Position numbers and translations under genes: made by a program
In this document: positions 1 to 58,938 of the stretch, one piece after another
Layout of the letters: every line of letters begins with the position of its first letter
Position numbering within the stretch: position 1 is the first letter of the stretch
Source of the DNA: Candidatus Heimdallarchaeota archaeon
GTDB taxonomy: Archaea; Asgardarchaeota; Heimdallarchaeia; Heimdallarchaeales; Kariarchaeaceae
Assembly (NCBI GenBank): GCA_015523565.1
Contig: WAKA01000122.1
Coordinates: forward strand, 1-58,938
Length of the DNA stretch: 58,938 nucleotides
Reading direction: 5' to 3'
Notes under the pieces: generated by a model
The model's database searches: none
Seen by the model: only the letters and a program-made list of their open reading frames with translations
What the model was told of the DNA's origin: nothing

Positions 1-2
1 AA

Positions 3-1841
3 ATAAAACAGGAAAATACGTCAACAATTGATGCAATCAAAAATGAAAGCCAATCTGCGGATGAATTGTTTGAAAGAACAAATAATGACATCAATGAAAT
101 AGGCATAACATACAATGAACTTATAGAGAGCACAAAGGAGAAATTTAATGCCCTAACTAAAGAAATAATCAGGGATAATACTTTAATGGTCGAGAAAACA
201 CAGGAATCTGGCTTGTCATTTTTAAATATGGAGAAAAACGTCATTCAAGGTCAGTTGGAACAAATCAGGGAATATTTTGACAAGACAATCAGTGACAAGA
301 AAAACGAGATGCAATCTGTAATTGATGAGCAACTGAAAATCATTACAAATCAATTAATCAAAAATTTAGACGAGATGACTAGTTCATTCAAACAAAAGGT
401 GAATGAAACAGTTGATTTGCTCGAGAAAGATTACACCAAAAATTTTGAAGATGTGAAAAACAACATTACAGGAACAATTAACAAATCCATAGAAGAAATA
501 AGGGAAAAAGGAGAAAACCATGCCCAAATGATTGATAAGACAGGAGAAGAGATATCAAACAAAGTATCAGATATTCAAAATTCAATTATTGAAAAATTCC
601 AAGATAAAAAAACAGAAATGTCAAATGGTTTTGAGAGATTGATGCAGATAATTGAGGATATTAATTCAAATTTACATCAATTGAAAGATAGTTCAAATGA
701 TGAACTTCAAGAAATATTGCAGAATTTGCATATTGACGTAACCAATCTATCACAAGGTTTTCAGGATCAATGGAAACAGATTGAGGAACAATATAACCAA
801 ACTCTTGAAAATGCGATGAAGAGAATTGATGAGAGTATTCAATTCACAGAAAATGAAATTTCAACAGCAATTCACGATTTACTTAACTATACCAATGACT
901 TGAAAAATGAACTTGAAACAAGTGTGGAAAATATTAACCAAACATTTACCGTAAAATTGAAAGAGATTCGAGAAAGTTATCAAACGGCATTAGAAAATGT
1001 GGGAAATGATGTCATTCAATCTCAGAATGAGGGAATGGAAAATTTCAATACAAAAGTAATAAGCTTAAAGGAAGAATTGAATGACATTTTTAAGAGAAAT
1101 CAAGCACTTGAAGAACAGTTTATTGAAGAAACAACATCCCAAAGCATTGAAATGATGAATGAAATGTCCAATGCCCTCCATGCTTTTAGTTCACAGGTGG
1201 AAAGCCTTGGAATTAAAAGCTTGAACAATATCAAATCAACTATGGACGAAATGAAATCCACACAGATGGAAAAAACAAAAAGCCTCTTGGATGGTTTTGT
1301 TTCCAATTTTGTTCAGAATACCACAATGGTCACCAGTCAAATCGAAGCACTGGCTAATACACTAGATGGTTTTTCAAAGATTATAGATAGCACAGAAACC
1401 CCATCCATCAAAACGACAACAGTTGTTGGAAAGGAACCCATTGTGGAATACATGGCAGATATGCTTGGAAGAGTGAAAAGTAAGGCAACAATTCTTGTTC
1501 CAAATATTGAAATGGTGCCTGATGAAAAAATCCAGCAACTGCCAACAAGAGCACAAGTTACAGTTATCTCTTATATTGACGAGATTACACATAGGGACTG
1601 GATAGACAAAATGCATTCCTGCAATGCCAATGTTACCCTTCGTACCCTGTCACATGGGGGAAATCTTCCAGATTTCATTGGATGTGAAAGAGAGGGCGAA
1701 GAAATCTTGTTAGGGACAATTGATGAGGGATCCAATGATTATGTGGCAGTAGCCAGCTCATCTGAGTATTTTGTCAAAATACTTGGCAACATTGTGATTT
1801 CAGATTATTCAAGAGGTAAAAGCAAACAACTCCAGAAGTAA
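3..1841 (+). CDS. Long acidic coiled-coil/helical-repeat protein with a C-terminal globular (PLD-like/TrmB C-terminal-like) domain; 5'-truncated
   Basis: The frame is open from position 3, so the gene starts upstream of the window. About 440 aa are E/K/N/Q/I-rich helical sequence, followed by an alpha/beta domain (GKEPIVEYMADMLGRVKSKATILVP...FIGCEREGEEILLG). Confidence 0.6.
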   Translation: MKQENTSTIDAIKNESQSADELFERTNNDINEIGITYNELIESTKEKFNALTKEIIRDNTLMVEKTQESGLSFLNMEKNVIQGQLEQIREYFDKTISDKKNEMQSVIDEQLKIITNQLIKNLDEMTSSFKQKVNETVDLLEKDYTKNFEDVKNNITGTINKSIEEIREKGENHAQMIDKTGEEISNKVSDIQNSIIEKFQDKKTEMSNGFERLMQIIEDINSNLHQLKDSSNDELQEILQNLHIDVTNLSQGFQDQWKQIEEQYNQTLENAMKRIDESIQFTENEISTAIHDLLNYTNDLKNELETSVENINQTFTVKLKEIRESYQTALENVGNDVIQSQNEGMENFNTKVISLKEELNDIFKRNQALEEQFIEETTSQSIEMMNEMSNALHAFSSQVESLGIKSLNNIKSTMDEMKSTQMEKTKSLLDGFVSNFVQNTTMVTSQIEALANTLDGFSKIIDSTETPSIKTTTVVGKEPIVEYMADMLGRVKSKATILVPNIEMVPDEKIQQLPTRAQVTVISYIDEITHRDWIDKMHSCNANVTLRTLSHGGNLPDFIGCEREGEEILLGTIDEGSNDYVAVASSSEYFVKILGNIVISDYSRGKSKQLQK

Positions 1842-1903
1842 TTTTAACAATTTCATCTGTCTCATCAATAAGAGGTAAATATGCATGTGCATGTCAAGTT
1901 TCA

Positions 1904-2773
1904 ATGGATGAATTTCGATTAATTGACGCCCACATGCATTGGCACGCACATGAACAGTTGGACCCTGCGGTATTGAATATGGTTAAAAGGGAATTCCCCT
2001 TTCTGTTTAAAGAAAACATTGACTCAGCAGATCCAACACCCATTATAGAGTTGATGAAAAAGGAAAATGTCGAAAAGGGATTTGTAATCAATTATGTGGC
2101 ACCAGAGGTAATGGGATTTACATTCAAAACAAATGAGTGGGTAATTGACTTCTGTGATAAAAGTGAAGGGATGCTAATCCCAGTAGGAGGAGTCGATACA
2201 AAGTCCCATGAAAATGCTGGAGAATTACTTAGACCATATCTTGAAACCAAATCAATTAAGTTGGTGAAAGTTCATGGACCACATCAACTAATTAAGCCGA
2301 ATGAATATCTTACAGGAAATAAAGGGCTTCAAAACCTTTATGAAACTTGTCAGGAATTAAAAATTCCAGTAATAATCCATACAGGCACAAGTATTTTCCC
2401 AAAAGCAAGATCCAGGTATGGACACCCCCTTTATGTTGAAGACATACTGATTGACTTCCCAGACCTTAAGATAATTATTGCCCATGGAGGAAGACCCTTT
2501 TGGACTATGGAGTTTGAATACCTGATGCAGAAATTCAAGAATATTCTTTTTGACATCTCAGGAGTACCACCAAAGTTGCTTCCCAATTATTTTCCCCGTT
2601 TTCACAGATATGCAGATAGAGTGATTTATGGATCTGATTTTCCGTCACCAGGTGTGAAAGGAATTAGAAAAAATGCAGAGTTACTTAACAGTATTTTCGA
2701 CAAGATGGGACTTAATCGTGAAGTCAAAAGCAAAATATTTTATGAAAATGCAAACAAATTGATTAAAACTTAA
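1904..2773 (+). CDS. Amidohydrolase family (Amidohydro_2) metal-dependent TIM-barrel hydrolase
   Basis: Motifs IDAHMH, IPVIIHTG, IIIAHGG, FDIS, YGSDFP and IFYENA. Confidence 0.9.
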   Translation: MDEFRLIDAHMHWHAHEQLDPAVLNMVKREFPFLFKENIDSADPTPIIELMKKENVEKGFVINYVAPEVMGFTFKTNEWVIDFCDKSEGMLIPVGGVDTKSHENAGELLRPYLETKSIKLVKVHGPHQLIKPNEYLTGNKGLQNLYETCQELKIPVIIHTGTSIFPKARSRYGHPLYVEDILIDFPDLKIIIAHGGRPFWTMEFEYLMQKFKNILFDISGVPPKLLPNYFPRFHRYADRVIYGSDFPSPGVKGIRKNAELLNSIFDKMGLNREVKSKIFYENANKLIKT

Positions 2774-2824
2774 GATTGTATCATAATTTTTGCGATATCC
2801 TTTGACGAGTTAACTCCTAAAATG

Positions 2825-2832
2825 TTTATAAG
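2825..2832 (+). promoter_or_regulatory. Putative TATA box of the surface-protein operon (probably a leaderless transcript)
   Basis: TTTATAAG lies ~23 nt upstream of ATG 2855. Similar spacing occurs before 13188, 16419, 30826 and 48659. Confidence 0.5.
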
Positions 2833-2854
2833 AACAAAATGAGTATCATGCTTG

Positions 2855-4048
2855 ATGCGTTTCAGATGGATAATATTGTTAGTGGTAATTGGAAGTTTAA
2901 GCATAAATCCTTCCAATGCATTTGTAATAGAAAGAAGTGACGTGAATCTTCCACAGATCAATATTACAAATGCAACCTATATTTCAGTAGTTTTGTCAAA
3001 TATCCCGACAGAAGTCGATGATGGCTCAGCAGTCAATATTTCAGTGGCATTTACAACTGACGACTTGAATGGTTCATTGGTGGACCTTGCTTTGGAAACA
3101 ACAGCAGGGACATTTGAAAATAATCAATCAATGATATCATTTCAATTTGCGGCTGAAAACAAGACAATTTTTGTTACTTGGTATGCACCAATACTGTATG
3201 AGCAAGATATTGATGCAACAATTTCAGCAAGGGCAGTACTTGATGAGTTGGAAGATACCGATTCAAAACAAGTCCATGTAAAAATGATTTTCTTTGATTT
3301 TGAAGCAACTTGGATAACTTTAGACAAATATTATCAAAATAAAACAGCACCAATCACTTTAAGGGTTACACAAGGTTCAAAACCAATTGAAGGGGCAATG
3401 GTTGGATTTGCCCTTGAGGTTGGTAAGTTTGTTGAAAGCAAGACAGATTCAGTTAACATAGAAACAAATTCAAGCGGATATGCTACTGCTTTCATTGATT
3501 TTAGTGGTCAAGAGTTTCTATTTGAAGAAACAAATATTGAGATTTCTGCTGTCGTTACAAAACTGAAATTCAATGAATTGCTAGTCAATACAACTATAAC
3601 CGTCATAAAGAGTGCATTAATCCCAATGGTAACCATTGATTTCTCTAAAGGAGAGGACAATGGACACCCATTTGCAATATTTGCAATCAACGCAACACTA
3701 AGCGGAAGACCTTGGATTAATGCTACATTCAAAATTGTAGCAACAGGGGGTACTTTTGAGAATGGTGAAAGCCAGATTTTTGTGAAAACAAATGCATCAG
3801 GGTTGGTAACAGTAAAATGGACTGCTGACGGAATTCCTCAAACAAAAGACGATATTGTGGTATTCTTTACTGTAGACCTTACATCAATTGAGTATGGTAC
3901 GATTGATCAAATGTCCTACAATTTGACCATTGCAGGAACAAATCCAGTCCAGAATCTACCAAGTTCACTAACGACTGGAAATTCGGCACCGTTATTCGTA
4001 TTGCCTTGGATATTAGTAGTGCCACAAATCAGGAGGAGGAAAAAATGA
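2855..4048 (+). CDS. Secreted Ig-like (Big_1/invasin-type) surface protein with about 3 domains and a C-terminal hydrophobic-plus-basic anchor
   Basis: Signal peptide MRFRWIILLVVIGSLSINPSNA; TNSSGY and TNASGL...W motifs; many N-x-S/T sequons; C-terminus APLFVLPWILVVPQIRRRKK. Confidence 0.7.
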   Translation: MRFRWIILLVVIGSLSINPSNAFVIERSDVNLPQINITNATYISVVLSNIPTEVDDGSAVNISVAFTTDDLNGSLVDLALETTAGTFENNQSMISFQFAAENKTIFVTWYAPILYEQDIDATISARAVLDELEDTDSKQVHVKMIFFDFEATWITLDKYYQNKTAPITLRVTQGSKPIEGAMVGFALEVGKFVESKTDSVNIETNSSGYATAFIDFSGQEFLFEETNIEISAVVTKLKFNELLVNTTITVIKSALIPMVTIDFSKGEDNGHPFAIFAINATLSGRPWINATFKIVATGGTFENGESQIFVKTNASGLVTVKWTADGIPQTKDDIVVFFTVDLTSIEYGTIDQMSYNLTIAGTNPVQNLPSSLTTGNSAPLFVLPWILVVPQIRRRKK

Positions 4049-7000
4049 TGAAGTTAAGCAATAAAAAATCAGTATCACCAGCTTTTGCAGTGGTTCTTAT
4101 TGTAGCAGTCACAATTGCAGCAGGAGTAAGTGTTTATGTAATTGTGAATAATAATTTTTCAGATAAAACATCTGTAACAGTTACTACCAGTCCCATAATT
4201 TATGATCATAACAATGATGGGATGATTGATGCAATAAAAATTTCAATTAAAAACAATGGACCAGACATGAATGCCTCGTATGTAGCTTTCATTGATTCAG
4301 ATGGTACTTACCAATGGTTCATTGGAGAACAGGAAGAAACTGTTTTGATAAAAGATCAAGAAATTTCAATTCTCTTATTCACAAATTCAACTAGTGATCA
4401 ATTGAATCCAACTTCGACCGTAACAATTCTTTTTGGGGAATCTGTTTCAAACTATGGTCAGACTACAGTTGAGCTTCCTGACAATCCAACAGTGCCAGAT
4501 CCAGTTACGGTCACGGTAACAGCAGGTGGAAAATCTGTTTCAGGAACGCAAATATCCTTTACAACACCTGCAGGGGTACCTGCGAGCGTTCCACCAACCT
4601 CAACGGACAGTAACGGAAAAGCATCATTTTATCTATTGCCAAACAAATATATTGCCAAAACTTCTGATGGCAAGACATCGGAGACATTCGACTCCCTCTA
4701 TACAAAATCAGTCTCAATTTCAGGAACATCACAAACAGTCAGTGTGCTTGTTTTGGATACCAGCGGTTCACCACTTTCAGGAACAAGTGTATATACTACA
4801 GACACATCACAGAATGATTTGGGTGGATCTGCAATTACCAATTCAAGCGGTTATGCAGATTTCACTCTTTCAACAGGGAAATATCTGTTCAGAGCAAATT
4901 ATCTTGGTCAGAATTATTGGTCTTCACAACTTGACGTACCATCAAACACAAAAACATTGACAATCCAGATCAGCTCGGGAACTCTTAATGGAAGTGTCTA
5001 TTTTGGTGATGTAAAGGTTGAAAAGACACTTTACCTTAGGTTGTATACTGCAAACAATGTTTCCCTGAATTATCATTATTCAACTAATGCATCAGGATAT
5101 TTCTCTTTCACTCGCGGAGTAGTTGCAGGTCTGTATCGTTTGAGGTTGACATTTCAAGGCAAATACTATTGGAGTCAAGTACTGTCCACAAGTACCCCCA
5201 ATCTCAAAGCAAACTTTGGAGGGGGATACCTAACAGTCAATATTACTGTAGGAAATGAACCAATCAGAAATAGGGTTTTCACAAGACTTTACAATAGCAA
5301 TAACCAATCCATGTGGTTGTACTCTTACACCAATGCTACAGGAGGTGTCTCATATGGAGCAGTCCCCCGAGGAAATTATCGGATCAGACTCGATTGGTTG
5401 AGGATGTATACATATTCTACAGCATTTAAGCATACAGGCAAAGCGTTAACCGTCAATTACAATGGAGGACCCATGATTTACCAAATCCGTCTTAATGATT
5501 CAGCTATCAGAAACAGGGTACTTGTTAGGTTATTTACTGCAAGTGGTTTGTATACTTACCTGTATGCATACACAAACAGCACAGGATATGTGAACTTTGG
5601 GAATGTACTTGCAGCGAATTATAAATTTAGAATTGATTGGCTGAGAATGTACAACTTTACGTCAACTTTTTACCATGACGGGGTAAGTCCGAAGGTTGTA
5701 GACATTGAAGGATATTCATTGACAGTCAAGATAACAGTAGGAGGAGAACCAATCAGAGAAAGAGTTCTTATAAGACTTTTTACCTCCACAAAGCTGTATA
5801 CATATCTCTATGCATATACTAATGCAACAGGCTACGTAAATTTTGGAAGCATACTTGCAGGTCATTTCAGATTGAGGGTGGATTGGCTTAGGCAGTATGT
5901 ATATTCAAGTGTGTTCACTCACAACAATGCAAGCGCCAAAACCTTAAACTTTGCAGGAGGACAACTAGTTGTTAAAATCAACATTGCAGGAGAACCAATT
6001 CGGGATAGAGTATTGACAAGGCTCTTCTACAGTAGTGGATCAACCAATCTCTATTCCTATTATTATGCATATACAAATGCATCAGGGTATGTGAATTTTG
6101 GAGCAATTCTTAATGGAACTTACAAGCTTAGGATTGATTGGTTAAGGCAATATACCTTCACTAGTCAAATAGACCATCAAGATAACACTCCGAAAACAGT
6201 CAACATGAATGGAGGTAGACTTTTAGTACACCTAACAACAGAAGGATATGATTTGCCAAATAGAGCATTGACAAGACTTTTTGTCAATTCTACATCATTA
6301 TATACCTATCTCTATGCATATACAAATGCCACTGGTTGGGTGGACTACGGCACAATACTTGAAGGAACATATAAATTAAGAATTGATTGGCTTAGACTGT
6401 ATACATTTACAGGTGCATTTACACATGCGAATTCAACACCAAAAGCACTTGATTTACATGGAGGAAAGCTAGTTGTTAAAGTTAACATTGGTGGTGAGCC
6501 TGTTACAAGAAGAACATTAGTAAGACTGTTCACTAACAATTTGCTATATACCTATAAATATGCATATACAAACTCCACAGGATATGCAGATTTTGGACCT
6601 ATCCTTGCAGGAAACTTTACTCTTAGATATGACACATTGAGACAGTATGTGTATTCTACATATTTCTTCCATAACAATAGCATGGTGCAAAGTGTAAACC
6701 ATGCAGGTACAGTAAGACTCACCATCCATGTGCTAGACGGAGCAAATTCAAACGCACCGTTGGCTCAAAACCAATTAATCAGGTTATTTTTGGATACAGG
6801 TACCTATACCTACCTCTATGCATATACGAACAGTTCAGGATATGTAACCTTTACATCAATCCTTAACAATACCTATAAAATCAGATGGGACAATCCAAAT
6901 CCAGACATCTATTCATCAATTTTCAATGTCAACGATACAACAAGTGCCACAATAGAAATTGTGCTAAGTTCCTCTGGTGGATTGATCAATACATCTTTGC

Positions 7001-7056
7001 CTTTTGCAAATGTCGCCACAAATGATACTGTTTGGCGAAAAGAAGATGAATTGTGA
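4045..7056 (+). CDS. Very large type IV pilin-like (class III signal peptide) protein with 10 tandem beta-sandwich (prealbumin/carboxypeptidase-regulatory-like) repeats; putative adhesin
   Basis: N-terminus KKS|VSPAFAVVLIVAVTIAAG matches the archaeal pilin/archaellin pattern. Repeat cores T-N-x-[ST]-G start at 4837, 5083, 5329, 5572, 5818, 6073, 6322, 6568 and 6826. The ATG overlaps the upstream stop (ATGA) and follows AGGAGGAGG. Confidence 0.75.
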   Translation: MMKLSNKKSVSPAFAVVLIVAVTIAAGVSVYVIVNNNFSDKTSVTVTTSPIIYDHNNDGMIDAIKISIKNNGPDMNASYVAFIDSDGTYQWFIGEQEETVLIKDQEISILLFTNSTSDQLNPTSTVTILFGESVSNYGQTTVELPDNPTVPDPVTVTVTAGGKSVSGTQISFTTPAGVPASVPPTSTDSNGKASFYLLPNKYIAKTSDGKTSETFDSLYTKSVSISGTSQTVSVLVLDTSGSPLSGTSVYTTDTSQNDLGGSAITNSSGYADFTLSTGKYLFRANYLGQNYWSSQLDVPSNTKTLTIQISSGTLNGSVYFGDVKVEKTLYLRLYTANNVSLNYHYSTNASGYFSFTRGVVAGLYRLRLTFQGKYYWSQVLSTSTPNLKANFGGGYLTVNITVGNEPIRNRVFTRLYNSNNQSMWLYSYTNATGGVSYGAVPRGNYRIRLDWLRMYTYSTAFKHTGKALTVNYNGGPMIYQIRLNDSAIRNRVLVRLFTASGLYTYLYAYTNSTGYVNFGNVLAANYKFRIDWLRMYNFTSTFYHDGVSPKVVDIEGYSLTVKITVGGEPIRERVLIRLFTSTKLYTYLYAYTNATGYVNFGSILAGHFRLRVDWLRQYVYSSVFTHNNASAKTLNFAGGQLVVKINIAGEPIRDRVLTRLFYSSGSTNLYSYYYAYTNASGYVNFGAILNGTYKLRIDWLRQYTFTSQIDHQDNTPKTVNMNGGRLLVHLTTEGYDLPNRALTRLFVNSTSLYTYLYAYTNATGWVDYGTILEGTYKLRIDWLRLYTFTGAFTHANSTPKALDLHGGKLVVKVNIGGEPVTRRTLVRLFTNNLLYTYKYAYTNSTGYADFGPILAGNFTLRYDTLRQYVYSTYFFHNNSMVQSVNHAGTVRLTIHVLDGANSNAPLAQNQLIRLFLDTGTYTYLYAYTNSSGYVTFTSILNNTYKIRWDNPNPDIYSSIFNVNDTTSATIEIVLSSSGGLINTSLPFANVATNDTVWRKEDEL
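4500..6970 (+). repeat. Intragenic tandem repeat, ~243-258 bp (81-86 aa) period, about 10 copies
   Basis: Consensus of later copies: GEPIRxRVLxRLF...LYTYLYAYTNxTGYVNFGxILxGxYKLRIDWLRxYxF. Spacings between cores are 246, 246, 243, 246, 255, 249, 246 and 258 bp. Confidence 0.9.
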
Positions 7057-7065
7057 GGTGGTTTT

Positions 7066-9009
7066 GTGAAGTACCAAACAATTATCCTCCTGTTATTTAT
7101 CCCATTTGCATCGTTTCTACCCACTTATGCAAATTATGCGGATTTGGATGGATCTGCGATAATAGCGCCAAACACAGTGCAATCAGGCAAGGAAGTCATC
7201 ATTGATATCTATGTGGCAAATAGTACAAACAGTCCAATACAAGGCGCTACCGTTTCAATAATGGCATCAAATGGAACATTTCTTTCAGTCGTTAATGGTG
7301 ACCCGCCTACATTTTTGGATAATTTGACAGTTGAAGCAGTAAGTAATGCTTCAGGTTATGTCAGAGTATTATGGAAAGCACCAATTACAAATTTCCTGTT
7401 TCCAACCATAGACATACAGTTCGTTGCAGATGTTTTCTATCAATCAGAAGGAATTTCAATTACACTAATACATAATCTCGTAGTATCAGAACCAGATGTG
7501 AGCATGATACAGAACATTGCCACAAATATGACTTCTGAAATTCAGGCAGGAAGTACCTTATCCATAAAAACAGAAATCAAGGACACCCAAAACCAACCTG
7601 CAACGGGTGTACAAGTAACAATGCAAACAGGTGTCGGCAATTTCTCAGAAACACAGCAATCACAAGTGCAGAAAATCACCAATGAGAACGGGATTGTGAT
7701 TGCCTCTTGGCAAGCGCCAAATCTTACAATTGACAATCCAATAGTCAATGATACTTTGGACATCTTTGTTGAAGCGGCACCAAATGTCAATAATTCCATT
7801 TCAGTTCCTTTTGCAGTTCTCCTTACCGCCAACGGAACAATCACTTTGAACATATTTTCACCAGAAAAAGTCAATGAAAGCCAGATTGTATCATTGGCAT
7901 TCAATGTCAATTATGGAAATACATCGGCTAGTGGAGCAGAAATTCAGATATCCGCAGAAAGGGGACTGTTCAACAATGATCAGGGAAGCTTTTCCCTTTC
8001 TGATAAAATTCTTGTTGCAAATGAAACTGGGTTTGCCCAGACACAATGGCAAGCACCAATATTAGATGGCAACAATGCGGAAATTAGTGTCTTCTCAGTC
8101 ATTGTTCAATATGGTGAAAAATCAATATTTGACCAATTTGAAATTTCAGTCAGTCCCATATTGTCAAAAGCAAGTATCCAATGGCTTTCTGAAACAGAGG
8201 GATGGATACAGAACAAGACAATTCCAGTAAAACTCAAGGTGCTTGATCCGTCAACTGCTCTCCCCATAGAAAATGCGACGGTTCAATTGTCATCTGAAAT
8301 TGGAATTTGGAACGAGACACATACATCTACAGTGGAATTGCTCACTAGTACTGATGGGATTGCAATTGCCCATTTAGACCTTTCAGATGTCAGTTTTGAG
8401 TTTGAGTTCAATGAAGTGCAAATACTTGCCACAGTGGCTGGCAAGAAATTGACTACAATTACATCAAACATAACATTGAATGTCCAAAGAGTCATCACAT
8501 ATCCTGAAGGAACATCCACAATATCCAAGTCAACAATTTCACAAGGAGAAAATGTCACTGTTTCTGTAAGCGTTACACAAAATGGTCTGAAGGCACAAGG
8601 AATTACTGTTGAATTGATTGCAACGGCAGGAAGCTTTCCGCAATCCCAATCAGGCATAAAAACAACATATAGAATAAAAACAGACGCCAATGGAGAAGTA
8701 AAAGCAATATGGGCAGCATCCGACCTACCAGCATCATCAAATGACAATTTGACCATATATATAACAGTCAATTTGATATATGAAGGAAAATCAATTGAGG
8801 TAAATATCCACAAAATTGATGTCTTAATTCCTAAAAAGACTACAGAAGCAAATCAAAAAGAGACTGCAACAAACCCATTTGAATCAGCTGATCTATCAGA
8901 TCCTGGAAACAAGCAGACACAATTGCTTGGAAGTACAGTACTGATAGGTGTTATTTTAGGAGCTTCTGTTGGCGTAATAGTCATAATGAGAAAAGTCAAG
9001 AAAGCATAA
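7066..9009 (+). CDS. Secreted Ig-like (Big_1-type) surface protein with about 5 domains and a C-terminal TM anchor; paralog of 2855..4048
   Basis: GTG start after GAGGTG; signal peptide; repeated G-A-x-V...G-x-F...T-N-x-x-G...W-x-A-P units; C-terminal TM LLGSTVLIGVILGASVGVIVIM followed by RKVKKA. Confidence 0.75.
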   Translation: MKYQTIILLLFIPFASFLPTYANYADLDGSAIIAPNTVQSGKEVIIDIYVANSTNSPIQGATVSIMASNGTFLSVVNGDPPTFLDNLTVEAVSNASGYVRVLWKAPITNFLFPTIDIQFVADVFYQSEGISITLIHNLVVSEPDVSMIQNIATNMTSEIQAGSTLSIKTEIKDTQNQPATGVQVTMQTGVGNFSETQQSQVQKITNENGIVIASWQAPNLTIDNPIVNDTLDIFVEAAPNVNNSISVPFAVLLTANGTITLNIFSPEKVNESQIVSLAFNVNYGNTSASGAEIQISAERGLFNNDQGSFSLSDKILVANETGFAQTQWQAPILDGNNAEISVFSVIVQYGEKSIFDQFEISVSPILSKASIQWLSETEGWIQNKTIPVKLKVLDPSTALPIENATVQLSSEIGIWNETHTSTVELLTSTDGIAIAHLDLSDVSFEFEFNEVQILATVAGKKLTTITSNITLNVQRVITYPEGTSTISKSTISQGENVTVSVSVTQNGLKAQGITVELIATAGSFPQSQSGIKTTYRIKTDANGEVKAIWAASDLPASSNDNLTIYITVNLIYEGKSIEVNIHKIDVLIPKKTTEANQKETATNPFESADLSDPGNKQTQLLGSTVLIGVILGASVGVIVIMRKVKKA

Positions 9010-9125
9010 GACCGATACAAAAATCCCCCATACATTTAACATTTTTATGACAAAAAACCATTCTTGCAAGAAAACATCGATAAGCCTTTAATGGGATTGT
9101 TTCCCCCTAGCATTGGAGATAATCT

Positions 9126-9317
9126 GTGAAGCTACATCAAAGGCTATTCTTTTATACAATGATTATTATGGGGATTACATTTCTTATCATAGGGTATGCC
9201 CTTGATGAGTCAAAGATCCTTGAAACAGTAGATAACAGTCGCCTTGAAAGACTTGGCGCCTGGAGAGATTTTTTGACCACATGGCTATGGGGAATGAACC
9301 CCCCCAATAATCCATAG
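9126..9317 (+). CDS. Small single-pass membrane protein, probably co-transcribed with the downstream 4Fe-4S protein
   Basis: GTG start after GGAG; one hydrophobic helix; its TAG stop overlaps the SD (GGTGAGG) of the next gene. Confidence 0.55.
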   Translation: MKLHQRLFFYTMIIMGITFLIIGYALDESKILETVDNSRLERLGAWRDFLTTWLWGMNPPNNP

Positions 9318-9326
9318 GTGAGGCAT

Positions 9327-10271
9327 ATGTCAACAGCAAACAATCCAGAAACGAATTTCTTTGCCAATTGGCTCAATACTTTATCACATAAAAGAATCAG
9401 GATGTTAAGATTGTTAACGCAAATAACATTCTTTTTAGTCCTCAATGGAGCTTTTCTCAAGCTGAAAAGAATGCCATTGCCCCTTCCTGTCCATATACCG
9501 CCTGGGAGCCCATATGCAATTGCTTGGGGTGGGTTTAGTGCCATACAGTTCATATTGTCCAGTGGACAATTCCCGTTTTTTGCGTTAGGGATATTCTTCA
9601 TCACAGGAGCGATAAGCGGAAGGCTTTTCTGCGGATGGGTTTGCCCAGTTGGATTTTGGCAGGATATTCTTGATTTTATAGGCTCCATCAGCAGGATTCC
9701 TAAATTTCAGGTAACGAGAAAAACGGATGAAGGCTTTAAGGAAATCCCCATGACATTGGCAGTTGCCGCTTTTGTGTGGAGCTCGTGGATGGGGATATCT
9801 AGACTTAAAGGAGAACTGGTTGCAGACAATGCCTTTTCAAGAATGATATTTGATGCGGTGGATCCAGCGGGAACATTATTTGTCACATGGTTTTACGCCA
9901 TTTTCTGGAAAATAGTCCCTGGAAAAGACAGCTTTTTCTCAGATGTGGGTTCGGATCTTAATTTCGTGATTTTCAATTCCATAGTACTTGTTGCAGTATT
10001 GATTATGTCTCTCAAAGTCCCAAGATTTTATTGCCGATATATTTGTCCAACTGGAGCGCTTCTAGGATATTGCAGTCAAGCAAGCCTCTTGACTATCAAA
10101 AGAAATCCTTTGAATTGTGAGGAAGGTTGCCGGGAATGTGAAAGAGCTTGTCCAATGAAAGTTCCATTAACTGAGTTTGGACTTGAAGGCATTTCAGACC
10201 AAGCATGCATTCAATGTGGGGACTGTATAGATAAATGTCCAGAAGCCCTTTCATTTGGAATAAGAATTTGA
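9327..10271 (+). CDS. NapH/MauN/YccM-like membrane polyferredoxin (4Fe-4S binding protein)
   Basis: Two CxxxCP motifs (GRLFCGWVCPVG, RFYCRYICPTG), C-terminal CxxxCxxCxxxCP and CxxCxxCxxxCP, and several TM helices. Confidence 0.9.
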   Translation: MSTANNPETNFFANWLNTLSHKRIRMLRLLTQITFFLVLNGAFLKLKRMPLPLPVHIPPGSPYAIAWGGFSAIQFILSSGQFPFFALGIFFITGAISGRLFCGWVCPVGFWQDILDFIGSISRIPKFQVTRKTDEGFKEIPMTLAVAAFVWSSWMGISRLKGELVADNAFSRMIFDAVDPAGTLFVTWFYAIFWKIVPGKDSFFSDVGSDLNFVIFNSIVLVAVLIMSLKVPRFYCRYICPTGALLGYCSQASLLTIKRNPLNCEEGCRECERACPMKVPLTEFGLEGISDQACIQCGDCIDKCPEALSFGIRI

Positions 10272-10368
10272 AATTGAAATTTTCCGAGTGTAAAGTTGGA
10301 TGAAATTGTGCAACCAATAGGTAGCGTTTAAAATAGGTTCGTTCATTTCAAGTTAGGAGCAGAAAAAC

Positions 10369-10755
10369 ATGTCATCTCAAACATTGAACCTAAGAGAAGA
10401 CCTGAAAACAATCATGGCAGAATACAAAAAATTGAATCCAAGACTCAGAAGGTTAGACGTTGCAATATTAGGGTTGACAGGATTATTCATCGTTAATTTT
10501 CTGATTGTCACCATCGCAAAAGAAGTGGATGCATTCACTATTTTGGCAACTCCCGCAAACATGGCCCTTATGGCATTTCCATTAGCCATGGCAGGATTAC
10601 TTATGTTTGTGAGAATTGATGTCACAAGAACCTTCAAAAAAGGAGTGAAACAGGAAGACAAGGACGCCATCATGAAGAAAAGCCTTCTTGATCTGCAGAT
10701 AGGTGCAGGAATCATTGCATTATTGCTTCTTGTAGCAGTTTTTTTCCCTTATTAG
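10369..10755 (+). CDS. Hypothetical membrane protein (3 TM)
   Basis: SD AGGAG, upstream TATA-like TTTAAAA and three hydrophobic segments. Confidence 0.6.
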   Translation: MSSQTLNLREDLKTIMAEYKKLNPRLRRLDVAILGLTGLFIVNFLIVTIAKEVDAFTILATPANMALMAFPLAMAGLLMFVRIDVTRTFKKGVKQEDKDAIMKKSLLDLQIGAGIIALLLLVAVFFPY

Positions 10756-10839
10756 AATTCAATCAGCATTTGCGACAAAACAAAATAATCTAAAAAATTG
10801 AACAATAAAAATATGATACAATAATTCTATTAAGATAAA

Positions 10840-11154
10840 TTAGAGTTTTCTGAAAATTTCGTATCTCTTTGCTCTTGGACGGTTCAAAACAGCAACTTTT
10901 CCGCATGTAGGACAAGTGATCCTTAAATCAATCTTTTTACTTGTTTTCGAAGCCATTTTTGTTTGGGTAACTGGTTTCTTGGAGTACCTACCCAAGTTAC
11001 CATGACCCCTTCTTCTATGCTTTTGTCGTCTGTGGCTCCAGTTGAGACCACCAGATCTCCTACCACCTTTTTCTTGTTTTACTTTTCCTTCAACATGGGT
11101 CTGGCATTTTCTGCAATATACTTTAATTTTATCTGGAATTCTAGCCATATTCAT
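10840..11154 (-). CDS. rpl44e: 50S ribosomal protein L44e (eL42)
   Basis: IPDKIKVYCRKCQTH...KTSKKIDLRITCPTCGK zinc ribbon; highly basic. Confidence 0.92.
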   Translation of the reverse strand: MNMARIPDKIKVYCRKCQTHVEGKVKQEKGGRRSGGLNWSHRRQKHRRRGHGNLGRYSKKPVTQTKMASKTSKKIDLRITCPTCGKVAVLNRPRAKRYEIFRKL

Positions 11155-11330
11155 CACTTGTTACGTACAAGGTTCCTTCCGATTCCAGTTAATTAAAATT
11201 ATCGATAACAAACTCCCAATATTCTTCTTGATTGAATTTTTTGTCAATGATGTGTCAATTTTCATTCTACATACATTTTTATCATTGATTGAGTAAGTAT
11301 TTTTGCATGAAACCAAAATTTCCTTTTGAC

Positions 11331-12212
11331 ATGACAAAAAACGAAACACCCAAAATCAATAAAAAGAAAATGGAAAAAGCCTACAAGGTTTCTTCTAAAT
11401 TAGTCAGAGATAGGCTTATCCAAGAAGACGAAATGAATGCAGAACGTTTGAAAAAAATTTCAGAGAGTGACATTATTGTCATCAAAGGCACATACGACCA
11501 TATCCATCTAGTTTTACAAAGCTCAGGGATTCCCTTCACTGAAATCACGGAAGACCAATTGTTAAATGTAGAATTAAATCCAAAACAAACAATTTTTGTC
11601 AATTGCGCCTCAAACAATAAACCAGAAGTTGCAAGAAAGCTGTCTACATTTGTCAGAGATGGGGGATTGTTGATCACAACAGATTGGGCATTAAAATATA
11701 TTTTAGAAGTGGGATTTCCAGGATATGTAAAATATAACATGAGAGCAACAGCAGATGAAGTGGTCAGAATTGAGGTACTTGATCGTGAAAATCCCATCAT
11801 GAAAGGTTTTTTAGATGAGGAAAAGGATGCAGAACCCATGTGGTGGCTTGAAGGAAGCTCCTATCCAATTGAAATAATTAACAAGGAAAAAGTGAAGGTC
11901 TTAGTTCGTTCAAAGGAACTAGGTGAAAAATATGGGGCAGATCCAGTTATCATTCATTTTGAATATGGAAATGGAAATGTCTACCACATGATAAGCCATT
12001 TTTATCTGCAAAGAACCGAAACAAGAAGTGAAAAACAAAAGAGCAGTGCAAAAGAATATGCAATGAAAAAGAATGCATCTTTAGAAACAATCAGTGAGTT
12101 TGAGGAATTGGAAGATTTAGATTATGGCACTGTTCAAAGCGCCACCACATCCTCAGAATTCATTAACCGGATGATTATTGAACAGCAAAAGAAATATGAA
12201 AAAGAAAAATGA
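11331..12212 (+). CDS. Conserved hypothetical protein, probable class I glutamine amidotransferase-like fold
   Basis: IIVIKGTYDHI, IFVNC, FVRDGGLLITTDWAL and YGNGNVYH resemble GATase1-like domains. The start codon is uncertain. Confidence 0.5.
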   Translation: MTKNETPKINKKKMEKAYKVSSKLVRDRLIQEDEMNAERLKKISESDIIVIKGTYDHIHLVLQSSGIPFTEITEDQLLNVELNPKQTIFVNCASNNKPEVARKLSTFVRDGGLLITTDWALKYILEVGFPGYVKYNMRATADEVVRIEVLDRENPIMKGFLDEEKDAEPMWWLEGSSYPIEIINKEKVKVLVRSKELGEKYGADPVIIHFEYGNGNVYHMISHFYLQRTETRSEKQKSSAKEYAMKKNASLETISEFEELEDLDYGTVQSATTSSEFINRMIIEQQKKYEKEK

Positions 12213-12228
12213 AATAATTGGAAAGATG

Positions 12229-12273
12229 ATTTTCGAACAGCATATCTCATTTTCGGACAAAAAATTAATAAAG
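12229..12273 (+). promoter_or_regulatory. Direct repeat ATTTTCG(A/G)ACA x2 abutting the BRE/TATA of the Hsp20 operon; putative regulatory site
   Basis: ATTTTCGAACA at 12229-12239 and ATTTTCGGACA at 12249-12259, followed by AAAAATTAATAAAG. Confidence 0.45.
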
Positions 12274-12337
12274 GATAAAGTGCTATGTTAACATGACTAC
12301 CACACCATGGCTACAATAGCAAGCGGAGGTGAAAGCC

Positions 12338-12697
12338 ATGCTGGCAAGAACATTGGAGGAACTCTTCAAGCCATTCAAAACCCTTGCTGATTTTGATTGG
12401 GAGGAGCCATGGACTGACCAACCATTCAGCAATGTCTATTATGACCATGACTCCAATACTTGGACTGTCGAGGTAGAACTCCCTGGAATGACCAAGGATG
12501 ATGTGACCATCAAGGTTGTTGACGGCAACTTGGTCATCAATGCCAAAAATGAGGAGCTTGGTAAAGAATTCAATGCCCAATACTACCTCGGCAGGGAAAT
12601 CGACCAAGATTCCATGGAGGCGAAAATGGAGAATGGATTGTTAATCATCACAGCAAAGATCCACTCTCCAGAAGAGAAAATAATTAAGATTAATTGA
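12338..12697 (+). CDS. hsp20: Small heat shock protein (Hsp20/alpha-crystallin)
   Basis: VELPGMTKDDVTIKV...L.I.A...AKMENGLLIIT; strong SD GGAGGTGA. Confidence 0.92.
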   Translation: MLARTLEELFKPFKTLADFDWEEPWTDQPFSNVYYDHDSNTWTVEVELPGMTKDDVTIKVVDGNLVINAKNEELGKEFNAQYYLGREIDQDSMEAKMENGLLIITAKIHSPEEKIIKIN

Positions 12698-12711
12698 AGG
12701 AGGGATGAAAA

Positions 12712-13074
12712 ATGGCCGAAACACAACTTGCAAAAAGGGAAACCCAAGAGATTACAACAACAGAAGAGAAAAAGGTTGATACCAGAACCCCACCCCTTAG
12801 GATTCCTCGCGTTACAGTAACCCGCAATGAAAAAACAGAAGTATATACAATTGTTGCGGAGATGCCAGGAATTGGAAAGGATGATGTTGAAATCAAGTTA
12901 AAGGACAATGAACTTACCATCAAAGGACTTAACGATCATAGGTTCTTCAAGAGAACTTTCACCTTCAGGTATCCCATCAGACCTGAGGATGTAGATGCAA
13001 ACATGGTTAATGGAATCCTTACATTGACTGTCAAGCCATATGAGGGTGAAAGTCATATCATTAAAGTGAAATAA
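12712..13074 (+). CDS. hsp20: Small heat shock protein (Hsp20), second copy
   Basis: AEMPGIGKDDVEIKL...FKRTF...ANMVNGILTLTV; SD GGAGG. Confidence 0.92.
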   Translation: MAETQLAKRETQEITTTEEKKVDTRTPPLRIPRVTVTRNEKTEVYTIVAEMPGIGKDDVEIKLKDNELTIKGLNDHRFFKRTFTFRYPIRPEDVDANMVNGILTLTVKPYEGESHIIKVK

Positions 13075-13187
13075 GCCTACAACTTTCTTCATTCATGATT
13101 GATTATCATTAAATTTTATCCTTGAATTTTATCAAGATTTTAATTTATCCAATAATTATTTTTATAGATAATCTCATTTGAAAAAAC

Positions 13188-14885
13188 ATGAGTGAAGAAA
13201 AAATTCCAATGCCTTGGTTAAAGACCTTGGAAGGTGTCAGGAAGACCCATCTTGAATACAGGTTGGTACCTCCATTCACATTTGTTAAAGAACGAGCCAC
13301 AAATGAACCAAATGATATTTCGATCATCCCTTACAAAGGGAAACCAATCAGCTATGCAGAATTGCTTGAAGACATTAAACGCATGCATGTGGCTCTTAAA
13401 GACCTAGGAGTTTCAAAGGGAGACAGAATTGCAATCATGCTTCCCAATATCCCACAATATATTATTGCCCATTATGCAATATTGTCTCTTGGAGGAATTG
13501 TTGTCCAAACGAACCCTCTTTATACAGAAAGAGAGCTTAACCATCAAATGAATGATTCAGGAGCCAAGATCATGATCACCTTTTCCCAACTCCAAGACAA
13601 GGCAAAGAAAGTGATGGAAACAACTCCCATTGAAAAAGTGATCATAACAAATCTTGGAGATTATATGAAATCAATAGTGGTATTCCTTGGGAAACTTTTG
13701 AAAAAACTTGACGATCCAAAGTTCAAGCCTTACCAGAATCATTATCTTTGGAAGGATTTGATGTCAAAAGCTGATCCGAATGATTTCAAGGAAGAAGAGG
13801 TTAACTTGGATGATGTTGCAATCCTTCAATATACTGGAGGAACAACAGGTCTTTCCAAAGGAGCCATGCTAACCCATAAGAATGTCTCTGTAAACGCACA
13901 ACAGTCAAGGGAGATTTTCAACACAGTGAAGGACAAGGAGGGGAGCCTTTTGACAGTTTTACCCATGTTTCATAGCTTTGGGCTGACGGCTTGCATGAAT
14001 ATGTCATTCCAATTGGGAGTGCCAGTCGTTTTAATGCCTAAATTCAATGCATCCGAAGCTTTGAAATTAATTGAGAAACACAAGATTACATTTTTCCCAG
14101 CAGTACCCGCCATGTTGGTGGCTCTTTTGAATGATCCAGTGATAAAGGACGTTGATCTTTCCTCATTAACTGCGGTCATTTCAGGAGGAGCACCATTGCC
14201 GATCGAGGTTGCAAAACAATTTAGCCAAGTAACAGATGCAGATTTGGTTGAAGGATATGGATTGTCAGAAACCTCACCTGTTGCATTTGCAAATCCAGTA
14301 GGATCTAAAAAGATCCGACCTAAAATCGGAAGCATTGGATTGCCTGCCCCTGACACATTGGCAAAAATCGTTGATACTGAAGATTATAATAAGACCTTAC
14401 CTATTGGCGAAGTAGGGGAAATTTGCCTAAAGGGACCACAAGTTATGAAAGGATATTGGAACAGACCTGAAGAGACAGAGAAAACCCTGATAGACGGGTG
14501 GTTGAGGACAGGAGACATTGCAAAAATCGATGAAGAGGGGTTTGCATATATTGTGGATAGGAAGAAGGACCTAATAATTGTTTCGGGCTATAATGTTGTT
14601 CCTCGAGAAGTAGAGGAAGTCCTTTATGAATTTCCAAAAATTAAAGAAGCAGCAGTCGCAGGATTAAGCCATCCAAAGAAAGGAGAAATGGTTGCTGCAT
14701 GGGTGGTGCTTAAGGAGGGAGAGACAGCTACAGAGGAAGAGATATTCAATTATTTAAAAGAAAATCTGGCACCATATAAGCTTCCCAAAAAGATATTTTT
14801 CAAAGATGACCTGCCAAAATCAATGATTGGCAAGGTATTAAGAAGGAAGCTTAAAGAAGAATATGAGAAATCCCTAGAAAAATGA
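13188..14885 (+). CDS. fadD: Long-chain fatty acid--CoA ligase
   Basis: AMP-binding motif LQYTGGTTGLSKG, EGYGLSE, GWLRTGD, DRKKDLI and LPKSMIGKVLR. Confidence 0.93.
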   Translation: MSEEKIPMPWLKTLEGVRKTHLEYRLVPPFTFVKERATNEPNDISIIPYKGKPISYAELLEDIKRMHVALKDLGVSKGDRIAIMLPNIPQYIIAHYAILSLGGIVVQTNPLYTERELNHQMNDSGAKIMITFSQLQDKAKKVMETTPIEKVIITNLGDYMKSIVVFLGKLLKKLDDPKFKPYQNHYLWKDLMSKADPNDFKEEEVNLDDVAILQYTGGTTGLSKGAMLTHKNVSVNAQQSREIFNTVKDKEGSLLTVLPMFHSFGLTACMNMSFQLGVPVVLMPKFNASEALKLIEKHKITFFPAVPAMLVALLNDPVIKDVDLSSLTAVISGGAPLPIEVAKQFSQVTDADLVEGYGLSETSPVAFANPVGSKKIRPKIGSIGLPAPDTLAKIVDTEDYNKTLPIGEVGEICLKGPQVMKGYWNRPEETEKTLIDGWLRTGDIAKIDEEGFAYIVDRKKDLIIVSGYNVVPREVEEVLYEFPKIKEAAVAGLSHPKKGEMVAAWVVLKEGETATEEEIFNYLKENLAPYKLPKKIFFKDDLPKSMIGKVLRRKLKEEYEKSLEK

Positions 14886-14938
14886 TATTATTGTTTAACA
14901 GAACTTAAATATATTAGTAATGATAGCTTATAGGAATA

Positions 14939-16366
14939 ATGAATTCCGGAATCATTTCGGATGCATGGCTTGATAAATTCCTCAAAGAGTTTGACAATAT
15001 AATACTCAAGGGTAAATTTAAAGAGGCAAAGCAACTGATTGATGAATTCAAGAACAAGGGAAAGGATAATGACAAACTTTATCACCTCTCTTTGCTATTG
15101 GAAAGTTATTGGCATATTAGAAAAGGGAATTATAAAAACGGTTTAAGCACATTGGATATGTTTCAAGAGGCACTGCCAGAAGAGGAAATCGCAGACAGAA
15201 TTACATTAAGGCTTTTTGCATTGTTTTGGGATTTCAGTGGACTGATTGCAATCAGGGGTAGCAATTGCAAAGATGCAAGAGAAAGTATTGAGAAAGGGAT
15301 ATCATTATTGGAAAGCAATGAGATCCAATGTCCTGAATTAGGAACGCTTTACAATGATTTTGCAAATCATTTTATATGTATAGGGAATTTGAACGAAGCA
15401 AAGAAATTTTTGCTAAAAGCCATTGAAGTTTATCAGAAATTTGGCGTGAAATTGAGAATGGGGCATGCATATGCCAATCTTAGCACGGTTCATCTCCAAT
15501 TGTACAATTTTGATAAGGCAGAAGAGTTTGCCTTGAAATCAGAGAAGCTATTCAAAGAAACCAAGGCTTTTCAAGACCTTTCTTATGCCTATAGGAACTT
15601 AGGGAAAATATATGCATATAGAAATAAGTCAAGAAACGCCCTTAAATATCATACAAAATCATTAAAATTAAGAAAAAGATTTGGAACTGCTGGTGAGAAA
15701 ATTGAAAGTCTCTATTATTTGCTGTATACAATATTGATTTTTGATTTAAAAGAGGAAAAGAAGAAAGAAGCATATTGGAAAGAGTTTCAAGAATTGGTAA
15801 AGAACAATGAAAATACCAAAAGCAAGGCACTACTTCATCTTTTGCAAGGGTTATTTTTAAAGAAATCAAATGAATTGCAAAAAATGTTTTCATCTGCAGA
15901 ATATTTCAAGAAAGTCCTTGAATTGCCTTATCAAAGTCTGGAATTTGTGTATACATCTTTAACAAATCTCATTGAATTGGATTTGCTGGAACTAAAAGCG
16001 ATGCCTTACAGAAAAGATATTCTTAAAGAGTTACAAGGGTATTTCCAGCAATTGGAAAAATTAAGTAAAGAAAAGGAAAACAAGGAGCTTAACTTGATAC
16101 AAGCCATTATGCAAAGTAGGTTTTTGATGATGCAGAAAAAATATAATGAAGCATTGAATATCCTTGAAAAGGCAAAACGGCAACTAAATACAGAAGATGG
16201 GGGATTAATAAGCAAAAGGCTTCAAGATGAGTTTGACAAGCTTTTTGACAAGATCCAAAACTGGGAGGAAGGTGTTTCCAAATCTCAAGAGATGCTTAAC
16301 AGGTTAGCAAATGAGGAACTGATTAACTACATTAGAATTGCAGCAAATGTGACTAAATCGATCTAA
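14939..16366 (+). CDS. Tetratricopeptide repeat protein
   Basis: TPR-like repeats such as YNDFANHFICIGNLNEAKKFLLKAIEV and YRNLGKIYAYRNKSRNALKYHTKSLKLR. Confidence 0.8.
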   Translation: MNSGIISDAWLDKFLKEFDNIILKGKFKEAKQLIDEFKNKGKDNDKLYHLSLLLESYWHIRKGNYKNGLSTLDMFQEALPEEEIADRITLRLFALFWDFSGLIAIRGSNCKDARESIEKGISLLESNEIQCPELGTLYNDFANHFICIGNLNEAKKFLLKAIEVYQKFGVKLRMGHAYANLSTVHLQLYNFDKAEEFALKSEKLFKETKAFQDLSYAYRNLGKIYAYRNKSRNALKYHTKSLKLRKRFGTAGEKIESLYYLLYTILIFDLKEEKKKEAYWKEFQELVKNNENTKSKALLHLLQGLFLKKSNELQKMFSSAEYFKKVLELPYQSLEFVYTSLTNLIELDLLELKAMPYRKDILKELQGYFQQLEKLSKEKENKELNLIQAIMQSRFLMMQKKYNEALNILEKAKRQLNTEDGGLISKRLQDEFDKLFDKIQNWEEGVSKSQEMLNRLANEELINYIRIAANVTKSI

Positions 16367-16418
16367 TTCAGTAGTCAGGAACTTCAATTCTTATTAAGGC
16401 AAAGAAAAGGAGTAATTG

Positions 16419-17255
16419 ATGAAACCTTATGATCGCCTTATTGGTTTATTGGGGATAAATGCATTATATTTTGTTTTAACTGATTCAGCATCACTAAGTG
16501 GAATTAAATTAGTCCCATTCAATTATTGGTTAGTGTTTATGCTTGCAATGGCATTTGCAATGGTAATTGGGGAGTTACAAAATAACGACAGTGGTAATTT
16601 AATATTTAGATTTGCAATTGTTCTTTCATTTTTTGCAGGGGTAATTATGGTATTCTTTCCTTCGGGAGTAACTCTTTCCATACCATTGTTATTTTTGCTT
16701 GTTATTGCACATCTATCGGGGATCGAGGGCTTCCTTTCAAAAAACAGAAAGGATAACAATTGGATACTTTACACATTGTTTTTGATTTCATTTTCACTAT
16801 TGACAGTATCTGGTCTGTTTGAGTTGCCAACGATATTGTTGCTGATATTTTTTATTGTAGGAGAAGTTTCATTCATAACTGGACTAGGATGGCTGATTTT
16901 CAAATACAGAAGTGAAAGAAATCTTTTGGTTTCCCTTGTGGCTGTCACCATTTTTTCAATAGTTATAGCTTCAGTTGCCACAAAATCTGACGTAATGTTT
17001 TTGGTGATTAATTTGGTTATTACAAGGGTTATTGGATCAATTTCCATGGAAGGGATCATTGGAGGAACTTTACTTTTCTTTCTTTTATTTACACAATTCA
17101 CACTCACATTTACTCTTTTCTTATGGAAAAAGAGATGGAATTTACTTGCATTGGGTTTAACAGGTCTTTCATTCACCTATCCGCCAACATTATTGCTTAG
17201 GAATTATCTGTTTCTTTTGATAACTGCCGAAAAACAGGAAGTTTTTGACCATTGA
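16419..17255 (+). CDS. Hypothetical polytopic membrane protein
   Basis: About 8-9 hydrophobic segments; upstream CTTATTAAG and AGGAG. Confidence 0.6.
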   Translation: MKPYDRLIGLLGINALYFVLTDSASLSGIKLVPFNYWLVFMLAMAFAMVIGELQNNDSGNLIFRFAIVLSFFAGVIMVFFPSGVTLSIPLLFLLVIAHLSGIEGFLSKNRKDNNWILYTLFLISFSLLTVSGLFELPTILLLIFFIVGEVSFITGLGWLIFKYRSERNLLVSLVAVTIFSIVIASVATKSDVMFLVINLVITRVIGSISMEGIIGGTLLFFLLFTQFTLTFTLFLWKKRWNLLALGLTGLSFTYPPTLLLRNYLFLLITAEKQEVFDH

Positions 17256-17616
17256 CTTCTTCAAATTCCATGACGACGGAAGACCCAATTTCAGGGGGGT
17301 TTTCATCGATATACCTTGCGAGTATTGGTTTACCAAGATCATGCATGTCCACCATTACAAGAAAATATGGATTTTCAAATCCCTCAGGTGGAACTTCAAC
17401 AAAAGAAAAACTTTCAATTGTCCCACTTTTTCCCAAATCCACCCATGAGATTTCTGTTCCAAAACATTGTGGACACAAAATCCTTGGAGGAAAGTGAAGG
17501 GAACCACATTTTTCGCACTTAGTTGTTCTAAATGACTCTTCATTCAGCCCATCCCAAAATGGTTTAATTTTCTCTGCTTTTTCAATGAAATAGGGGAATT
17601 CTTTAAGTGTGCCCAT
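17197..17616 (-). CDS. DUF35 Zn-ribbon/OB-fold protein (thiolase partner)
   Basis: KCEKCGSLHFPPRILCPQC and an OB-fold tail; directly downstream of a thiolase, with SD GAGGTGA in the thiolase 3' end. Confidence 0.9.
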   Translation of the reverse strand: MGTLKEFPYFIEKAEKIKPFWDGLNEESFRTTKCEKCGSLHFPPRILCPQCFGTEISWVDLGKSGTIESFSFVEVPPEGFENPYFLVMVDMHDLGKPILARYIDENPPEIGSSVVMEFEEVNGQKLPVFRQLSKETDNS

Positions 17617-17620
17617 ACAT

Positions 17621-18796
17621 TCACCTCTCATTACTCAAGATATGAACAACATGGTGAGTTGCAAAACCTGCAAGATTATGGGTAAGTCCGATTCTTGCAT
17701 CATCAACCTGTCTTTTGCCAGCCTTCCCTCTAAGTTGGGTAGTGATTTCCACAATTTGTGCAATACCTGTTGCACCAATTGGATGACCTTTTGCTTTTAA
17801 TCCACCAGAGGTATTGACAGGAAGACTTCCGTCAAGTCTGGATTCCCCATCCTCGATAAATTTACCGCCATTACCCTTTTTAGTGAAACCAAGATCCTCA
17901 TATTCGATTATTTCCGCAATAGTGAAGCAATCATGTGTTTCTGCCACATCTATATCTTTTGGTTCAACATTTGCCATTTTGTAAGCATCTTTGGCGGCTC
18001 TTTTTAGGGCATGCCATTCAGTAATTGAAGGCATGTTGGATATGCCTAACGATGGTTCTATTGATTGACCAGCGCCTTTTATCCAAATTGGTTGATCAGT
18101 GTACTTTTTTGCCAAGTCTCCACGGGTCAAAACAACAGCTGCGCCACCATCAGTTATAGGAGAGCAATCAAAAAGATTTAAGGGATCCGCAACCATCCTT
18201 GCATTCATTGCCTTCTCTAAACTGATTTCCCCCATTGAGTGGAACTGGGCCTTTTCATTTTTTGCGGCGTTACTATGGTTTTTGACGGCAACCATGGAAA
18301 GTTGTTCTCTTGTGGTTCCATATTCTTTCATATGTTTCCTTGCGGCAAGCGCAAATCCAGAATAAGCGGTGATGCCATTTATGGATTCATATTCAACATC
18401 AGGAACAATACAAAGCCCCTTATTTGCTTGTCGTGGATTATGAGTCATTTTTTCAAGTCCAACAACGACAGCAGTGTCTATCATTCCAGATTTGATTGCA
18501 GCCCATGCATTTCTGATAGCTGTGGAACCAGAACTGCATGCCATTTCAATTCTAGATACAATTTTTGGAGTTACTCCAAGTTCCTGTGCAGCGAGGTTTC
18601 CAACATGTGCTTGATCAACAGTAAGTTCAGGCATTGAAGCAGAAACATAAAGTCCTTCCACATCCTCAGGATGGATTTCATCCATTGTGAGAAACGCTTC
18701 GGAAGCAGCTTCCGCCAATAATTCACGATAGGTGACATCATGTCTTTTTCCGAATTTGGTCACACCCGCACCAACAATTGCAATATCGGATGTCAT
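17621..18796 (-). CDS. Thiolase, SCP2/AcaB-type acetyl-CoA acyltransferase
   Basis: IEMACSSG (catalytic Cys), ETHDCFT and KGHPIGATG. Confidence 0.93.
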   Translation of the reverse strand: MTSDIAIVGAGVTKFGKRHDVTYRELLAEAASEAFLTMDEIHPEDVEGLYVSASMPELTVDQAHVGNLAAQELGVTPKIVSRIEMACSSGSTAIRNAWAAIKSGMIDTAVVVGLEKMTHNPRQANKGLCIVPDVEYESINGITAYSGFALAARKHMKEYGTTREQLSMVAVKNHSNAAKNEKAQFHSMGEISLEKAMNARMVADPLNLFDCSPITDGGAAVVLTRGDLAKKYTDQPIWIKGAGQSIEPSLGISNMPSITEWHALKRAAKDAYKMANVEPKDIDVAETHDCFTIAEIIEYEDLGFTKKGNGGKFIEDGESRLDGSLPVNTSGGLKAKGHPIGATGIAQIVEITTQLRGKAGKRQVDDARIGLTHNLAGFATHHVVHILSNER

Positions 18797-18853
18797 TATT
18801 GAATTTTTAATATCAAGAAATTAAAATGGTTGGTTTCAAAATTTAAATTTTGA

Positions 18854-21220
18854 TTAAGTAAATAAGATGCAATCGCCAATAGTAGCCAAAGCAGGACAAA
18901 GTTTATGCTTATATTTTCGATGGACTGTCAAGATAGGTTCAATATCGACAAACAATGCAATAAGATTTATTTCAGCCAATGGAGTCAAATCAAGGGTTTC
19001 GAACCGATTATCAGTTAAATCCAAACTTTCAAGATCTATACCATTTAAGGGAGTAAGGTCTAAATATTCAAGAAGATTGCCCTTTAGGGTCAAAAATCTT
19101 AGGTTTTTAAGATAATGAAGGGGGGAAAGGTCTATATATTTAAGAAAATTGTCATTAAGATATAGGTCTTCCAAATTCAGTAATTTGCTCAAAGGACTCA
19201 AATCAATTTTTGTCAGCAGATTTTCCTGCAAATGAATTGATTGCAGGGACATACAACCAGACAAGGGATTCAGGTCTATACTCGTCAATTCATTTTTACT
19301 CAAGTAAAGTGATGTAAGAGTATGATGGTTGGTCAATGGTGACAAATCAATTGATTTTAGTTTATTCCCATGCAATGAAAGTGTAGCAAGATTTTTACAG
19401 GAACTTAGACTGGAGATATCTACAAAATGAAGGTTATTGTCATCCAAATTAAGTTCCTTAAGCTCATGTGTTTCTTGTAAGGGTTCTAAATCAATGGAAC
19501 TAAGGAAATTATCATTCAAAAAGAGGAATTCAATGGACGTAAGGTAAGTAAGCGGCTTTAAATCTATTTCTGAAAGAAGATTGCTTGACAATGAAAGTAA
19601 TTTTAAATTTGGAAATTTCATCAAGGTTGTAAGATTGATTTTTGACAAAAGATTATTGCTAAGATAAAATTTTTCCAGATTTGTCAAATACATAGTGTCT
19701 GGAATTTCAATTGTTTCAATCTTGTTGTTGGAAAAGTCAAGAACTCTAAGAAATTCATGGTTGGTAAGGGGTTCCAAATCTACTTTTGTCAGTTCATTTT
19801 CAGAACAAATAAGTCGTTCAAGAATAATAATATCACGGAGGGGTTCCAAATCCAATTCACGCAAATAGTTTGAACGTACATTCAATTGTGTCAGGGAAGT
19901 GAATTGCAATGGTTCAAGATCAAGGGAGAAAAGCTCGTTTTCATAAAGGAAAAGTTCCTCCAAGTTTTCACATTCTTCCAATGGGGTAAGGTCTATTGTC
20001 GTTAATTTGTTTGAATGCAATGCAAGAACCTTTAAATTCAGTTTTTCTGCCAATGGGCTTAAATCAAGGCTGGAAAGTTCATTTTCAGATAAATAAAGTA
20101 TTTCAAGGTCTTCCGAATTGGATAATGGTCTTAAATCCAATTTCTTGAGTTGGTTTTTATGAAGATAAAGAGAATTAAGGTTTAATTCCTCCAATGGAGA
20201 AAGATCTATTGCCATAAGTTTATTTGAGTAGGCAGATATCTTTTTTAGGTTTTTACTATTCTTAAGAGGGCTCAAATCAAGAGTTTCTAGACTGTTTTTA
20301 TAAAGGTAGAGTTCTTCAAGACCGATACAATCACTTAATGGAGAAAGATCAATTTTTGTGATTTTCGTTTCATTAATTGCCAGCAAATTAAGATTGTGGG
20401 CGATTTTTAGAAATCCCAAGTCAACTTTGGTAAGTGGATTGCTTCCGAGCCATAATTTTCTCAAATTTGCACATTTTTTTAATGGAGAAAGATTGACTTT
20501 TTCGAGCTTGTTTTCTGAAATGTTCAGGGTCTCCAATGACGTCCAATTTGCAAGACTTGTAAAATCAATACGTGTAAGAAGATTATTCCCTAAGTTCAAA
20601 TATTTTAATTTTGTACAATCCTTCAAAGGAGTCAAATCTATCGTTAAAATTTGATTTGAATTCAATCCAAGAATTTCCAGTTCCTTGAGTGATTGAAGTG
20701 GTTTGAGATTGACGTTAAACAGGAAATTATGTGAAATAACAAAGATCTTCAAGTTCGGGAAATTCTTCAGTGTTTCAAAGTTAAAATGGGAGATTTCATT
20801 ATGATCAAGCCAAATTTCCTGAAGTGTATCAGAATTATATTTAATCGGGAAAGCAACATCAGTCAACTTATTCCGTGAAAGTACAAGTTTTTTCAGGTTT
20901 TTTAGTTTCTCTATGCCATTGAAATCTATGTAAGACAAACCATTCTTGTCAATCCAGACAACTTCAAGTGTCGGGGCATATGCAAGTTGTTCAAATGAAA
21001 GAGAAAAAAGGTGATTTCCACTAAGCTTTAAATATTTGAGGGAGGACATTTCTTTTAACGATTCAAAAGAAAGTGAAATGAGATTGAAATTTGAAAGATC
21101 CAAGGCCTCTGCATCTGGATCCACTTCAAAAGCAATGGATTTTCCTTCAAGTTCAGATCCAGTGAAAGTGACCATAAGCAAATCTTGATTGGAATAGCTA
21201 TAAAGATTCTGGATTGCCAA
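18854..21220 (-). CDS. Leucine-rich repeat protein (about 30+ tandem 22-aa LRRs)
   Basis: Repeat LxxLxLxxNxLxxIDLxPLxxxxx runs nearly the whole length; no signal peptide or catalytic domain. Confidence 0.93.
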   Translation of the reverse strand: MAIQNLYSYSNQDLLMVTFTGSELEGKSIAFEVDPDAEALDLSNFNLISLSFESLKEMSSLKYLKLSGNHLFSLSFEQLAYAPTLEVVWIDKNGLSYIDFNGIEKLKNLKKLVLSRNKLTDVAFPIKYNSDTLQEIWLDHNEISHFNFETLKNFPNLKIFVISHNFLFNVNLKPLQSLKELEILGLNSNQILTIDLTPLKDCTKLKYLNLGNNLLTRIDFTSLANWTSLETLNISENKLEKVNLSPLKKCANLRKLWLGSNPLTKVDLGFLKIAHNLNLLAINETKITKIDLSPLSDCIGLEELYLYKNSLETLDLSPLKNSKNLKKISAYSNKLMAIDLSPLEELNLNSLYLHKNQLKKLDLRPLSNSEDLEILYLSENELSSLDLSPLAEKLNLKVLALHSNKLTTIDLTPLEECENLEELFLYENELFSLDLEPLQFTSLTQLNVRSNYLRELDLEPLRDIIILERLICSENELTKVDLEPLTNHEFLRVLDFSNNKIETIEIPDTMYLTNLEKFYLSNNLLSKINLTTLMKFPNLKLLSLSSNLLSEIDLKPLTYLTSIEFLFLNDNFLSSIDLEPLQETHELKELNLDDNNLHFVDISSLSSCKNLATLSLHGNKLKSIDLSPLTNHHTLTSLYLSKNELTSIDLNPLSGCMSLQSIHLQENLLTKIDLSPLSKLLNLEDLYLNDNFLKYIDLSPLHYLKNLRFLTLKGNLLEYLDLTPLNGIDLESLDLTDNRFETLDLTPLAEINLIALFVDIEPILTVHRKYKHKLCPALATIGDCILFT

Positions 21221-21223
21221 ATT

Positions 21224-22147
21224 TTACTTGTAAACATCAAAATCCTCATGAAGTTTTTTTAGAAAAACAGGCGCGTGATATGTTGCCAACACTTGGATTA
21301 CAAGTGCAGGTATTGGTTTAAAACGTTCCATAAAATAAGTATAAGTGTCCAAATTGATTTCATCAGGCAATGAATATAAATCATGGAGCACCTCAGTAAT
21401 AAAAATATCGTATATCGGATAAGTGTAGATTCTAGCGCAGTATGTCATTAAAGCTCTAGCCATAAACTCTTTAATACCAGGCATATACCTGAGTTTTTTG
21501 AATCCTCTTTCAGGAACAGGATAATAAGTAAATATTTCAGCATCTTCAATTGCCTGTACAGAGTTATAAAAATGCGTTACATTCCCTTTTACACCAAATT
21601 TTCTCCAGTCATCAATGCTAATGGCAAGCAATGTTTCCCTCGAGGGAAATGAAAAACGTTTGGAATTCCAAGAAAGTCTATTTCCGTAAGTTTCCATGAA
21701 TTTTTTCATTAGAATATAGTTTTTGGGAACAGGGAAGTATTTTGAAAAAAGGATTTGCATGAATGCCTCATCAAAATTTGAATTGGCAAATAACCTGAAT
21801 CCAGGAACACTGAACAATGCTTTTTTGAAAACAGGGTCTTTTGCAGCAATTACTTTTAACGGTCTGAGATTTTCTTCCAATCCCAATTCAAATTTCAATC
21901 GTTCACGGATTTCCTTGATTTCCTTTTCATTCAACGCCTCTTCAGAGTGAACACGAACAGACATTTCAGTTGAAGGTCGAACTGGTTGGTAAACAATAGC
22001 ATTGCATACTTTACCAGTATAAAGATTAAAAACACGATCCCATTGGTCTGATCCCATTGGAGTATATACAAAGAGATATGGTTTGAAAATACCTATATCT
22101 ATTGGAATCGTTGTTTCCAAAGTGAATTCTTCTGTAAAGATTGCCAT
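21224..22147 (-). CDS. HhH-GPD DNA glycosylase (AlkA/Ogg1-like)
   Basis: Ogg/AlkA N-terminal architecture, FSFPSRETL, divergent HhH LRYMPGIKEFMA and downstream YPIYD Asp. Confidence 0.7.
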   Translation of the reverse strand: MAIFTEEFTLETTIPIDIGIFKPYLFVYTPMGSDQWDRVFNLYTGKVCNAIVYQPVRPSTEMSVRVHSEEALNEKEIKEIRERLKFELGLEENLRPLKVIAAKDPVFKKALFSVPGFRLFANSNFDEAFMQILFSKYFPVPKNYILMKKFMETYGNRLSWNSKRFSFPSRETLLAISIDDWRKFGVKGNVTHFYNSVQAIEDAEIFTYYPVPERGFKKLRYMPGIKEFMARALMTYCARIYTYPIYDIFITEVLHDLYSLPDEINLDTYTYFMERFKPIPALVIQVLATYHAPVFLKKLHEDFDVYK

Positions 22148-22190
22148 GTATCCTGATTTAATAGTTTAGAGAAGGTAAATTTTAAGCTTG

Positions 22191-23117
22191 TTATTCTTTT
22201 TCTTCTTTGAGCAAGCCGTGGTTGATAAGCATCTTGAATTCTTCGAAACCCAATCGTTCTCCAGCCTCGTATTTCTTTTTCACAAGTGTTGCCTTTAGCA
22301 GGGTTTCTTCCTCTTGTTTCTTCTTCAGGTCTTGTTGTTCTTTTCTCTTTTCCTTGCTTGTCTTTTCGCCAAGCTCTTTCCTAATTGCATCAGCCTCTTT
22401 CGTGACTTTGTTGATTTCAGCCCTGATTTCACGGATCTTATCATACATTTCTTGGACGAGCCTATGTTGTTCATCAGCCAATTTCTTGTATTCATTGGAC
22501 TCGTTAAGCAGTTCAATCATTCGGTCATGATGTTTCTGGGATTGTTCGGCAAGCTTTGTCACTTTTTTGTGATGGGCTCGTGCATTGTTTCGATGCATTC
22601 TCAGCCTTTGTTGGATGGCACGCATTTCTCCTTTCAGCTCGGTAGCGCTAGCCATGGTTTCAAGTTTGGTATAAAGGTTTTCCAATTCCTTTATGTATTC
22701 TTTTTCCTCCTCTTTCGTAAGGTCAGGCTTTGTCTCCATCTCAAGTTCAATCTTGTTGATTTTATCCATGATTCGCTTTGTTTGATTGCGTCCTGCCTTG
22801 CTAAGGGAGATACCCTTTTCTTCCATTTGTTTTTCCAAGGCTTCAAGCTCAGCAAGCGCTTTTGCCGCATCTTCTTTACTCATATCACGTAAGGCCTTTT
22901 CAAGTTTCACTTCCTCATTGATTTTGTCTCGTTCCTCACGTTCTTTCTGAGCGGCCAAGAATGCCTCTTTTGCCTTAGTATTATATTCTGTTCTCTTTTC
23001 ACGGTATTCAGCTCGCTTAGCTTCGTATTCTCTTACTTCATTGATTAATGCCTTGCGCTTTTCTCTCAATTCATTGAGCAGTGTTCTTTCTTTTTTGATG
23101 TCCATTGTGGCTGACAA
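22191..23117 (-). CDS. Conserved archaeal coiled-coil protein (COG1340-like)
   Basis: Continuous heptads, HHKKVTKLAEQSQKHHDRM and C-terminal KKYEAGERLGFEEF; TTG start with SD GGGTGA. Confidence 0.75.
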   Translation of the reverse strand: MSATMDIKKERTLLNELREKRKALINEVREYEAKRAEYREKRTEYNTKAKEAFLAAQKEREERDKINEEVKLEKALRDMSKEDAAKALAELEALEKQMEEKGISLSKAGRNQTKRIMDKINKIELEMETKPDLTKEEEKEYIKELENLYTKLETMASATELKGEMRAIQQRLRMHRNNARAHHKKVTKLAEQSQKHHDRMIELLNESNEYKKLADEQHRLVQEMYDKIREIRAEINKVTKEADAIRKELGEKTSKEKRKEQQDLKKKQEEETLLKATLVKKKYEAGERLGFEEFKMLINHGLLKEEKE

Positions 23118-23148
23118 AATTATTCACCCTTAAAAAGCCATGTACAGT

Positions 23149-23209
23149 TGGATTCAATTCGGCAATAGCATCTCTGGTTGAATTTAATAGAATGCCGAGT
23201 TGAAACCCA
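23149..23209. other. Intergenic inverted repeat / stem-loop
   Basis: TTCAATTCGGCA (23153-23164) and TGCCGAGTTGAA (23193-23204) form 12 bp with one G-U on the + strand, extendable by TGG/CCA. Confidence 0.55.
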
Positions 23210-23272
23210 CATACTATAATTGCGTATTAATTGGTTTAATATAAACAAGTCGATATAAAACAGATAGATGAT

Positions 23273-23387
23273 TCAGATTTTCCTATCAGACTTTCAATTG
23301 TGCATTCGACACATCATTGGAGGTTATTTCCCACAAATATGTGTGGACAGACAATACAATCTAAGAGAAAATTGTTTCATCACTCAG
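23273..23387 (-). ncRNA. Candidate box C/D-like small RNA
   Basis: On the minus strand: box C GUGAUGA (23383-23377), C'-like AUGAUGU (23317-23311), box D CUGA (23289-23286, with a second at 23276-23273), internal hairpin CCACA/UGUGG and a TATA-like TTTTTATC ~30 nt upstream. Confidence 0.3.
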
Positions 23388-23447
23388 CTTAAATCAATTC
23401 CCTTTAGCATAATTGATAAAAACTTCAAATAATATGACAATCCATAA

Positions 23448-24578
23448 ATGTCACGAAAATTAATTTTTAGCTCAGAATCTGTTACAGAAGGTCATCCAGA
23501 TAAAATTGCAGATCAAATATCTGACGCAGTGTTGGATGCAATGTTGAAAGACGATCCAGATTCTCGCGTTGCATGTGAAACATTTGTAACAACAGGGATG
23601 ATTCTTATTGGTGGCGAGATTTCTACGGATACTTATGTAAACCTTAACCATTTGGCCAGAGAAGTGGCAAAGGATATAGGATATGTGCATCCAGACATGG
23701 GATTTTATTATAAGGACATTACAGTCCTCAATGTCATACATGAACAGTCGGTAGATATTGCACAGGGAGTAGTAAAGCCAACTCCAGAAGAACAGGGAGC
23801 TGGTGACCAAGGCATTATGTTTGGTTACGCCATTGACCATACAGAAACCCTAATGCCAGTGCCTATCACATTAGCCCATGGTTTGACAAAAGGAATGGCT
23901 GAGTTAAGAAAATCAAAGAAAATTGAGTATTTGCGTCCAGACGGAAAATCTCAAGTTGCTATGAAATATGAAGACGGAAAACCAATAGAGGCAGTCAAAA
24001 TTGTAATTGCGGCACAACATGAAGAGGGGGTTTCACAGGAAAAGATTAAGGAAGATCTTACAGAATATCTTATCAAGCCCGTCCTTGGAGAGTATTATAG
24101 TGATAACACAGAAGTGATTGTAAATGGAACAGGCAAATTTGTCATTGGAGGCCCTCACGGGGATGCAGGACTGACTGGACGAAAAATTATTGTGGATACC
24201 TATGGAGGGGCAGGATATCATGGAGGAGGAGCATTTTCTGGAAAAGATCCCTCAAAGGTAGATAGATCGGGATCCTATGTTGCAAGATATATTGCCAAGA
24301 ATATTGTTGATGCAGGATATGCAAGTGAAGTGAATGTCCAAATTGCCTATTCAATAGGAGTTCCTGAGCCATTTTCATTCTATGTGGATACAAAGGGTAC
24401 AGGGACAATCCCTGATGAGGAAATTGAAAAGAAGGTATTGAAAGAGATAGACTTGAGACCAGGATTGATAATTGAAAGATTGAACCTGAAACGACCCATT
24501 TATAGATCAACGGCAACATATGGGCATTTTGGAAGAGAAGACTTGGACGTAAGTTGGGAAAAACGAGATCTCTTTTAA
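23448..24578 (+). CDS. metK: S-adenosylmethionine synthetase, bacterial/eukaryotic type
   Basis: SESVTEGHPDKIADQISD, GAGDQG, LRPDGKSQV, GLTGRKIIVDTYGG and GGGAFSGKDPSKVDRS. Confidence 0.97.
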   Translation: MSRKLIFSSESVTEGHPDKIADQISDAVLDAMLKDDPDSRVACETFVTTGMILIGGEISTDTYVNLNHLAREVAKDIGYVHPDMGFYYKDITVLNVIHEQSVDIAQGVVKPTPEEQGAGDQGIMFGYAIDHTETLMPVPITLAHGLTKGMAELRKSKKIEYLRPDGKSQVAMKYEDGKPIEAVKIVIAAQHEEGVSQEKIKEDLTEYLIKPVLGEYYSDNTEVIVNGTGKFVIGGPHGDAGLTGRKIIVDTYGGAGYHGGGAFSGKDPSKVDRSGSYVARYIAKNIVDAGYASEVNVQIAYSIGVPEPFSFYVDTKGTGTIPDEEIEKKVLKEIDLRPGLIIERLNLKRPIYRSTATYGHFGREDLDVSWEKRDLF

Positions 24579-25885
24579 GGAGAAATCCTGTTCAACATTC
24601 TTGGATAAAGTGTAGCCTCACGGATATGGTCAAGTCCAAGTATCCATTGAACAAAACGTTCCAATCCAAGACCAAAACCGCTGTGTGGAACAGAACCATA
24701 TTTCCTTAGGTCCATGTACCAATAATAATCATCAGGATTGAGAGGTGGATCCATACTTTTCATTCTTTCTAGCATACTTTCAATATCTGTTTCCCTTTCT
24801 CCAGATCCAATAATCTCCCCTAGACCCGGAAATATGAAATCCGCAGAATTTGTTACTTCGGGGTTTTTCTCGTTGATTTTATGATAGAACGGTTTCATTT
24901 TTGTTGGGAAATGACAGAGAATAATTGGAACACCAAAATGTTCAACTAGAGTTCGTTCAGGAGCATCGGAGATATCTTCACCATATTCTATTTCAATGCC
25001 TTTCTCCTTAAGAATTTCAAGTGCCTCTTTATAAGTCACTCTCGGAAAGGGTTTTGTTGGGATTTCCAAATTCCTTCCAAACAAATCAAGAAGTTCCTTG
25101 TCATTTTCCTTGACTTTCTTCAATACATAGATGATATAATCTTCAAGATAATCAAGAAGCCCTTCAAAATCCATGAATGCATATTCGCCTTCTACATGTG
25201 TATATTCTGTGAGATGTCTGCGAGTCCTGCTTTTCTCAGCACGATAAGAGGGTAAGATACAGAAAACATCCCTTAGAGAAAAGATTGCAGTTTCAAGATA
25301 AAGTTGGGAGGATTGAGTAAGATAGGCTTTCCTATTGAAATACTGAATTTCAAATAGTTCTGCACCACCCTCTGCTTGAGCCTCAACGATTGTAGGGGGG
25401 GTAACTTCAACAGCACCCCTTGAATTGAAAAATTCTCTGGAATATTGAAGAACCTTTGCACGCAATCGAAGAATGGAGGATGTTCTGGGGCCTCGAATTA
25501 CAATATGGCGTTTTGAAAGTTTTGTGTCAGCACCCGCATCGGGAGGGACAAGCTGATCAAATTCTTCAGCAGAAGGATGAAGAATTTCAATTGTCTTTAC
25601 AAGCAATTCAAATCCATATTTTGCTCGTTTATCTTCCTTTAGTTCTCCTTTGGCAAATAATGATGCACCCCTATAAAGACCCGCCACATCTGAGAAATCT
25701 GGTGACTCAAGAACATTTTTTTTGACGGTCAACTGCAAGGTTTTATAGGTACTTCCATCAAACATCTCTATGAAAATCAGTTTCCCCTGTTTTCGGATTT
25801 GCCATATCCAACCTGCAATGACTATTTCTTTGCCAACATGCTTATCTAAGTCAACAATTTTAACTAAATTGCTTGGAATTGCCAT
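24575..25885 (-). CDS. asnS: Asparagine--tRNA ligase
   Basis: OB-fold N-terminus, EGGAELF, YLTQSSQLYLE, YRAEKSRTRRHLTEY and YGSVPHSGFGLGLER. Confidence 0.95.
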   Translation of the reverse strand: MAIPSNLVKIVDLDKHVGKEIVIAGWIWQIRKQGKLIFIEMFDGSTYKTLQLTVKKNVLESPDFSDVAGLYRGASLFAKGELKEDKRAKYGFELLVKTIEILHPSAEEFDQLVPPDAGADTKLSKRHIVIRGPRTSSILRLRAKVLQYSREFFNSRGAVEVTPPTIVEAQAEGGAELFEIQYFNRKAYLTQSSQLYLETAIFSLRDVFCILPSYRAEKSRTRRHLTEYTHVEGEYAFMDFEGLLDYLEDYIIYVLKKVKENDKELLDLFGRNLEIPTKPFPRVTYKEALEILKEKGIEIEYGEDISDAPERTLVEHFGVPIILCHFPTKMKPFYHKINEKNPEVTNSADFIFPGLGEIIGSGERETDIESMLERMKSMDPPLNPDDYYWYMDLRKYGSVPHSGFGLGLERFVQWILGLDHIREATLYPRMLNRISP

Positions 25886-25971
25886 TTTTTGATCTAAGTT
25901 GCAGAGAATTCTAATACCTATTAAAGTGTCGGTATGAATTGCAATCGGTTTTAAATAATCTTTTACAGATT

Positions 25972-26259
25972 TTAAGAGGCAGGTTCAGAAACCTCTATTT
26001 TTTCCAATTCATCAACATCCCAGACTTCAGGAGGTGGTGTGACAATCAAGGTAAATCCTATCCAAGCAGTAATAGCCAAAACACCAATGGTCATTACAAG
26101 AACTGGAATTGCAAGTGCCCAATAAACTGTGGTTTGGGTAAATACCAGATTTGGATCTGTTGATGTCAACGGGATAACAACACCGAAATAGATTTCAGCC
26201 ACAATCAGTGCAATGCTTACAAGTGTAAGGATAAATCCGATAATTTTATCGTTGCTCAT
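25972..26259 (-). CDS. Small 2-TM protein resembling DPM2/PIG-P
   Basis: MSNDKIIGFILTLVSI...YWALAIPV...WIGFTLIVTPPP; two TM helices and an acidic tail. Confidence 0.6.
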   Translation of the reverse strand: MSNDKIIGFILTLVSIALIVAEIYFGVVIPLTSTDPNLVFTQTTVYWALAIPVLVMTIGVLAITAWIGFTLIVTPPPEVWDVDELEKIEVSEPAS

Positions 26260-26342
26260 ATGACGAATGTCGAGAGTAAGAATAAATAGATTACTCTATT
26301 GAATGAAAAAATAGCATTATTCATTGAACAATTGTAGGATAC

Positions 26343-28232
26343 TTAGTTAGTGATTTCAGAAAGAGTAATTTGATTGTTGACCAACCGGTAGTATGCACCT
26401 TTTTGACGGATCAGTTCATCATGCGTTCCAACTTCCACAATTTTTCCCTTGTCAATAACAACAATCTGGTCAGCATCCCTGATTGTAGATAATCTATGGG
26501 CTATGACAAAAGCAGTTCTGCCCTTTAAAATGTGTTTCATTGATTGCTGGATTTTCATTTCAGTAAAAATATCGATATTTGAGGTTGCCTCATCAAGGAT
26601 AACTACAGTAGGGTCTGCAAGCAAAACTGCAGCAAAGATTATCAGTTGACGTTGACCGATTGAAAGACGACCTCCTCTCTCTTGTAAAGGAGTATCCAAC
26701 CCATTTTCCATTGTTTCAACAAACTCTTTCAATCCAACAAGATCTAGAACCCTCCACATTTCATCCTCACTTGCCAATGGATTTCCCAATTTCAGATTTT
26801 CACGGATACTGCCTGAAAACAAGAAGAAATCTTGGGGAACTGCAACAACCTGTTCACGTATTGATGGAAGTGAGAATTTTGTCACCTCGTAATCATCAAT
26901 CAAAAGATGACCCTTTTTTATTGGATAAAGTCTTGACAGAATATTGATGATTGTTGTCTTTCCTGCACCTGTATGACCTACAATCGCAATTTTTTTGCCC
27001 GCAGGGACATGAAGGTTAAAGTTTTCATAAATGGGATTGTTTTCCTCATATTCAAAGGTAATATCTTGAAAATGCACTTCACCCTTTGTTGGAGGGAGAT
27101 TGGGATGATCAAGGTTCCATGGCACTTTTGTTGGAGTTTCCAAAAGAGCTTTCACTCTTTCAGCACCAGTAAGGGCATCTTGCAGTTGCTCATAAAAATT
27201 TCCCAGTATAACAACAGGTCTGAAAAGGATTGAGTTATAGTTAATGTATGCAATTAAAGTGCCAATAGTAATTGCTCCAGCAATAACCTTGAGACCACCA
27301 ACAAAAAAGATAGTGGCAACAGCTATACTTGAGAAATACATCATCGAAGGGAAGAAAAATGCATTGATATCAACTGCCCGCTGTTGGGCAATCCTTCGAC
27401 CGTCATTGATGGATCTAAAAATTTCAATGTTCACATCTTCTCTACTCAATCCTTTCGTTACTTTAATACCCGCGATAGATTCAGCAAGTGAAGCCATTAG
27501 TATCGAATTTCTTCTTCTTGCCTCCTTTCTTCGAGGACGGGAATATTTCCTTGCACGCCTACCCAAAAAGAAAACTGGCATCATCAGGAAAATGGAGACA
27601 ATGGCAAGCTGAACATCCAGTTGAAAAACAATTAGTAGGACAGCAACCACCGTAATGAGATTGACAATATTTTGAACAACTGCGCCGCCAATGAATTCCC
27701 AAACGGCGGCAACATCAGACGTGACCCTGCTCATGATCCGTCCTACCTCATTCTTATCATGATAGGTCATATCCAGTTCCTGTAAGTGCACAAAAAGGTC
27801 GTATCGAAGTTGGTTTGTTGACTTTAGGCCAACAGCACCAATGATGGTCCTTTGACGATATGTTGTAAAGAAGACCATTGCTTGGGTAAACAAATAAGCC
27901 AATGAAAGTATGGCAACTTGGAACCATAGTTTCTCCATATTGGGGAACAATTTTTCCATGATGGCCACGAATGGCTCTGCAATATACCTATCCGCGAATT
28001 CAAACCCAAACACTGCGTCAATGACCTTTTTTTGAAATGTATCAACAGCCCTTAAAATCAGTAATGGACCCAATACTGTGAAAAAAGAATAGAAAACCAT
28101 GTAGACAATTGTTTCAAAAATTTCCTTTTTGTATGGCTTAGCATAGTCATACATGAATTTATAGAGTTCCCAGTCGGAATATCCAAAATCACCCTTTTGT
28201 GTCTCTTTCTCGGCATCTGTATGTATACTCAT
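26343..28232 (-). CDS. Heterodimeric ABC exporter subunit (TMD+NBD)
   Basis: Walker A GHTGAGKT, signature LSIGQ, Walker B ILDE and H-switch IAHRLST. Confidence 0.93.
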   Translation of the reverse strand: MSIHTDAEKETQKGDFGYSDWELYKFMYDYAKPYKKEIFETIVYMVFYSFFTVLGPLLILRAVDTFQKKVIDAVFGFEFADRYIAEPFVAIMEKLFPNMEKLWFQVAILSLAYLFTQAMVFFTTYRQRTIIGAVGLKSTNQLRYDLFVHLQELDMTYHDKNEVGRIMSRVTSDVAAVWEFIGGAVVQNIVNLITVVAVLLIVFQLDVQLAIVSIFLMMPVFFLGRRARKYSRPRRKEARRRNSILMASLAESIAGIKVTKGLSREDVNIEIFRSINDGRRIAQQRAVDINAFFFPSMMYFSSIAVATIFFVGGLKVIAGAITIGTLIAYINYNSILFRPVVILGNFYEQLQDALTGAERVKALLETPTKVPWNLDHPNLPPTKGEVHFQDITFEYEENNPIYENFNLHVPAGKKIAIVGHTGAGKTTIINILSRLYPIKKGHLLIDDYEVTKFSLPSIREQVVAVPQDFFLFSGSIRENLKLGNPLASEDEMWRVLDLVGLKEFVETMENGLDTPLQERGGRLSIGQRQLIIFAAVLLADPTVVILDEATSNIDIFTEMKIQQSMKHILKGRTAFVIAHRLSTIRDADQIVVIDKGKIVEVGTHDELIRQKGAYYRLVNNQITLSEITN

Positions 28233-30064
28233 TTAGACATCCCTCCTCTGCCCTTCTCTTCCTCCATTATTGAAATTGCACCTTGTAATGCCTTGAACTT
28301 TTTAATATCATATTCTTCCATAAGTACAAGATCCTCAACTTGTTGTTCAATTGCATCAATGAATTCGCGATAAAGCCCGGGTTGACTGATAAGATCCTCA
28401 TGCCGACCGTCTTGGACAACCTGCCCCTTTTCCAACATGACAATTCGATCAACATATTTTAAGCTGGACGGTCGTTGGGAAATTATGATCATGGTTTTTG
28501 TTCCAAGATGATCGTTAATGTTCTTTTGAAGAATTGCCTCAGTTTCTGGATCCACAGCAGAAACAGAATCATCAAAAATTAAAATGGGCGGATTAGCCAA
28601 AAGAACACGTGCAATAGCAATTCTTTGCCTTTGTCCACCAGAGAGGGTGACTCCGCGTTCACCAACAATTGTATCATAGCCGTCTGGGAATTCCATGATA
28701 AAATCATGTGCTTTAGCCAATTTAGCGGCCTTAACAATTTCATCAAAAGATGCATCCTTTTTGCCAAAAGCAATGTTGTCCCTTATGGATAGTGTGAAAA
28801 GGAAATTGTCTTGATGGACAATTCCAACCAAATCCCTTACTGACTTAAGGGAATATCTGCGTATATCACATCCCCCAATTTTTATGACTCCCTTTTCCGG
28901 ATCAAAAAATCGAGGGATTAAGTTGATCAGTGTTGACTTTCCAGATCCAGTTGGTCCAAGCAATGCTATGCGTTCCCCTTCATTAATTTTAAGGGAGATA
29001 TCCTTCAACACATAATTTTTGCTTTTTGGATACCTGAAATAAACATGGTCAAATTCAATTGAATAAGTTTCAGGACGGATATCAGGGGCATTGGGAATCT
29101 CTTTGAGATGTTTTTCTGCGTTAAGAACTTCCTCTAACCTTCGAGCCGCAGTGTTTGCCGTTTGAAGCTGAATAGCCAAATCCCCCATGAATCTTCCTGG
29201 AACCATTATTTGGAGTGACAAAAGCATGAATGCCACAAAACTTCCTGTATCTATAATCCCAAGACTTGTAAACGCCCCCCCAACAAAAAGAAGAATAACC
29301 AGGGAAAGCGAAAGAAGGAAAATCATTCCAGGTTGCAGAGTTGCCCTGACCTTAACAACTTCAAGCGATGCATCTAAAAAATCTTGATTGACCTTGTTAA
29401 ACCGCTCGATTTCATCAAATTCACGACCGAAAGATTTAACGGTTTTTATCCCTGCAAAATTTTCGGCAAGCGTTTCACTGACGCGACCAAACTCATATTG
29501 GGATTTGTAGAATTTTTCAGCATTTCTTTTTGTTGAATAGCCCAAAACAAAAAGGATGACGGGTACAATCATTAAGAAAACTAGGGCAAGTGTCAGTGAT
29601 GTGTTCAAAAGAGAGATGAGAGCGCCAATGAAGAGAGAGATTGTCAAAAGCATGATCCGATAGCCCCAACCAAGAATTTGTTGGAGGGAATACACTTCTT
29701 GAATTGATCGTGCCATTATTTGACCAATGCTTTCTTTGGAATAGTATTCCAAATCCAAACTTTGTAATTTAGTAAAAATATCTTGACGAATATCAAACTG
29801 GATTTTTTGGGAATATCTGTTGTTGACAAGCCTAAGCATCATTCCAGAAAGCCAATCAAGAGTGCCGAAAAATAGAATGGTGAAAAAACCGAGATATAAT
29901 AAATCAGGACGTTTAGTGGAAATATATTTTGCAATGCTTGAACGGATTGACAAGGGAATTTGAGTTTGCGCATAAGCAGAGATAAATATGAGCAGATTTA
30001 TGAGAATAAAACGGGATTTCTGTCTTTTGACATATGGGTAAATAAACTTGAAGAACCGAACCAA
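28229..30064 (-). CDS. Heterodimeric ABC exporter subunit (TMD+NBD), degenerate site
   Basis: Walker A GPTGSGKS, LSGGQ, Walker B IFDD (E to D) and switch ISQ (H to Q); 4-bp overlap with its partner. Confidence 0.93.
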   Translation of the reverse strand: MVRFFKFIYPYVKRQKSRFILINLLIFISAYAQTQIPLSIRSSIAKYISTKRPDLLYLGFFTILFFGTLDWLSGMMLRLVNNRYSQKIQFDIRQDIFTKLQSLDLEYYSKESIGQIMARSIQEVYSLQQILGWGYRIMLLTISLFIGALISLLNTSLTLALVFLMIVPVILFVLGYSTKRNAEKFYKSQYEFGRVSETLAENFAGIKTVKSFGREFDEIERFNKVNQDFLDASLEVVKVRATLQPGMIFLLSLSLVILLFVGGAFTSLGIIDTGSFVAFMLLSLQIMVPGRFMGDLAIQLQTANTAARRLEEVLNAEKHLKEIPNAPDIRPETYSIEFDHVYFRYPKSKNYVLKDISLKINEGERIALLGPTGSGKSTLINLIPRFFDPEKGVIKIGGCDIRRYSLKSVRDLVGIVHQDNFLFTLSIRDNIAFGKKDASFDEIVKAAKLAKAHDFIMEFPDGYDTIVGERGVTLSGGQRQRIAIARVLLANPPILIFDDSVSAVDPETEAILQKNINDHLGTKTMIIISQRPSSLKYVDRIVMLEKGQVVQDGRHEDLISQPGLYREFIDAIEQQVEDLVLMEEYDIKKFKALQGAISIMEEEKGRGGMSK

Positions 30065-30147
30065 TTGAGCCTACCGAATGAAAATTCGAAGAAGTCTTAT
30101 AAATCCTGTATGCAATAGGCAAATTACATTTACAATTAAAAAGAAAT

Positions 30148-30705
30148 TTAATGGTCGTTACCCGAATGAATCTCTATCATTTCATTGACCAGCCAAGAAA
30201 ATACGTCATTGATTCCTTGACCATTCAATGCACTAGTTTCAAAGTATTCAAGCGGAGAATCTCCCAATGTTTCTTTCAATAGATAAGCAACACCTTCAAG
30301 ATTAGTTTCTGTAACTTTCCTTAAATCCACCAAGTCAATCTTGTTTGCTACCAGTGCCACAGGAATTGGATATTCGTGGGGAACCTTGTTTATGTCTTCG
30401 AGCCACCAGATCAAGGTCTGGATATTAATTTCTGTTGTTGAATCAATCACTAAAACAGCACCGCTAATTCCAGACATATATGATTGCCTGATATTTCGAA
30501 ATTCCACATCACCAGCCATGTCCCAAATAACTAATTCAGCCTGTATGTCACCTCTCTCAATGTTTTTCTTTGAAATTTCCACGCCTATTGTTTTCATGTA
30601 ATTGTTTTTGAAGCCTTCCTCCATGTAGACCTTTCTTATTGAGGTCTTACCCACCCCTTGGTCACCTAGTAGGCAAACTTTGAATGAAAAAGATTGTTGA
30701 AACAT
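30148..30705 (-). CDS. Rab-like small GTPase
   Basis: FKVCLLGDQGVGKTS, YMKTIGVEI, IWDMAG, ANKID and FETSA. Confidence 0.92.
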   Translation of the reverse strand: MFQQSFSFKVCLLGDQGVGKTSIRKVYMEEGFKNNYMKTIGVEISKKNIERGDIQAELVIWDMAGDVEFRNIRQSYMSGISGAVLVIDSTTEINIQTLIWWLEDINKVPHEYPIPVALVANKIDLVDLRKVTETNLEGVAYLLKETLGDSPLEYFETSALNGQGINDVFSWLVNEMIEIHSGNDH

Positions 30706-30825
30706 TTCTACAAGTTATTCATTTATAATGAAATAAAAAAAAATTCCTATGAATTTTTGAAAAATTCGCGTTTTATTTTTTGTGTAGACTAAAGCTATTA
30801 AATATCAAAAGGTTTTGGAAGAAGT

Positions 30826-31593
30826 GTGGAGCTTTCTGAAGAAGATACTAAACTTCTATTTTCCTTGCTTAAACTTAACATGAAAAAAATTGTGTTGACT
30901 GGACCAACAGGTGCAGGAAAAACCACAATTTTTAAGCTGATTTTTCCCTATGATGAGAAAAATCTGGCAGAGGTTGATAGAAAAATAGAAAAAGAACAGA
31001 AAACCGAAATTTCCATTTCACAGGTAGCAAAAGACCAATTCAAGGATTCCACCACCACGGTGAGCTTTAATGTAACATCAGTAGTTGCATGTATTGATAG
31101 GGCAAATAGAATGCATTTGTTCCATTTAAGAGGTGATTTGGGGTTTTTGATTGAAAACGAATATGATTACATCCTTCCTATGCAAATTGTTGACTTAGCG
31201 GGTCAGGATCGATTTTCGTTTATGGTGGAAACAATGGTCAAAGGCGCTAGTGGAGCCATACTTGTGGCAGATGGGACAAACGTCAGTAGTATTAATAGAT
31301 TGCCAGAATTCAAGGAATATATCAGGGATGAGGAACTTAGAACAGGAAGAAAAATTGAGACCGTCGCGTTTGTCAACAAATCAGACATGCGAGAGCAAAA
31401 CCTGTATGTAGGATCAGAGATTGCAAGATCTGCACTTCCACAGGAAATTCCAGTTTTTGAAACAACAATTTATGATAAAGACACCCTTATTTTCCCGATT
31501 AGACAATTAATTGTCAAGACATTTGATGATCCATTGAATAACGAAAAATTGAAAGAATATTTACGCAAAATGAAACAAGTTAAAAGAAAATAA
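30826..31593 (+). CDS. Small GTPase (MglA/Arf-like) with inserts
   Basis: G1 GPTGAGKTT, G2 STTTV, G3 DLAGQDRF and G4 VNKSD. Confidence 0.85.
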   Translation: MELSEEDTKLLFSLLKLNMKKIVLTGPTGAGKTTIFKLIFPYDEKNLAEVDRKIEKEQKTEISISQVAKDQFKDSTTTVSFNVTSVVACIDRANRMHLFHLRGDLGFLIENEYDYILPMQIVDLAGQDRFSFMVETMVKGASGAILVADGTNVSSINRLPEFKEYIRDEELRTGRKIETVAFVNKSDMREQNLYVGSEIARSALPQEIPVFETTIYDKDTLIFPIRQLIVKTFDDPLNNEKLKEYLRKMKQVKRK

Positions 31594-32571
31594 TCACAAC
31601 TCTGTTTCAAAATGTATTGCTTGATCAAGGGTAAAAGAAACAGGATCATCCACATATTGCACAATGAATCCAGTTCTTGAATGAATGGTGCCTGGAAGTC
31701 GGATGAGACGTTTTGTATCAATAGTAACCTTATGATCAATACGGGGATACCTATATTTAATCAACATGCCAAGGAAAGCTTCATGGTTTTTGGGCACTAC
31801 ATCAATGAAACGTGAATAGGAACCTTGAGTAAGAGTGGTAACCATTCGTTTGTACGCGGTCTTTTTTATGTTAATCTCTGCAAATACTTTTTCAGGAGTA
31901 TTCAACACAAATTGCTTTCCAAGTAACCGAAAAATCCGTTCTTTCAACCTTTCAGCGCCTGAAGAGATGTCTTCAATCCTTTGTTCACCAAGTGGGTCAT
32001 GGATAAGTTGCATATAGCTCACAATCCCACTCCTTTGCTCTTGAGTCAGGGAATAAGCTTCCTTATCAAGCACCCAGCAATGATATCCACGACCCCCAGT
32101 GAAGACCCATACAATTTTTTTGAAACCAAAATCCTTTCTGAGGGTCTCATCAATTATTGCGGCGGCATCTTGCATCAAGGGCCAACATTCCTCACAGACT
32201 TTTTTTTGACCTTTGCAAGAACAAAACCTGACAGGATCATACTCATTGGCATCAAGATCAAAAACTAGTTCACGACCAATCCATTTTACATCGTGGATTG
32301 TAATGGGTTGATGACCCCCGAAAGTTCCCCTCAAAGGAAACTCATATTCCGCGCCGATGTATGCACCAGCAACTGGAAATGTGTAAAGGTATTCATGGAG
32401 GTGGGCAGGTTCACTAAAAGACCTGTTTCTAACAAAATGGCTTCCAAGAATATCAAAGCCAAATTCCCTATAAGCGAACCTTTCTGGATTGACAACTTTG
32501 AAAATATAATCAGGCTTAAATCGATCCTGATAGAATTTTTTCAACAATTTCCCTAAATTCTCGTGAGCCAT
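31594..32571 (-). CDS. priS: DNA primase catalytic (small) subunit
   Basis: REFGF, ELVFDLD, VFTGGRGYH and IDHKVTIDTKRLIRLPGTIH. Confidence 0.95.
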   Translation of the reverse strand: MAHENLGKLLKKFYQDRFKPDYIFKVVNPERFAYREFGFDILGSHFVRNRSFSEPAHLHEYLYTFPVAGAYIGAEYEFPLRGTFGGHQPITIHDVKWIGRELVFDLDANEYDPVRFCSCKGQKKVCEECWPLMQDAAAIIDETLRKDFGFKKIVWVFTGGRGYHCWVLDKEAYSLTQEQRSGIVSYMQLIHDPLGEQRIEDISSGAERLKERIFRLLGKQFVLNTPEKVFAEINIKKTAYKRMVTTLTQGSYSRFIDVVPKNHEAFLGMLIKYRYPRIDHKVTIDTKRLIRLPGTIHSRTGFIVQYVDDPVSFTLDQAIHFETEL

Positions 32572-32586
32572 TTTGTTATTACGCCC

Positions 32587-33192
32587 TTATGTAAATTGAT
32601 TGAAAGAAATCAAGAAATAAATTCCAAGAATAACTAAAACTATTGCGTTAAGGATAAGGTAAAAACGTGTCAGATTGGTAGGGAGCGTTTCACGTTTGGC
32701 TCCAAAAAATTTTACAAATCCTGGAAAATGAATTAGGTAAGTCCCTTGAAGTTTTTGGCTGATTTCTTCACCAGTCAACCCTGTCGCAAACCACTCAACA
32801 GCATATACTATGTTTAATGGGTCTTTGGAATCGGGATTCCATGTTGGGAAATAGTCTAAGATTAAATGAGATGCCTTACCAATAAAGAAGAATGATAAAA
32901 TGGGTAAAAGAATGTTGGTCTCTGTGCGGTTACCTGAGAGAAGTACCAACCCCATCATAATTAGACCCGGAAATGCGGAGTGGGTAAACCAATCCCTATG
33001 GTTAAACGCGTGTTTCCACATTTGATCCAAATCAGGAAACTGTGCACCAAAAATGCTCATCAAAAATGCGATTAGAAGCCATGAAAGGTCTCTTGGATAA
33101 ACAAAAGTGTAGGATTCCAATACATACAGCAGAAGAATGGTTATGAAATAAGAGACCAAACCAGCGTTAACATGCCATTTTCTACTTGCCAT
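32587..33192 (-). CDS. Membrane metal-dependent hydrolase (YdjM-like)
   Basis: N-terminal H, GAQFPDLD, HRDWFTHS and SHLILD. Confidence 0.75.
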   Translation of the reverse strand: MASRKWHVNAGLVSYFITILLLYVLESYTFVYPRDLSWLLIAFLMSIFGAQFPDLDQMWKHAFNHRDWFTHSAFPGLIMMGLVLLSGNRTETNILLPILSFFFIGKASHLILDYFPTWNPDSKDPLNIVYAVEWFATGLTGEEISQKLQGTYLIHFPGFVKFFGAKRETLPTNLTRFYLILNAIVLVILGIYFLISFNQFT

Positions 33193-33322
33193 ATCTTGTG
33201 AATGTTGTTTCCAACATTATAAATAGTTTTCCTGAAAGTAAAGATGTTGTCCAGTTTAACCCTTTTTTTTGGATATTTTCAATCCCAAAAAAAATATAAC
33301 GTGTGGAACACTTCAAATAATT

Positions 33323-35530
33323 GTGTATAGGAAAACAAGTGTACTTATTTTGATTTTTCTATTTGTGGCTTCTGGTTTTTTTCCACCAAATGCGAGACCA
33401 CAGGTTCAAAATATTAGATTCCAGGAAATACAATCACTTAAGGTAGAAACAGTTAACTCTACAGATAGTGAAGTAATGAGTGGCATAATCGCCCATATCG
33501 AAAAGCAAAACCAGAAACTAGGATCATGGCAATTTCAAGTGGATGTCAATGACACCCGTGTATTCTATGGGCTTGTAGGTATGAGTGGATTAGGAATGCG
33601 ATTTTTGAGTGCTTTGGAAAAATATGGGAATATTTTGTCACAGGATGAAAAAGAAAAATTGTTGAGTTTTGCAAGAGAAATTGGAGATGAGTTATTATCT
33701 CAAGCAAGTATAAACAATGCCACCCATTTGATATGGACTGTTTCCAACAATGACAGTGTGGTGGATTATGGTTACGATTTTGGATTGGCGGGAATTGCGT
33801 CATTTTATGCAAAATTATTCAATCATACAAATGATGCAGGTGATAAAAATACAGCAATGAAAATTCTAGAAACCATCCAAAAAGGCGCCAACCATTCTGA
33901 CGGATATTATTGGAACTCTCAATTGTTCCCATTATTGAACGGAACGGAATGGTATCCAACTTTTGACTTCCAAGCATTGAATTTAACTCAAGCAACATTT
34001 TTGGGGGTCAATTTTGGAACAGCAGGAATTATACAAGCCGCGATGGACTATGCCATCTATACAGGAGACAAGTCAAACAGTATTGTCCAGAATTTGATTG
34101 ACAAAGGAATGAATTGGATCCTTCAAAAGAAAAAAACAAATTCTTCAGAAGTGTATTTCCCTGTAGCAAATGAAAGACAAGATGTCTTGTCTTCAAGCAG
34201 GGCATCAGGAATTGCAGGACTAATAGAAGTATTTAGTCAGTTGCAAAAACTAAATGCAACATATTCATTGCAAGATGAAATCAATGGAATGGTATCATGG
34301 CTGGTTGGAGAAAATGATGGAGAATCCAGAATTGGGGTGACATGGTTCAATCAAACTGGAGAGATTTTTGACCAGATAGAATATGGTCTTCGATACGGGT
34401 TAGCAGGCATTTTAAAGGTCATTGCAGCCACTGACATTTCAACAGACATCGTTATGACTGCACTTGATGATGAACTTTACAATTTCCAAGAGGTAGGAAG
34501 AGAAAAAGATGGAGCAGTACTTTATCCAGAAAGAATTTCCTTTAACTTTTTGGAACGAGAGGGATCAATTTCATATGAATTTGGTGCAGGAGGTCTTATT
34601 GAGGTACTCCCACAGTTTGAAGAGGGAAATTTCAGTTATTTGTTGGGGCTAACAGCAAAGATAAAAGCAGGAATTTACTCTTCGCTTGTTGAGAATAGCA
34701 CAGGATTTGCGTTCATAGACAAAGATTTTCAGAGGATCAATTTTAGCCCAATCAATGGGATACCAAGCGTATTGGAATACCTGCCAACAAATGTGGAAGG
34801 GGAAATAGCAGTAATACCTACAAAAATTTCATTTGACCAAATAGTTGAAGGGGAAAATCAAGAAAAAACAGTGATTATAAACAATTTTGGGGATGGCCTT
34901 ATGGAAGTCTCGTTTTCCACCAATACCAGCAACTTTGCAGCACCAAATGAGAAAGTTACATTGCAAGAATGGTCAAGGGCAATAGCCACAATTTCATTTT
35001 CACCTGTTTCAGAAGGGCAAATCAATGGAAAACTGACAATAGATTATAATGATAAGACCTACAAGAATCAAGGAAGCATTTCAATTCAATTGCATGGAAC
35101 TGGATTTGACATGCCGAAAATTGCCTTGACAAGTCCAAAAAATGGAACCACGGTAAATGGAACAACAACATTTAAGTTCGAGATTACAGACGAATCGGGA
35201 ATTAAAAGTGCAACATTTGCAATTGCAAATGACTCGTTATTTGAGAAAACATTGGTTTCGGGTTCTTTGAAAGAAGATGGAACGACCTATAGCATTACAG
35301 TGAACACACAGGCTTTGGACAATGGAGAATATTTCATGAGGATAACCGCAATAGACTTTCTAAATGTAAAGTCTGAATTGACAATAAAGTTTGTTGTCTC
35401 AAATCAACCAGGAGAAACCATTCCTGAAGAAACCCTTAACATTCTACTTTGGGGATTGGGAGGATTGACCGCAATTGCCGCAATCGGTGCTACATTTTTT
35501 ACGATAAAGTATGTTAGAGGAAATAAATGA
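33323..35530 (+). CDS. Secreted, membrane-anchored LanC-like (alpha/alpha barrel) protein with two Ig-like domains
   Basis: Signal peptide (probable GTG start at 33323). Seven GxxG repeats: LVGMSGL, DFGLAGI, NFGTAGI, ASGIAGL, RYGLAGI, EFGAGGL, INGIPSV. ASH-like and Big-like (SPKNGTTVNG) domains, then a C-terminal TM. Confidence 0.65.
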   Translation: MYRKTSVLILIFLFVASGFFPPNARPQVQNIRFQEIQSLKVETVNSTDSEVMSGIIAHIEKQNQKLGSWQFQVDVNDTRVFYGLVGMSGLGMRFLSALEKYGNILSQDEKEKLLSFAREIGDELLSQASINNATHLIWTVSNNDSVVDYGYDFGLAGIASFYAKLFNHTNDAGDKNTAMKILETIQKGANHSDGYYWNSQLFPLLNGTEWYPTFDFQALNLTQATFLGVNFGTAGIIQAAMDYAIYTGDKSNSIVQNLIDKGMNWILQKKKTNSSEVYFPVANERQDVLSSSRASGIAGLIEVFSQLQKLNATYSLQDEINGMVSWLVGENDGESRIGVTWFNQTGEIFDQIEYGLRYGLAGILKVIAATDISTDIVMTALDDELYNFQEVGREKDGAVLYPERISFNFLEREGSISYEFGAGGLIEVLPQFEEGNFSYLLGLTAKIKAGIYSSLVENSTGFAFIDKDFQRINFSPINGIPSVLEYLPTNVEGEIAVIPTKISFDQIVEGENQEKTVIINNFGDGLMEVSFSTNTSNFAAPNEKVTLQEWSRAIATISFSPVSEGQINGKLTIDYNDKTYKNQGSISIQLHGTGFDMPKIALTSPKNGTTVNGTTTFKFEITDESGIKSATFAIANDSLFEKTLVSGSLKEDGTTYSITVNTQALDNGEYFMRITAIDFLNVKSELTIKFVVSNQPGETIPEETLNILLWGLGGLTAIAAIGATFFTIKYVRGNK

Positions 35531-35573
35531 GAAAATACCCTTATCAATCCAAAAAATATCTTCTCTATAAGAA

Positions 35574-36878
35574 ATGGGAACATTGCCTGCATGGTATCAA
35601 TTGAGACCTGTCACCGAAAGTCTACCCGTCGACATTAATGATGCATTTAGATTGATTGTCCAAAGAATTAACAATCTAACTCAATTGAAAATGCAATCAG
35701 GAGAGATATCGGGGATTTTTGAGGAAAGATTGATACAAGAAGAACAAGAAAAGGAGGAGCTAATAAGCCATATCCTATTGAGGATTGCAACAGTTCTTGA
35801 TTTAAGGCTTACGTCTTGGTTACTTGAATCAGAAGGGGACTATTTTATTTTTAGATTCCAACAAGAACCATGGGATAAGCAATGGGGCATATTGACCAAT
35901 CTTTTCGGAAATGACGGGATAATAGATGAACAAGAAATCAAAATGATGATAAACGACCCAGACATTGATTTGATTTTTGCAAAACGACGACAGAATTCAT
36001 CACCGATATTTGCAATTAAATATACACAAGCACCATTTCTCTTGAAAAAAAGAGTGGGAAGGTTGGTGCAGGGTTGGATCGTGTTAGACTTGAAAACAGC
36101 CATACCATTCATAAAAAAAGAATTTGAACGACAACTAAAGAACCAGATGGAACAATTGCAACAGAGGGTGAAAACAAGAGCTCAATTAAAGAAACAGGCC
36201 ATGCAATTCTATGAGTATGTGCAAAAGGACGTTTTTGAAAAAATCATGAAACCAAGAAGAGAAACAATTCTCATAGACAGCTCATTTCATTTAGAAGGAA
36301 AACTTGAGGAAAATATGGAAAAGTTTCCGCCTTGCATACAAGATTTATTGCAAAGGGTTGAAAACGAGGGGTATATTGGTCATTGGGAAAGATTTCAATT
36401 AGGAATTTTCTTGAAACAAATTGGAATGCCTGTAGAGGAACAACTTCAATTCTGGTACTCAAAAGCAGTGGACAATATAGGAATAAGTTTTGAAGAATTC
36501 AAGAAAAAAGCAGGATATATCATTCGACACATATATGGACTGGAAGGGGGAAAAATAGACTACAAAATGCCAGCTTGCAAAACAATACAGGATAGAATGT
36601 ACTGTTCATTTAAACATGCAAGTCTTGAAACAATTAAAAGAAGAATAGAATTCTTGATGAAGTTTACAGATATCGATGATTCCAAGCCTATTTCACAGCT
36701 TATTGTTGATAAGGCAAGGAAAGGAGATTATTCTTTGGCATGTGGTCTTACTTTGAATATTATAAGAAAACACAAAGGTTCAACAACAAGAATTCAACAT
36801 CCCCTTATTTATCTAAAACTTGCATTGGAATCTAATGATAAGGAAGAAAAAAAAGAAGAGACGAAACAGCAAATATAA
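35574..36878 (+). CDS. priL: DNA primase large subunit
   Basis: FPPCI...HWERFQLGIFLKQIG...YIIRHIYGLEG..DYKMPAC...C (Fe-S domain). Confidence 0.92.
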   Translation: MGTLPAWYQLRPVTESLPVDINDAFRLIVQRINNLTQLKMQSGEISGIFEERLIQEEQEKEELISHILLRIATVLDLRLTSWLLESEGDYFIFRFQQEPWDKQWGILTNLFGNDGIIDEQEIKMMINDPDIDLIFAKRRQNSSPIFAIKYTQAPFLLKKRVGRLVQGWIVLDLKTAIPFIKKEFERQLKNQMEQLQQRVKTRAQLKKQAMQFYEYVQKDVFEKIMKPRRETILIDSSFHLEGKLEENMEKFPPCIQDLLQRVENEGYIGHWERFQLGIFLKQIGMPVEEQLQFWYSKAVDNIGISFEEFKKKAGYIIRHIYGLEGGKIDYKMPACKTIQDRMYCSFKHASLETIKRRIEFLMKFTDIDDSKPISQLIVDKARKGDYSLACGLTLNIIRKHKGSTTRIQHPLIYLKLALESNDKEEKKEETKQQI

Positions 36879-36998
36879 ATCGAGTAGAAATGAAAAAACA
36901 GACGACCACAATACTATCAAATATTTTGAATATTAAGCTTCAGAAGTTCTTTCACACAAATATTTATTATTTTCAGAAGCATTAGACAAATAGAAGAG

Positions 36999-39014
36999 AT
37001 GATTATCATAAATCGCAAATCCATCAGTCCCATAATTGCAATAGGCTTATTGATTGCCTTGACCATTTCTGGAGGGGCTGCAATTGCAGTTATCCTTTCA
37101 CAGTCTCAATCAAAAACACCTACTCTTTCTGTCTTAGGACTTAATGGTTCAACTACAAGTCCAATTTTGGCCACTGCCTCTATTGTTCAAATAACAGAAT
37201 ATCCCGACCCCTTGGTTTCAAAAGACATTGTGGGAATTGAAGTGGAAGTAACAAATCTTGGTTCAAAGGACATTTACGTGATCGATATCGATGTCATTGT
37301 GGGTACCACGTTATTGGATTTATATGCAGAATGGAAAATTCAATCATCCACGGGAGCAATTAAGGTTAATGAAAATGGCGACCCATATACTGTAGGTGAC
37401 AAAATTGGAGGATATAAACAAAAACCAGGAACTATAAATTATTTTGTTGAATTAGACAGCAGTGATTATGATAACTCTTTTGCAAGGATTCCTGCAACAT
37501 CAAACTTATTTTTTGCAAAAGTAAAGGTTGGAAATAATCCAGTTCATGTGGATCAAAGCATACAAACACAATCTGTTGCTTTAAAAGACTTTTATTCACC
37601 TGTAGGCTATCGAGTTGCATTATTCCATCATGGAACTGAAACGTCAGATGCGCGAAAGAAATTGGAAAAGGTATTCACAGATACAAGATTTCAATCAATC
37701 ACCAATACAAAAAACATGAACATCAGTTTTGATCCCAACATTGATGAATACGATTTTAGTTCCCCAACCCATGGAATAAATGCAACAGCAGTGGCTGAGA
37801 CCTATGACTTAGTCTTAGTAGCCATGTGGGCAGTTCATAACAATATAGCCAACGAGCTAATGGAAATTTTCAATAAAGGAGTTGCACTAGTATTCTATGG
37901 AACCTTAAGTGGATTTGGCAATTATGCCCAAATTTCATCACAAATTAACCAAACAGCTACAGAAGAGATTACTGGATTACTGTTTGATGGTTGTTCAACG
38001 TGTGACAGCGTTAAAACGAAAAATACGAATGCAAACAACACCTATTGGTTCATTCCGAATGGTAAACCAGGGATAGTGGCAGATCTTCAACCATACAATG
38101 TATTTTTTGAGGACAACAAGAAAAAGGATAAACTAGGATATGACATAGCAACATTGACTAACAACACAAAAATTTCAACAAAAGTCTATGGATACCATAA
38201 ATACGAACTCCGAGACAAGAAAAACAGCAATGCACTGTTTCTTAATAAAACTTCACCATTATATGTAATCCGTGAGACTGCATCCAACAAAAAAGTGGCA
38301 ACGTTTGCCATGAATCACAAAAGCGTATTTAATAACAAGAAAATGAGCCATCGGTTTTTTGTGCCTAGAAATCTTATATTTGCGGCGTTAGGGGAGGACA
38401 GGAAGTTGATAAGACATACAAAAATTCAGATGAACACATTCACCTTAACCCAAAATCCGGGCAATACACAAGAATTCAGAATTAGTTGGACTGCAACTGT
38501 AACAGAAGGAGATATCAACCTAGTAGATGGAGGAATAAATTTCACCCTTTATATGCCAACAGACTATTCCATCTCATTCAGAAAAGGCAAAGAAAAAAAG
38601 GTTCAAGTTGACATAGAAACAAGTGGATCAACGAAATTATTTACTAAAACAATAAAAATTGATTTGCAGTCTAACAATGTAATCCATATTGATGTAGGAC
38701 ATAATGTAAGCAAAGGAAAAAGAGGATTGAAATACCTCTATAGAAATGACAATCTTTCATTAATTTTGCCTGTAAGAGGAAATAATCGTCTTAAATGGCT
38801 TCGATTGGCGTCAGGAGACGATCCAACCCAAGTAAAACAGTGGAAAATCGTAACAAACTGGACAAATGTGGACATGTCAAAAGACACATTAAGTGTCACT
38901 TATAACAAGGCAATCCAACCATTATTGGAAATAAAAGCCATGATTCAAAGACAGGCAATTGATATAAAAGGAACAAAGTTGCAAAAACAAATTGTCACGC
39001 GAATCAATCTATAA
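36999..39014 (+). CDS. Large type IV pilin-like (class III signal peptide) surface protein
   Basis: RKS|ISPIIAIGLLIALTISGGAAIAVIL, then a pilin-like beta segment (VEVTNLGSKDIYV), then a large Lys/Asn-rich extracellular region. Confidence 0.7.
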   Translation: MIIINRKSISPIIAIGLLIALTISGGAAIAVILSQSQSKTPTLSVLGLNGSTTSPILATASIVQITEYPDPLVSKDIVGIEVEVTNLGSKDIYVIDIDVIVGTTLLDLYAEWKIQSSTGAIKVNENGDPYTVGDKIGGYKQKPGTINYFVELDSSDYDNSFARIPATSNLFFAKVKVGNNPVHVDQSIQTQSVALKDFYSPVGYRVALFHHGTETSDARKKLEKVFTDTRFQSITNTKNMNISFDPNIDEYDFSSPTHGINATAVAETYDLVLVAMWAVHNNIANELMEIFNKGVALVFYGTLSGFGNYAQISSQINQTATEEITGLLFDGCSTCDSVKTKNTNANNTYWFIPNGKPGIVADLQPYNVFFEDNKKKDKLGYDIATLTNNTKISTKVYGYHKYELRDKKNSNALFLNKTSPLYVIRETASNKKVATFAMNHKSVFNNKKMSHRFFVPRNLIFAALGEDRKLIRHTKIQMNTFTLTQNPGNTQEFRISWTATVTEGDINLVDGGINFTLYMPTDYSISFRKGKEKKVQVDIETSGSTKLFTKTIKIDLQSNNVIHIDVGHNVSKGKRGLKYLYRNDNLSLILPVRGNNRLKWLRLASGDDPTQVKQWKIVTNWTNVDMSKDTLSVTYNKAIQPLLEIKAMIQRQAIDIKGTKLQKQIVTRINL

Positions 39015-39052
39015 TCTTAATAAAAAGAAATTGAAGTAAGCATTGGTAAGAA

Positions 39053-39427
39053 ATGGCAGAAAAGAAGATGGTTGTTAATATTGGATCCCCTTCAGGGAAG
39101 ACCTACAAAATCATATTAGAAGATCAAGCAAGAGCCTCATTGTTTGGCTTGAAAATAGGTGATGAATTTGAAGGCTCTCTCATAGGATCCGATTATGAAG
39201 GATATAAATTCAAGATTACAGGTGGTTCTGATGAAAATGGAGTCCCTATGAGACCAGACCTCAATACTGACGGATATATGAGGCTTCTTGTGTCGGGAGG
39301 AGTTGGTTATAGACCAAAAAGAAAAGGAGAAAGACGTAGAAAAAGAATGAGAGGCAATATTATTCAAGAGGATATTTCTCAGCTCAATATAAAAATTATT
39401 GAAGAAGGAAAAAAACCATTGGAATAA
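39053..39427 (+). CDS. rps6e: 30S ribosomal protein S6e (eS6)
   Basis: GLKIGDEF...GYKFKITGGSDENGVPMRPD...GERRRKRMRGN. Confidence 0.96.
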   Translation: MAEKKMVVNIGSPSGKTYKIILEDQARASLFGLKIGDEFEGSLIGSDYEGYKFKITGGSDENGVPMRPDLNTDGYMRLLVSGGVGYRPKRKGERRRKRMRGNIIQEDISQLNIKIIEEGKKPLE

Positions 39428-39453
39428 TAAAGTAATTCAAGGAGGAAACCCCA

Positions 39454-40848
39454 ATGGCAAAAAGGAAAAAAAGAGCAAAGAAAACATCAGAAGAAACAAC
39501 AAAGGAAATCAAGAAGGAAATAACAAAAAAAGAGACTAAGAAGAAGAAAGAGGTTTCCTCCAAGAAAACAGAAGCAAAAGCTTCTGTGAATAAAGCAAAA
39601 AAAGCAAAAAAGAAAGAGGTCATTCATCCAGAAGTCAATATCGGAACTGCGGGACATGTCGACGAGGGAAAATCCACGCTTATCAGGTCACTGACAGGGA
39701 AGTTCCCAGATGATCACTCAGAGGAAATTAAAAGAGGGATCACCATTCGTCTTGGATATGCCGATTGTGACGTAAGAGCTTGTCCGAAGTGTCCAGAACC
39801 AGACAAGTGGACTGTCAAGGAAATTTGTCCGAATTGTGGATCAAAAACGGATTTTGTAAGAAGACTTTCGTTTGTTGATGCACCAGGGCATGAAATTCTG
39901 ATGCAGGTAATGCTGTCAGGCGCTGCAATAATGGACGGCGTGATTTTGGTAATTGGTGCGAACAAGACAGTGCCACAACCTCAAACAAGGGAACATTTGG
40001 CGGCAATAACTGCCTTAGGCATTAAAAATGTCATCGTTGTCCAAAACAAAATAGAATTGGTCTCCCCTGAAAAAGCAGAAGAGAATTACATGCAGATTAA
40101 GGAGTTCCTTAAAGGAACTATTGCAGAAAATGCACCAATAATCCCCATGAGTGCAATCCATGGGGTTAATCAAGATCTTCTTTTGTCTGCAATCCAAAAT
40201 TTCATCCCAACACCAAAGAAAAAAGAAAATGGTCCCTTAAGGATGTATGCAGCAAGATCTTTTGATATCAATCCTCCAGGAACTAAACCAAAGAACCTGA
40301 AAGGAGGAGTTTTTGGCGGCACTATCAAGAGTGGAAAGGTGAAAGTAGGGGATAAAGTTGTTGTATTGCCAGGTTTGAAAAAGAAGGAAGGAAAAGTTAC
40401 AAAAAGGATACCTGTAGAAACGGAAGTTTTGAGTATACGTGTTGGGGAATCACAGGACAGCAATATCGCAACACCAGGAGGACTGGTTGCAATTCAAACA
40501 GCACTAGATCCAAGCCTGACTAGATCTGACAACATGAGCGGAACAATCCTAACAAAGCCAGGAGAGGAATTACCTGTTGTTGATCAATTAAAAATCAACT
40601 ATACGTTATTCGACGTTGTGGTTGGATCAGATACAAATGAAGCAGTCCAACCAATTAGACAAAATGAGCCATTGTTGTTGACAATAGGAACTGCTCCGAT
40701 AACAGGGGTAGTCACCGCGTTGAAAGGCGGGGAAATGACTGTGAAACTTAAAAACGTCGTGGCATTGGACAATAGCATCAAAGTTGCGATAAGCAGGAAT
40801 ATTCAAAAAAGATGGAGACTCATTGGATATGGAGAAGTCTTGAGTTAA
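39454..40848 (+). CDS. eif2g: Translation initiation factor 2 subunit gamma, with a Lys-rich N-terminal extension
   Basis: NIGTAGHVDEGKST, RGITIRLGYA, Zn knuckle, FVDAPGHE, QPQTREHL, QNKIE and WRLIGYG. Confidence 0.97.
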   Translation: MAKRKKRAKKTSEETTKEIKKEITKKETKKKKEVSSKKTEAKASVNKAKKAKKKEVIHPEVNIGTAGHVDEGKSTLIRSLTGKFPDDHSEEIKRGITIRLGYADCDVRACPKCPEPDKWTVKEICPNCGSKTDFVRRLSFVDAPGHEILMQVMLSGAAIMDGVILVIGANKTVPQPQTREHLAAITALGIKNVIVVQNKIELVSPEKAEENYMQIKEFLKGTIAENAPIIPMSAIHGVNQDLLLSAIQNFIPTPKKKENGPLRMYAARSFDINPPGTKPKNLKGGVFGGTIKSGKVKVGDKVVVLPGLKKKEGKVTKRIPVETEVLSIRVGESQDSNIATPGGLVAIQTALDPSLTRSDNMSGTILTKPGEELPVVDQLKINYTLFDVVVGSDTNEAVQPIRQNEPLLLTIGTAPITGVVTALKGGEMTVKLKNVVALDNSIKVAISRNIQKRWRLIGYGEVLS

Positions 40849-40849
40849 G

Positions 40850-41257
40850 ATGGATAAGGAAAAACACCTCAAAATATTCATCGATACAAATGTTTTATTG
40901 CATGCTCCAGAATGGAAAATTCGTTTTCTTTCAGAACTTGACAGGATAATCGAGAGAAAATACGCAATCTATATTCATGAGAAAGTGTTTGAGGAGTTGC
41001 TTGAAGCTCTCGATGATAAAGGGGCATTAGGAAAAAGAGCCAAGCTTGCAATTGAAATGACCCCACAATTTGAAAGTTACGAAGATGATGAAGATTACCC
41101 AGGAACAGATATAGCGCTATTGAATGCCGCAAAAAAAGAGGGAGGCGCTGTATTGACATTCGACAAGGGATTGAAAAAAAGGTGCAAAAAGGAAGGCATT
41201 CCAGTGGTTACTAATCAAGGTATGCGACAACTGATGGTTGACGGTTATATTGGCTAG
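40850..41257 (+). CDS. PIN-domain protein (Fcf1/Utp24-like)
   Basis: IFIDTNVL, VFEEL, TD and VLTFDKGLK; conserved position downstream of aIF2-gamma. Confidence 0.85.
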   Translation: MDKEKHLKIFIDTNVLLHAPEWKIRFLSELDRIIERKYAIYIHEKVFEELLEALDDKGALGKRAKLAIEMTPQFESYEDDEDYPGTDIALLNAAKKEGGAVLTFDKGLKKRCKKEGIPVVTNQGMRQLMVDGYIG

Positions 41258-41351
41258 TGGAATGTAACACAATAATTTTAATTGGCGCGTATTGTGGTAG
41301 CTTACGAGCAATTTCTCCGTCTCGGCAAAAAGTTTTGGAGCCTAATTGAAT

Positions 41352-41924
41352 ATGTACTACATCAGTCAAATTACCGATACATTACGTGTTCCCCCAAGCA
41401 GATTTGATGAGGACTTAAAATCCATCCTCCTTGAACTTGCGAGGGAGAGTCTAGAAGAAAGAATTTTTCCAGAAATTGGGTTCATTGTAGCAGTGCTTGA
41501 GGCAGAGGAAGTAGGGAAAGGGAGATTAATCCCTCAGGAAAGTGGTGCATTTTATCCATGCGTATTTAAAGTCCTCTGCTTCAAGCCTGAAAGGAACGAG
41601 ATAGTTCAAGGAAGGGTCATTGAAGTAGTGGATTTCGGGGTATTCATCCAAGTCAGTACTGTAGAATGCCTCTGCCACAAATCACAGATGGGTGACGACT
41701 ATTTCATCTATAAGGACTCTGAAAACGCATTGATTGGCAGGGATACTGGAAAAAGAGTGGGAATTGGCGACATCATCCGTGGAAGGGTTGCGGTAGTGGG
41801 AATGCAGAAAAATGCCATGAGGGTTGGAATCACAACAAGGCAACCTGGACTCGGTAAGATGGAATGGATTGAAGAATGGAAACATGAACTTCAAGAAAAA
41901 AGGGAAGAAGAAATTGAAGCATAA
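41352..41924 (+). CDS. rpoE1: DNA-directed RNA polymerase subunit E' (Rpo7)
   Basis: DTLRVPPSRF, S1 domain (GRVIEVVDFGVFI) and TTRQPGLGKMEWI. Confidence 0.95.
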   Translation: MYYISQITDTLRVPPSRFDEDLKSILLELARESLEERIFPEIGFIVAVLEAEEVGKGRLIPQESGAFYPCVFKVLCFKPERNEIVQGRVIEVVDFGVFIQVSTVECLCHKSQMGDDYFIYKDSENALIGRDTGKRVGIGDIIRGRVAVVGMQKNAMRVGITTRQPGLGKMEWIEEWKHELQEKREEEIEA

Positions 41925-42008
41925 TATGCCCTGATTTCATAAGTTTCTTGCTGTCAGTCAAGGCAAACTATCGATCTTATTAAGAATTGCAAAATTACGC
42001 AATTGTTA

Positions 42009-43085
42009 ATGACACTTCTTGGTGGGACTGTTGATGATCTCATCCCTCAAATGAGACAGGAGGAACTTACACTTGAACCCAAAAGCAAAGATGTGAAAAT
42101 TGGGAATATCGTTTTTTTCTTGACAGTCATCGTTTTTCTCATTAGGGGAAGCCAATCAATTTCAAGTAGGTTTTTCTTCTTTTTGGTCATACTAGGTTTT
42201 ATTGGAATTTTATTACTCAGAAAAAATAAAATCCAAGGTAAATACATAATTAGTGATAAAGGACTTATTGTGCCTTCAACATGGATAACACAGAAAATGA
42301 TACCATGGGATGAGATTGTAGAAGCATACATTGAAGAAGTCAAAGATCAAAACGGGGAAATATTACATGCCTTGCGTATCATTCTTGACACAGATTGGAT
42401 CAAGGTCAATACAACAGGAATGGAAGATTCAGCGTTACTTTTAACAGAAAATGAATATGAATTCGAAGAATTGAAAAAATTTCATGAGAAAATAATCTTT
42501 TTCAAGAATCAATTCGGGAAGGCATCTGACACATTGAATGAACGGTTAAGGAAACAAGTGTTCAGATCATGGGAAAATAGAAACAAAAGGGCAGTGATCC
42601 TTTGGCTTGACGTTGTCTCAGAAAGCGTAATTTACTTTTCACTTTTTTATCTTTTGATTTACGGGATTTTAGGTCAATATCCACCATTGAGCACATATTT
42701 GGGAATATTCCTGTTTTTTGCATTAGGATTGTTCATTTTTTATTGGTCTGCAATTAGACCATATTCCATAGTAGGAATTAGACCAAATGAATTAGGTGCT
42801 GTCAATTACGTTCCAGATGATGTTGTTACAAATATTAGATTTGTAGTGGTTACTAAGCCATATGCCCTTTATTTGATGGAAGCAGAATTCATCTATGACG
42901 AGAATAACGACAGACCCCTACAAGTGGCAGATTTTGTGCAAATCCATCCAGAAATTGTAAAACCAGGAGAACTGGCACATGGCATTGCCCAAATAACAGG
43001 AAACCACGTAAAGGCAAAAGGGGCAGTCATTAAATTTAAACTGGAAGGAAATGACACAATGTATTCTGTTCCAATATATTGGTAG
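42009..43085 (+). CDS. Hypothetical membrane protein (2 TM, PH-like domain, 2 TM, beta domain)
   Basis: Two TM pairs and YIISDKGL...IPWDEI, typical of bPH-like domains. The start codon is uncertain. Confidence 0.55.
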   Translation: MTLLGGTVDDLIPQMRQEELTLEPKSKDVKIGNIVFFLTVIVFLIRGSQSISSRFFFFLVILGFIGILLLRKNKIQGKYIISDKGLIVPSTWITQKMIPWDEIVEAYIEEVKDQNGEILHALRIILDTDWIKVNTTGMEDSALLLTENEYEFEELKKFHEKIIFFKNQFGKASDTLNERLRKQVFRSWENRNKRAVILWLDVVSESVIYFSLFYLLIYGILGQYPPLSTYLGIFLFFALGLFIFYWSAIRPYSIVGIRPNELGAVNYVPDDVVTNIRFVVVTKPYALYLMEAEFIYDENNDRPLQVADFVQIHPEIVKPGELAHGIAQITGNHVKAKGAVIKFKLEGNDTMYSVPIYW

Positions 43086-43095
43086 GTGATTGAAA

Positions 43096-44157
43096 ATGGA
43101 AACAGTATTGCATATAGCTCATCAGCTTCCCGATATTCGAGTGGAAAAAATGATGCTTGCAGGCAAGGACATTGGGTTTGATGTTCAGGTAGTGGCACAA
43201 AAGTTCAGTTCATTTAGTTTTGAGGAACTTGAGTCCTGCACAGTTCATTTGTTTGATTCAGGAGCATTGGATCAATTTGGTTTCAAAAGAAATTCCATAA
43301 ATCAAATCAAAAAGATTATTGACAACGTCAATCCAGACATCATTCATGCCCATGATATTTATAATGCATATTTCACATCACAAGCAACACATCAGAGGTT
43401 TGTTTATGATGATCATGAGTTTTGGAGCCAAGCAATTGCCAATCAAGAGCCATCAGGGAAGTTTATCAAAAAAACAAGAAGAACAATAGGTTTATTCATT
43501 CGAAGAAAAAGAATTCCAACATGGGAAAAAAAGATTATTGCAAATAATGTAGTAATTACAGTGACAGATCAGATTGCAGAACACCATCGAAAAATTGGGA
43601 AGGAGGTTTTTGTCATCGAAAATTTCCCACATTCCAAAGAATTAATGGAACCAAAACAAAAGAAAAGAGAAGAAAAACAGTTAGTATATATTGGAAAAGA
43701 TCTTAGTTCATTTGGAACGAAATATAGGAACACAAAAGGATTTTTGGATATAATGCAAAAAAACCAAGACCTTGTTCTGAAAGTAATTGGAGACAGAAAT
43801 TTAAAAACCCATGGCAATATCATATCAATTGGATATATTCCACATATGAAAATCATTCCAGAAATATCAGATTCAAGCTTTGGAGTTTTGCCATGGAAAC
43901 CACATGAAAATCAAGCGTTTTTCAGCCCCAACAAGGTTTATCTTTATGCACATGCAGGACTTCATACTATTGTCCCCCGTACATTCACAAATCACCCACT
44001 TCTTTCATATTCATATTTCAACAGATTTGAAGATATACCAGATATTGTAAGAGCAAAACCAGAATATAGTTCAAATGAGATTATTAAGCATGCAAGAGCA
44101 GAAATAATTTTTGATAAAAGATATAATATCTTGAAAAAGGTCTATAACAGTTTGTAA
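43096..44157 (+). CDS. Glycosyltransferase, GT-B/family 4
   Basis: DIRVEK, PDIIHAHD, VYDDHE and FSPNKVYLY; SD GGTGA. Confidence 0.8.
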   Translation: METVLHIAHQLPDIRVEKMMLAGKDIGFDVQVVAQKFSSFSFEELESCTVHLFDSGALDQFGFKRNSINQIKKIIDNVNPDIIHAHDIYNAYFTSQATHQRFVYDDHEFWSQAIANQEPSGKFIKKTRRTIGLFIRRKRIPTWEKKIIANNVVITVTDQIAEHHRKIGKEVFVIENFPHSKELMEPKQKKREEKQLVYIGKDLSSFGTKYRNTKGFLDIMQKNQDLVLKVIGDRNLKTHGNIISIGYIPHMKIIPEISDSSFGVLPWKPHENQAFFSPNKVYLYAHAGLHTIVPRTFTNHPLLSYSYFNRFEDIPDIVRAKPEYSSNEIIKHARAEIIFDKRYNILKKVYNSL

Positions 44158-44159
44158 AT

Positions 44160-45266
44160 TTATTCAGAGGGAAATATAATTTCATTGTTTTCCCAACGTC
44201 TGATGATTTCAGAGACTATTTCCCTCCCTGCTTTGCCATTACCGTATGGATGATTTGATGGAACTTCGAATTTTCCGTCTTTTATTTCTGAAAAAGCAGT
44301 GTAAATACATTCTTTTTCCAAACCACAAAGCCTGTTGGCACCTTGTGCAACACTTTCCACCCATTCTGTCGTGGTTCTTAAGGTGATGGCAGGAATTCCA
44401 AGAATAAACGCTTCCTTTTGGAGACCACCACTATCCGTAATTAAACCAACGGCATTAGTTAAGAGATTTGCAAAATTCAGGTAACCTTGAGGCTCAATTA
44501 GGTAGATATTGGAAGATTCCTTGAGTTCCTTGAACAATCCAAATGTTTGGAAGTTTTTTAATGTGCGTGGATGAATGGAAAATACAACAGGATAAGGAGC
44601 ATTCGAAAAAATTTCAATGATTGCTTTCAATTTTTTTGAATCGTCGACATTCTCCGCACGATGCATTGTGGCTAAAAAGTATTGTTTAGAAGGGAAAGGT
44701 AATTTTAGGGACAAACGTTTTGCTTTATTACTTGCATATAGAATTGAATCAACCATTGTATCTCCACAACGATAAATCCAATCCTTGGGAACACCTTCTG
44801 CCAATAAATTTTCTACACCATCATCTGTTGGGGTAATCAACAAAGAAGAAATTCGGTCTACAACGATTCTATTAATTTCTTCGGGCATTTTCCAATCATG
44901 AGAACGTAGCCCTGCTTCCAGATGTATCACAGGGAGATGGAGTTTTACCGCAGACAAGGCACCTGCAAGTGTGGAATTTGTGTCTCCTGGTACCAATACA
45001 AGATCAAATGCCCTTTCTTGAATAAATGTTTCAATTCCTTTCATCATTTCTCCAGTTTGATATGCATGTGATCCTGAACCGACTGCAAGATTAAAATCAG
45101 GATAAGGGATATCTAAGTCCTCAAATATTTTGTCAGACATGTTTTTGTCATAGTGTTGACCAGTATGCAAATGAGTAAAATCAACTTTTTTTTCAATCAT
45201 TTCCCTTATAACAGGTGAAAGCTTGATAAATTGTGGACGAGTTCCAGAAATGATTAAAACTTTCAT
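44160..45266 (-). CDS. wecB: UDP-N-acetylglucosamine 2-epimerase (non-hydrolysing)
   Basis: GTRPQFIK, HTGQHYD, GDTNSTLA, HLEAGLRS, MPEEINR and TDSGGLQKEA. Confidence 0.96.
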   Translation of the reverse strand: MKVLIISGTRPQFIKLSPVIREMIEKKVDFTHLHTGQHYDKNMSDKIFEDLDIPYPDFNLAVGSGSHAYQTGEMMKGIETFIQERAFDLVLVPGDTNSTLAGALSAVKLHLPVIHLEAGLRSHDWKMPEEINRIVVDRISSLLITPTDDGVENLLAEGVPKDWIYRCGDTMVDSILYASNKAKRLSLKLPFPSKQYFLATMHRAENVDDSKKLKAIIEIFSNAPYPVVFSIHPRTLKNFQTFGLFKELKESSNIYLIEPQGYLNFANLLTNAVGLITDSGGLQKEAFILGIPAITLRTTTEWVESVAQGANRLCGLEKECIYTAFSEIKDGKFEVPSNHPYGNGKAGREIVSEIIRRWENNEIIFPSE

Positions 45267-45313
45267 TTTAGTTTTACGTCTTTCCTCCCTATTTTATTAT
45301 TATTGTACATATC

Positions 45314-45820
45314 TCAGCTAAGTTTAACTGAGATAATGTCTCTATCACGAAGCAATAACTCCAATATCCTCGCAGGAACTTTCTTGTCAGTAACTATTGT
45401 CATTGTACTTTTCACGGAAAGTTCAGGGTCTTTGGCAAGAAGGAAACGGATAACCAGATCCTCATCCGCAATCAGTTTTGTTGCTTTGGCGGCAATTCCA
45501 ATACTGGAGGAAAATGCTTCGATCTCCATGACTCCTTCAAATCTGTCCTTGTTCATCCTTGCCACATCAGATATGTCAGCTACAGGCTTGAGATGTTCAA
45601 AAACCCGTAATAGGTGGTCATTGTTTCTGATGACCCGAACTGTTTCCTCCACCACTTTTCGATCAACTTTTGTTGCTTTTGCAACTTTGGTTATGGAAAG
45701 GGCAACGGGACCAGCATATATGCCATCAGGTTTCACAGAGAACCCATATTCAAGCATTAATTCAGCCACTTTTAACCTAGACGGGGTATTTTCAAAAGTT
45801 TTTAGGATTTCTTCCCACAT
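45314..45820 (-). CDS. Archaeal HTH+ACT regulator of amino-acid metabolism (COG2150-like)
   Basis: MWEEI...P.RLKVAELMLEYGFSV...AKATKVDRKVV; C-terminal ACT domain with DPEL. Confidence 0.8.
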   Translation of the reverse strand: MWEEILKTFENTPSRLKVAELMLEYGFSVKPDGIYAGPVALSITKVAKATKVDRKVVEETVRVIRNNDHLLRVFEHLKPVADISDVARMNKDRFEGVMEIEAFSSSIGIAAKATKLIADEDLVIRFLLAKDPELSVKSTMTIVTDKKVPARILELLLRDRDIISVKLS

Positions 45821-45926
45821 ATGACAATTTCACCATAATAAAATAAAGGTTTAAAGGTATTTTTTGGGGTGAATACAACAGTAAGAACCATTTTTTGGGA
45901 TTTTTTAAAAAAATAGGGGAGAGAAT

Positions 45927-46154
45927 TTATTCAATCAGCTTGACTTGGCGTTTACCAATGTTCTCCCCAGATACATAGACCAATCCCTGTGTTTCCATTT
46001 TCATTAAGATGCTGTTAAGCTCTCTTGTAGAAATTTCACGATATTTTCGTTTCAATGATTTCTTGAGTTCATCTTCAAACGCAATCCCATGTTGAGCTTT
46101 TAATAGAGCCATTATAGTCGCAATGATGTCGACGGAGGTATAAGTTTCACTCAT
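45927..46154 (-). CDS. Small winged-helix protein
   Basis: DELKKSL...ISTRELNSILMKMETQGLVYV. Confidence 0.65.
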   Translation of the reverse strand: MSETYTSVDIIATIMALLKAQHGIAFEDELKKSLKRKYREISTRELNSILMKMETQGLVYVSGENIGKRQVKLIE

Positions 46155-46284
46155 TAATTGGTGTAGAGTCTTGCAGAATAAAAAATTTGGCGTCACTGAA
46201 CTGATTTAAATGTGTAATCTGGGCTTTATAATAAAGAATTGTTATAAAGGAATTTGACAATGATAACTTGTTAAGGTGCAGGAT

Positions 46285-47772
46285 ATGAGTGAGGAAACTT
46301 ACGTTGACGTTCTGAGGTATTCAAGTAGGAGAACCTTATTGGGATTGAATGTCATATTGTTGATAGCAGGGGCGGTTTTGGCTTCCTTCATTGCTTTTTC
46401 TCTGAGTAATTTGCTGGCTGACAATAATATAGGAGATAATATTCTTTCATTTTTTGTTTTGATGTTGTACTTTTTCATTTTCATCATGATAGTAATGTTT
46501 ATCGAATATTTTTTCTCCATTGGATTATTTTATTCACAGAAAACAAGAATTGCAGGATTTTTGGTTTTCATTGGCATTTCCTTTTCTTTTGGGTTTTCAC
46601 TTGCTTTGATCAAGTATACAGATAAAGTGAATGTTGAATTGGTCTCTACACTTTACTTTCTTTCAACTTTGGCGTCTCTAGGAAATGGTGTATTCTTCCT
46701 TTTGACTGCAAGTGGACCGAAAACGGAAACAGACATCAGAAGAAGGTTTGATGAAATAAAGGAAGAAATTGCTGAAAAGAAAATATCGGACATGAAAATT
46801 GATGAAGCCCTTCGAAGAGCCGAACGTTGGATTATTAATAAGCAAAGAGATGATGGTACGTGGGGAGAAAAAGAGCCTTTATTTGAAACCGCCTCAGTAG
46901 GTAGAATGTTTCTATTGACAAATCGTGGACCAGATTATTCTTGGATTAAAATTGTTGATGGAAATGAAGAAATGCGCACAGTTGAACAGATTTATTACTT
47001 GGTTTTGGAAGCACTTGAAACTGCCTCAATTCAAGAAACCTATCAAAGCCTCCTTCCTGTACTTTTTACGTTAACCGTCAATAATGAAATCATCAACTTT
47101 GATGACATAGCCATTCTTGAACAACGTGCAAAGCTTGCCAATTTCAGTGAGTGGGATTTTGTTAGCCAATTGGAAAAGAAAGAAGCAAAACTTACGAAAG
47201 AAATTCCACCACTAGTTGCATTGGGACCGATTTTCAAATATATGGAAGATTATGAAGGTGCACAAATCGTGGCAGACATTTTGGCAAATACATTCAACAT
47301 TATTATGAATAGGTCTGTCAAAAGATTTGCAAGCATAGAAGACGATACCGAAATCCCCATGCTCATTATTGGTGCATTGTATAATTCATTGGTTGAGTTA
47401 TTGGAAAGAGAACCTTACTCTAAGGCACCTGAAATGTATGGTAATCAACAAAACACATTAGACATGTTGGGAATTTCCCTTCCATCTCAAGGGGGAAAAA
47501 TCAAGGCAGAAGTTCGTTTAGGAAGAGTCAGAGAATACTTAAAGTCAAACCAAGAAATTGATGGATCTTGGGATGGAACCATAACTGCAACAGCGGAATG
47601 CCTTAGGGCAATAGCCCATGGAGACTCAATCGAAAGCAACGAGGTCAAATTTGCAACATATTTCCTTATTGCACAGCAGAAGCCAGACGGTTCATGGAAT
47701 AATGATATAGTGACAACCACACAAGTCATAAAGGCACTTTGGGCAGTCCAGTCAAGAATCATCATTCATTGA
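46285..47772 (+). CDS. 4-TM membrane protein with a C-terminal prenyltransferase/squalene-cyclase-type (QW-repeat) alpha/alpha barrel
   Basis: QW motifs KQRDDGTW, NQEIDGSW and QQKPDGSW; four N-terminal TMs. Confidence 0.7.
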   Translation: MSEETYVDVLRYSSRRTLLGLNVILLIAGAVLASFIAFSLSNLLADNNIGDNILSFFVLMLYFFIFIMIVMFIEYFFSIGLFYSQKTRIAGFLVFIGISFSFGFSLALIKYTDKVNVELVSTLYFLSTLASLGNGVFFLLTASGPKTETDIRRRFDEIKEEIAEKKISDMKIDEALRRAERWIINKQRDDGTWGEKEPLFETASVGRMFLLTNRGPDYSWIKIVDGNEEMRTVEQIYYLVLEALETASIQETYQSLLPVLFTLTVNNEIINFDDIAILEQRAKLANFSEWDFVSQLEKKEAKLTKEIPPLVALGPIFKYMEDYEGAQIVADILANTFNIIMNRSVKRFASIEDDTEIPMLIIGALYNSLVELLEREPYSKAPEMYGNQQNTLDMLGISLPSQGGKIKAEVRLGRVREYLKSNQEIDGSWDGTITATAECLRAIAHGDSIESNEVKFATYFLIAQQKPDGSWNNDIVTTTQVIKALWAVQSRIIIH

Positions 47773-47773
47773 G

Positions 47774-48589
47774 GTGCAGCAATTGCAATTCTTCTGTGAG
47801 CTTTTATTTGCCTCTATCACATTTATTGCATTAACAGTGGGGGCAATTCAAGACATCCTTACAAGATATACAAGTAATAAGATTTGGATAATCCAAGGAG
47901 CCAGTGGTTTTATCCTGCTAATAATTTGTGGCATTATTGAGCCATACACACCGTTGGAACTTATCGGGATTGGGTTAAACATTGCTTTTGCTGTCTTTTT
48001 TGGGTTCTTGTTCCTATTGATTGGGGCTTGGGGGGCAGGTGATACAAAAGCATTGTTTGCCCTAGGCATTTCATCACCAATTGTGTTTTCATTCATCAAA
48101 ATGGAGATTCCCCCACAATTAAGCCTCGTACCTCTCTTCCTGATAATTGCAAATTTTGTTTACGCAATTGCAATACTGATATTTACAAACCTCATATGGA
48201 ATTTGCTTTCTCTAAGAAAATTTGGAAATTGGTTCAAGGAAACGAATGCATCTATTTTTATAAAATTGGTGACTGTTCTTACAGCAGTTCAAATACCTTT
48301 GGACAAGCTCAAAGTAGAATCGTTCTTGGATCCAATAGAAACTTTCAATGAAAAGTGGCATATTGAATTTTCCATTTTCAATGATTACAACCAAGATGAT
48401 GAAATACTTGAGCAACAGGAAAAAAAATTAAGAAAGGATATCAGGGAGAAAGCAGACGAAACAGGCAGGAAATATATTTGGGTAAGACCACAAATTCCAG
48501 GACTTGTGATTTTCTGGCTTTCATACATAATCTGGATATTTTTTGGTTCTGCAGGTGTAACCATCATCTCATGGGTTATTGGGATTTGA
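47774..48589 (+). CDS. Prepilin/prearchaellin peptidase (A24, FlaK/PibD-like)
   Basis: Catalytic AIQDILTR and WGAGDTKAL (GxGD); C-terminal IWVRPQIPGL of archaeal A24B type. Confidence 0.88.
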   Translation: MQQLQFFCELLFASITFIALTVGAIQDILTRYTSNKIWIIQGASGFILLIICGIIEPYTPLELIGIGLNIAFAVFFGFLFLLIGAWGAGDTKALFALGISSPIVFSFIKMEIPPQLSLVPLFLIIANFVYAIAILIFTNLIWNLLSLRKFGNWFKETNASIFIKLVTVLTAVQIPLDKLKVESFLDPIETFNEKWHIEFSIFNDYNQDDEILEQQEKKLRKDIREKADETGRKYIWVRPQIPGLVIFWLSYIIWIFFGSAGVTIISWVIGI

Positions 48590-48658
48590 CATATTTTATT
48601 TTCATTATTTAGAAATTAACCTAAAAATGTTTTAATACAAATCTTAGCTAACAAAAAC

Positions 48659-51133
48659 ATGCAGGACTTCAGTGTTTTGAGAACTGCAAATGTAATTTTT
48701 CTAAGCCTACTACTTGCATTTCCATTAGGTTTCCTTGCAGGTTTGAGAGGCGTGGATGATGTAAGACCCACTGTAACATACAATGGACTAATTGGAAAAG
48801 TGGAAGTATATCGGGATCAAAACAATATACCAGCAATACTTGCTGACAATGTTGAAGACATGTTATATGCGCAGGGGTATGAATTCGCAAGGGATAGGTT
48901 GTTCCAGTTGGAATTCTACAGGTCAATAATAAATGGTGAACTTTCAAGACTTTTTGGAAGGGCAACAATTGAGGCAGATATGTTTCTCAGAACAATTGGA
49001 TTGAAAAGGGCGGCAATTAGAGAGACTAAACAAGCTGATCAAAATTTAGTGAATCTAGTATCTGCTTATGTCCAAGGCATTAACGATTTCATAGATTCCC
49101 ATTTGAACAATTTACCATTGGAATTTCAACTCTTGGGGGTCAATCCAAAGCATTGGACAGTAGAGGATTCCTTTGGAGTTCATGGAATACTTTCATATAA
49201 TTTTGCATTTGGAGGGCTCTGGAATGAGATTGTGCGATATGAGGTTATCAAAAAGGTGGGAACAGAAAAATCATTGGAATTGCTTCCTGTACAGTTTGAA
49301 CCTGCAAAGGAATATATAAGGAATTATGATGAAAGCATTGATATTTTTGGTTCGGGTACATTGCAATTGGCACAGAAGGAAAATGAAGATACGATTTTGG
49401 GATACAACATTCCAGATTTTCTAAAGGATATACTAATGCCAAAACTACCAAAATTCGCATCAAACAATTGGGTGATCTCAGGTGCAAAAACAAAGTATGG
49501 CAAGCCAATTTTAGCAAATGATCCACACTTAGGCCTTTCTGTACCAGGACTTTGGTATTTTGTCACATTGATTGCCAGAAAGGATAACATTCATTTGCAA
49601 GGATATACCATCCCAGGATTGCCGTTTATTGGTCTTGGACATAATCAATATATGGCTTGGGGAGCCACCGCGGCAATAGCGGATTCTGTGGACACCTTTT
49701 ATCTCAAGACAAATGGAGAAAAATATCTAGTGAACAAGACGATTTGGAAGGATTTCAAATATGAAAAACACCAGATACCAGTGAATGGACAAAACCCAAT
49801 TGACTTTACTGTTAAACTAACAGATTTTGGACCGATGATAAATGTAACCATCAATGGAAAGGAAGGCCAACTTGCCTTAAAATGGACATTTTTGGAAGAT
49901 GACCCACGAAACCAGCCATTCAAGGGAATTTACTCATTTATTAGGGCAAAGTCTGTTGATGAGTTTCATGAAGCCCTGAAATATTTGACAGTGCCTGGGT
50001 TTAATTGGGTGTTTGCAGATACGGATGGAAATATTGGTTTACAGCTTAATGCGCAGGTACCAATAAGGACACAGGGATATGGTCTTTTACCTCAAAACGG
50101 ATCATCAGGCAAATCGTTTTGGAATGGATCAATTCCATATGAAATGCAGTACTATGTGAAAAACCCACCTCAAAACTTTCTTTATTCCGCAAACGAAAGA
50201 GTAGATAAAAGAAACCAATTTTATTATTCAGAAACATTTGCTTTGGGATATCGGGCACGAAGAATATCACAAGTGATCGAGAATGGAACAGATTTTTTTG
50301 GGGACAAAGACAATTGGGATCTGCATATGACACAAAAGCTTCAGGCAGACGTAAAAAATTTGGTGGCAGAAGATCTACTTGACCCAATAATTCAAGATCT
50401 TTCAAATCTTGACTTCAACGGATTTGAAAATGCAGGATATTTAAGAAGAGCAGTGAGGCTTCTTGAGAAATGGGATAAAAGAATGGGTGTTAATTCGGTT
50501 GAAGGACTGATATTTACAACATTTACGCTATTTTTTGTCAAAGCAACATTTGAAGATGAACTGGGATGGGAAATGACAAGAAAAATGCAATATCCAAGCA
50601 TAGGAGCAATTGCAAGATTTCTAAATCAAAAACAGAATCTTAACTGGTTTGACAATATCAATACTGCGAAAAATGAATCTGTAATTGACACCGCTGTTGA
50701 GGCTTTAAAACAGTCAATTTCATATCTTATCAATAGCTTTGGTTCCGAAATGGACTCATGGAAATGGGGAAGGGCCCATATAATGAGATTTGAACATCCC
50801 ATGTCCAGTGTCCTCCCATTTTTGGATATCGGGAATGAGGGAATGAATGGAACCTCTTTAACAATCAATGCACTTGAAGGCCCTTGGTTTAGAGCAGACG
50901 GTACAATCAGGTATAATTTTGCATATGGTCCATCAATGCATTTCACAGTTGTCGTTGAAAATAAATGGGGTAATATAGAAATCAATTATCCTCCGGGTGT
51001 GTCAGGAAATATTGGATCAAAGAACTACGACAACCTATACGAAATGTGGAGAGATTTCAAATACTTCTCCCCACCTTTCAATGAAGAGGACATACGCAAT
51101 AACTACAGTTTGGAGGTGGTATATACCAAATGA
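48659..51133 (+). CDS. Penicillin acylase family (peptidase S45, Ntn hydrolase), N-terminally anchored
   Basis: YRD...AQGY..ARDRLFQLE, SNNW (Ser nucleophile), ILANDPHL, GHN..AWG.T and ADTDGNIG. Confidence 0.92.
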   Translation: MQDFSVLRTANVIFLSLLLAFPLGFLAGLRGVDDVRPTVTYNGLIGKVEVYRDQNNIPAILADNVEDMLYAQGYEFARDRLFQLEFYRSIINGELSRLFGRATIEADMFLRTIGLKRAAIRETKQADQNLVNLVSAYVQGINDFIDSHLNNLPLEFQLLGVNPKHWTVEDSFGVHGILSYNFAFGGLWNEIVRYEVIKKVGTEKSLELLPVQFEPAKEYIRNYDESIDIFGSGTLQLAQKENEDTILGYNIPDFLKDILMPKLPKFASNNWVISGAKTKYGKPILANDPHLGLSVPGLWYFVTLIARKDNIHLQGYTIPGLPFIGLGHNQYMAWGATAAIADSVDTFYLKTNGEKYLVNKTIWKDFKYEKHQIPVNGQNPIDFTVKLTDFGPMINVTINGKEGQLALKWTFLEDDPRNQPFKGIYSFIRAKSVDEFHEALKYLTVPGFNWVFADTDGNIGLQLNAQVPIRTQGYGLLPQNGSSGKSFWNGSIPYEMQYYVKNPPQNFLYSANERVDKRNQFYYSETFALGYRARRISQVIENGTDFFGDKDNWDLHMTQKLQADVKNLVAEDLLDPIIQDLSNLDFNGFENAGYLRRAVRLLEKWDKRMGVNSVEGLIFTTFTLFFVKATFEDELGWEMTRKMQYPSIGAIARFLNQKQNLNWFDNINTAKNESVIDTAVEALKQSISYLINSFGSEMDSWKWGRAHIMRFEHPMSSVLPFLDIGNEGMNGTSLTINALEGPWFRADGTIRYNFAYGPSMHFTVVVENKWGNIEINYPPGVSGNIGSKNYDNLYEMWRDFKYFSPPFNEEDIRNNYSLEVVYTK

Positions 51134-51552
51134 AAACAGGAACAAAGGTTTCAGTTACTTTACAGGGATTGGTACTTGCTGTGCTGGGAATTCTCGCAAC
51201 ACAAATGAAATTTCAGAATTTCATTGGGGTATTTTATTATCTGGGAATAGGTGTTGGAATTATAGGGACAATAATTAAAGCAAATGAAATGCAAGGAATA
51301 CAACGAACCATGACAAGCAACCCTATTGTTGCATTGGGATTAGCCCTTGGATTTTTTGGAGCAAACACATTAGCGCCATTTAAGATTACACGTATTCCAT
51401 TTGCATTCCATATTTTCATATTCTTCCTGATTGCCTTTTATTCGTTGATGGATCTTATCTTCTTAAAATTGAAAAGAAGAGAGATTATTACTCTTTATTT
51501 TTCATTATTGACAATTGACCTGCTTATAATTCTTGCAATAATAAATCACTGA
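51130..51552 (+). CDS. Hypothetical membrane protein
   Basis: About 5 hydrophobic segments; ATGA overlap with the acylase gene and SD GGAGGTGG. Confidence 0.6.
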   Translation: MKTGTKVSVTLQGLVLAVLGILATQMKFQNFIGVFYYLGIGVGIIGTIIKANEMQGIQRTMTSNPIVALGLALGFFGANTLAPFKITRIPFAFHIFIFFLIAFYSLMDLIFLKLKRREIITLYFSLLTIDLLIILAIINH

Positions 51553-51613
51553 ACCCTATTTTATGTTGTGAACAATTCCATAATTTTATCAATCTACTTT
51601 TTTCCATATTATC

Positions 51614-53089
51614 ATGGAATTTGTCCCCTCTGTTGATTTGTTTAAATTTCGAGGAATTGAAACAATGGGGACAACCACAGATAGACTTTATAAAATCAAT
51701 GTATCCCCAGAAGAAGTGCAAAAAATCCCGAATTTATTGATGAAGTTGGGAAACAAAGTGTATTTATCCTTGACAAACGGGAAATCAGACAGTTATAATA
51801 TCCAAGAACTAATTAACCGGCATCATGATATTATGGATCTTTGTAAAGTCAAACCAAGGTATATTGAATTAAAATATCCGTATGATACCTCCTTGTTAGA
51901 GAAAATTCCAGAAGGGACAACCCCTATAATTTGTTTTGAGGATCTGGAAGGAACCGCAAAGATTGACTTCCACATGATCATCAAATTGGCAAAAAAATAT
52001 CCTAATGCAGTCTTTAAGATTTTGGCATCCCCAGAAACAATTATTGAATTGAATCTCCTGATTAGATGGGGAAAGCAATTGACAGAAAATGAAATTAAGC
52101 ATGTCATTCTCTGCAATGGAAGGTTTGAATCATTAACCCCCTATTTATACGAAAAATTTGGAAACCTATTTTTGGAACTTAAGGAAACGCCATACCATGA
52201 TAAGAAATTAGATCCACGGATACATAGTACCCTTGAAAGGATTATTCAACAATTCCAAGAAGAAAACAGTTTTTCAAAGCATGAAATACCATTTGTACAA
52301 CAATTAGTTCAACAAACGGCACCCTTAACACCAAAAATAGCAATCCTTGGCAAAGAGAATCTTGCATTCATTGAAAAAGACATCTTTGATCTTCTCAACA
52401 AGTATTCGAGAAGAGTTACAGGTTCAGTCTATTTGCCTGTCAAATCAGTTGAAGAAACAAATATTTTCATTACAGGCATAGGAAAACAACTATTTAACGG
52501 GTTTTCATTTGTAGGGTTGGAAACAAAAAAAATTGAAGGAATAGATCAATATGACTTGTCCTCTGCAAGAACAGGTGTAACAAGTTTTTTGCTGAAAAGG
52601 GAAACAGAGCTAGTTAGTTTCGACACATATGAAATAATTATGCAAAGCATATTCAATGAAATTAAGGACATGGAAATTGTTAACATATATATTGAAGGTA
52701 TTCATCCAATGCTGTTCTCAATATTGCCGACCATTTATAATCAGGCAAACATGATAAAAATAAGAAACAGGACAAAGACAAAAATTGAAAAAGTAAAGAA
52801 CTACTTTTCAAAAGTTGAACCAGTTGCATCTAAGGAACAATTTAGTTATGACATAATAATTAATTTTGTCCCCTTTGGAACAAAAGGTCTTCCAAATATG
52901 TTGCCATTTCCAAAGAAATTGCTGGAAAATGCAAGGTTGGTGATAGACACAACTGTTTCACCAGTACAGACACCCATTGAAAAAGCAATAAAAAAATATA
53001 ATGCAGTATATTATAACGGTCTTGATATTTTGGCAAGGAAGGCATATGTTGAAGAACAACTAATCAACACAAACATTTTTTCGGAATAA
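51614..53089 (+). CDS. Degenerate type I 3-dehydroquinase / shikimate dehydrogenase (AroD-AroE) fusion-like protein
   Basis: The C-terminal half keeps IRNRT, YDIIINFVPFG, VIDTTVSPVQTP and NGLDIL. The N-terminal half shows YIELK, IICFEDLEGT and VFKIL, which resemble DHQase I. Confidence 0.65.
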   Translation: MEFVPSVDLFKFRGIETMGTTTDRLYKINVSPEEVQKIPNLLMKLGNKVYLSLTNGKSDSYNIQELINRHHDIMDLCKVKPRYIELKYPYDTSLLEKIPEGTTPIICFEDLEGTAKIDFHMIIKLAKKYPNAVFKILASPETIIELNLLIRWGKQLTENEIKHVILCNGRFESLTPYLYEKFGNLFLELKETPYHDKKLDPRIHSTLERIIQQFQEENSFSKHEIPFVQQLVQQTAPLTPKIAILGKENLAFIEKDIFDLLNKYSRRVTGSVYLPVKSVEETNIFITGIGKQLFNGFSFVGLETKKIEGIDQYDLSSARTGVTSFLLKRETELVSFDTYEIIMQSIFNEIKDMEIVNIYIEGIHPMLFSILPTIYNQANMIKIRNRTKTKIEKVKNYFSKVEPVASKEQFSYDIIINFVPFGTKGLPNMLPFPKKLLENARLVIDTTVSPVQTPIEKAIKKYNAVYYNGLDILARKAYVEEQLINTNIFSE

Positions 53090-53162
53090 AAAAGAATGTT
53101 TTTTCATTCTGTGAACCATTACAATGCAAAAGATAAAAAAAAATGCCTTTCTTTCTCAGTTC

Positions 53163-54521
53163 ATGAATGATGTTGATGTTGCAATAGTCGGTGGTGGTCC
53201 TTCGGGAGTAGTCGCTGCAATTACTATAGCAAAAGCAGGATACAAAGTTGCCATTCTAGATAAAAAACAAAGAAATAAGATCGGAAATAAAAGCTGTGGC
53301 GACGCCTTGGATAAAGTGGCCCCTGAAATCATGAAAAAGGAGTTGGGAATTGAATTTCCTCACGGAAAAGAACTTCCAACCCCCTTGGATCACCTGACTT
53401 TCGCATCACTTTCATTGAAAAATAAGCTTACTGCACATACACCCGCGTTTATAGTTCACAGACTTCATTATGGTCAAAGACTATTGAAAGAGGCAGAACA
53501 GGCAGGGGCAGAAATCATTGCAAATGCAAAAGTAAGGGATATAATTGTTGAAAACAATCAAATTGTCGGGCTGAAATACTACAATGAAAATGGAATAAAT
53601 GAGATTAGGGCAAAAATTGTCATTGATGCATCAGGATTTGTGGGTGTTGTCAGAAAGATGATTCCAGATCAGATGAAAAATGGGATTGTCTATGAAGTGC
53701 CACCAGAACATACCGTGGCAACATACCGTGAAATTATAAGATTGGAGAAACCCCATGATTTTCAGAAAGAAATAGTTCTTTTGTACCATGAAAAGATTCC
53801 AATTCCAGGATATGCATGGATATTCACAGATGGTGAATATCAACTTAATATTGGAGTTACATGGCCAAAGCACATCCCCTATCCACAAAACAAATCACTC
53901 AAGGACATTTACCATGAAATCCTTGATCCAATGATTGACCCCGCCAGCTACACCGTTAAGCATAAAGGTGGCGGACAGATACCAATAAGACCACCATTTG
54001 ATTCCTTAGTCTTTAATGGGGCTATGTTGGTTGGCGAAGCGGGATGTTTAGTTGACCCAACAACAGCAGAAGGTCATGGACCATCATTGCTATCGGGATA
54101 TAAAGCAGGCAAGGCTGCGATCAAAGCACTTGAAATTGGAGATTTTACTGTCAATGGATTATGGTCTTATAATAAGGACATCATGACATATCCAGGTTCG
54201 ACCCATGCAATGAGTTATCAGGCATTGCAATATCTTAAATCGGTTGGACCAAAAGGTATGGCTTTTTTCCTGAAAAGAAAGATTGTATCTGAAGAGGACT
54301 TGATTGAGATATTTAGGACACGTGAATTTGAATTCACATTGGCAAGAAAAATTAGAAAAGTCTTGCAGGCATTTCCAAGATTTGATTACATGCTTAAGCT
54401 GAAAAAAACAATTCAAAAGGTCGAGTATGCAGACCAACTATACAAATCGTATCCAGAAACACCAGATGGTCTTCAAAAATGGATGGATATAAGGAAAAAA
54501 ACATTGACAGACGATTACTAA
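53163..54521 (+). CDS. Geranylgeranyl reductase family FAD-dependent oxidoreductase
   Basis: DVAIVGGGPSG, KSCGDA, VIDASG, GYAWIF and LVGEAG..VDPTTAEG. Confidence 0.88.
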   Translation: MNDVDVAIVGGGPSGVVAAITIAKAGYKVAILDKKQRNKIGNKSCGDALDKVAPEIMKKELGIEFPHGKELPTPLDHLTFASLSLKNKLTAHTPAFIVHRLHYGQRLLKEAEQAGAEIIANAKVRDIIVENNQIVGLKYYNENGINEIRAKIVIDASGFVGVVRKMIPDQMKNGIVYEVPPEHTVATYREIIRLEKPHDFQKEIVLLYHEKIPIPGYAWIFTDGEYQLNIGVTWPKHIPYPQNKSLKDIYHEILDPMIDPASYTVKHKGGGQIPIRPPFDSLVFNGAMLVGEAGCLVDPTTAEGHGPSLLSGYKAGKAAIKALEIGDFTVNGLWSYNKDIMTYPGSTHAMSYQALQYLKSVGPKGMAFFLKRKIVSEEDLIEIFRTREFEFTLARKIRKVLQAFPRFDYMLKLKKTIQKVEYADQLYKSYPETPDGLQKWMDIRKKTLTDDY

Positions 54522-54578
54522 GAGGGGGATATTTTATTTTCCCATATTATTATATGCCCCAATGAGTAATTCTAAATT

Positions 54579-55490
54579 ATGAAAAGAATGTTTGCACTTT
54601 CTCTATTGCTTGTTCTGGCAATAATTATCCCAACTCCATCAATAGCCCAAGAAAAAGTGCTGTCCATAAAAACACCAGAATATTATTTTATTGTGACAAA
54701 GAGTGGTGACGAATATCTAACATCATTAACAATCCTTAACAGAAGCCTTGAAATGAAAGGGAAAATATTTGAGCAGACATTGTCATATCTCGTAGAGGAA
54801 TTGGTCAATAGTGTACCAGATAATTTTGGTACAGGTGAGGGAGACATTTCCATAGATGTAAACTTCAAAACAACATCTTTAACAGGTAATTTGAATTCGT
54901 CTAATCCAAGTCACTCAAACGCGATTGAAATTGTGGAAAACCTTCTAAAGAGATATAATGGGAAATATTACGGCAACCCAAGTCTCTGGATTACAGATTA
55001 TAAAATGACCGTTTTGGAATCCTATCCAGAACAATTTCATTTCGAGGCAATTGTTCAGCGTTATGCAGACCTTTTGGCAGTTGTCTATGATTTCAAGGTC
55101 TATGTATTTGCTTGGAACAAAAACAACGTCACACAAGCAATTGGAAACAAATCAATGCCAGATCCACAAGATGCCGTATTTTCGGATTATGTCATGGAAA
55201 ATATCCCCTCAGGTGGAGGATATGTACAGATAACATTTCCAACTTTTTCATTGAGTTCAGACACAAAAGATACAGTTTTTGCGTTTGTAGTGGATAAATC
55301 TGGTGTATTTTTGGTAATTGATAAAAATGAAACATATGGCGGCATATTCAATGGTTCATTGCCTGAAACAGTTAAATCAACTATTACACAAGGTACTTCT
55401 GTCCAGAACGCAAATTTCCTTTCGGTATCAAGCATTTTTGCACTAATTCCACTGATATTGATTAGAAAAAGAACCAAACTCAATGGATGA
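54579..55490 (+). CDS. Secreted protein with a C-terminal hydrophobic-plus-basic anchor
   Basis: Signal peptide ending SIA-QE; C-terminus NANFLSVSSIFALIPLILIRKRTK. Confidence 0.6.
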   Translation: MKRMFALSLLLVLAIIIPTPSIAQEKVLSIKTPEYYFIVTKSGDEYLTSLTILNRSLEMKGKIFEQTLSYLVEELVNSVPDNFGTGEGDISIDVNFKTTSLTGNLNSSNPSHSNAIEIVENLLKRYNGKYYGNPSLWITDYKMTVLESYPEQFHFEAIVQRYADLLAVVYDFKVYVFAWNKNNVTQAIGNKSMPDPQDAVFSDYVMENIPSGGGYVQITFPTFSLSSDTKDTVFAFVVDKSGVFLVIDKNETYGGIFNGSLPETVKSTITQGTSVQNANFLSVSSIFALIPLILIRKRTKLNG

Positions 55491-55493
55491 AGG

Positions 55494-56783
55494 TTATACA
55501 CAAGTAAACTTATAGCCATACCTGTCTGTTTCATCTTGCCGATAAATCTTCCTGAAAACCATTTTCATTGGCATATCTACTTCAAGATCTTCATATTCAA
55601 CATCCGTCAATTGGGAAATGACCTTTGGCCCTTCCTCAAATTCAACAAGACCAACACAATAATCCCCTTCCAAAGCCTGTTGTATGTCAAATTCAGGAGG
55701 AGCGGCACCTTTAAGAATCTTGGTGAATGTATACAGTTTACCATATCTTTTCAATGGTTTCCCAGAAACAGTTTGTGAACCACAATTCTTGCAGATCTGT
55801 CTGGGAGGGAAATGAATAAATCCACAATCCTTACACTTTGCGGTGTTTAACCTATATCTGGCACCCTTTTGGGAAAAATAAACAGGGGTCGATATAAAAG
55901 CCCCTTGTGGAATGCTTTCATTCCCAGCGTGTTCCTTCTGCATAAGGTACGTTGGCAACGAAATGTCCTTTCTCCTATCATTGATAATTACAATGGGTTT
56001 TTCAGAAGGTTGCAAAGACAGTGAAGCCCCTCCGTTTTCATCAATTGCATATATGGAGAGTTGCACATCTGAATTAAAATCCAGATGTAACCATGAAAAC
56101 AAAGAAACAAGTCCAGATGTGATGCCACTGAAACCGTTTGTCTTTTGCCCCTTAATTTCAAGGTTGGGAATCATGCGAGACGATTGTTTCAAACTGGAGA
56201 AGTTGATGAAATTGATCGAATTTGGCACGAGATGCTCTTTGACAGTAGATATAAGCATGCTTTCGTCTGCTGGGTCAAAACCTTGTGAGCCATATCGTGA
56301 AGTGGAATATGATGCACTTTCAAAAGTATCAAAAGAAGAAATTTCAACACCACCCTTTCCTACAAAACCCGTAACTGCCGCGGCTGAGCAATAGGCATCC
56401 ACCTTCTCATTTTTTCCACGTGGGCTGTCGACCACTAGGAAAGCGCATCCTTCGTTTCTAGATGCCTCCCAAATTGTCTGTAAAGATCCTACTTCACCAA
56501 TTGGAACATGAACCACATCTGAGGAGTTAATGCCTGTTGCATCAAGAAATACAGCAGAATTGAAATCTTTCCCAGTTGAAAGATACAATCGTTTGGGCAT
56601 TTCCCCAACGGTCTCCACCAGGTCAAGGAATGCATTAACTGCAAGGGTGGTTGCATCCTCGTCAATTCCAAATTTTCCAATGTATGAATATGTTGAAAGG
56701 GCAGGACTTGGATAGAATGCTCTTAAATCAGCAGATGATAACTTGAAACGTGGATAATGTATCGTAAGATGTGTCAAACCCAT
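55494..56783 (-). CDS. HMG-CoA-synthase-like (apparently inactive) / DUF35 Zn-ribbon-OB fusion protein
   Basis: N-terminal YPRFKL...DEDATTLAVNA of the HMGCS fold; C-terminal KCKDCGFIHFPPRQICKNC...RYGYKF. Confidence 0.82.
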   Translation of the reverse strand: MGLTHLTIHYPRFKLSSADLRAFYPSPALSTYSYIGKFGIDEDATTLAVNAFLDLVETVGEMPKRLYLSTGKDFNSAVFLDATGINSSDVVHVPIGEVGSLQTIWEASRNEGCAFLVVDSPRGKNEKVDAYCSAAAVTGFVGKGGVEISSFDTFESASYSTSRYGSQGFDPADESMLISTVKEHLVPNSINFINFSSLKQSSRMIPNLEIKGQKTNGFSGITSGLVSLFSWLHLDFNSDVQLSIYAIDENGGASLSLQPSEKPIVIINDRRKDISLPTYLMQKEHAGNESIPQGAFISTPVYFSQKGARYRLNTAKCKDCGFIHFPPRQICKNCGSQTVSGKPLKRYGKLYTFTKILKGAAPPEFDIQQALEGDYCVGLVEFEEGPKVISQLTDVEYEDLEVDMPMKMVFRKIYRQDETDRYGYKFTCV

Positions 56784-57943
56784 TACATTTCACCTCCAAG
56801 GATATGAACTGCACAGGTAGCACCAGACCCACCAACATTATGCGCTAAGCCAATTTTTGCGTCCGATATCTGCCTTTTTCCTGCCTCATTTCTTAATTGC
56901 TTCCACAACTCCACAATTTGTCCTGTTCCAGTTGCACCAAGAGGATGACCTTTTGCTTTTAATCCGCCAGACATATTTATTGGTATTGTACCGTTCCTTT
57001 CGGTTTCACCATCAAGTACCGCATTTGCCGCCTTTCCTTTTTCATAAAAGCCAATATCCTCAATTGCCAATATCTCTGCAATGGTAAAACAGTCATGAAC
57101 TTCTGCAATATCTATTTTTTCTGGTGTCAATCCACTTAATGAAAAAGCCTCTTTTGCCGCACGCCGTGTTGCTTCCAATGTAGTTATACTTTGGCGATCA
57201 TGAATGGCAAGATAATCAGAAGAGGCACCGGAACCTAAAATCCAAACAGGAGAATCTGTAATTTCCTTTGCCTTTTCTTCAGATGCAAGAAAAACAACTG
57301 AAGCTCCGTCAGATGTAGGACAGCAATCAAACAATCCAAGAGGGGGAGCCACCATTGGGGCATTCAAGACGCGATCTAAGGATACCGCTTTCCGAAATTG
57401 TGCAACAGGATTGTCCACAGCATTTCTATGATTCTTGACAGCACACATGGCAAGAGCTTCTCGAGGGGTGCCATATTCATGCATATGCCGTTTTGCCATT
57501 AATGCGTATATTCCTGCAAAAGTGGCTCCTGCAAGTCGTTCCCATTCTGTATCACCAGAAACACCTAACCAATATCTTTGATGGGCAGAGCTAAGATCAT
57601 TCATTATTTCAACACCACCAGCCAGTACAAGGTCCGCCCCATTCTTCACTGCTCGATATGCATCCCTGAATGCAAAACCGCTGGATGCACAGGCATTTTC
57701 AACACGTCTTGCTGAGACGGATGGCATACCACCCTGCTCAACCAATAATGCGGCAGGATTACCTAATTGTGCACCGCCAACCCCCAAATTCCCAATAAAG
57801 GCCTCTTTCACATCGCTTAACTTGAGTTCCTTGTCTACGTTTGATAGAGCTTCATGTAAAGCCTCAACAAATAATCCCTTGACCCCTTTGCCTGGAAATG
57901 AGCCAAACTTAGTCTGACCAGCGGTCACTACTGCAACTCTCAT
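56783..57943 (-). CDS. Thiolase, SCP2/AcaB-type acetyl-CoA acetyltransferase
   Basis: VENACASSG, EVHDCFT, KGHPLGATG and HNVGGSG; 1-bp overlap with the downstream fusion gene. Confidence 0.94.
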   Translation of the reverse strand: MRVAVVTAGQTKFGSFPGKGVKGLFVEALHEALSNVDKELKLSDVKEAFIGNLGVGGAQLGNPAALLVEQGGMPSVSARRVENACASSGFAFRDAYRAVKNGADLVLAGGVEIMNDLSSAHQRYWLGVSGDTEWERLAGATFAGIYALMAKRHMHEYGTPREALAMCAVKNHRNAVDNPVAQFRKAVSLDRVLNAPMVAPPLGLFDCCPTSDGASVVFLASEEKAKEITDSPVWILGSGASSDYLAIHDRQSITTLEATRRAAKEAFSLSGLTPEKIDIAEVHDCFTIAEILAIEDIGFYEKGKAANAVLDGETERNGTIPINMSGGLKAKGHPLGATGTGQIVELWKQLRNEAGKRQISDAKIGLAHNVGGSGATCAVHILGGEM

Positions 57944-58032
57944 ACGGCAGAATTAACTTAATTAATTTCAACTTTTTGGGTGTGTTCATTAATCAACCCA
58001 AACTTTTCAAAGAAGAATGAATACCATACAAT

Positions 58033-58746
58033 GTGGAAGATTTTCAACTGCTTTTGAATGATAGAACATCTGGGTCTATGGAACTCCTGAAAAAATTCAT
58101 TCAAATCATAAAGGCAAAAAATCCAAACCATGATGTATTAATCCAAATGGCGAACCAGTTTTCCAGCAAATTTCATGATATGGCAGTGATTCAAAATTCG
58201 ATTGAAAGACTCTTATCTGAAACCAATAAAACAGGAAATGTAAAGAAATCCGTTGAAACACTTGAAAAGACGATTGAGGAAATTGACAAGAAGCTTATCG
58301 AAAAATCAAAATCAGTGATAAGAAAACAGGACAAACTCTTAACCATCTCAAACAGCAATATGCTCAGAACCGTCTTGGTGGCAATCAAGCCAAAGTTGGT
58401 ATTTGTCTTGAAATCATTGCCAGGAGGAGAGGGAAGGGTATTGTTTAAGGAATTGAAAGGAAAAATAAATGCGATTCTCATTGAAGATGAACAGGGATAC
58501 GAGAAAATTTTGAAGAAAGAAATAGACAAGGTCATAATATCATGTGATGCCGTATTTCCAGAGGTAGGGTTTGTCAACAAGGTCGGAACGGCAAAAGTCT
58601 GTAAAATGGCGGCTGATAAAGACATCCCCATTGTGTTGCTTGCCAATTTCCTTAAGTTAATACATCAAAAACCAGACAAAATTGATTCTGAACTATTGGA
58701 ATGGGTTGAGTGGAACAGCAAAATCAGACTCGTCCTTGCAACTTAG
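58033..58746 (+). CDS. eIF2B alpha/beta/delta-family protein
   Basis: NDRTSGS, LLTISNS, SLPGGEG, SCDAV and FVNKVGT. Confidence 0.8.
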   Translation: MEDFQLLLNDRTSGSMELLKKFIQIIKAKNPNHDVLIQMANQFSSKFHDMAVIQNSIERLLSETNKTGNVKKSVETLEKTIEEIDKKLIEKSKSVIRKQDKLLTISNSNMLRTVLVAIKPKLVFVLKSLPGGEGRVLFKELKGKINAILIEDEQGYEKILKKEIDKVIISCDAVFPEVGFVNKVGTAKVCKMAADKDIPIVLLANFLKLIHQKPDKIDSELLEWVEWNSKIRLVLAT

Positions 58747-58938
58747 CATATTTCATTAATTTAAAGTCAATCATGGTAGGTTTTGCTTTCTCCTTCATTT
58801 AACCAATGATTAGAAGGATGGATAAAATATCTCACTTAAAATTAATGACTAGGTACTTATTTCAATTAATATTGGGTTAGTATTTCATCAACGACAAATC
58901 AAATACGAAATGTTAATCAAAAGTATCCATAATATGTT

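Follow-up and report, generated by a model that had tools for sequence, protein, structure and literature searches.

A locus of three co-oriented genes, A, B and C, in Candidatus Heimdallarchaeota archaeon probably encodes an archaeal modular pilin (B) with a dedicated Ig-like partner (A and C), acting as an accessory adhesin; we regard it as a variation on modular pilins and not as an entirely new system. With moderate confidence we take the locus to be an accessory module for surface adhesion in Heimdallarchaeia, complete in itself and organised around this pilin. The window, that is the whole stretch of DNA analysed, comprises 58,938 nt of contig WAKA01000122.1 (assembly GCA_015523565.1), and contains the following features.

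2825-2831, + strand: TATA-like box TTTATAA, about 27 nt 5' of the gene A ATG (2855), read from the sequence
2855-4048, + strand: gene A, 397 aa
3956-4045, + strand: sorting-signal-like tail of A (SAPLF, 12-14 hydrophobic residues, RRRKK), candidate heimdallarchaeosortase substrate signal
4031-4048, + strand: A-B coupling, SD AGGAGGAGG at 4031-4039, then an ATGA stop/start overlap at 4045-4048
4045-7056, + strand: gene B, modular type IV pilin-like protein, 1003 aa
4045-4488, + strand: pilin module of B, with leader MMKLSNKKS, hydrophobic helix (aa 10-37) and beta head (aa 41-148)
4489-6972, + strand: ten tandem CarboxypepD_reg/prealbumin-like beta-sandwich domains of B (aa 149-976), from AF2 and sequence
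7057-7068, + strand: B-C coupling, after the B stop TGA (7054-7056), with SD GGTGG at 7057-7061 and the C start GTG at 7066, a 9-nt gap
7066-9009, + strand: gene C, 647 aa
9042-9046, + strand: T5 run, 33 nt 3' of the gene C stop, a possible archaeal terminator
47774-48589, + strand: A24 prepilin peptidase (FlaK/PibD-type), presumed processing enzyme for B

An earlier, sequence-only reading had described three tightly coupled genes behind one TATA-like box, and both the overlap of A with B and the short gap before C, with its SD, bear this out. The TTTATAA element is a candidate promoter of the A-B-C operon, and its distance from the start codon suggests that the gene A transcript is probably leaderless or near-leaderless. 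The sequencing runs on record are DNA only and come from a single hydrothermal-vent study.

Pilin module and repeat stalk of protein B

B begins with MMKLSNKKS followed by VSPAF and a hydrophobic helix; the junction of KKS with VSPAFAVVLIVAVTIAAG is read directly, and cleavage is predicted before VSP. This N-terminus has a short basic leader, a [KR] residue at -2, a small residue at -1 (Ser, not Gly/Ala) and a hydrophobic helix of about 20 residues. The Ser may not satisfy FlaFind, whose rule asks for G/A at this position. TIGR02537, the curated archaellin/type IV pilin N-terminal model, matches B at 22.1 bits against a cut-off of 20, and together with the cognate A24 peptidase in the genome this agrees with the class III signal previously assigned to B. 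The Pfam model Pilin_N (PF07790) scored 16.6 bits on the single B sequence, below its gathering score of 25.2; a precomputed PF07790 annotation is present on the homologues P0010 and P0016. That the organism belongs to the Asgard archaea is supported by homologues bearing the name Heimdallarchaeota and by the heimdallarchaeosortase gene described below.

Across 19 B orthologues the N-terminal consensus [KR][KR][AGS]VSPV[IV]A..LL is near-invariant. As a single sequence the pilin module found nothing meaningful among PDB sequences, and only the profile built from the 19 orthologues retrieved pilins: 8fj5_A at E = 2.1e-6 and 8gi2_A (Natrinema PilA2) at E = 2.1e-4, over profile positions 5-119. 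This match to solved archaeal pilin filaments spans both the helix and the beta head, which the AF2 model of B (pLDDT 85.6) places at residues 12-37 and 41-148, respectively. B is also 35% identical over 92 aa to the 142-aa pilin encoded at G000:C198:19442-19870 in the same genome, with which it shares the NKKS-VSP site and the helix.

The pilin module is followed by the stalk. CarboxypepD_reg (PF13620) matches B at 63.8 bits against a gathering score of 32.3, and Ig_DR_A0283-like at 62.2 bits. Pairwise identity is 40-60% among seven of the ten domains. Tyr is abundant in the final seven or eight, and every one of these has a conserved YTN[AS][ST]G sequon. Tandem Repeats Finder detected no repeat in the DNA of gene B, the repeats being visible at the protein level only. 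Recent concerted evolution was ruled out, as the repeats are positionally orthologous within the genus. Foldseek matched the stalk only to tandem-Ig stalks, such as those of GhpA, TIE protein, macroglobulins and BcpA. Ten tandem domains and the lack of a C-terminal TM segment had been noted for B before, and we found the same: the AF2 beta-sandwiches run up to residue 976, and neither the sequence nor the model contains a C-terminal hydrophobic segment or anchor. A, B and C all show an enrichment in N-x-S/T sequons, each lying above the 95th percentile of the genome.

Flanking proteins A and C and their anchors

A and C each combine an N-terminal hydrophobic signal with a C-terminal hydrophobic-plus-basic tail, and they are paralogues, as had been proposed: BLASTP aligns A to C residues 266-570 at E = 4e-25. 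A is a secreted protein with a Sec-type signal and three Big/MG-like beta-sandwich domains. C is predicted to be a type I membrane glycoprotein, with a signal peptide and five such domains (aa 30-587). Beyond these, residues 588-625 form a disordered linker and residues 626-643 a Gly-rich TM helix, and the chain ends in a basic tail (AF2 pLDDT 82.6). Sequons number 13 in A (4.5 expected) and 19 in C (9.2 expected). Foldseek on C returned the MG domains of complement C3/C5 and A2M (E = 1e-17 to 5e-20), and VIA-align gave Z scores of 11-13 to intimin, invasin and RTX-adhesin extender domains; sequence identity to such domains is only 10-18%. C has no thioester (TED) or A2M Pfam match and is MG-like in fold only, and the C-like profile found no relative among PDB sequences. 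The ESM Atlas gave leads only, namely Big_1/MG4 clusters and one Thorarchaeota cluster at 0.84.

The proposed pairing of a basic chain with acidic stalks agrees with the pI values in this genome, 9.20 for B, 4.55 for A and 4.51 for C, but it is lineage-specific. B orthologues at the order level are acidic (pI 4.2-5.0), and in the genus-mate G003 both A and C have a pI of about 8; a conserved charge complementarity between B and A/C was thus ruled out. A complex prediction that paired B residues 10-555 with C residues 259-647 returned no answer, at a score of 0.00, and speaks neither for nor against binding.

C-terminal anchors had been attributed to both flanking genes. Both tails are present, but they are not equivalent: that of A is of archaeosortase type, while C has no A-type tail motif and is anchored by a plain Gly-rich TM helix. 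Pro369 in the tail of A is invariant across four orthologues. The pattern [S/A]P[ILF]-hydrophobic-basic closes 52 ORFs in the genome, against about four shuffled tails and one internal window. A heimdallarchaeosortase gene at G000:C4:11223-11822 was identified by the NCBIfam model NF045528 (140.5 and 217.7 bits, cut-off 130), and the enzyme was found in 58 of 61 relatives. Pfam Exosortase_EpsH stayed below its cut-off at 18.3 bits and was discarded as the identifier of this gene. NCBIfam CTERM models matched none of the tails of A, of its orthologues or of seven other proteins of the genome; since no curated model matches, we infer the link between the tail motif and heimdallarchaeosortase.

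Pilus genes and conservation of the locus

The A24 peptidase that had been reported at 47774 is confirmed by two profiles above cut-off in the genome search, Arc_PepC_II (32.5 vs 29.9) and Peptidase_A24 (28.8 vs 26.5), and is the sole such match in the assembly. The window holds no T2SSE or T2SSF match above cut-off, in line with the earlier statement that no assembly ATPase or TadC gene lies nearby; a weak T2SSE match at 30829-31038 fell below the cut-off, and we did not take it for an assembly ATPase. A genome-wide search, which that reading had proposed, found that ATPase and TadC are both encoded, away from the A-B-C locus. T2SSE and T2SSF genes occur here as well as in each of the four relatives examined, and in the present genome they belong to a single unlinked type IV pilus machinery comprising a TadC pair, an ATPase and the 142-aa pilin with the same processing site as B. 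In a closed genome (G015) the A/C-like and class III gene pair lies about 366 kb from the pilus ATPase/TadC genes, and in G003 the pair and the assembly genes are on different contigs.

The triad had been said to need support from related genomes, and it was indeed recovered in the genus (G001, G003) and in the family (G007). In five families of the class (f1, f2, f3, f4 and f6) an A/C-like gene directly adjoins a giant class III gene, the flanking genes of the pair differing between families and always being unrelated housekeeping genes. Overlapping or near-abutting reading frames are retained in the orthologous loci. A second, divergent paralogous pair resides on contig C131 of the same genome. 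The 1286-aa gene upstream of it has neither a signal peptide nor a Pfam/NCBIfam family, and we therefore did not accept it as a third member.

Both families are patchy within genera and lack the near-universal presence by which an S-layer would be recognised. The B family (E <= 1e-25) is found in 15 of the 251 Asgard genomes sampled, with 2/20 in genus g11 and 0/17 in family f5, and the C-like family in 23 of the 251. At the genus level C is 32-39% identical, as against 53-65% for B.

Known systems, mechanism and rival explanations

The sequence-only reading went too far in stating that it knew of no characterised system with this layout. Bacterial modular pilins are widespread and thought to be presented at the T4P tip for adhesion (PMC8179133); examples are S. 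sanguinis PilB/PilC, ETEC CofB and V. cholerae TcpB, and one 860-aa protein carries 12 repeats (PMC8179133). Like B, in which a pilin module (aa 1-148) precedes ten CarboxypepD_reg/Ig_DR_A0283-like domains, they combine a class III signal, a complete pilin module and C-terminal non-pilin modules. B differs from them in being archaeal, in having a Pilin_N/TIGR02537-type module rather than IPR012902, in the type and number of its added domains, in lying away from any pilus locus, and in its obligatory pairing with an Ig-like membrane protein, a partner that bacterial modular pilins lack. Haloarchaeal PilA-type pilins (8fj5, 8gi2) share with B the leader, the helix, the homologous beta head and a [KR][AGS]VSPV motif, but they are major pilins of 145-165 aa, and B has about 850 extra residues.

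Computational work on archaeal T4P loci has described a large S-layer-like protein with a C-terminal TM segment together with a large signal-peptide adhesin or minor pilin (PMC4858521). These pairs, from Thermoproteales and other archaea (Makarova et al. 2016, PMC4858521), resemble ours in joining one signal-peptide and one C-terminal-TM large secreted protein. They are Cys-rich, lie inside ATPase/TadC loci and are, as far as tested, unrelated in sequence, whereas the Heimdallarchaeial pair is stand-alone, Cys-free and limited to one Asgard class; both are predictions only. In the Sulfolobus bindosome (PMC3047682), too, a class III signal precedes a large cargo other than a pilin, which PibD processes and which stays at the cell surface, as is predicted for B. 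That cargo is a solute-binding protein with an ABC transporter and Bas assembly genes; the A-B-C locus contains neither a binding-protein fold nor a transporter, and assembly genes of its own are absent. A and C share the beta-sandwich fold and tandem stalk of intimin/invasin, the RTX-adhesin extender (Big_1/BIg) and MG domains. They differ from these in lacking a thioester/bait region, a beta-barrel/RTX module and a distal lectin/ligand domain, and in being anchored by a C-terminal TM helix or a sortase-type tail.

In the mechanism that we favour, B would insert into the membrane via its class III signal, and the peptidase encoded at 47774-48589 would cut after KKS. With its full pilin module of helix and beta head, B could then be recruited by the type IV pilus machinery encoded elsewhere, as a scarce filament subunit that probably sits at the tip, with the ten glycosylated domains projecting as a stalk of an estimated 35-40 nm. 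A and C would be co-translated paralogous stalk proteins displayed by the same cell. A would probably carry a lipid anchor once archaeosortase has processed it, C would be held by its Gly-rich TM helix, and the two may serve as a dedicated partner of B, either a docking or priming platform or a co-adhesin. The conservation of the triad and pair in changing contexts, the C131 pair and the translational coupling argue for a functional tie between A/C and B. Several observations sit uneasily with this mechanism: genes for pilus assembly are nowhere linked to the pair, a subunit confined in small numbers to the tip is an odd candidate for being coupled one-to-one in translation to a membrane protein, Pilin_N stays below threshold on the single B sequence, the -1 residue is Ser, and the charge complementarity between B and A/C is not conserved.

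It is possible, though we give it clearly less weight, that B is cleaved by the A24 peptidase and never polymerised, remaining in a membrane-retained, bindosome-like complex. Its helix would then be a membrane anchor packing against the TM helix of C or the lipid anchor of A, and the product a heteromeric glycosylated fibrillar structure, among the 'complex surface structures' of Asgard cells that have no S-layer. Consistent with this, a C-terminally anchored partner always accompanies the class III gene and assembly genes never do, the translational coupling suggests stoichiometric production, the TM helices of C-like proteins are Gly-rich as the helix of B is rich in small residues, and the class III proteins of the genome are mostly large, at 650-1290 aa. 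Class III signals are found on the sugar-binding proteins of Sulfolobus (PMC3047682, PMC3387779), and Ca. L. ossiferum displays complex surface structures without an S-layer (PMC12993045). Yet the pilin head of B is still complete and homologous to those of filament-forming pilins, and such a head would be superfluous for a mere anchor, and the bindosome itself needs pilus-type assembly genes.

That the three proteins build the general envelope coat of the cell, as subunits of an S-layer or sheath, and do not act as an accessory adhesin, is very unlikely. They are large, glycosylated, membrane-anchored beta-sandwich proteins, and the archaeosortase-type tail of A is similar to the PGF-CTERM by which the S-layer glycoprotein of haloarchaea is anchored (PMC7157517); against a coat stand the patchy distribution of both families over the Asgard genomes, the divergent second pair in the same genome and the elongated beads-on-a-string models, which have no lattice-forming features. 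The three proteins are each targeted and anchored by a separate route, as would be seen if three functionally independent surface proteins merely shared a transcription unit. We consider such independence highly improbable, given that the A/C-like and class III genes stay adjacent over five families while all their neighbours change, and that their overlapping or near-abutting frames are kept.

We also considered, as an unlikely reading of the pair, a dedicated system for cell-cell contact and recognition, in which B would bind fast-evolving A/C-type glycoproteins or glycans on neighbours or syntrophic partners. For this, B could be presented either at the tip of a pilus or in the form of a long fibre rooted in the membrane. 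If true, it would provide S-layer-less Asgard cells with a specific, evolvable adhesion code, and would mean that the pilin module was repurposed as an anchor independently of canonical pilus loci.

The Asgard archaea studied so far have no S-layer and bear undefined 'complex surface structures', and models of eukaryogenesis give a central place to contact between cells and their partners. An accessory adhesin built on a modular pilin, the reading that we prefer, would extend to archaea a concept surveyed so far in bacteria only. The genome-wide [S/T]P[ILF] C-terminal signal is a plausible heimdallarchaeosortase motif and could help to define the Heimdallarchaeial surface proteome. Collectively, the locus is a conserved candidate, concrete enough to be tested, for a surface fibre of Heimdallarchaeia in which a pilin-rooted ten-domain stalk would be joined by an Ig-like partner.

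Operon layout and the architecture of protein B

The three genes of the putative surface operon are arranged as follows.

2855-4048, + strand: gene A, ORF of 397 aa
4045-7056, + strand: gene B, ORF of 1003 aa
7066-9009, + strand: gene C, ORF of 647 aa

At the A/B junction, A's TGA overlaps B's ATG in ATGA (4045-4048), with AGGAGGAGG in front; at the B/C junction, B's TGA (7054-7056) is followed by GGTGG, with a 9-nt gap to C's GTG start. TTTATAA (2825-2831) precedes A's ATG by about 27 nt, so the transcript is probably leaderless, and a T5 run is found 3' of C (9042-9046). The ORFs, overlap, gap and TATA-like box described in the sequence-only reading are all real. Two genes upstream of the operon (66-1841, + strand), a 591-aa protein carries apolipoprotein/phasin-like amphipathic coiled-coil repeats below Pfam cut-offs.

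B begins with MMKLSNKKS/VSPAF (the slash follows position -1), continuing into a hydrophobic helix. NCBIfam TIGR02537 (archaellin/type IV pilin N-terminal domain) matched it at 22.1 bits (cut-off 20); Pfam Pilin_N stayed sub-threshold (16.6 vs 25.2 bits). The motif [KR][KR][AGS]VSPV[IV]A..LL is near-invariant across 19 B orthologues (alignment A1), and A1 as a profile matched the solved archaeal pilin 8fj5_A (E = 2.1e-6; deposited as 20 chains) and the Natrinema pilin PilA2 (8gi2_A, E = 2.1e-4). These matches span profile positions 5-119, extending beyond the helix to include the beta head. AF2 modelled B (pLDDT 85.6) as a helix (12-37), a head (41-148), ten beta-sandwiches to residue 976 and a disordered tail; no C-terminal hydrophobic segment was found in sequence or model. 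Pfam assigned CarboxypepD_reg (63.8 bits) and Ig_DR_A0283-like (62.2 bits) to the sandwiches, and Foldseek returned generic tandem-Ig stalks only. Taken together, the pilin N-terminus, the profile matches through the head and the ten sandwiches indicate that B is, by sequence and predicted structure, a modular pilin, with a ten-domain stalk grafted onto a complete pilin module. Modular pilins are widespread in bacteria, according to a survey without archaea (PMC8179133). Seven B repeats are 40-60% identical among themselves and 56-77% identical to their positional counterparts in genus-mate G001; since they are closer to the latter, the array is old and stable. Tyr content is high (7-9%) and conserved in orthologues.

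Proteins A and C and their anchors

A and C are paralogues (E = 4e-25, A aligned to C residues 266-570). In the C model (pLDDT 82.6), five beta-sandwiches are followed by a disordered linker of 38 residues, which leads to a TM helix (626-643). The A/C-type domains are similar to MG domains of macroglobulins and to Big_1 extenders: Foldseek with the C model matched complement C3 (E down to 5e-20), and VIA-align scored intimin, invasin and RTX-adhesin extenders at Z 11-13. Neither A nor C contains a thioester domain or any other functional domain. All three proteins lack Cys and are rich in N-x-S/T sequons (observed vs expected: A 13 vs 4.5; B 28 vs 16.7; C 19 vs 9.2), each above the 95th percentile of the genome.

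A ends in SAPLF, 12-14 hydrophobic residues and RRRKK, the Pro of SAPLF being invariant in four orthologues. Such a [S/T/A]P[ILF]-hydrophobic-basic tail closes 52 ORFs in the genome, where shuffled tails give about 4 and internal windows 1. The genome also encodes a heimdallarchaeosortase, found in 58 of 61 relatives as well.

Contig C4, 11223-11822, - strand (locus L046): heimdallarchaeosortase gene (NF045528, 140-217.7 bits, cut-off 130)

Because no curated CTERM model matched these tails, we infer only that the tail is a candidate cognate sorting signal of this enzyme. C and its orthologues carry a conventional Gly-rich TM instead.

Conservation of the triad and the pair

The A-B-C order recurs in two members of the genus (G001, G003) and one of the family (G007), so that the triad proposed from sequence is found in related genomes; homologues carry the name Candidatus Heimdallarchaeota. 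Relatives at order and class level, two of them closed genomes, have a C-like gene (about 620 aa) directly preceding a B-like one (about 920 aa). Searching with a C-like profile, and then with an HMM of the class III N-terminus, detected this adjacency in families f1, f2, f3, f4 and f6 of the class. This genome has a second, divergent pair, which is also present in G001 (contig C2) and G002 (contig C221).

Contig C131 (locus L034), 9328-11202 and 5454-9317, both - strand: 624-aa C-like protein (SPI-type tail) and, immediately downstream, a 1287-aa class III protein (RKA/VSP)

In one class-level relative (G054, contig C7, locus L032), the C-like and B-like genes are divergently oriented (5117-7912, - strand; 8173-9696, + strand), adjacency being retained without translational coupling.

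The pair is flanked by housekeeping genes (amidohydrolase, urocanase, radical SAM, aminotransferase) that vary by genome. Of 251 sampled Asgard genomes, 15 have the B family and 23 the C-like family; outside this class no B-family match reached E <= 1e-25, and C-like matches were three, all marginal (E about 1e-13). Conserved order and adjacency, changing flanks and patchy spread argue for the A/C-B pair as a functionally coupled, accessory module.

The sequence-only reading had envisaged a dedicated adhesive appendage or surface complex in which a basic B chain works with two acidic stalks. This charge pattern is unconserved: pI is 4.2-5.0 in B orthologues at order level and about 8 in A and C of G003, and on these values we rejected electrostatic pairing as a conserved property.

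Pilus machinery and possible roles

The A24 peptidase noted earlier at 47774 was borne out and is the only one in the assembly; assembly ATPases and TadC, sought elsewhere in the genome, were also found, with T2SSE ATPases on contigs C145 and C157.

47774-48589: A24 prepilin peptidase (profile matches)
Contig C72, 18212-20156, contig end: two TadC-like genes
Contig C198, 19442-19870, contig end: 142-aa pilin, NKKS/VSP site as in B, sharing 35% identity with B across 92 aa
36999-39014, + strand: another large protein with a class III signal, 671 aa, RKS/ISP (28 bits, pilin N-terminus HMM)

This assembly breaks up the only type IV pilus locus of the genome, since contig ends carry both the TadC pair and the short pilin. 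In G003 and in the closed relative genome G015, no more than about 5 kb separates the TadC pair from the ATPase. In G015 (3.08 Mb) this locus is at 2.80 Mb and the A/C-B pair at 0.09 Mb (calculated separation about 366 kb); in G003 they occupy separate contigs. The 671-aa protein is sub-threshold for TIGR02537 (15.4 vs 20), has no Pfam family and is related to B by its signal only.

Ser occupies -1 in 5 of 6 clear class III sites of this genome (KKS/VSP, RKS/ISP, RRS/ISP; contigs C198, C122, C57, C181), whereas order-level relatives have Ala or Gly, which hints at a peptidase preference specific to the genus and at a likely FlaFind blind spot. The gene at 46276-47772 (+ strand), which ends 2 nt short of the peptidase start, encodes a protein of 498 aa that matches squalene/hopene-cyclase C-terminal repeats only weakly (E about 1e-9, well under the cut-offs).

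The reading with the most support, to which we give an even chance, is a mechanism in which the A24 peptidase would process B and unlinked pilus machinery would display B as a subunit, minor or at the tip, from which a glycosylated stalk projects, with A and C as co-produced surface partners; presentation by that machinery is favoured because the full pilin module is retained. The main rival, which we regard as possible yet doubtful, is a membrane-retained complex resembling the Sulfolobus bindosome, where class III signals occur on non-pilin cargo (PMC3047682, PMC3387779); B's helix would then be a plain anchor beside A and C. An S-layer or coat is a weaker proposal, its expected role being at odds with the patchy distribution, and mere co-location of the three genes, also weaker, has the conserved adjacency against it.

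Makarova et al. predicted, within archaeal T4P loci, large adhesin/minor-pilin proteins whose partners are S-layer-like proteins with a C-terminal TM (PMC4858521), whereas the A/C-B pairing stands alone. As judged from sequence, what is new is that a modular pilin and an Ig-like membrane protein are encoded as a stand-alone pair restricted to this class, together with the module's apparent mixed anchoring chemistry.
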